Shown piece after piece: positions 1 through 20,000 of a DNA stretch of 20,000 bases (within the stretch, counting starts at the first letter, position 1; the number at the start of each line of letters is the position of its first letter). The DNA is taken from IMG/VR virus record IMGVR_UViG_3300042878_002054. One strand, written 5' to 3'. The notes beneath the pieces were generated by a model that made no database searches, was not told the origin of the DNA, and was given only the letters and a program-made list of their open reading frames with translations. The stretch comes from an uncultured virus (IMG/VR IMGVR_UViG_3300042878_002054). Taxonomy: Duplodnaviria; Heunggongvirae; Uroviricota; Caudoviricetes. The translations under genes and the position numbers were made by a program.

Positions 1-401
1 AAAGGAATAGAGGAACTATCACTACATGTAGCTATCTTTCTTACCGGAATCTTATCTAAAAAGTTGATATATTTCTTAGTTGTGGTGTCGTTATTTGGAA
101 ATAGATAATCATATAGATAATCAATATCGTCTATGAATATAAAGTCTATTCCATCTTTTAAAGAAATCTCTTCTATTACTTTGAGTGTATTTATATTGTT
201 TTCGTCGTCAGAGGATAAAAATCGACATAACTCGTATCTTTGATTAAGAAAGTGTGTTTTCTCTTCAAATTCGTTTGTAGCTGCCAAAAATATTATTTTC
301 ATGTTTAGTTGAGACTTCATATCATAAGCAAGTGCATGCAACGCAGAGCTTTTCCACGTAGCATTACTACCTACTATTATATTGAAGTTATTTTCAAACA
401 T
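1..401 (-). CDS. Partial (runs off left edge) degenerate P-loop NTPase-like protein
   Basis: Not in ORF track. ATG at 401-399 overlaps the stop of the upstream gene (TAATG) and the frame is open to position 1: MFENNFNIIVGSNATWKSS...IDFIFIDDID. Walker A-like GSNATWKS (W in place of G) and Walker B-like FIFIDD. Confidence 0.65.
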   Translation of the reverse strand, partial: MFENNFNIIVGSNATWKSSALHALAYDMKSQLNMKIIFLAATNEFEEKTHFLNQRYELCRFLSSDDENNINTLKVIEEISLKDGIDFIFIDDIDYLYDYLFPNNDTTTKKYINFLDKIPVRKIATCSDSSSIP

Positions 402-1189
402 TATTTATAAGGACAATTTTGTTTCCATTTAGGGTTATACCAAAAAGTTCTTCCGGTGTTGTCTCTACATGATAAGCCTTTCTGATAGAATACCCATTTG
501 AGGAACTCTTCATAGTCTGTATCGAACGGATTCTTCCAATCTTGTAGCTGACCACCATTGAGTTGGTAAGCTTTCATCGGAATATCTCTACACATGTCAA
601 GTATCTCTGGATTTCTTTTTATGACTAAGCGAGCTTCCTCAAAAGGATCAACATCAAGATAGTAAAGAATCGTCGATCTCAAATAGTTTCCAATCCCGTT
701 AAAGTACTTCTGTTCTAAAAGAGCTTCACAGATTGGTTTACTGAAAGGCTTCAGATGAAGATTGTCTACGACGTTGGTTTTAAAGGTTTCAAACTCTTTA
801 GTTGGGTCCGGACCTCTTTTTGTAGCAAATCCACCTACTTTGTATTTTGGTCCCATATAGAGGCCGTAAAGAAGTAAAGACCAGCCATCGGTTGTATCCA
901 TTCGCATTCTGACAAACTTTCTATCAGTCCAATCTTTGGTGGGTATCCAGAGCCAGTTCCCTGACATTCCCATAAAGACGGATATCTTAAAAGATGCAAC
1001 ATCATGATATACTTTTAATACTAATTCTTTACCATTAGATTCAGATTCAAGACGGAAATCTCCATCTGCAAGTGTAAATTCCGAAGGAATATTGCCTTTC
1101 GCTACATCGTATATCTTGTTGAATTTCTTTTCTTTGGCATTGACGTTTATATAGTCAGCCATTATTTTTAATTCTGCTAATTCAGGCAT
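401..1189 (-). CDS. Fpg/Nei family DNA glycosylase/AP lyase, NEIL1-like (zincless finger)
   Basis: N-terminal MPE catalytic motif, GKEL, GMSG, H2TH motif ICEALLEQKYFNGIGNYLRSTILY, C-terminal D-x-x-GRT-x-W with no four-Cys zinc finger. Confidence 0.93.
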   Translation of the reverse strand: MPELAELKIMADYINVNAKEKKFNKIYDVAKGNIPSEFTLADGDFRLESESNGKELVLKVYHDVASFKISVFMGMSGNWLWIPTKDWTDRKFVRMRMDTTDGWSLLLYGLYMGPKYKVGGFATKRGPDPTKEFETFKTNVVDNLHLKPFSKPICEALLEQKYFNGIGNYLRSTILYYLDVDPFEEARLVIKRNPEILDMCRDIPMKAYQLNGGQLQDWKNPFDTDYEEFLKWVFYQKGLSCRDNTGRTFWYNPKWKQNCPYK

Positions 1190-1436
1190 CTAATATGTCG
1201 TTTATTTTTTCGTTTCTTATCAAGTCTTGGTTTAGCTCAATGAGTTCTCTTAGTGATATTTCTCTAGTTACCCATCTACCATGACCAGCATCACTTGTAC
1301 CGGGATTCTCTGTTCCAAACCAAACAACACATTTTGTTCGTTCGTATGTAATATATAGCCCATTGAATTCAGTCTCCATAGAAACCAATATTCCTTCACC
1401 ATATGGTGTGTTTACTTTACTATGTATTCTTAACAT
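1182..1436 (-). CDS. Hypothetical protein (SH3-like N-terminus, C-terminal RNEKINDIL tag)
   Basis: 84-aa ORF overlapping both neighbours; KVNTPYGEGILV resembles an SH3/KOW-like beta barrel start. Confidence 0.7.
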   Translation of the reverse strand: MLRIHSKVNTPYGEGILVSMETEFNGLYITYERTKCVVWFGTENPGTSDAGHGRWVTREISLRELIELNQDLIRNEKINDILDA

Positions 1437-1789
1437 CAGTTACAATTCTTTTTTACCCACTTTACTAATATATCTCCGTGACAAGACTTTCCACCTCCAC
1501 CTTCATTTTTACACCAGCAACCAAGTACTTTATCTTTCAGTTCGTAAAGAGAGCTCATAAGTTCTTCATTTGAAAGAAGATACTCTTCATAAGCAGCAAC
1601 AATATCTTTTCTTGGAGTTCCTGGTGGAAAACTATTTCTGAGTTCTTTTGGATAAGCCCACTTATTGTACTTACCACCCTGCATTCGTCCAATATAAATA
1701 TCGAATGGCTCCTTTTTAAAGTGAACCACTCGAACCTTATGATCATATTTCTTTTCTGGCTTTTTGAAACTGTCAAAAAAATCATCCAT
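1436..1789 (-). CDS. DUF4326-family protein
   Basis: VVHFKKEPFDIYIGR ... LKDKVLGCWCK ... CHGDIL motifs. Start moved from TTG 1822 to ATG 1789, which overlaps the end of the upstream gene. Confidence 0.85.
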   Translation of the reverse strand: MDDFFDSFKKPEKKYDHKVRVVHFKKEPFDIYIGRMQGGKYNKWAYPKELRNSFPPGTPRKDIVAAYEEYLLSNEELMSSLYELKDKVLGCWCKNEGGGGKSCHGDILVKWVKKNCN

Positions 1790-2132
1790 GTCTTTCCTTT
1801 CTAATATCCTGTAATACCTCAATACTAAGATCTAACTCTGGTAGATTCTCGTCTATTAGCTTGATGGCTTCCTTTCTTCCCTTTAGAAACCAATAAAGAA
1901 AGTGCAGTACGGTAAACATAGAAACCGTCATTATGTTTAATTTGAAAAAACCTAAGTATATGAATACTGAAGGTATCGCAAGAAATGGAATAAAGGACAC
2001 AATCCAAAAGAACGTCTCACTGAACAACTTTCTAAGAACCTTACAGAACCAAATATACCTATCTAATTTTCTTTTAGAATAGTACCTGGTCACAATCAGT
2101 TCGTCGTTTTTTACTTCTTGATAAGTTTTCAT
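1782..2132 (-). CDS. Hypothetical membrane protein (2 predicted TM helices)
   Basis: Hydrophobic stretches FFWIVSFIPFLAIPSVFIYLGFF and IMTVSMFTVLHFLYWFL; fits the leftward operon. Confidence 0.75.
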   Translation of the reverse strand: MKTYQEVKNDELIVTRYYSKRKLDRYIWFCKVLRKLFSETFFWIVSFIPFLAIPSVFIYLGFFKLNIMTVSMFTVLHFLYWFLKGRKEAIKLIDENLPELDLSIEVLQDIRKERHG

Positions 2133-2137
2133 TATAT

Positions 2138-2668
2138 TTATTTTATTGGTAAATACATTCCTAATTTCTCACAGCTCTTTACAACCCATTCATTATGTTC
2201 TATAAAAGTCGGATTTACCAAACCAATAGTCATGTGAAGACTGTGAAATGGTGTTCCTAAACCCATAGCAGTTCGTATATTCATAATATCGTCAGAATAT
2301 ACTTTTATGTGCCACCACATCTTATCACCTTTAGTATTACACCTGATAAGAGTTGGATCGTATGTGATTTCCACTTCTTTTCCGTGGAACATATCTTTAG
2401 CTTGTAAATAGATTTCATCATCTACAATATCGTTTATTGCAGTGACGTGAGTTCCACGAACAGGATCGTTAAGTCTTCCTCTCCATTCAAACACGTTTGT
2501 GTCTGGAATACGAAGACCAAATCTTTGTTCTAATAACCATTTGTAGTATTTACAGGTATCGTCTTCATAGAAACGAACCATTGCGACTCTTTTCCAAGTC
2601 GATTGTTGTGCATGTTTTTTAGACACGTCAACAGGATCAAATTCTAATATACCTTTTACTTTAAACAT
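2138..2668 (-). CDS. 2H phosphoesterase superfamily protein
   Basis: Two H-x-T motifs (GTHVTAI, SLHMTIG) about 70 residues apart in a 176-aa protein. Confidence 0.7.
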   Translation of the reverse strand: MFKVKGILEFDPVDVSKKHAQQSTWKRVAMVRFYEDDTCKYYKWLLEQRFGLRIPDTNVFEWRGRLNDPVRGTHVTAINDIVDDEIYLQAKDMFHGKEVEITYDPTLIRCNTKGDKMWWHIKVYSDDIMNIRTAMGLGTPFHSLHMTIGLVNPTFIEHNEWVVKSCEKLGMYLPIK

Positions 2669-2672
2669 ACTA

Positions 2673-2680
2673 CAAATATA
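2673..2680 (-). promoter_or_regulatory. Bacteroidota-type -7 promoter box TATATTTG, 4 nt before ATG (probably leaderless)
   Basis: Minus strand reads TATATTTG-TAGT-ATG; matches the TAnnTTTG consensus. Confidence 0.7.
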
Positions 2681-2687
2681 GCAATTT

Positions 2688-3170
2688 TTATTCTTTTATA
2701 TATGTTATTTTGGATTTATAACAAAAAATACTCCAATATATTATATTTAATATTGGTGTCAAAAACCAGAATACTTTTATATCAAAAACAAATCTAGTAA
2801 TAAACTCAATAGCTATGCTCGTCAATATAGCGATTAGAAAGTACCAAACTAATCTATCAGATTTCTTTGAAAAAAGATACTTTTTAAATTTGTTTATTCG
2901 AGTAGCATCAGGAAATCCTGATTTTACAAACTGATCCAAACTTTCTTCTCTTTTACAAGCAACACAAAGTTTAAAATCTTCTTTTTGTAACATAGCAGCA
3001 AAGTCTGTGTAATCTAAATCATCGTGATTAACATCGGTAGAACAGCTATAACACTTCTCGCCTCTTCTTACTTCGAATGTTATTGACTTGTACTTTTTGA
3101 TTCGCCTGGTTGAATATATGAATCCAAAAATCAATGCGAAAAATTGAAGAAAAGTTAAAAAAGCTACCAT
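2688..3170 (-). CDS. Membrane protein with CxxC...CxxC zinc ribbon
   Basis: N-terminal TM helix, CYSC and CVAC, two C-terminal TM helices. Confidence 0.75.
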   Translation of the reverse strand: MVAFLTFLQFFALIFGFIYSTRRIKKYKSITFEVRRGEKCYSCSTDVNHDDLDYTDFAAMLQKEDFKLCVACKREESLDQFVKSGFPDATRINKFKKYLFSKKSDRLVWYFLIAILTSIAIEFITRFVFDIKVFWFLTPILNIIYWSIFCYKSKITYIKE

Positions 3171-3616
3171 TATCCTAAAATTGAAGTTAAAAATATATCT
3201 CTTTTTTCTGCCTTAGAAAGAGTTTTGAAACATTCCGGTCCTATTCCAGTTTCAATAGAAGAAGGAACGGTAAGTGGTCTATTACATTTACCACATTTAC
3301 CTTCATGCCATATTTCGATACACTCTGGTAAAGATTCTTTTTTGAGTTTATTAAGAACATAAGAGAAAACCTTCTCAGATTGAGCACCTGTGAAGTTGGA
3401 TTTTTTACCATGTTTGTAGATTCCGTTAGAAACTGTTCCTAAGTAGGAATACTGCTCGGGACCAGTTAAAACACTAACAAAGAAAAGATTACTATCTTTT
3501 GCTTTTTTAACTCGATAAGTGAATCTGTTTTCAGTTTCACTATTCAAAAAAGTAAATGTTGAGTTACCTGCGAAGATAAACTTTAACGCGTCGGAGTTAT
3601 TTAGTCTTTTGCTCAT
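3170..3616 (-). CDS. DUF6011-type Zn-binding phage protein
   Basis: C-terminal CGKCNRPLTVPSSIETGIGPEC motif. Confidence 0.8.
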   Translation of the reverse strand: MSKRLNNSDALKFIFAGNSTFTFLNSETENRFTYRVKKAKDSNLFFVSVLTGPEQYSYLGTVSNGIYKHGKKSNFTGAQSEKVFSYVLNKLKKESLPECIEIWHEGKCGKCNRPLTVPSSIETGIGPECFKTLSKAEKRDIFLTSILG

Positions 3617-3631
3617 ATATCAATGTTTCTA

Positions 3632-3639
3632 CAAATATA
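3632..3639 (-). promoter_or_regulatory. Bacteroidota-type -7 promoter box TATATTTG
   Basis: Minus strand CCTTATATTTGTAG, 15 nt upstream of ATG 3616 at the head of a leftward operon. Confidence 0.7.
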
Positions 3640-3663
3640 AGGATTTTTTTCAATACTATAAAA

Positions 3664-3672
3664 TAATATATA
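3664..3672 (+). promoter_or_regulatory. TAATATATA element (putative late promoter)
   Basis: 4 nt before ATG 3677; the same motif recurs before several other genes. Confidence 0.6.
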
Positions 3673-3676
3673 ACAA

Positions 3677-4303
3677 ATGAAGCATTTGAAGAAATTTGAA
3701 AATTTTGATAAGGTAGCATTCCACGGATTCTTGATGACTCCACAGAAAATGAGACTTCCATCTTGTGAAATAGAATGGAAAGATTCTTCTCAGGACACAG
3801 GATGTCCAAAGTTTTCTGATGGTATGAATATAACCGACGAAGATGAAGAAAAGGCAATATCTTATCTTGATGAAGAAGATATTGGTGAGATAGTAGGATA
3901 TTCAAGAGGTGGTGCCATATTGATGCAAGCCATATATAAAGGAGCAAAAACTCCAAAGTCTGTTTGTATGGTGGCTTCTGCTTGGAAAAGACAATGGGCG
4001 ACAGTTCCTTTGATAGGAGACGAGTTGGAAGGAATAGATGGATTTGTTCTACACGGAGGAAAAGACGATAAAGTTCCCTTAAAGCATTCTGTTATATTGG
4101 CATTGAGTAGTGATCTTCCTTTGTATGTGTTTCCTGAGTGTGATCACGTAAACATATTAAAACATACCGAAGATGAAACCAAAGGAATATTGGTAGATTA
4201 TAAAAAAATGGCAGAACTATTGTATATACTTCCAGATTGGGGAACAGGTGTTGGTAGTAAAAAAGAAATAGAACTACAATACTCTATTTCAAAAAAATTA
4301 TAA
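3677..4303 (+). CDS. Alpha/beta hydrolase (esterase-like) with N-terminal MKHLKKFENF leader
   Basis: Oxyanion FHGF, nucleophile elbow GYSRGG, HGGKDDKVP acid motif, CDH histidine. Confidence 0.85.
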   Translation: MKHLKKFENFDKVAFHGFLMTPQKMRLPSCEIEWKDSSQDTGCPKFSDGMNITDEDEEKAISYLDEEDIGEIVGYSRGGAILMQAIYKGAKTPKSVCMVASAWKRQWATVPLIGDELEGIDGFVLHGGKDDKVPLKHSVILALSSDLPLYVFPECDHVNILKHTEDETKGILVDYKKMAELLYILPDWGTGVGSKKEIELQYSISKKL

Positions 4304-4307
4304 TGAT

Positions 4308-4922
4308 ATGAGGCTTATATTAGAATTTCAAGAGTTTATTGATAGAGAGTCTAAAACTAGAACAAGAGGACTCGGTGAACAAGAGTTTTTAGAAGTTTTC
4401 AGAGAGAACTGTAAAAACTTCTCGTTTGATAACGACATGCTTTGGAGAAACTCAAACAACTTTGGAGACTTTGGTTTGTTCTTCGAAGAAGCTAGAAGAG
4501 GAACAATCGGAACATACAACTATAAAGACTTTTTTGATGATAGAAAAGACTATACCGTTCCAAGATATAAAAGTCTTATTGGTTCTACTACAAAAGAAGG
4601 TGCTGAAGCATTTGCATCAGATACTAATACTTATATCGTTATACCATTTGATGGTGCGAATATAGTATTCAGTTGTACTCCTGATTTGGCACTATTAGCA
4701 AAGACAAAACAGGAATTTTCAGATTCACTTTTCTTACTTAAACAATATGATACAGGATTCAAATCACCAGTTTCTGAGCTTTTTGAAATAATGTCTCATA
4801 CTACAATATCATCATATAGAGATATGTTTGTTAAGAGGAATTTAGGATTCGAATATTTCACAAATGCCAACTGTTTAATGATTAAAGAAGATAAGATAGG
4901 ATGGTTAAAAAATAATATATAA
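4308..4922 (+). CDS. Hypothetical protein, possible ADP-ribosyltransferase-like fold
   Basis: ORF is solid. LWR ... SLIGSTTKEGAEAFA ... YIVIP ... FEY loosely follows the R-STS-E pattern (function tentative). Confidence 0.55.
   Translation: MRLILEFQEFIDRESKTRTRGLGEQEFLEVFRENCKNFSFDNDMLWRNSNNFGDFGLFFEEARRGTIGTYNYKDFFDDRKDYTVPRYKSLIGSTTKEGAEAFASDTNTYIVIPFDGANIVFSCTPDLALLAKTKQEFSDSLFLLKQYDTGFKSPVSELFEIMSHTTISSYRDMFVKRNLGFEYFTNANCLMIKEDKIGWLKNNI
4913..4921 (+). promoter_or_regulatory. TAATATATA element (putative late promoter)
   Basis: Exact motif 16 nt upstream of ATG 4938. Confidence 0.5.
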
Positions 4923-4937
4923 AAAAAAGTAAATAAT

Positions 4938-5429
4938 ATGAAGTATATTAAAAATTTCAGACTTTTCGAAAACGAAGAGACATCGTGGAAAAAATTCTAC
5001 GACGATGAAGAAGATGTTTTTTTAGTGAATGAAGAAACAACTCCTGATGAATTGGAAAACGTGTTAGAGAGTTATGTTGATGGATTACATGACTATGGAT
5101 CTGGAGATTCACTTGTAAGAAAGTGTTGTGATATATTGAGAGATAGTATTCTTTTTATACGTAACGAAGAAGAAGTGTTAGGTGATACCGGAAAAGAAGA
5201 GGATTATGCTGATAAGATGTATGATGAATTGGAAAGAAGGTTCACTGATGATTATTCAACTAAACGTAACGAATATGGTGAAGGTACGACCTCTGGTGTA
5301 TTGAAACTAGATGGTAGACCTGTATTTGAGTATGAGTCACACGACGATGGTTACGGTTTCGGTGGTAGTCTTAGCAACATTGACCATATATTGGAAGTTA
5401 TGCTTGATTTATTACAAAGAGAATTATAA
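4938..5429 (+). CDS. Acidic hypothetical protein with N-terminal MKYIKNFRLFEN leader
   Basis: 163-aa D/E-rich ORF with A-rich leader. Confidence 0.8.
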   Translation: MKYIKNFRLFENEETSWKKFYDDEEDVFLVNEETTPDELENVLESYVDGLHDYGSGDSLVRKCCDILRDSILFIRNEEEVLGDTGKEEDYADKMYDELERRFTDDYSTKRNEYGEGTTSGVLKLDGRPVFEYESHDDGYGFGGSLSNIDHILEVMLDLLQREL

Positions 5430-5454
5430 CATATAAAAAAAAATAAAAAGAGTT

Positions 5455-5646
5455 ATGGAAAACAAAGACTTAAAAATGATTAAAAATGAGGCTCTTCCTA
5501 AAGACGAAGCACTTTTACTTAGAGAAAAGTTCATCAGTGAATATTCTAAGAAAAAAGGATGGGATCCAAAAGAATTGAGCACTAACCAAATGTTAGAAAT
5601 CGTTTCTCAGAGAGAGTACAAAACTCCAGGTATTATACTTGGATAA
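5455..5646 (+). CDS. Small hypothetical protein
   Basis: 63-aa ORF with A-rich leader, ending directly at a terminator. Confidence 0.75.
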   Translation: MENKDLKMIKNEALPKDEALLLREKFISEYSKKKGWDPKELSTNQMLEIVSQREYKTPGIILG

Positions 5647-5647
5647 A

Positions 5648-5674
5648 AAAAAAGAGGCTTAAAGCCTCTTTTTT
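5648..5674. terminator. Bidirectional intrinsic terminator
   Basis: A-tract, GAGGCT-taa-AGCCTC, T-tract, between convergent genes. Confidence 0.85.
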
Positions 5675-5678
5675 GTTT

Positions 5679-6812
5679 TTATAATACATTCATAAATGTT
5701 TTTTTCTTACCAGGAAGAACTTCAGATATTTTGTTTTTTGGAATAGCTTTCAACTCTTCAATCATTTCCATCAAATCTGTTCTGTTTCCAACAAACTCAA
5801 GTTTACCTGATTTTGCTTCAAAATATAGGCTGTGTCCATTCCACACGATACTTTGTACATCATAGTATTCTACTTGAGTACCTAACCATTTGTAGATTTC
5901 AGCCTTTTCTTCATCAATACGAGAAGTTGCAATATAAACTCTTTTAGTCTTACCATCCAAAAGAACGTGTGTATAGTTTTCTTCTTGCCACTCTGGGTTT
6001 TCTTGATAGTTCCCATAGTTGTACTTACTCATAGATTCGTATCCATATCCACTATAATAGTGATCATAATCGTCTTCTTCTAAAACATCTCTTTTTACAG
6101 GAAGAGTTTCCCAATCTACTTTAACAACCGTATTACACAATCTTCGTAAGAACTCGATATCTTGACTTTCTTTTCCAGTGTGTTCGTTTTGGTATCCTAC
6201 AGATATGTTAGTACACTCTGGAACTAACTTTACAAACTTTGCAGAGTCAGTTAAGATACCAGTGTCGTCTAACACCATCTTCATTTTGTTTCCTGTCGCA
6301 TTCATTCTGTTTCCTAACTCTTGTGCAAACTCGTCAGAGCAACATCTTCCAAACATTTGGTATGTGATAATAGAGTCTGTTCCTCGTCTGTCGAAAGAAA
6401 CCACTTTTTTGATGTATTTAGAAAATTCTGTTTTTGTCCAAGTGTCTGCAAGTTTTCTAGATCCGATACAACCAACTTCTTCACCAATGAAAAAGTAGTA
6501 AAGTCCTGGAACTTGCTTTTGTATCATATAAAGTATAACAGTCATACCAGCTTTATCGTCTGCTCCTAAGATAGACTTTCCATCAGTACGAATGATGTTT
6601 CCATCAAAGACGTGTTTTACTTTAGTTTGTGTTTTGTCCGCGGTGTCTAAGTGACAAGTAAACATCGTGGAAGGAGTTTCACCTATTTGAATGTAGTAGT
6701 TTCCTAAGCCATCTTCTTGATATCCTTCTGGAAGTTGGTGCAACAATTGATGCTCTTTTCCGTGTGGATATGTAAACTTTGTAAGTGCTAGGAATTTTTT
6801 AGTTATTCTCAT
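5679..6812 (-). CDS. M28-family (M20/M28 clan) zinc peptidase with C-terminal extension
   Basis: CHLDT, LGADDKAG, GEEVGCIGS, FDRRG, TDS and GYQNEHT metal-ligand motifs. Confidence 0.9.
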   Translation of the reverse strand: MRITKKFLALTKFTYPHGKEHQLLHQLPEGYQEDGLGNYYIQIGETPSTMFTCHLDTADKTQTKVKHVFDGNIIRTDGKSILGADDKAGMTVILYMIQKQVPGLYYFFIGEEVGCIGSRKLADTWTKTEFSKYIKKVVSFDRRGTDSIITYQMFGRCCSDEFAQELGNRMNATGNKMKMVLDDTGILTDSAKFVKLVPECTNISVGYQNEHTGKESQDIEFLRRLCNTVVKVDWETLPVKRDVLEEDDYDHYYSGYGYESMSKYNYGNYQENPEWQEENYTHVLLDGKTKRVYIATSRIDEEKAEIYKWLGTQVEYYDVQSIVWNGHSLYFEAKSGKLEFVGNRTDLMEMIEELKAIPKNKISEVLPGKKKTFMNVL

Positions 6813-6849
6813 TTCGAATAATATTAAGTTATTATAAACTATTATGGTA

Positions 6850-6857
6850 CAAAGATA
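6850..6857 (-). promoter_or_regulatory. Bacteroidota-type -7 promoter box TATCTTTG
   Basis: Minus strand CCTTATCTTTGTACC in the intergenic gap upstream of the peptidase. Confidence 0.7.
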
Positions 6858-6892
6858 AGGAACTTTTTCTTATTTAGAAAAGTTTTAAACAA

Positions 6893-7450
6893 TTATTTGT
6901 TGAAAATATCGTCGATTTTTTTATCACGGATATATCCAGTCTTTAAAGAATCAAGTGTTGCTGTCCAACCATCAATTTTATTTGTTAGCCAAATTTCTGA
7001 TCTAGTGGCCATATAGCCAGAAATACTATTAGGTGCCGAATCTTTGTATTCTGACTTTACATGAAAGTCTGCAACATCTTCAGAGTCTTTATAGATGTAT
7101 TCTTTTGCTACTATTATATAGTCTATACCTAACTCGTCGATTAGTTCTTTGTATTTAGGTATAAGACCCCGACTAAGAGTCCAAAAGTCAAATATCATTA
7201 GATTAACTCTGAATCTATTTGCGGGATCTTCAATCTTAGATTTAAAATCTTCAAAGTCATTAAAAGTTATCTGTGGTGATATGTAATAAATAAGATTTGT
7301 GATGTTTTTTCCTGAAGAAGTTGGTTTTGGTGATGTGAACAATATAGGATTTCTACCATCTAATTCCAAAAATTTAACAATAGAACTTACTGCACTTGAA
7401 ACACATGCTATGTCTCCAGTAAAATAATTACAACGCTTTAGCTCTATCAT
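6893..7450 (-). CDS. Hypothetical protein (possible degenerate P-loop fold; C-terminal RDKKIDDIF tag)
   Basis: 185-aa ORF; NYFTG... and LMIFD sit at Walker A/B-like positions but there is no GK[ST]. Confidence 0.75.
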   Translation of the reverse strand: MIELKRCNYFTGDIACVSSAVSSIVKFLELDGRNPILFTSPKPTSSGKNITNLIYYISPQITFNDFEDFKSKIEDPANRFRVNLMIFDFWTLSRGLIPKYKELIDELGIDYIIVAKEYIYKDSEDVADFHVKSEYKDSAPNSISGYMATRSEIWLTNKIDGWTATLDSLKTGYIRDKKIDDIFNK

Positions 7451-7826
7451 TTATGTTCTTTTTTCTTACGTTCACCATATATTTAAACTTGTTCAGAAAT
7501 CTTCTTCCAATCAACATTGGATATTTCATTTTTTTCCTATTAGTTAAGGATATATGAACCTTATAACTTTTTTCACCTAAAACCATCTTTGATATTATAG
7601 AAAATCTTTTTTGTTTCTTACCAAAAGAGTTACGCACCACTATGGTTTTGTACTTATCATACACATATTCCTTTTCGTCTATTATAAAGAAAAGTTTGTC
7701 ATCTTTTATGAAAATCTCATCTACATGAAGAGCGTTTCCATAGGCACCTGTGTCTATTTTCGCGTCTGTTGTTTCTATTCCAAGCTCAGGAAAAGAAACT
7801 TTTTCTGTTCTTCCCACATATTTCAT
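7428..7826 (-). CDS. Retropepsin-like aspartic peptidase of the RimK-associated ('ATP-dependent Zn protease') family
   Basis: GRTEKVSFPELG, AKIDTGA, LTNRKKMKYPMLIGRRFL. Start moved to ATG 7826 because the track's TTG at 7853 lies inside the promoter box. Confidence 0.88.
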   Translation of the reverse strand: MKYVGRTEKVSFPELGIETTDAKIDTGAYGNALHVDEIFIKDDKLFFIIDEKEYVYDKYKTIVVRNSFGKKQKRFSIISKMVLGEKSYKVHISLTNRKKMKYPMLIGRRFLNKFKYMVNVRKKNINDRAKAL

Positions 7827-7850
7827 AAATATTATATCTAATAATATAAA

Positions 7851-7858
7851 CAAAGATA
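7851..7858 (-). promoter_or_regulatory. Bacteroidota-type -7 promoter box TATCTTTG
   Basis: Minus strand CGTATCTTTGTTT, 24 nt upstream of ATG 7826. Confidence 0.65.
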
Positions 7859-7895
7859 CGATTATTTCATAAAAATAATAAAAAAATCATATAAT

Positions 7896-8657
7896 ATGGG
7901 ATTCAATTATAATTTCACCTATATAATCAGTTATAGACATAGTGTAGAAAGACTGAATAATCTAAAAAGAACATTGGAGTGGATAAACGCTTTTTCCGGT
8001 GCAGAGATTATTATAGTAGAACAGGACAAGCATTCAAAGCTTAAAGACATCAAATTACCATGTAGACATATTTTTATAAAATCAAACATGCCTTTCAACA
8101 AGTCTTGGGGATTCAATGTAGGATTAAAATATGCGAATTCAAACGTAATAGTATTTGGTGATTCTGATTTGATAATGGACCCACAAGAGTTTATCAAATC
8201 TGTAAAGATGTTAGACCAATACGAGATGGTCAATCCTTATAACTCTGTTATTGACCTAACTCCACAAGAATCTGGTGCCGGTTTTGAACAGATAATGCAA
8301 ATCAACAGAGCAGGTAGAGGAGAAACTGATATTCAGAAAGTTCCTTTATGTGGTGGAATCTGTATCTTTAGAAGAGAAGCTATACATAAGATTGGTGGAT
8401 GGCACGAGGACTTTATCGGTTGGGGCGGAGAAGATGATTTTCAGTCAGTTAAGGTAAAAGCATTCTTAAACTGGTATGAAAATAAAGCAAAATGTTTCCA
8501 TATCTATCACGATAGATCTGCACCAGATATGAAATGGTATCAAAGAAATCTTCAACTTCTTCAAAAACTTAGTCCAATGAATAAAGAAGAGTTGCAAAAA
8601 GTGATAAACAACGTCACTCCAAAATCAGGTTTGAAATACAAATATGACAACTTTTAA
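7896..8657 (+). CDS. GT-A glycosyltransferase (GT2 / galactosyltransferase GT7-C-like)
   Basis: IIIVEQD, FNKSWGFNVG, DSD (DxD), GGWHEDFIGWGGEDDF, FHIYH. Confidence 0.9.
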   Translation: MGFNYNFTYIISYRHSVERLNNLKRTLEWINAFSGAEIIIVEQDKHSKLKDIKLPCRHIFIKSNMPFNKSWGFNVGLKYANSNVIVFGDSDLIMDPQEFIKSVKMLDQYEMVNPYNSVIDLTPQESGAGFEQIMQINRAGRGETDIQKVPLCGGICIFRREAIHKIGGWHEDFIGWGGEDDFQSVKVKAFLNWYENKAKCFHIYHDRSAPDMKWYQRNLQLLQKLSPMNKEELQKVINNVTPKSGLKYKYDNF

Positions 8658-9378
8658 TGATAAACTAAAATCAATCTGTAACTACTCTGAAGAAAATAAG
8701 AGTATAGGTCCAACTGCCCAATTGATGTATATGGATATGATAGTAGAAGACGACGAGACTAGAAGAGAGGTAAAGAGAAAGAAAAGAAATCTTACAATAG
8801 ACACCGTTTTAGATGAGGTAGACGAAAACGGAGACTACACATCTGAGACAATATCTTCAGAAGAAGGATCTATTGCGACAATATCTCCAAAGATCATGAC
8901 TCTAAATACTCAATCAAATCCTTTTGTAGATGATGAGAGTTTATACAATAATGTAATCACATTTTTAGAAAGTAACACAAAACAAAAACACCATTATCCA
9001 ATAAGTCTTGATTATGTGGCGATGAACGACCCACATAGTACATTAGAGGAAAACAACGCAATAAACTTCAGAAGGATTATAACAAAGATTGCACACGCAT
9101 CCAACTTTATCGCAGCAGAAGGAAGAATGGGTCCAGGAACCGCAGTGATTGTCGGTAGAAATAACTGGCATTGGTTCGATAGTCAATCAGATTTTATGCT
9201 TGGAACTATTTCTATTATATTAGATGAAAACATTAGTCCAAATAAGATTATAGTCGCTCGTGGTGGTAGAATGGATCAGAGTGGTATTATATGTGTAAAA
9301 AGTATACCAGATAATACTTATTGTCTAAAAGAAACTCCACATTGGGAAAAACAATATGTATGGTTTACTGTAAAATAA
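8644..9378 (+). CDS. Hypothetical protein with a C-terminal segment resembling part of T4-type major capsid protein gp23
   Basis: IITKIAHASNFIAAEGRMGPGTAVIVG ... IILDENISPNKIIVARGG recalls gp23 'IARQTGRGEGNFII ... VYIDQY...FTVGYKG' (recalled, not aligned). Confidence 0.55.
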   Translation: MTTFNDKLKSICNYSEENKSIGPTAQLMYMDMIVEDDETRREVKRKKRNLTIDTVLDEVDENGDYTSETISSEEGSIATISPKIMTLNTQSNPFVDDESLYNNVITFLESNTKQKHHYPISLDYVAMNDPHSTLEENNAINFRRIITKIAHASNFIAAEGRMGPGTAVIVGRNNWHWFDSQSDFMLGTISIILDENISPNKIIVARGGRMDQSGIICVKSIPDNTYCLKETPHWEKQYVWFTVK

Positions 9379-9379
9379 G

Positions 9380-9404
9380 AAAAGCACTCATTTGAGTGCT
9401 TTTT
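9380..9404. terminator. Bidirectional intrinsic terminator
   Basis: AAAA-GCACTC-attt-GAGTGC-TTTTT between convergent genes. Confidence 0.85.
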
Positions 9405-9960
9405 ATGTATATTGAAGTTTTTTTGCTGGTATTCTTACCTTATCATATTTAGTAAGTAACTTATAAAGTTTTTCCCATTCTTCTTTAGGATTTCTAACGA
9501 TTCTTTCATACCATTTATTGTTGTTCTGATACTCTACAACCATTCCTATTTTAAGATCCTCTTGAGATTTTGGTTTCCAATATCTAGTCTTTTCTACAAA
9601 AGAAAATGATATTCCACTATGTATGTATGATTTGTTTGATTCGTTAGTATTGTACATTACTATCTCTAATGGTTCTTCTGAACCGTTAAAGAAAACTCTT
9701 TTGGCTTCTGACTCACCTAAATATTTTATGATTGCGTTTTTTTCGTTGAAATGTCCTAAAAGAAAAAGAACATCGTTTCTAAGTTCATCGTTGTCTGTTC
9801 TACCAAATGCCATTATTGAATCTTCGAACATACCTTCAAAATATCCTTTTATTGGAAGTATTTGATAGTTCTTTGCATACAATACTGATGTAATCTGATC
9901 CAGATTTTCAGAAGAAGAAATAAGCATGTATGAAGTGTTTGGTTGTTCTAATCCTAGCAT
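9403..9960 (-). CDS. Hypothetical two-domain protein (ferredoxin-like DUF3293/SAM-lyase-like N-domain; SH3-like C-domain)
   Basis: ORF is solid. GYFEGMFEDS...FNEKNAII and LKIGMVVEY...KW patterns give only tentative fold calls. Confidence 0.55.
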   Translation of the reverse strand: MLGLEQPNTSYMLISSSENLDQITSVLYAKNYQILPIKGYFEGMFEDSIMAFGRTDNDELRNDVLFLLGHFNEKNAIIKYLGESEAKRVFFNGSEEPLEIVMYNTNESNKSYIHSGISFSFVEKTRYWKPKSQEDLKIGMVVEYQNNNKWYERIVRNPKEEWEKLYKLLTKYDKVRIPAKKLQYT

Positions 9961-9964
9961 AGTT

Positions 9965-10003
9965 TATATATAAATATTTCCTTCTGGTATATCTTATATA
10001 TTA
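9965..10003 (-). promoter_or_regulatory. Two T(A/T)ATATATA elements (putative late promoters)
   Basis: TAATATATA at 10003-9995, and TTATATATA at 9973-9965, 4 nt before ATG 9960. Confidence 0.5.
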
Positions 10004-10005
10004 TT

Positions 10006-11277
10006 TTAAAAAAGGTGAAATTCCTCATAAAGCTTTGTTTTGAATATGGCTTCGACCTCATCTCTTTTATTTCTTGGTATTATTATACTATCGTGAACAG
10101 TAACTATTTTTATTTCTGGAAAAGAATTTTTAACTTCTCGTATTATTTTATTGAAGATTAAATTAGACTCTGCTTTTTGTAGTTCATATGCCAAAACTTT
10201 ATAGTCTCCTTTTTCCTTTTTGTATAGTTTTATGAAATTGTGTATAGTTGGAAATAGTTCTCTGAACACTTTGTCTGCTTTGCTATTGTGAACGTTTCTT
10301 CCAAATAAGACTTTGTACGTCATTTCTTTGACCATAGGACGATCATTTGTCTTCATATGATTCATTACGTGTTGGTAGTAGTTTCCGTTTACCGTAAGGT
10401 CTCTAAATAGCTCAAACTCCTCGGTGTTTACCCATTTAGAGTTACTATCTGCTATTATCTTAGTAAGGAACAAAGGTTGACTATTCTTTATGTCAATCTC
10501 ATGTGTTTCCTCACCATCCAATAAAAGACAGTTCTTTCTAATGAAAGATTTTAATATAGTGAAGTTTGTGTGCATTCTTCCGTAACTATCAAAATGATAG
10601 AATATATGTTTGTCGTTCACACATTCAACAGAGTATCTGTTTCTGTTATATATGTCAGTGTCGTTGTGTTGAAGATTATCTAAATAGAATATGGCTCTAT
10701 CAAACTCTATCTTTGTATAGAATAGGTCGTCTACAAGCATCGCTTTTATATCTGCGTCTATTAATCCATTTTTTATTCCATCTTCTTCTACTTGTGATAC
10801 CTTGTTTTTGTACTTCTTCAAAAGAGTCGTGTCTTTGTTGACGTATCTCTTTATTTTTCCTTTAAGTATGTGTTCTGATATCTTATAGACTTTGGCGTTT
10901 CTACCTGCTCTATAGTTTGCGACCATAGATATGGTCTTCGTTTCTATTAGATAGTCCATATAGTAGTTGTATAGGTGTCCGTACTTCTCTTTGAGAATGG
11001 TGGACATGAGATGAAATCTGTTGTCTTTTTTGAAATAGTATTTCAGTATTAAGTTGTGGACTATATCTAAAGCATATGAAGACTTTAGTTTTTGACCTTT
11101 ATATTCGAAGTTTTTGTTTTTTGAAAATTCCTCCATCGATTCTGGTAAAAACTGAAGACTGTGTTTTTTGTCTTCTAGTTTCTTTCTGATATTGGAATAG
11201 CCACTGATTTTGAATAATGGTACGATTGAATTTTCACTCATACATTTTATATCCACTAGTTCAGGATATGTTTTCAT
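10006..11277 (-). CDS. Divergent family-A / T7-RNAP-like palm-domain nucleotide polymerase, no exonuclease
   Basis: GRMHT pre-motif, motif A EIDIKNSQP, motif B RPMVKEMTYKVLFG, FPTIHNFI, LQKAES, motif C TVHDSII. Confidence 0.75.
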   Translation of the reverse strand: MKTYPELVDIKCMSENSIVPLFKISGYSNIRKKLEDKKHSLQFLPESMEEFSKNKNFEYKGQKLKSSYALDIVHNLILKYYFKKDNRFHLMSTILKEKYGHLYNYYMDYLIETKTISMVANYRAGRNAKVYKISEHILKGKIKRYVNKDTTLLKKYKNKVSQVEEDGIKNGLIDADIKAMLVDDLFYTKIEFDRAIFYLDNLQHNDTDIYNRNRYSVECVNDKHIFYHFDSYGRMHTNFTILKSFIRKNCLLLDGEETHEIDIKNSQPLFLTKIIADSNSKWVNTEEFELFRDLTVNGNYYQHVMNHMKTNDRPMVKEMTYKVLFGRNVHNSKADKVFRELFPTIHNFIKLYKKEKGDYKVLAYELQKAESNLIFNKIIREVKNSFPEIKIVTVHDSIIIPRNKRDEVEAIFKTKLYEEFHLF

Positions 11278-11489
11278 GATTCGTAAATTTTGCGAACCTT
11301 TGATCTTCTACCTGAAGTTCTGTTAATATCCTTCCATTCTTTCATAAGAGTTGCCTCTATTTCAGAGACATGGTCCATACCATACATACTCTGTAAATCA
11401 GTCGCTAGCTCGCGGGTCCATTGAGCACGCAAAGGTCTTGTCTCTGTTTTTACTTCAACAGAGGTCATCTTTAAATCTATAGATTTCAT
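11274..11489 (-). CDS. 71-aa protein resembling an internal fragment of T4-type major capsid protein gp23
   Basis: VEVKTETRPLRAQWTRELATDLQSMYGMDHVSEIEATLMKE versus gp23 'IEAKSRQLKAAYSIELAQDLRAVHGMDADAELSGILATE' (recalled); start/stop overlaps with both neighbours. Confidence 0.7.
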   Translation of the reverse strand: MKSIDLKMTSVEVKTETRPLRAQWTRELATDLQSMYGMDHVSEIEATLMKEWKDINRTSGRRSKVRKIYES

Positions 11490-12859
11490 TATTTGATTGG
11501 AGCTTTAGGTTCTTCTTCTACTACTTGTTCTTCAGGAATCGCAGGTCCTTTACCACCTTTACCTTTTTTCTTTTTGTCTGTCGCAGCACCTTTTGTGAAC
11601 TCATCATATACGTCAGGATAAACTTCACCTTCCGCATCAGTATCGTATTGAATATCGAAGAAATCACCAAAGTCTAATAAACCAGACCTCGTAAGTTCAA
11701 GTTCATGAATCTTATTTAGATAGTTATCAATGTGTTTACTGATATCATCTATGAAAAGATTTAAAAGTTTTACGGTATTTTCTGTAAAAACTCCGATTGG
11801 TTTTTTTCTTTTTTTGTTAAAAGAACCTAATATCACTTTGAATATGTACTCAAGTTTTGGACTTTCGTTTATGTATTCTTTTGTAAGTTTATTTTCAATC
11901 AATTCTGTGTTTATCTTAAACTTGTCTTTATCAAAAAATTCAGGAACTATAAACTCAAAATCTAATAAGTCTTGTTTTAGTTCTCCAATATAGAAGTTAA
12001 AAAGTTTACACATCAAATAGATATAGATGTCATCTTTTTTCTCTCCTTTCATTTTTATATCCTTTAAGTCTATCGATTGACAGAAATTCAAAAAGTTCAC
12101 TAATATCAAAGTGTATATTTCAACAAAGTCGGTGCTATTTGAATCACTTACTCTTGTGTAGAGAGGGTTTAAAAGTTCAAAAGAAACATCTTTTATTTTT
12201 GATCGAATTATTAACTTTTCAATGTTTGATTGGAATTCGTCTTCCATTAAGAAAGAGTTTTCTGATGCAGGATTAAGTATTTTGTAAAAGAAGAAAGCAA
12301 AGTTTTTTTCTCCAAAAACATATTCTAAATCTTCTTCACTTGTATTTAAGAAGTATTTAATGGCTTCTATCATTCTTTCTGATAAAACACCTTGAAACAT
12401 TATAGGAAGCATATCTACATCAAACAATCTAGCATATTCGTCTATCTCATCTATGATAAAATCATACTTTCCACTTTTATAGATTGCACTTAAAACAAGT
12501 TTGTTCTTAGGCATTCTTTCATATTCAATGTTTGCTGGTTGGTTGTCCGGAAAGTATTCAAAACAAAACCACCATTTTTTGTTCAAAAGAGATTTTACTC
12601 TTATATCTAAAGAGTTAAGATAATCTATTGCAGGATTGTAATAATTCTGCATTGCCAAATCGACAAGATTTATTTCTTGATTGCTTATAGACTTTGGTTT
12701 GATAGAAAAGTCTTTTCCATTCCAGTTTGCCCAGATTTTTGATCCTTGAACGTCTTCGAATACAACTATTTCGTTTGCGAAAATTTCGTCTAACAAAGTT
12801 TGACTTTCGGTTTCGTTAAGATTTATCAGTTTTCCCATATTTTTGTTATAGTCTTCCAT
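11489..12859 (-). CDS. Hypothetical protein with degenerate RNA/DNA-ligase (nucleotidyltransferase)-like N-domain
   Basis: VFEDVQGS (motif I without Lys), FCFEY, LPIMFQG, IEKLIIR, FELLNP in ligase motif order. Start moved to ATG 12859 because the longer start runs through the divergent promoter region. Confidence 0.55.
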   Translation of the reverse strand: MEDYNKNMGKLINLNETESQTLLDEIFANEIVVFEDVQGSKIWANWNGKDFSIKPKSISNQEINLVDLAMQNYYNPAIDYLNSLDIRVKSLLNKKWWFCFEYFPDNQPANIEYERMPKNKLVLSAIYKSGKYDFIIDEIDEYARLFDVDMLPIMFQGVLSERMIEAIKYFLNTSEEDLEYVFGEKNFAFFFYKILNPASENSFLMEDEFQSNIEKLIIRSKIKDVSFELLNPLYTRVSDSNSTDFVEIYTLILVNFLNFCQSIDLKDIKMKGEKKDDIYIYLMCKLFNFYIGELKQDLLDFEFIVPEFFDKDKFKINTELIENKLTKEYINESPKLEYIFKVILGSFNKKRKKPIGVFTENTVKLLNLFIDDISKHIDNYLNKIHELELTRSGLLDFGDFFDIQYDTDAEGEVYPDVYDEFTKGAATDKKKKGKGGKGPAIPEEQVVEEEPKAPIK

Positions 12860-12885
12860 TTGATTTTTGTTTTTTATCAATAGGT

Positions 12886-12942
12886 TATATATATAAAATT
12901 GATATGGTGCTTTTTTAAACAAACATGTCGGGTACATATATA
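12886..12942. promoter_or_regulatory. Divergent pair of TATATA elements (putative late promoters)
   Basis: Minus-strand TTATATATATA at about 12897-12886 before ATG 12859; plus-strand ACATATATA at 12934-12942 before ATG 12950. Confidence 0.45.
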
Positions 12943-12949
12943 ATGTCAT

Positions 12950-13888
12950 ATGAAGAAACTGCTATTTATTGTGCCTCATCTTTCCACAGGAGGAATGCCA
13001 CAATTCGTTTTAAAACAGATAGAGATTCTAAAAGAGGAATACGACATATCTCTTGTAGAATGGGAAAATATAACAGGTGGAGTATATGTCGTTCAAAGAA
13101 ATGCAGTAGAAAGTATTCTTGGTTCTAAGTTTTATAGTCTTAGTTTAAATAAAACAGAACTTCTGAGTATTTTGTCTGATGTCGAACCAGATATAGTTCA
13201 TTTTCATGAAATACCAGAAACGTTTGTCAATGTTGGAATACTAAACAACATCTATTCTGCAGATAGAGACTATCATATAGTAGTGACGACACATTCGTCA
13301 ACCACTAATCCATCTACTATAAAATATACTGCAGATAGATATGTTCTTGTTTCTGAATGGAGTAAAGATGTCTTTGATAAATTCTTCAAAGGTGAGATTG
13401 AGTGTGAGGTCTGGGAGTATCCTATTGAGAAATATGAATATGACAAAGATTCTGCAAAAGAAGAGCTAGGTTGGAACAAAGACTACAAACATATTTTGAA
13501 TGTTGGTTTATTTACAAGAGGTAAAAATCAAGGTGAGCTTTTTGAACTAGCAAAAGAATTCGAAAATGAAAAGGTTATGTTTCATTTCGTAGGAAATCAA
13601 GCAGTAAACTTCAAAGACTATTGGGGTCCTATTATGGAATCAATACCTAAAAATTGTATTGTTCATGGAGAACGAAACGACGTAGATAAGTTCTACAAAG
13701 CCGCAGACCTTTTTTACTTTACTTCCAACTTTGAATTAAGTCCTTTGGCAGTGAAAGAGGCTTTGAGTTATAACTTACCTACATTCATAAAAAAGTTACA
13801 CACATACAAAAACATGTATGATGAGAAAGTAACCTATATAGTAGGTGACAAATCTGAAAATAAAAAGAATATATTAAGATATGTATAA
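12950..13888 (+). CDS. GT-B glycosyltransferase, GT4-like
   Basis: PHLSTGGMPQ, PDIVHFH, LNVGLFTRGKNQ, FYKAADLFYFTSNFELSPLAVKEALSYNLP (E-x7-E). Confidence 0.92.
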   Translation: MKKLLFIVPHLSTGGMPQFVLKQIEILKEEYDISLVEWENITGGVYVVQRNAVESILGSKFYSLSLNKTELLSILSDVEPDIVHFHEIPETFVNVGILNNIYSADRDYHIVVTTHSSTTNPSTIKYTADRYVLVSEWSKDVFDKFFKGEIECEVWEYPIEKYEYDKDSAKEELGWNKDYKHILNVGLFTRGKNQGELFELAKEFENEKVMFHFVGNQAVNFKDYWGPIMESIPKNCIVHGERNDVDKFYKAADLFYFTSNFELSPLAVKEALSYNLPTFIKKLHTYKNMYDEKVTYIVGDKSENKKNILRYV

Positions 13889-15902
13889 AGCATTGAAAAA
13901 AAATCCTAATCCAATAAAGGATGTAAATCCTATAAAATTTATATGCAACTACAACGAAGGTGCTTATTTAGAAGTTCAGTCGGAACTTGAAAGAAAATTC
14001 AAAGTTGAATTTACCAACTCAAAAGGTCAGATTGAATACTCTACTGAGATTGGATCAAATATGTGGTGTAGAACCAGTAAAAAATATGTAGAAGAATACA
14101 CATGTACCGTAAAGGACGAATCGGGTAAAATAGTCTTTGTTGAAAAGTACAATCCTACAGGCAAAAGAGTTTATATAACACTCGAATCAAAATCACTTGG
14201 TGATACTATGGCTTGGTTTCCTTATATTGACGAATTTAGAAAAAAGTGGAAATGTACTGTAGTTTGTTCAACATTCCACAACAATCTTTTTATAGACCAA
14301 TATCCTGATCTTGAGTTTGTATCACCAGGAACAAACGTGCCTGAAATATATGCAACCTATAGAATAGGTTTATTCTTTATGAATGAAAAAATTGATTATA
14401 GTAAGCATAGAAAAAATCCTACAAAGATTTCATTGTTAGAAATGGCTACAGATATACTTGGATTGGAATACTCTGAGATTAGACCAATATTGAGACCATC
14501 ACGAGTAGAAAAGAAAAAGAAAAGAGTTGGTATCGGAATGCATTCGACTGCACAGACGAAGTATTGGAACAACCCAACAGGATGGCAAGAGTTAACAGAC
14601 TTTTTGTTACTACAGGGTTATGAAGTAGTTATGATGTCTAAAGAGGCAGATGGTTATATGGGTAACTTTTATCCAAAAGGAGTTATTAAACTTCCAGAAA
14701 ACTCATTTGATGATTTGATTGATAATCTTTACTCTTGTGAGTTCTTTATTGGAATAAGTAGTGGACTTAGTTGGCTTGCTTGGGCGGTGAATATACCGGT
14801 AGTACTTATATCTGGATTTACAGGAGAGTATATGGAACCCACAGACAATGTAATAAGAATAATAGAAAAAAGTGTTTGTAACGATTGTTGGGCTAGACAT
14901 AAATTTGATCCAGGAGATTGGAACTGGTGTCCTGACCACAAAGGAACTCCAAGACAATTCGAATGTAGCAAATCGATAACACCGGAGATGGTCATCGAAT
15001 CTATGATATCAAACGGACTTTTAGGCGGAGAAAAGATTGTAAAGGACACTATAAAGTCTATCATATTCTATTCCGACGCAAACTACGAGTATCAAGCCAA
15101 ATCATTGGTGGAATCGATATTGATGAACACGGAAGAAGACATTAAAATGTTTTATTACACTATAGGATTTGAGTCTTCTATAGAACATGAAAGACTTACT
15201 AAAATCGAGATACCTATCGATGCGAGCAAGCCTACGGGATATAGAACTTTTGAGTTTTACAAACCAAACATTATATTAGAGCATTTGGATAGATTTGGTG
15301 GAAAAGCACTTTTCTTAGATACTGATATCATAGTAGGTAGAAGATTTGATATTAATTACTTTGAGAATAAAAACGATTATCCGTTATTGGCAAATGGTAA
15401 CTGGTCTTATCCTTATGCGTTTGAAGGAACACAAAGATATGACGAGGGTGCTTTGATGAAGTATTTTGGAGTATCTGAAAGATCAATGGAATATGTTTAT
15501 TCCAACATAATAAGCTTTTCTGAAAGATGTAGAGACTTTATAATGGAGTGGAAATCTATATGTGATAATCAGTATCTTCTTTCAAAGAGAAAAGTATTTT
15601 TCCCGTTTCCTGATGAGACTGCCATAAATGTAGTTCTTTGGAAAAGAAACGCGACAAAAAACCTTGGAAGAGTATATCTAAATACTTTAGAGTTTGAACC
15701 TTTTGAATATGTTGAGAAAAACGACGATATAAAAGGAGATCCTAAAATAAACAACGGAATAATGGGAAGTGATCTTTTAAGATGTGACAACTCATCTAAA
15801 ATAATGTTATATCATGGAATAAAAGATAAAGATGTTCTTGATAAAGTTGTTGAGTATATGAAAGTCAAAAATGAAAAAGTTAAATCTTTACAAACATTAT
15901 AA
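13881..15902 (+). CDS. TibC/Aah-like protein O-heptosyltransferase fused to a C-terminal GT-A (GT8-like) domain
   Basis: SLGDTMAWFPY (D108), STAQTKYWNNPTGW, FFIGISSGLSWLAWA, VVLISGF and four-Cys site C333/C336/C350/C362 (CNDCW...WCPDHKGTPRQFECSKSIT); C-terminal FYKP, LFLDTDII, DETAINV, YHG. Confidence 0.9.
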   Translation: MYKALKKNPNPIKDVNPIKFICNYNEGAYLEVQSELERKFKVEFTNSKGQIEYSTEIGSNMWCRTSKKYVEEYTCTVKDESGKIVFVEKYNPTGKRVYITLESKSLGDTMAWFPYIDEFRKKWKCTVVCSTFHNNLFIDQYPDLEFVSPGTNVPEIYATYRIGLFFMNEKIDYSKHRKNPTKISLLEMATDILGLEYSEIRPILRPSRVEKKKKRVGIGMHSTAQTKYWNNPTGWQELTDFLLLQGYEVVMMSKEADGYMGNFYPKGVIKLPENSFDDLIDNLYSCEFFIGISSGLSWLAWAVNIPVVLISGFTGEYMEPTDNVIRIIEKSVCNDCWARHKFDPGDWNWCPDHKGTPRQFECSKSITPEMVIESMISNGLLGGEKIVKDTIKSIIFYSDANYEYQAKSLVESILMNTEEDIKMFYYTIGFESSIEHERLTKIEIPIDASKPTGYRTFEFYKPNIILEHLDRFGGKALFLDTDIIVGRRFDINYFENKNDYPLLANGNWSYPYAFEGTQRYDEGALMKYFGVSERSMEYVYSNIISFSERCRDFIMEWKSICDNQYLLSKRKVFFPFPDETAINVVLWKRNATKNLGRVYLNTLEFEPFEYVEKNDDIKGDPKINNGIMGSDLLRCDNSSKIMLYHGIKDKDVLDKVVEYMKVKNEKVKSLQTL

Positions 15903-15915
15903 AAACAATAAAAGT

Positions 15916-16296
15916 ATGATTTTAGTAGAAGTAAGTATAGGTGAGATATTGGACAAACTGACAATATTGAGTATTAAAAAGAATCGTATTTCAGATCCTG
16001 AAAAACTTGTTCACATAGGGAAAGAGTATGATATATTAGAAGAGAAATCAAAACATTATCTTGATTCTAAAGAAGTGAAAGATTTGTTTGACGAACTCAT
16101 TGATGTAAATTTGAAGCTTTGGATAATCGAAGACGATTTGAGAGATTTAGAGTCACAGAAAAGATTCGATGATGAGTTTGTACAAAAGGCCAGGCTGGTA
16201 TACATGACCAACGACCTTAGATTTAAGTTAAAGAACCAAATAAACCAAATAACAAACTCTGGAGTTCAAGAACAAAAAGGATATAAGGTGTATTAA
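15916..16296 (+). CDS. DUF6165-family protein
   Basis: VEVSIGEILDKLTILSIK ... LWIIEDDLR ... FVQKARLVYMTNDLRFKLK ... EQKGY. ATG 15916 preferred over the overlapping 15871 start. Confidence 0.85.
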   Translation: MILVEVSIGEILDKLTILSIKKNRISDPEKLVHIGKEYDILEEKSKHYLDSKEVKDLFDELIDVNLKLWIIEDDLRDLESQKRFDDEFVQKARLVYMTNDLRFKLKNQINQITNSGVQEQKGYKVY

Positions 16297-17253
16297 ATGA
16301 AAAAGTTGATAATAATAGACACATATCCAAAAGCAGAGGAACATATAGATTGTCTAAACGAATGTGTAGATAGATTGTCAGGTAAGGGATATGACCTTAT
16401 GATAGTATCACACTATCCTGTTCCATTGGATATTCAAGAAAAGGTGGATTATTATATTTATGACAAAGAAAATATTTTAATGCCATACAATCTAACGCCA
16501 TATAGTTGGATGTCTAATGAATCATTTTACCTACAAGTAAATGCACAAGGACATGGTATTACTATATGTAAGAATATGTATAATGGTATATCAACTGCAA
16601 AGTCTTTAGGATACGATTTCTTCTTTTTTATGGAAGCAGACAATCTTCTTCATGAGGAAGATGTCATATTATTAGATAATCTTCAGTCCAAAATGAAAGA
16701 AGAAGATAAAAAAATGATATTCTTTAAAAGTAAAGAGGTTACTTATAACTTTTATGAGACATTGATATTTGGAGGATCACCAGAGTATTTTATGAATAGT
16801 ATAAAGTTACCACTAACTGTGGAAGAGTATGTAGAATGGCTTTCTGAAAACGGTTCTTTTCTTTCTGAATCACTGGAAATGACCTTCTATAAAAAGTTTT
16901 TAGAAAAGGAAAGACTTTTGGTTATAGATGAGAGTAGCGAGATTTTTTTTAAAAACAGCTTAATAAACAAATACTCTGGATCCGACAACCTTTGTGTTGT
17001 GATAACAAACAACCTAAACAATCAATTCATTCTTTTCTTAAAGAACTTTGGAGCGAAGACGGTCAATTTTAAAGTAAATGATGTTGATAACATAACCGAA
17101 CCGGGGTGCTGGTCTTATAGGTTTGTTGAGAACAATGCCGAAATATCGGTAGTGATGTATCAGAATGATGAGATAGTTGGAAGAAAGTACTTTTTAGTCA
17201 ATGAAGAAAATAGAAGTAAGTTTACCGAAAATGGATTTTTAAAGTTCAGATAA
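16297..17253 (+). CDS. Putative GT-A-like glycosyltransferase
   Basis: LMIVSHYP...VDYYIYDKEN, AKSLGYDFFFFMEAD (ExD after a hydrophobic strand), SLE; last gene of a GT operon. Confidence 0.6.
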   Translation: MKKLIIIDTYPKAEEHIDCLNECVDRLSGKGYDLMIVSHYPVPLDIQEKVDYYIYDKENILMPYNLTPYSWMSNESFYLQVNAQGHGITICKNMYNGISTAKSLGYDFFFFMEADNLLHEEDVILLDNLQSKMKEEDKKMIFFKSKEVTYNFYETLIFGGSPEYFMNSIKLPLTVEEYVEWLSENGSFLSESLEMTFYKKFLEKERLLVIDESSEIFFKNSLINKYSGSDNLCVVITNNLNNQFILFLKNFGAKTVNFKVNDVDNITEPGCWSYRFVENNAEISVVMYQNDEIVGRKYFLVNEENRSKFTENGFLKFR

Positions 17254-17285
17254 AAAAAAGAGAGTCAAATGACTCTCTTTTTTTT
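17252..17285. terminator. Bidirectional intrinsic terminator
   Basis: A-tract, GAGAGTC-aaat-GACTCTC, T-tract, between convergent genes. Confidence 0.88.
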
Positions 17286-18103
17286 TATTTTCTTACGTTT
17301 ACCTTAACTCCAAGACTTTTTTTGACAGGAGCCTTAGGTTTTGAACTTTTACTTTCGTTTAGTTTTACAGTTACCTTTTTAGATACTTTAACAACAAACT
17401 TATCTTCCCATGGTGTGAATAGATTTCCGTCTGCATTTACTTCTAACTTAATGTTTCCTGTTTGTCCTTCGTTGAAGATACCAAGTTTTTTGATAGGAAT
17501 TATACATTTACCTTTCTTTATCTCACCAACAAACATAAGTGTCCAATCTTCAGATTCAATAATAAGTCTTACTTCAGTATCGTTTTGATTTACACCTTCA
17601 ACTGCGATGTCGCATACGAAATCTTCTGCTTTGTCTTTGAAAAGTTTGTAGTATTCTTCTGATTCGGATTTTGATTCATCTAAGTCTTCAAGTTCCTCGT
17701 TATCATCTTCATCATAGTATGGATTGTGCATACTTCGGTCTTTATAATCATTGTTTACAACCGGATTTCTTTTCATTCCACTTCCATCACATTCTTCACA
17801 ACCTGTACCTTCACAAGGTTTGCAAAATGGAGATTCAAATCCAAAATCATCATCATCCTCATCTTCTATTTCTGAAGAAGGAACTTTATAAGGATTGAAT
17901 TCCTGGTTTATCTCTTCATCATCTTCACCATCTTGTCTTTGAATATGACCTGCGAATATACCACTATCGTCATCTTCTTCATCATTGTATCCTTCTCGGT
18001 CTGAGAACAATCCTTCTTTTACAAGATTGGACTTCATCTTTTGTAAATCGTCTAGTTTTCCACCAGTCACAAAATCATCAAATTTGAATATATCTTTTTC
18101 CAT
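17285..18103 (-). CDS. Hypothetical protein: F(D/E)xF leader, acidic region, CxxCxGxG Zn knuckle, beta-rich C-domain, basic tail
   Basis: MEKDIFKFDDFV; D/E tracts; CKPCEGTGCEECDGSG; C-terminal beta-strand pattern. Confidence 0.8.
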   Translation of the reverse strand: MEKDIFKFDDFVTGGKLDDLQKMKSNLVKEGLFSDREGYNDEEDDDSGIFAGHIQRQDGEDDEEINQEFNPYKVPSSEIEDEDDDDFGFESPFCKPCEGTGCEECDGSGMKRNPVVNNDYKDRSMHNPYYDEDDNEELEDLDESKSESEEYYKLFKDKAEDFVCDIAVEGVNQNDTEVRLIIESEDWTLMFVGEIKKGKCIIPIKKLGIFNEGQTGNIKLEVNADGNLFTPWEDKFVVKVSKKVTVKLNESKSSKPKAPVKKSLGVKVNVRK

Positions 18104-18107
18104 AACT

Positions 18108-18116
18108 TATATATTA
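18108..18116 (-). promoter_or_regulatory. TAATATATA element (putative late promoter)
   Basis: Exact motif 4 nt before ATG 18103. Confidence 0.6.
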
Positions 18117-18119
18117 TTT

Positions 18120-18521
18120 TTAAAAATCAATTTTTACACTAACTGCTTCCTTTATGAATCTTTCAAATTCGTTTACAGAAACTTTTATATCATCTATAGG
18201 AGATCGAGACTCTTCATATTCTATTCCCTTTACTCGACAGAATACCTTAATTAGTTTTTTAGTCTTTTCATCACCAATTTCTTTTTTAACCTGCATCCAA
18301 GGATTACCATCGACGTATTCCTTCATTCCAGAGCCACCACCTCCACCTTTTCTTATAAGTTGTTCTACTTCTAATAGAATAAATATCTCATCCCAGGTAA
18401 GATTGACATTTTCCCAATTGATTGTCATCTCTTCCCATTTAAGCCATTTCTTACCAGTAGCGACTTCTTCGTCAGTCCAGTTCAAATCACTATTTAGTAG
18501 TGGTGAATATTTAATCGGCAT
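18120..18521 (-). CDS. Hypothetical protein with periodic Trp N-terminus and Gly linker
   Basis: KWEEMTINWENVNLTWDEI (W every 7), GGGGGSG; preceded by a TAATATATA element. Confidence 0.8.
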   Translation of the reverse strand: MPIKYSPLLNSDLNWTDEEVATGKKWLKWEEMTINWENVNLTWDEIFILLEVEQLIRKGGGGGSGMKEYVDGNPWMQVKKEIGDEKTKKLIKVFCRVKGIEYEESRSPIDDIKVSVNEFERFIKEAVSVKIDF

Positions 18522-18540
18522 TTTGTTTTATAAATTTCAT

Positions 18541-18586
18541 TATATATTAAATATCTCATGTTGGGATTCATGATACTTAATATATA
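18541..18586. promoter_or_regulatory. Back-to-back TAATATATA elements (divergent putative late promoters)
   Basis: Minus strand 18549-18541, and plus strand 18578-18586 (5 nt before ATG 18592). Confidence 0.6.
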
Positions 18587-18591
18587 CTCAT

Positions 18592-20000
18592 ATGAACTAC
18601 AATTTGACGGGAGCGACAGTTTCTTCTACCTATGGTAGACTGGTACAGACTATAAACGGATCTTTTTACGATGGATATGGAAGTCTACTGAATCCATTTG
18701 GAGCTACGACCAGTAATATATCGATTCTTTGGACAGGTGACTGGGACCAGGATATGAATTACTATATGATGGATGCAGTCAAATACAATGGCAATACATA
18801 TGTCTGTATAGATGGAGACTACTACTATACAGCCACCGCTCCTTTCGATTCTCCTGACCAACTCATGAGTGGCACTGCATCAACCTGGGCATTATTCACA
18901 CCATCAACTGTTTTGAACTCAAGCACTTTCATGCTTGACGTATATGATACTATCTCCAACGAAGGAACAGGAAGATTGTTGGTTTCTGATGGAACTTCTT
19001 ATAAGTCTGTAGCTCAAGAAAATCTTACTTTTGATGGTTCGACACTTACAATAAACGGAAATCTGAGAGTAATCGGAACTACATCGACGATAGGTTCTGA
19101 GAATCTTATAGTAAAAGATCCTATCATTGTACTGGCAGATGGACAGACAGGAACACCATCTTTTGATGCTGGTTTTTTTGTAAATAGAGGAACTGGTGCA
19201 ACTCAGGCTATGATATGGGATGAATCAGAAGACGAATTCGCGTTCGTTCAGACAAATAGTAATTCAAATGTCTATGGAAACGTAAGTATCGCTACATATT
19301 CGAATATGAGGGCAAATATAGGAAACTTCTCTAATATAGAAGCTATAGGTGCGACTTTTTCATATGTAGATATCGATGATATATCAGTAAGTTTAGGATT
19401 CATATCAGAGTTGGAGGTAGATAACATAATAGGAGACTCTGCATCGTTTTCAAGTATATTTGTTACAAACGCAACTTTCTCAAATGTATCTATATCGGAC
19501 ACAATCACAAATACTCTTGTTATAACCAATCTTAGTGCGACATCATCTGCTGTAAAATATGTTGTGATAGATGATGCAGGTGATACTTATTATCAGGAAA
19601 GAGAACCTAGTACTTCTGGAACTTCTGGTACATCAGGAACTTCTGGAACATCAGGAACTTCTGGTACATCAGGAACTTCTGGGACTACAGGAACTTCAGG
19701 AACTTCTGGAACTTCGGGGACTACAGGAACTTCTGGTACATCAGGAACTACGGGTACTTCTGGTACTTCTGGAACTTCTGGTACATCAGGGACTTCTGGT
19801 ACTTCTGGTACATCAGGAACTACGGGTACTTCGGGTACTTCGGGGACTACAGGAACATCAGGAACTACGGGTACTTCTGGTACTTCTGGAACATCAGGAA
19901 CTACGGGAACTTCTGGAACTTCTGGAACTACGGGTACTTCTGGTACTTCTGGAACATCAGGAACTACGGGTACTTCGGGGACTACAGGAACTTCTGGTAC
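18592..20000 (+). CDS. Partial (runs off right edge) virion fibre/adhesin-like protein with CBM5/12-like module and (Gly-Thr-Ser/Thr)n repeat
   Basis: Not in ORF track (no stop in window). [19 protein letters not shown]...[27 protein letters not shown]...[37 protein letters not shown]...DAGFFVNRG...[10 protein letters not shown]...[14 protein letters not shown]. Confidence 0.85.
19612..20000 (+). repeat. 9-bp coding tandem repeat, about 43 units in window, encoding T-(S/T)-G
   Basis: Units ACT TCT GGA / ACT TCT GGT / ACA TCA GGA / ACT ACA GGA / ACT ACG GGT, all in frame; continues past the window edge. Confidence 0.97.

Follow-up and report, generated by a model that had tools for sequence, protein, structure and literature searches.

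The window analysed here is a stretch of 20,000 nucleotides from an uncultured virus of the Caudoviricetes. On its minus strand lies a mini-gene for a protein of 71 amino acids, which is translationally coupled to both of its neighbours. Base 11489 is at once the last A of the upstream TAA (ORF 11489..12949) and the A of the mini-gene ATG, and the mini-gene TGA (11274-11276) overlaps the downstream ATG (11275-11277; ORF 10006..11277). An intact ORF overlapping both neighbours at its start and stop, as the original prediction had described it, is thus what the shared base and the TGA/ATG overlap at 11274-11277 confirm. The features to which we refer are the following.

11274..11489, minus strand: mini-gene, an intact ORF with an ATG start, 71 aa, C-terminus ...GRRSKVRKIYES; gp23 P-domain fragment plus basic tail
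11415..11489, minus strand: residues 1-25 of the mini-protein, extended segment MKSIDLKMTSVEVKTETRPLRAQWT, equivalent to the gp23 E-loop return and long P-domain β-strand
11280..11414, minus strand: residues 26-70, helices equivalent to the gp23 pre-spine helix and spine helix
11277..11321, minus strand: residues 57-71, basic C-terminal tail, R-[KR]-x-[SK]-[IV]-x-[KN]-I-[FY], here RTSGRRSKVRKIYES
11489..12949, minus strand: p486, the upstream gene, 486 aa, Rnl2-like and RNA-ligase-like as a lead only
10006..11277, minus strand: p423, the downstream gene, 423 aa, PolA palm-like as a lead only
9403..9960, minus strand: p185, a conserved 185-aa gene of the same operon as the mini-gene, with no assigned family
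8644..9378, plus strand: p244, 244 aa, a compact paralogue of the resident capsid protein with a complete HK97 fold, 1.9 kb from the mini-gene
6893..7450, minus strand: a 185-aa ORF with the same kind of tail, ending ...GYIRDKKIDDIFNK (its LR745206.1 orthologue ends ...SYRRDKKINDIFGDEEN)
1182..1436, minus strand: an 84-aa ORF with a tail-like C-terminus, a looser match, ending ...LIRNEKINDILDA

The names of p486 and p423 come from ESM Atlas leads and motifs seen by eye: p486 has neighbours carrying PF09414 RNA_ligase (score 0.93-0.94), the first match of p423 is 'DNA polymerase family A palm domain-containing' (score 0.97), and neither protein has a Pfam, NCBIfam or PDB sequence match. Homologues of p423 identify 80 viral loci. 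The mini-gene sits between the p486 and p423 homologues in all metagenome loci that reach them, p486 is syntenic in every locus extending to it, and this order is kept even where the neighbouring gene has diverged to 54% identity. Counted over 64 unique viral loci, the mini-gene occupies this position in 45 and is absent from 19, in 11 of which no more than 11-56 nt separate the p486 stop from the p423 ATG. A single subclade of uncultured aquatic megaphages, of about 600 kb, has acquired the mini-gene by insertion between the Rnl2-like and PolA-palm-like genes. All relatives are phages of this kind, including complete records of 635 and 642 kb; a megablast search of the region against phage records gave no match. 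In relatives, p185, p423 and p486 are covered by RNA-library contigs, one of which runs into the mini-gene and then diverges; these are contigs alone and not proof of transcription.

A selected two-module protein with a gp23-derived head

The ORF encodes a real, selected, stand-alone protein in which two modules can be told apart. The first of them (module 1, residues 1-56) has its homologue in a single element of the T4-type major capsid protein (about residues 250-306 of T4 gp23), comprising the long β-strand that runs from the E-loop into the P-domain, a short helix and the initial half of the spine helix. The second (module 2, residues 57-71) is a basic tail that also ends otherwise unrelated small proteins of the same phages. 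The resemblance to the T4-type major capsid protein on which the original prediction was built is borne out by the profile search it proposed: the mini-protein scores 38.4 bits (E 1.3e-9) against Pfam PF07068 (Gp23), exceeding the curated gathering cut-off of 24.4 bits, and also matches PHROG 138, 'major head protein' (E 3.3e-9). In BLASTP it is 37% identical to residues 259-304 (of 521) of T4 gp23 (E 4e-8) and 36% identical to residues 201-262 of Synechococcus phage S-RSM4 gp23 (E 2e-10), and the gp23 motif cited in the prediction is present in all three proteins.

This alignment joins residues 2-56 to profile positions 132-187 only, or about 15% of the profile. With 56 of 376 profile positions in a protein of 71 aa, the HK97 fold (N-arm, E-loop, P-domain, A-domain) is incomplete; the N-arm, the first E-loop strand, the A-domain and the C-terminal strands are lacking, and the mini-protein therefore cannot adopt it. 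The mini-protein is a homologous fragment of gp23 and not a capsid subunit, for which it had rightly been judged too short. AF2 models it as an extended arm and two helices, with no helix in residues 1-25 (pLDDT 77-85), a short helix at 26-36 and a long one at 40-70 (mean pLDDT 86). Foldseek found no match for the model in pdb at E <= 0.001, and VIA-align returned generic long-helix rows only (Z <= 4.2). Residues 1-25 are the best-conserved part of the head in column statistics over 148 members, and the middle (34-56) tolerates in-frame deletions, 14 aa being missing in L032 and L034. The mini-protein thus shares with gp23 sequence homology over 55 residues and the element order strand, short helix, long helix, but differs from it in its added basic tail, its place in a non-structural operon and its standing as a gene family with its own start and stop.

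This family, which we call family A of the capsid-fragment mini-proteins, comprises 262 cluster representatives at 50% identity (E <= 1e-3) and is spread over hundreds of sequence clusters from freshwater and marine metagenomes. Its boundaries are constant, as the original prediction supposed for a functional gene: 62 of 62 stand-alone near-length homologues are 41-71 aa long and, among the best 150 of the 262 representatives, 92 are of 80 aa or less, mostly with end-to-end alignments. The expectation of dN/dS below 1 likewise held, in all 65 pairs (median 0.29, range 0.15-0.57). By region, dN/dS is 0.14 in codons 22-33 (dS 1.6, saturating) and 0.39 in codons 34-56. Codons 1-21, together with the last 25 nt of p486, are near-identical DNA in 10 of 12 loci, with a dS of 0.24, compared to 1.6 for the 12 codons that follow. 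This low 5' dS may simply reflect co-conversion, which is suggested by a mobile gene just upstream of the block, located between p486 and the mini-gene in L032 and L036 (2 of the 12 loci with a complete mini-gene). The protein is kept despite synonymous changes, in the strand of L028 and L035 and in the tail codons throughout. In-frame indels occur among the metagenome loci, and the sequence of the mini-protein changes several times faster than those of its neighbours; in L036 it is 58% identical, compared to 86-92% for the neighbours.

The mini-gene is not found among head genes (scaffold, protease, portal) and is adjoined by Rnl2-like, PolA-like and glycosyltransferase genes. Its placement outside any head-gene cluster in the original prediction stands insofar as profile searches found no full-length capsid gene within the window, but has to be qualified by the presence of the HK97-fold p244 only 1.9 kb away. 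The complete megaphage records of 635 and 642 kb have one full-length capsid gene each, about 19-20 kb from the mini-gene, and in related records this gene adjoins a scaffold-like ORF upstream of it. The resident capsid protein (567 aa; L005:1231-2934) is almost invariant in the segment corresponding to the fragment (branch lengths 0-0.055), whereas the mini-protein diverges fast. The family profile gives 54-66 bits on canonical T4-type gp23, 38 on that of T4 itself and 25-28 on resident capsid proteins. As to the origin of the fragment, these scores favour canonical gp23; a quick segment tree (72 columns, 127 rows), in which a long branch with the resident capsid proteins falls, weakly, within the mini-protein group, places no foreign origin firmly. 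A tblastn search with the distant member P0092 reached 846 phage records, the 30 rows listed being capsid genes or unannotated stretches, and a locus search with P0092 alone yielded no locus.

The neighbouring p244 matches the C-terminal part of the resident capsid with 32% identity (E 8e-10). Its AF2 model (pLDDT 81.5, pTM 0.74) has a long strand (79-93) and a spine helix (97-111) of its own, and Foldseek gave 101 PDB matches at E <= 1e-3, with phage head or capsid entries in 36 of the 36 rows listed. It is found in 34 of the 64 unique loci, every time with the mini-gene. The mini-gene occurs without it in 11 of 45 unique loci, of which L039, L047 and L114 end before the p244 position, and also in the close relatives L026 and L035. 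p244 co-occurs with the mini-gene, yet is not required by it. A capsid protein split between the mini-protein and p244 is ruled out by the strand and spine helix that p244 already has and by their inconstant co-occurrence.

A tail carried by several small proteins

That the tail is a module common to other small proteins was missed at first reading. Its core motif is present in 118 of 148 members of the mini-protein family, and a second gp23-fragment family (family B, 98 proteins) has the same tail as its best-conserved part. In the complete megaphage record LR745206.1, the tail ends 15 ORFs, against 2 in the reversed control or a mean of 2.2 in shuffled controls, and in the window 3 of 76 ORFs, against a shuffled mean of 0.05; the ORF at 1182..1436 fits only a regex that was widened after the matches had been seen. 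In 39 kb of T4 and S-RSM4, the motif had 0 matches. Among ORFs of at least 150 aa in LR745206.1, a loose regex gave 7 matches compared to 6 in the control; with no excess in this class, the enrichment of the tail is confined to small ORFs. Three of the LR745206.1 tail-bearing ORFs carry other pieces of head proteins, namely the spine helix alone, C-terminal P-domain strands and scaffold-like repeats, the latter two resemblances being judged by eye. All three capsid-derived heads of tail-bearing proteins are P-domain elements. Some tail-bearing ORFs belong to unrelated operons (DnaJ, PrkA/DUF444), some are wedged between genes, and some come last in an operon and are followed by a convergent gene.

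C-terminal docking tails common to unrelated proteins are known from the cargo-loading peptides of encapsulins. A second parallel is the clamp-binding SLDFL[FY] motif of T4, also a short conserved C-terminal motif on unrelated proteins of one phage: gp43 (...KASLDFLFG) and gp55 (...PSLDFLYEAND) share S-[LI]-x-x-[LI]-[FY] with the tails ...KSIKNIF and ...NSINKIF. The T4 motif is acidic, whereas the tail of the mini-protein is basic and its docking role putative. No clamp gene was detected at family thresholds, and a sliding clamp is an unlikely hub of the tail: PF09116 reached only 10 bits on a 262-aa ORF, PF02768 gave nothing, and this clamp candidate had no PDB match and no significant gp45 match. 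Scaffold-type C-termini containing R-[FW] (T4 gp22 ...AKVASRF, S-RSM4 g22 ...ALDRWSK, the resident scaffold-like ORF ...AIMERFKNI) show a loose resemblance. It is conceivable, if speculative, that the conserved R-K-x-S-I-N-K-I-F-type tail delivers varied heads to one hub, forming a putative set of structural-protein mimics (three P-domain pieces and one scaffold piece) that would either blind host sensors of virion proteins or tune the assembly of a very large capsid; such a set would be a system of a kind not known to have been described.

Putative capsid mimicry and competing explanations

Capsid proteins are reported to trigger several defence systems (editorial PMC13728456). The antitoxin domain of CapRelSJ46 is predicted to contact the P-domain β-sheet and spine helix of SECphi27 Gp57, where escape mutations also lie (PMC9712102). 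The CapRel parallel of the original prediction holds in one respect, that the predicted contact is the element copied here: by its alignment and AF2 model, the mini-protein corresponds to one long P-domain strand plus helices. The parallel with Lit fared worse. The Gol peptide is situated within the first quarter of gp23 (PMC3014915), whereas the alignment of the mini-protein is to residues 259-304 of T4 gp23, and mimicry of Gol is ruled out. Known capsid triggers of abortive infection are whole capsid proteins, in contrast to this 71-aa fragment, and our literature search found no natural stand-alone capsid fragment acting as a decoy. Phage satellites use capsid-protein homologues for interference (e.g. 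Ccm of SaPIs), which are complete HK97-fold proteins that co-assemble. The mini-protein resembles Ccm as a capsid-derived protein used beyond building the phage's own standard capsid, but differs from it as a 71-aa fragment; p244 would be the closer analogue.

We tentatively favour the possibility that the mini-protein is a putative decoy or competitive inhibitor, acting by capsid mimicry against a host sensor of newly made capsid protein. Its head would present the conserved P-domain surface of unassembled capsid protein and compete for whatever binds that surface, and its tail would dock it on a conserved hub. The target would be a host protein that senses new capsid protein, with the decoy being made from a non-structural operon. 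On the side of mimicry, the capsid-derived heads are P-domain elements and the contact predicted for CapRel (PMC9712102) involves the P-domain β-sheet and spine helix. Several observations speak against a decoy. A mimic of the trigger might activate the sensor instead of blocking it. The strong conservation of the strand and first helix is not what a typical arms-race surface would show, and the tail, which is also found on the 185-aa protein and on ORFs of unrelated operons, has no obvious part to play in a decoy. Finally, the head fits canonical gp23 (54-66 bits) better than the resident capsid protein (25-28), so that a sensor tuned to the resident capsid would not be its obvious binder.

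The next most likely targets of the mini-protein are the morphogenesis of the phage itself and a competing T4-like phage. A role in the phage's own head morphogenesis, which we consider possible rather than probable, would have the tail dock either on the scaffold or on the inner procapsid face, like the C-terminus of a scaffolding protein, with the fragment modulating the capsid-scaffold contact, or the peptide being packaged and injected. The tail-bearing ORFs of LR745206.1 that look by eye like C-terminal strands of the resident capsid and scaffold-like repeats would fit this, as would the short amphipathic R-[FW] tails that end scaffolding proteins (a loose resemblance only) and the high conservation of the tail, expected of a phage-encoded partner. 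However, some 19-20 kb separate the non-structural operon of the mini-gene from the capsid gene, and 19 of 64 related unique loci do without the mini-gene, which is thus not a core assembly factor; moreover, the mini-protein diverges fast where the resident capsid is almost invariant, and its head is closer to canonical gp23 than to the resident protein. The same profile scores would suit a dominant-negative weapon against co-infecting T4-type myoviruses, whose strand and helix would insert into or cap the capsid contacts of the competitor and poison head assembly, and so would the P0092 matches (30 listed rows from 846 phage records), the accessory distribution and the fast evolution of the mini-gene. 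We think this unlikely: stopping the late assembly of a competitor does not save a host already taken over, the segment tree resolves no foreign origin and weakly nests the resident proteins among the mini-proteins, and the shared tail is left unexplained.

Explanations centred on the operon also have to be weighed. The overlapping stop and start codons, the S-[LI]-x-x-[LI]-[FY] pattern shared with gp43 and gp55 and the occurrence of one tail on several unrelated proteins, as is typical of hub-binding motifs, could point to a protein that serves the adjacent nucleic-acid enzymes as an adaptor or accessory subunit, in which the tail is a linear motif for a hub such as the sliding clamp and the capsid origin is only historical. 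This is rather unlikely, given that the enzyme genes abut directly in 11 sister loci without the mini-gene, that no clamp was found, that other tail ORFs lie in unrelated operons and that the motif is short and basic where that of T4 is acidic. The same overlaps, the near-identity of codons 1-21 and the end of p486 and the other tail-bearing ORFs wedged between genes would agree with a leader ORF for translational coupling of the downstream gene, or with a DNA or RNA element, the peptide itself having little function. We regard this as improbable: the protein is kept through synonymous changes, with a dN/dS of 0.14 where dS saturates, some tail ORFs close an operon with a convergent gene next, and co-conversion with the adjoining mobile gene (L032, L036) is the simpler explanation for the low 5' dS. 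Against an RNA element stand a fold no better than that of shuffled sequences (z -1.26; 22 of 200 shuffles fold as well) and the lack of an Rfam match for the mini-gene. Pseudogene debris, or a scar from recombination or a homing endonuclease, might be suspected of any fragment of a larger gene with a mobile gene adjoining it in some loci, but it is ruled out for practical purposes by frames and ends kept intact across dozens of 50%-identity clusters and in 62 of 62 near-length homologues, by dN/dS below 1 in 65 of 65 pairs and by synteny that persists where the neighbouring gene is only 54% identical.

Capsid pieces as small genes of giant phages

Giant phages seem to have put a piece of the capsid protein to a new use. 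Bacterial immunity increasingly turns out to have capsid proteins among its common triggers. To our knowledge, the ways described to date in which phages counter capsid sensing mostly involve point mutations of the capsid gene. Members of the mini-protein family each reproduce, as an independent gene, precisely that capsid element for which contact with one sensor has been predicted. Should they serve as decoys, they would represent natural fragment mimicry as a counter-defence that points directly to the recognised surface. For annotation, a Pfam Gp23 match on an ORF of 60-70 aa should not be taken as a broken capsid gene. Whatever the function, pieces of structural proteins repeatedly become small genes in giant phages, and the conserved C-terminal tail should lead to its hub in phages that are not yet cultured.

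A free-standing fragment of the capsid protein

The mini-gene is intact: it starts with ATG and encodes 71 aa, and its product (MKSIDLKMTSVEVKTETRPLRAQWTRELATDLQSMYGMDHVSEIEATLMKEWKDINRTSGRRSKVRKIYES) has a head resembling a fragment of gp23 (residues 1-56) and a basic tail (residues 57-71). As originally predicted, its start and stop overlap both neighbours: base 11489 is common to its ATG and the TAA of the upstream gene, p486, and its TGA overlaps with p423, the downstream gene, at the latter's ATG.

The mini-gene and its surroundings in the window
401..1189 (-), Fpg/Nei-like glycosylase, under Pfam cut-offs
8644..9378 (+), p244, 244-aa ORF
9403..9960 (-), p185, 185-aa operon gene
10006..11277 (-), p423, 423-aa ORF
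11274..11489 (-), mini-gene
11489..12949 (-), p486, 486-aa ORF
12950..15902 (+), run of glycosyltransferases (GT1, GT9-like, GT2)
18592..19998 (+), collagen-triple-helix repeat protein, running off the window end

The proposed likeness to gp23 proved significant by Pfam PF07068 (E 1.3e-9; 38.4 bits where the curated cut-off is 24.4; residues 2-56 aligned to profile positions 132-187 of 376), by PHROG 138 'major head protein' (E 3.3e-9) and by BLASTP, in which the mini-protein was 36% identical to S-RSM4 gp23 201-262 (E 2e-10) and 37% identical to T4 gp23 259-304 (E 4e-8), with a weaker match to gp24 (E 1e-3). The AF2 model, built from 90 sequences (mean pLDDT 86), agrees with the T4 gp23 alignment; residues 1-25 are extended and are followed by helices at 26-36 and 40-70. 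From the HK97 fold, we take the head to comprise the strand by which the E-loop leads back into the P-domain sheet, the short helix that follows this strand and the first half of the spine helix. The mini-protein is a Gp23 member by sequence, yet not by structure or context.

Homologues, selection and the phages that carry the gene

All 62 candidates found among proteins of 39-125 aa are homologues of the mini-protein (41-71 aa, 55-92% identical, all metagenomic). A profile search of 1.84 billion cluster representatives of any length gave 262 at E <= 1e-3, 23 of them at E <= 1e-10; among the best 150 of the 262, 92 were <= 80 aa and most aligned from residue 1 to ~70, so that the boundaries of the gene are kept, as the original prediction had asked. 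Full-length capsid proteins (551-669 aa) first appeared at about E 1e-6, matching profile positions 4-51. The accompanying expectation of dN/dS below 1 was borne out in all 65 pairs with dS > 0.05 from the 12 loci with DNA (Nei-Gojobori; median 0.29, range 0.15-0.57, maximum 0.69 when aligned pairwise). The mini-protein changes much faster than the neighbouring proteins, most pairs of which have a dN/dS of 0.01-0.1; values above this, at most 0.46, come from short partial p486 matches, e.g. in L034. One locus, L036, shows 58% identity for the mini-protein versus 86-92% for the neighbours, and in-frame deletions are tolerated in the middle, e.g. of 14 residues in L032 and L034.

Substitution rates along the mini-gene
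Codons 1-21, dN/dS 0.23, dS 0.24
Codons 22-33, dN/dS 0.14, dS 1.6
Codons 34-56, dN/dS 0.39, dS 0.86
Codons 57-71, dN/dS 0.35, dS 0.65

The DNA of a 5' block made up of codons 1-21 and the final 25 nt of p486 hardly varies among 10 of the 12 loci, with a flanking dS > 1. L028 and L035 encode the same 5' peptide with synonymous changes, and this peptide is therefore selected; an RNA structure found no support. Of the 12 metagenome loci in which the mini-gene is complete, two have an inserted opposite-strand gene (294 or 361 aa) with DUF723/DUF4379 zinc-finger repeats that separates p486 from the mini-gene and lies immediately upstream of the 5' block (L032:2746-3630 (-) and L036:4679-5764 (-)). 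Its C-terminal motif is nuclease-like by eye, and the gene is likely a mobile one of the free-standing homing-endonuclease type; co-conversion during homing may explain the homogenised DNA at the mini-gene 5' end.

No near DNA match to the window region was found among phage records. Relatives include a 94.7-kb and a 134.6-kb IMG/VR contig, whose sizes and CheckV completeness (16% and 23%) imply a genome near 590 kb, and two complete uncultured megaphage records, LR745206.1 (634,780 bp) and LR756502.1 (642,428 bp). The available part of PMC9723777 assigns these to a subsurface sample from Japan and a freshwater lake in France, respectively, and places them as sister to marine Mar_Mega_1, for which host prediction gave none. 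Each complete record has a single full-length Gp23-family gene (frames of 567 and 572 aa), about 11-20 kb from the mini-gene. The suggested comparison with the phages' own capsid protein, run on the closest contig, found no BLASTP similarity of the mini-protein to its capsid protein of 567 aa. With an HMM built from 148 family members, eight canonical gp23-type proteins scored 60-66 bits, S-RSM4 gp23 54, T4 gp23 38, four resident megaphage capsid proteins 25-28 and T4 gp24 20. The segment was also placed in a quick tree of poor resolution (7 of 122 branches with good support), where a long branch (1.65) carries the resident proteins and nests weakly within the mini-protein group. The fragment may have been taken up from a T4-like phage, or the resident gene in an older form may have been its ancestor.

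The order p486, mini-gene, p423, p185, (p244), glycosyltransferase gene GT2 is kept in 13 of 13 metagenome loci to the extent that each contig covers it, and a p423 profile found the same module in 80 viral loci (64 unique after collapsing). The mini-gene is present in 45 of the 64 and absent from 19; in 11 of these 19 the p486 stop lies only 11-56 nt from the p423 ATG. The mini-gene is therefore an insert gained (or lost) between p486 and p423, which also work without it. Neither neighbour has a Pfam, NCBIfam or PDB sequence match. ESM Atlas neighbours of p486 point to an Rnl2-type RNA ligase (PF09414, 0.93-0.94), and by eye it has an Rnl2-like motif I with aspartate at the usual lysine position (EDVQGSKIW); those of p423 point to a family-A polymerase palm (0.97), with polymerase-like motifs seen by eye (GRMHTNF, EIDIKNSQP, VLFGRN, VHDS). 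The names Rnl2-like RNA ligase and family-A polymerase palm are leads only. In related lineages with neither mini-gene nor p244, a full-length capsid gene (584 aa; L068:6342-8096 (-)) directly adjoins GT2, and module and capsid gene were therefore once neighbours.

A shared tail and a second capsid-derived gene

As judged from sequence, the tail is a separate module common to other small proteins. A Pfam scan of the complete records gave weak matches in small frames besides the mini-gene. A 62-aa ORF of LR745206.1 and its LR756502.1 counterpart (L017:1468-1653 (+) and L016:1453-1674 (+)) consist of the gp23 spine helix followed by a tail, ...KRRKNSINKIF; this type forms its own family of 98 proteins (52-79 aa, apart from one of 40 and one of 98 aa), in which conservation is highest in the tail; many members have a PF07068 match on record. 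In LR745206.1, a 75-aa ORF with a likeness to the C-terminal strands of the P-domain, nearer by eye to the resident protein, ends in ...RKRKIENIF, and an 83-aa ORF with scaffold-like NI[AS]YSEY repeats ends in ...RKKKIKNLF. The tail core is found in 118 of 148 family members of the mini-protein, mostly two residues before the C-terminus.

The 7,663 stop-to-stop frames of at least 30 aa in LR745206.1 were scanned with a regular expression describing the tail, which matched 15 frames versus 2 when reversed and a mean of 2.2 (maximum 6) in 20 tail shuffles; it had no match in 39 kb of T4 and S-RSM4, and no enrichment was seen among LR745206.1 ORFs of at least 150 aa (7 versus 6 in the control). 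In the window, three of 76 ORFs carry the tail (shuffle mean 0.05, 0 of 200 reaching three), a significance that is overstated because the expression was widened after the matches were seen. Operons unrelated to one another (DnaJ, PrkA/DUF444, methyltransferase) have tail-bearing ORFs behind or between their genes, and the LR745206.1 orthologue of the 185-aa ORF below retains the tail.

Tail-bearing ORFs besides the mini-gene
Window 6893..7450 (-), 185-aa ORF (distinct from p185), ends ...IRDKKIDDIFNK
Window 1182..1436 (-), 84-aa ORF, ends ...IRNEKINDILDA
LR745206.1 (L131-L149), further tail ORFs at 255010-255385, 261394-261504, 308165-308380, 460435-460834, 482015-482179, 597879-598758, 608315-608497

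About 12 further small tail ORFs of LR745206.1 are squeezed in behind DnaJ, between PrkA and DUF444 or at comparable sites, some with heads like the resident capsid C-terminus or scaffold repeats. A 262-aa ORF with an acidic tail (L153:1432-2220 (-), record G002) has a 10-bit gp45-slide_C match and a collinear, non-significant BLASTP alignment to T4 gp45, and is a possible divergent sliding clamp.

The p244 protein shares 32% identity (E 8e-10) with the resident capsid protein over the latter's C-terminal part, and the p244 model is a compact, complete HK97 fold (pLDDT 81.5, pTM 0.74), with 101 PDB matches by Foldseek at E <= 1e-3; all 36 rows among the matches listed are phage head or capsid entries. 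Since p244 already includes a long strand and a spine helix, it has no need of the mini-protein. It occurs in 34 of 64 unique loci, always alongside the mini-gene, which is found without p244 in 11 (some contigs end early); the close relatives L026 and L035 have the mini-gene and have lost p244. Encoded amid glycosyltransferase genes, p244 is fast-evolving, with 27-76% identity between relatives. Its possible roles are those of a penton-like protein, a shell protein or a decoy.

Possible functions of the mini-protein

Full-text literature searches listed no paper on free-standing phage capsid-fragment proteins; the supplementary tables of the megaphage papers might list such ORFs as hypothetical proteins. 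A gene family of conserved boundaries with dN/dS below 1 rules out debris, to which we attach hardly any credence. That the mini-gene is a mere coupling ORF seems very unlikely, and a role as adaptor for the neighbouring enzymes or for a clamp-type hub improbable.

The mini-protein is a two-module small protein under selection, and we consider it fairly probable, all targets taken together, that it would compete by mimicking the capsid P-domain surface. The target is unlikely to be the phage's own morphogenesis or packaging, and quite improbably a competing T4-like phage. A decoy for the Lit sensor, as once suggested, fails because the Gol peptide that activates this protease lies, according to the available part of PMC3014915, within the first quarter of gp23, and the mini-protein aligns to T4 gp23 259-304. 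A decoy of any kind faces the difficulties that a mimic of the trigger could itself trigger the sensor, that the head is closer to canonical gp23 than to the resident capsid protein, and that the common tail is left unexplained. CapRel, as far as the available part of PMC9712102 goes, is predicted to contact the P-domain beta-sheet and spine helix of the capsid protein, the same element that the mini-protein copies. Within P-domain mimicry we tentatively favour a host capsid sensor as the target, for which the mini-protein might serve these megaphages as a decoy.

Follow-up and report, generated by a model that had tools for sequence, protein, structure and literature searches.

A candidate phage-encoded O-glycosylation cassette beside the gene for a putative collagen-like fiber

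Gene layout of the locus

The window analyzed here is the entire 20,000-nt stretch of DNA from the uncultured Caudoviricetes virus IMGVR_UViG_3300042878_002054. ORF calling placed the genes at the coordinates given in a preliminary description, which had reported a four-gene operon (GT4; a TibC/Aah-like and GT-A fusion; DUF6165; GT-A-like). This layout and all of its domain calls hold in Pfam, NCBIfam, PDB, and Foldseek comparisons. The relevant features are listed below.

7896..8657, plus strand: GT2-family glycosyltransferase (PF00535 E 3e-08, PF02709 E 5.5e-09, phrog_1721)
12886..12944, plus strand: TATATA-type AT-rich elements, TATATATATAAA at 12886-12897 and TATATAAT at 12937-12944; candidate promoter of the operon
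12950..13888, plus strand: ORF1, GT4-family (GT-B) glycosyltransferase, 312 aa (PF00534 E 4e-13, PF13692 E 4e-08, phrog_2170 E 1.3e-10)
13881..15902, plus strand: ORF2, 673 aa, TibC-like domain fused to a GT-A domain
13881..15035, plus strand: ORF2 residues 1-385, TibC/Aah-family GT-B protein O-glycosyltransferase domain by similarity (PDB 4rap, TIGR04414)
15036..15902, plus strand: ORF2 residues 386-673, GT-A fold domain (AlphaFold2 and Foldseek)
15871..16296, plus strand: ORF3, DUF6165 protein, 141 aa from the first ATG (PF19662 E 3e-14)
16297..17253, plus strand: ORF4, 318 aa, N-terminal 220 residues with a predicted GT-A-like nucleotide-diphospho-sugar transferase fold
17252..17285, no strand assigned: hairpin terminator, 15-pair stem between an A run and a T run
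17285..18103, minus strand: acidic 272-aa protein with two CxxCxGxG motifs (from the translation)
18120..18521, minus strand: 133-aa protein, syntenic with the fiber gene in the phage's relatives
18592..19998, plus strand: putative fiber ORF, whole, open at its 3' end
18592..19617, plus strand: N-terminal 342 residues of the fiber-like ORF, Ser+Thr 24%, outside known families
19618..19998, plus strand: collagen-like (Gly-Thr-Ser/Thr)n repeat, proline-free (Pfam Collagen, PHROG, Tandem Repeats Finder)

The operon ends at a strong terminator that it shares with a convergent minus-strand gene. The gap between ORF4 and the fiber ORF, given earlier as 1.3 kb, measures 1338 nt and contains two minus-strand genes, so that operon and fiber ORF are not co-transcribed. 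These two genes were absent from the preliminary description. The acidic 272-aa protein, which matched no family in Pfam, PHROG, or NCBIfam, has homologs in six of 80 viral loci, every one of them syntenic, and keeps its place between cassette and fiber in the phage's relatives. TATATA-type elements do lie upstream of both units, as had been noticed: the window contains 25 copies of TATATAWW versus 9.9 expected, a count reached in none of 200 shuffles, with sites before the operon (12886-12897 and 12937-12944) and before the fiber ORF (18539-18586). A sigma-70 scan found a TATAAT-like hexamer ending at 12944, and across the window it yielded 31 sites, no more than the 32.0 expected by chance.

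ORF3 may start at Met16 (position 15916), giving a protein of 126 aa; this start would turn the 32-nt overlap with ORF2 into a 13-nt gap. DUF6165 homologs occur in only two of 80 viral loci (tblastn), the DUF6165 protein clusters in the Atlas are both viral and bacterial, and the term was not found in the literature searched. The GT2 gene belongs to a block conserved in the phage lineage and is present in 17 lineage loci, whether or not a TibC cassette is nearby; it may also belong to the glycosylation set. Positions 401-1189 hold a gene resembling Fapy/Nei-type DNA glycosylases.

The repeat consists of 42 complete, uninterrupted G-T-(S/T) triplets (32 GTS and 10 GTT) and runs off the end of the window. 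The 42 triplets carry 84 hydroxyl residues, and reading in the T-x-G register gives 43 triplets, in line with the earlier count of at least 43 triplets and more than 80 hydroxyls. Synonymous codons are varied along the array, and the repeat is therefore kept at the protein level. The fiber had been described as mucin-like; its repeat is more than a mucin-like stretch, being of the collagen G-X-Y type (Pfam Collagen, E 2.6e-17). A fiber or virion role for the ORF, which we regard as putative, comes only from the repeat's matches to PHROG tail-fiber families (best E 9.4e-24). The N-terminal region has no sequence match in the PDB, and 11 of 80 viral loci have a homologous region followed by collagen-like repeats.

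The TibC-like domain and its companion transferases

The proposed comparison with TibC bears out the assignment of ORF2. Residues 16-375 match TibC (PDB 4rap) with an E value of 5.2e-49, and ORF2 scores 275.1 bits against TIGR04414, for which the curated NCBIfam cut-off is 200; by these measures the TibC-like domain is a genuine TibC relative. D108 aligns with TibC D110, and C333, C336, C350, and C362 align with TibC Cys-339, 342, 358, and 370; the catalytic aspartate and four-cysteine ferric site read from the sequence beforehand are thus retained. Also retained are the beta-phosphate residues T223/K227 and the heptose residue W298, the roles in TibC (catalytic, beta-phosphate, heptose, adenine, and iron) being those given in passages of PMC4358343. 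D108, K227, W298, and all four cysteines are invariant in 78 of 78 clusters, and the T223 position holds Thr in 72 and Ser in six. The adenine-contact residue of TibC, Arg-286, corresponds to Leu279 in ORF2 and is Arg in only seven of the 78 clusters; in TibC, the R286A substitution abolished or largely diminished activity, according to the same passages. With Leu in place of Arg-286, and with no HldE-like, heptose-activating genes found in five contigs from the lineage, of which one is 90% complete, heptose is not established, and would be the sugar by homology only.

For the fused GT-A domain, Pfam, PHROG, and NCBIfam gave no matches. Its AlphaFold2 model (pLDDT 84.8, pTM 0.87) has 1k4v as top Foldseek match (E 1.0e-8, TM 0.54), and the predicted fold appears nearest to retaining GT6 alpha-1,3-Gal/GalNAc transferases. 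The DxD motif, D480/D482 of ORF2 (D95/D97 in alignment A1), is invariant in 12 of 12 sequences. ORF4 likewise lacks a family match in Pfam, PHROG, and NCBIfam. Foldseek matched its model (pLDDT 66.5, the C-terminal 100 residues poorly modeled) to KdsB, IspD, TarP, TarS, and SpsA (E 6e-7 to 1e-4, TM 0.33-0.39), and this predicted GT-A-like fold would fit either a glycosyltransferase or a sugar nucleotidyltransferase. H39, D51, D56, N59, H86, and D115 are invariant in the ORF4 alignment A2. Homologs of ORF4 occur in 18 of 80 viral loci; a homolog of the GT4 enzyme ORF1 stands alongside the TibC-like gene in 56 of 80.

What might such an enzyme set act on? One could imagine that the cassette remodels the LPS core, O-chain, or capsule of the host during infection, for example blocking superinfection, its proximity to the fiber gene reflecting a common variable host-recognition region. 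GT4, GT2, and GT-A enzymes are typical polysaccharide transferases, and the TibC-like domain matches the GT9 fold common to LPS heptosyltransferases (PF01075 E 2.3e-07). Pelagimyophages, which are large aquatic myophages, likewise carry glycosyltransferases and collagen-repeat proteins, together with rfaE, among the tail-fiber genes of a hypervariable host recognition cluster, and there, unlike in our proposal, the transferases are read as modifiers of the host O-chain (PMC7029224); the passages of that source at hand neither name a TibC-like enzyme nor link the transferases to the collagen-repeat proteins. We nonetheless find host-polysaccharide remodeling unlikely: the enzyme passes the curated cut-off of a protein-glycosylating family, not that of LPS heptosyltransferases (31.5 bits with the comparison model TIGR02193), and the distribution data below also count against it.

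Phage glycosyltransferases are, according to passages of PMC10202952, often assumed to be DNA modifiers, and the DNA glycosylase-like gene noted above would suit a cassette that glycosylates phage DNA, like the T-even glucosyltransferases, or else a small molecule. This is highly improbable, as family and fold searches show no resemblance of any of the four proteins to known DNA glucosyltransferases, the TibC family acts on proteins (passages of PMC4358343), and the bacterial enzyme-repeat pairs described below show no connection with DNA modification.

Pairing of enzyme and repeat in viruses and bacteria

The co-occurrence of such operons with repeat proteins, suggested earlier as a check, recurs in both search directions, with one clade standing apart. 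A G-X-Y ORF was defined by at least eight consecutive G-X-Y triplets. Starting from the enzyme, one was found in 42 of 80 viral loci, its repeat at least 50% Ser/Thr in 40 of those; after dereplication, 24 of 46 viral enzyme clusters have a Ser/Thr-rich G-X-Y ORF within 10 kb, the median distance being 2.5 kb. Because many of the loci are related, these pairing counts are not independent events. Starting from the (GTS)n segment, where G-X-Y is present by construction, 22 of 71 viral loci contain a TibC-like gene, far above the base rate of 4 in 50,697 phage records, which argues against mere residence in a polysaccharide-modifying region. Among repeat loci without the enzyme locally, four of nine whole contigs have it elsewhere, including both records that are at least 90% complete. 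The phage's own lineage is instructive. Seventeen loci share its GT2-to-p486 block, and in the nine without a cassette at the site no G-X-Y ORF was found (0/9); three of these nine contigs hold cassette and collagen-like ORF together elsewhere. Enzyme and repeat units move together within the lineage, a further point against remodeling of host polysaccharides.

The remaining 22 of the 46 clusters lack a G-X-Y ORF within 10 kb, and 15 of them form one T4-like clade. Here the enzyme directly follows a fiber of 2000-2500 aa that is S/T-rich without being collagen-like and has a Peptidase_S74 chaperone domain at its end. This clade lends some weight to the idea that the TibC-like enzyme glycosylates another virion protein, the acidic zinc-finger protein, or a host protein, leaving the collagen-like ORF as a bystander from the structural module. 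The substrates known for TibC are passenger domains with a beta-helical fold rather than triple helices (passages of PMC4358343), and an Acetobacter homolog adjoins Hint-domain proteins. We consider a different protein target fairly unlikely, given the bacterial modules and tree described next; moreover, in the T4-like clade at least one contig, the only one of three searchable whole contigs (27-64% complete), has a G-[ST]-[ST] array elsewhere, at a distance of 45 kb.

In bacteria, an S/T-rich G-X-Y ORF was present at 10 of 13 loci in a first genome scan and 22 of 80 in a second. Methylobacter, Methylomicrobium, and other Methylococcales have, 20-225 nt away from the enzyme gene, a gene for a small protein that carries a signal peptide and 10-29 GTS triplets; on these methanotroph chromosomes the pair lies among housekeeping genes, not in LPS clusters, and in M. 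luteus it lies between mfd and housekeeping genes. These minimal modules, consisting of the enzyme and a (GTS)n protein only, mirror the aah-aidA and tibC-tibA arrangement, and speak against both a polysaccharide and another protein as the target. In a FastTree phylogeny of 155 rows, for which the program warned of a long-branch join, one branch (support 100) has all 24 autotransporter-labeled loci and none of the 71 G-X-Y-associated rows on one side, so that all 71 repeat-associated enzymes fall opposite; the label, given where a neighboring ORF reached 1200 aa or more, was borne out by annotation in two of three plasmid loci, the third lying beside a Hint-domain protein. The G-X-Y association extends across nearly the whole non-autotransporter side of the tree.

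Proposed glycosylation of the fiber and related systems

Taken together, the sequence comparisons suggest that this phage-borne operon serves as a protein O-glycosylation cassette acting on the collagen-like fiber of the phage itself. We think it rather probable that the enzyme O-glycosylates Ser/Thr of this fiber and that the other transferases extend the glycan. The preliminary interpretation is supported in part: in its domains, its residues, and its choice of the fiber as acceptor, for which comparative support is strong (co-occurrence in both search directions, bacterial pairs, lineage, and tree); the mucin-like label gives way to a collagen-type repeat, heptose is not established, and the T4-like clade of 15 enzyme clusters partly counts against it. 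In the cytoplasm of the infected cell, the GT-B domain of ORF2 would move a first sugar from a nucleotide sugar onto Ser/Thr hydroxyls at positions X and Y within the (Gly-Thr-Ser)n repeat, the likely glycan acceptor, with Asp108 acting as base and Thr223/Lys227 holding the beta-phosphate. The GT4 enzyme and the fused, presumably retaining GT-A domain would then attach more sugars, probably together with the GT-A-like ORF4. The product would be a densely glycosylated, proline-free collagen-like rod, whose sugars may take over the role of hydroxyproline, making the triple helix more stable or stiffer, and may also shape the fiber surface.

How does this arrangement compare with known systems? 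We found no published description of a TibC-like enzyme paired with a collagen-like fiber in the literature searched. The closest relatives are TibC-TibA and Aah-AIDA-I (E. coli BAHT; TIGR04414; PDB 4RAP/4RB4; PMC4358343), with which the phage enzyme shares fold and family at 33-36% identity, the catalytic Asp, the beta-phosphate Thr/Lys, the heptose-contact Trp, the four-Cys iron finger, and a gene position adjoining that of a long, repetitive Ser/Thr-rich surface protein. Whereas the TibC/Aah neighbor is a beta-helical autotransporter, that of the phage enzyme is a G-X-Y collagen-like protein; the phage enzyme also has Leu for Arg-286, belongs to a sister clade holding all G-X-Y-associated members, is fused to a GT-A domain with three more genes alongside, and is encoded by a phage.

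Phage-encoded glycosyltransferases acting on the phage's own virion proteins, as we propose here, have reportedly been described in mycobacteriophages by Freeman et al. in Cell Host Microbe in 2023; the virion O-glycosylation there is said to target the C-termini of capsid and tail-tube subunits, through enzymes outside the TibC family. The repeats of BclA are mostly GPT, and unrelated enzymes build its glycan, a rhamnose/anthrose oligosaccharide; to our knowledge, no TibC-family enzyme is involved in its glycosylation. BclA, of the Bacillus anthracis exosporium, has, according to passages of PMC10050317, a hydroxyproline-free, bacterial-type collagen-like region, which bears dense O-glycosylation and makes up surface filaments; the proposed phage fiber would resemble it in this. 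In the cuticle collagen of Riftia pachyptila, galactosylated Thr adds thermal stability (PMC10141479, in a passage citing Mann 1996 and Bann 2000), which would give a physical reason to glycosylate (G-T-S)n; glycosylated Thr in a collagen chain would be common to both, although the Riftia protein is animal and extracellular and its enzymes are unrelated.

The TibC-like cassette

Four closely spaced plus-strand ORFs occupy positions 12950 to 17253 of the window, which is AT-rich (about 30–40% G+C) and phage-like, with a T4-type major-capsid-like fragment, members of PHROG families, an M28 peptidase, and a Fapy-type glycosylase-like gene. No near-identical DNA was found for 12950–17253 among deposited phages. 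The preliminary description had the coordinates, counts, and residue numbers right, including the ORFs, the triplet count of the fibre repeat, D108, and the four Cys residues discussed below.

Features of the cassette
12950–13888 (+): ORF1, GT4 glycosyltransferase; PF00534 (Glycos_transf_1), 49.7 bits against a gathering cut-off of 26.4
13881–15902 (+): ORF2, 673 aa in two parts, residues 16–375 TibC-like and residues 386–673 GT-A
15871–16296 (+): ORF3, DUF6165 (PF19662), 53.3 bits against a gathering cut-off of 27
16297–17253 (+): ORF4, no family; first 220 residues predicted to fold like GT-A-type nucleotide-sugar enzymes
17252–17285: hairpin terminator, 15-pair stem and T run; closes the operon and also serves the convergent gene

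The N-terminal part of ORF2 had been likened to TibC, the E. coli enzyme that acts on TibA, and direct comparison bears this out. Residues 23–374 match positions 15–370 of the 374 in TIGR04414, the NCBIfam Aah/TibC equivalog model for autotransporter strand-loop-strand O-heptosyltransferases, with 275.1 bits against a curated cut-off of 200, and TibC itself (PDB 4rap) aligns over its full length with residues 16–375 (E 5.2e-49). The TibC report (PMC4358343) identifies Asp-110 as the catalytic base and assigns binding of the beta-phosphate to Thr-226 and Lys-230, the contacts with heptose O4 and adenine N1 to Trp-305 and Arg-286, respectively, and coordination of a ferric ion to Cys-339, 342, 358, and 370. 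Our alignment comprised 78 dereplicated clusters, made up of the window, viral loci, bacterial loci, and three plasmid bacterial autotransporter heptosyltransferases (BAHTs). The catalytic Asp and the four-Cys site, both previously said to be kept, are retained throughout: D108 of the LGD motif corresponds to Asp-110, in a column marked by the D110A crystal variant 4rb4, and is Asp in 78/78 clusters, and C333, C336, C350, and C362, a predicted metal site equivalent to the iron finger of TibC, are likewise invariant. T223, K227, and W298 are the counterparts of Thr-226, Lys-230, and Trp-305; Lys and Trp are present in all 78 clusters, and the Thr position holds T in 72 and S in 6. Judged from its sequence, the domain is very probably an active transferase of the TibC family.

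The second part of ORF2 (residues 386–673) is confidently modeled (pLDDT 84.8) with a GT-A fold, the closest match being the retaining GT6 alpha-1,3-Gal/GalNAc transferases (Foldseek 1k4v, E 1.0e-8, TM 0.54). Identity to the fold matches is just 9–13%, no Pfam, NCBIfam, or PHROG match places the segment in GT6 or another named family, and its DxD motif is invariant in 12/12 sequences. The model of ORF4 (pLDDT 66.5, TM 0.33–0.39) is compatible with a glycosyltransferase or a nucleotidyltransferase. All four domain assignments proposed earlier (GT4, TibC-like plus GT-A, DUF6165, and GT-A-like) stand, with a fold for ORF4 that would suit transferase and nucleotidyltransferase alike. We found no paper mentioning DUF6165, for which the Atlas returns family names only; Met16 may be the true start of ORF3, in which case its apparent overlap with ORF2 would vanish.

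Octamers of the type TATATAWW are 2.5-fold over-represented in the window (25 versus 9.9 expected), mostly just 5' of gene starts on either strand (e.g., 1146, 2695, 9963–9974, 12886–12897, 18108, and 18539–18586), and may constitute the promoter motif of the phage. A sigma-70 promoter scan of the window was at chance level, and Rfam and tRNA scans returned nothing.

Collagen-like ORFs near the enzyme in viruses and bacteria

Two minus-strand genes stand between the operon and the fibre ORF (18592–19998 (+), open at its 3' end), which encodes a 342-residue N-terminal part followed by 42 uninterrupted G-T-(S/T) triplets. The repeat matches Pfam Collagen (PF01391; E 2.6e-17; score 62.8 bits, cut-off 27.2) and is assigned by PHROG to tail-fibre families. 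Synonymous codons differ along the array, so it is the protein sequence of the repeat that is kept. No autotransporter gene was found anywhere in the window; the neighbor of the enzyme is this collagen-like ORF and not an AIDA-type gene. A PDB sequence search with the N-terminal part gave no usable relatives, Pfam named Collagen alone and no C-terminal receptor-binding domain in full-length homologues of the fibre, and we found no counterpart of a proline-free (GTS)n repeat among solved structures.

How general is the association of the enzyme with such a neighbor? In an enzyme-first scan of IMG/VR, covering the best 80 of 260 relatives with 10-kb flanks, an ORF with at least eight consecutive collagen-type G-X-Y triplets was present at 42 of the 80 loci. 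Requiring Ser or Thr in at least half of the X and Y positions left 40 loci; counted as dereplicated clusters, these are 24 of 46, with a median distance from the enzyme of 2.5 kb and a distance of at most 2 kb in 10 clusters. The reverse search, started from the (GTS)n segment, retrieved 71 loci, 22 of them with a TibC-like gene, and many of the loci lacking the enzyme end at the repeat. Among nine whole contigs of repeat loci without a nearby enzyme, four have a TIGR04414 match above the cut-off elsewhere, among them both contigs that are at least 90% complete. The co-occurrence with repeat proteins expected from the preliminary description is thus seen from both search directions.

The lineage of the window provides an internal control. 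Its GT2 gene retrieved 17 loci with the common block M28-GT2-p244-p185-p423-p486, and the TibC cassette follows p486 in eight. In three of these eight, the locus itself includes a collagen-like ORF; of the remaining five, four end at the flank limit, and their contigs show a collagen-like ORF in the enzyme-first set. No G-X-Y ORF was found in the nine lineage loci without the cassette at p486, three of which are contigs (those of L026, L027, and L029) that carry cassette and collagen-like ORF together about 60 kb away. In this lineage, therefore, the cassette and the collagen-like ORF travel as one unit.

The TibC-like family is sizeable, with 720 representatives among 1.84 billion at E ≤1e-30, most of them multi-enzyme fusions (500–2000 aa for most of the top 150). 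As a scale for the counts above, it is found in just four of 50,697 deposited phage records. The sole cultured phage among these four, Microcystis phage Mel-JY01 (L168), has at 2–3049 (+) an open reading frame, no shorter than 1016 aa, with 162 G-X-Y triplets (83% Ser/Thr), upstream of a GT4-TibC fusion gene and separated from it by one "structural protein" gene. The deposited annotation fills 2–3049 with two hypothetical genes on the minus strand and a short gene on the plus strand, and so the collagen-like gene seems to have been missed. Of the two other records whose neighbors were examined, LR756501 has a G-X-Y ORF 4.8 kb from the enzyme, and LR756504 has none within 15 kb; the fourth record, LR756503, has its enzyme match at the same coordinates as LR756501.

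The association extends to bacteria. A first scan, with one genome per species, placed an S/T-rich G-X-Y ORF near the enzyme in 10 of 13 loci. In Methylobacter, Methylomicrobium, and other Methylococcales and Gammaproteobacteria, this neighbor lies 20–225 nt from the enzyme gene and encodes 230–340 aa with a signal peptide, 10–29 GTS-type triplets, and one or two small domains that contain Cys; at L155, L156, L158–L161, and L164, a conserved-Cys domain of about 90 residues (...LLVIPCVDV...), which belongs to no known family, comes after the (GTS)n stretch in one or two copies. The cultured Methylobacter luteus carries a minimal two-gene version, enzyme plus (GTS)n protein, located between mfd and housekeeping genes, outside any prophage or LPS cluster. 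A second, profile-based scan yielded at least 634 relatives; among the best 80, an S/T-rich G-X-Y neighbor was present in 22, mostly those most like the window. More distant homologues, in Burkholderia, Paraburkholderia, Enterobacter, Franconibacter, and others, are followed directly by a 1300–1970-aa ORF, the same layout as that of the plasmid BAHTs, which sit directly upstream of AIDA-I or AIDA-repeat genes.

Two bacterial loci depart from these patterns. The homologue in a Bradyrhizobium MAG (L202) has Asn at the catalytic Asp position and keeps its G-X-Y neighbor; it may be an inactive copy or reflect a sequencing error. On an Acetobacter oryzoeni plasmid (L167), a TibC/Aah-type gene lies between two large "Hint domain-containing" proteins, with no AIDA-type autotransporter, and these neighbors may represent a further substrate class of the family.

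Phylogeny and an exceptional T4-like clade

In an IQ-TREE phylogeny of 78 rows, the three plasmid BAHTs split from the other 75 with full support, and the window groups with L001 and L002, two of the loci retrieved for comparison. In a FastTree phylogeny of 155 rows, for which the program warned of a long-branch join, a single branch (support 100) sets 49 rows apart: the full set of 24 loci labeled as autotransporter-associated (a proxy for loci that lack G-X-Y and have an ORF of at least 1200 aa no more than 1.5 kb away), 25 unlabeled rows, and none of the 71 G-X-Y rows, 22 of which had been found through the repeat itself. The window falls on the other side. Unlike the plasmid BAHTs, its enzyme is thus placed outside the autotransporter-associated clade.

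Fifteen enzyme clusters, which form one clade, lack a G-X-Y ORF within 10 kb. They come from T4-like phages in which a block directly ahead of terminase and portal (L076 and its relatives L006, L014, and L053–L079) runs in the order fibre, GT4-methyltransferase fusion, TibC-like enzyme, PfkB kinase, and a cytidylyltransferase-like protein of 924 aa. The fibre has 2000–2500 aa and ends in a Peptidase_S74 chaperone domain. We considered whether this giant protein might be a cryptic collagen and ruled this out, given only 0 or 1 runs of at least four G-X-Y triplets per protein. Three contigs of the clade were searched for G-[ST]-[ST] arrays: one has such an array 45 kb from the enzyme, and the other two (62% and 27% complete) have none. 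The missing nearby partner suggests that the acceptor of the TibC-like enzyme may not always be a collagen-like repeat. The PfkB kinase has its best match to rfaE domain I/heptose-7-phosphate kinase (E 1.9e-26 at 93 bits, far short of the model's cut-off of 345), and together with the cytidylyltransferase-like gene it may provide a phage-encoded route of sugar activation.

Can the nature of the donor or acceptor be read from the enzyme itself? The adenine-contacting Arg-286, the basis of ADP-sugar specificity, is replaced by Leu279 in the window enzyme, and Arg occupies this position in just 7/78 clusters (the three plasmid BAHTs and four viral ones). As a sign of another donor sugar or of a collagen-type substrate, however, loss of this Arg was rejected, since the T4-like clade with its heptose-kinase-like genes also lacks it. 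Nor does it track neighbor type: among the best 80 bacterial relatives of the second scan, 52 keep Arg, and nine of those 52 have G-X-Y neighbors.

A proposed role for the cassette and other genes of the window

Literature searches retrieved no paper that connects TibC-type enzymes with proteins of phages or with collagen-like ones. In mycobacteriophages, enzymes encoded by the phage reportedly glycosylate the virion. In pelagimyophages, a host-recognition cluster combines glycosyltransferases, collagen-repeat proteins, and rfaE, and the transferases have been read as modifiers of the host O-chain (PMC7029224). What comparative genomics so far supports is a substrate class and a host range that are undescribed for this otherwise known enzyme family.

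We propose the following model. The TibC-family domain would prime Ser/Thr residues of the (G-T-S)n repeat in the cytoplasm, and the GT-A domain of the same protein, together with the GT4 enzyme and perhaps ORF4, would then lengthen the glycan, yielding a coat that stabilizes a proline-free triple helix and forms the surface of the fibre. The parts of this model differ in strength. The (GTS)n repeat is probably the acceptor of the TibC-like enzyme; we see an even chance that this glycan is also the target of the products of the other three genes; and heptose as the first sugar is a tentative and rather doubtful assignment. No HldE-like domain I or II was found in five contigs of the window's lineage, one of them 90% complete, so that heptose, if it is the sugar, must come from the host. 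The proposed stabilizing role of the glycan has a physical precedent in the collagen of Riftia, where glycosylated threonine contributes to thermal stability (PMC10141479).

More broadly, we speculate that the enzyme of the window belongs to a large, undescribed sister clade of TibC, present in big aquatic phages and several bacterial orders, whose dedicated substrates are proline-free collagen-like proteins of Gly-(Ser/Thr)-(Ser/Thr) triplets. Dense O-glycosylation at nearly every X and Y position would do the work of hydroxyproline, giving a sugar-sheathed "glyco-collagen" rod, a possibility that we rate slightly below even. If correct, it would define a new structural glycoprotein class of prokaryotes and viruses and a microbial example of glycosylation in place of hydroxyproline in a triple helix, and would add collagen-like proteins to autotransporter adhesins as substrates of an enzyme family associated with virulence. 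Many phage fibres would then meet their hosts through a self-encoded glycan coat; for many large aquatic phages the fibre surface would be mostly phage-specified sugar, with a bearing on host recognition, protease resistance, and the annotation of fibre genes.

Three further features of the window were observed.

Other features of the window
7896–9378 (+): GT2 glycosyltransferase with a galactosyltransferase-type C-terminal motif, then an overlapping 244-aa ORF of no family
11274–11489 (−): 71-aa ORF between the 423-aa and 486-aa genes; PF07068 (E 1.3e-9), phrog_138
17285–18103 (−): acidic 272-aa protein with two adjacent CxxCxGxG motifs

The GT2 and 244-aa block is kept in 17 lineage loci, with or without the TibC cassette nearby. 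The 71-aa ORF covers only positions 132–187 of the T4 major capsid protein model and seems to be a fragment of a capsid protein that stands alone in a conserved operon of non-structural genes; PDB sequence searches with the flanking 486-aa and 423-aa proteins returned nothing usable. The motif pair of the 272-aa protein resembles the DnaJ zinc-finger signature. This protein lies between the cassette and the fibre gene in six syntenic relatives, and given its conserved position, it might be a fibre assembly factor.
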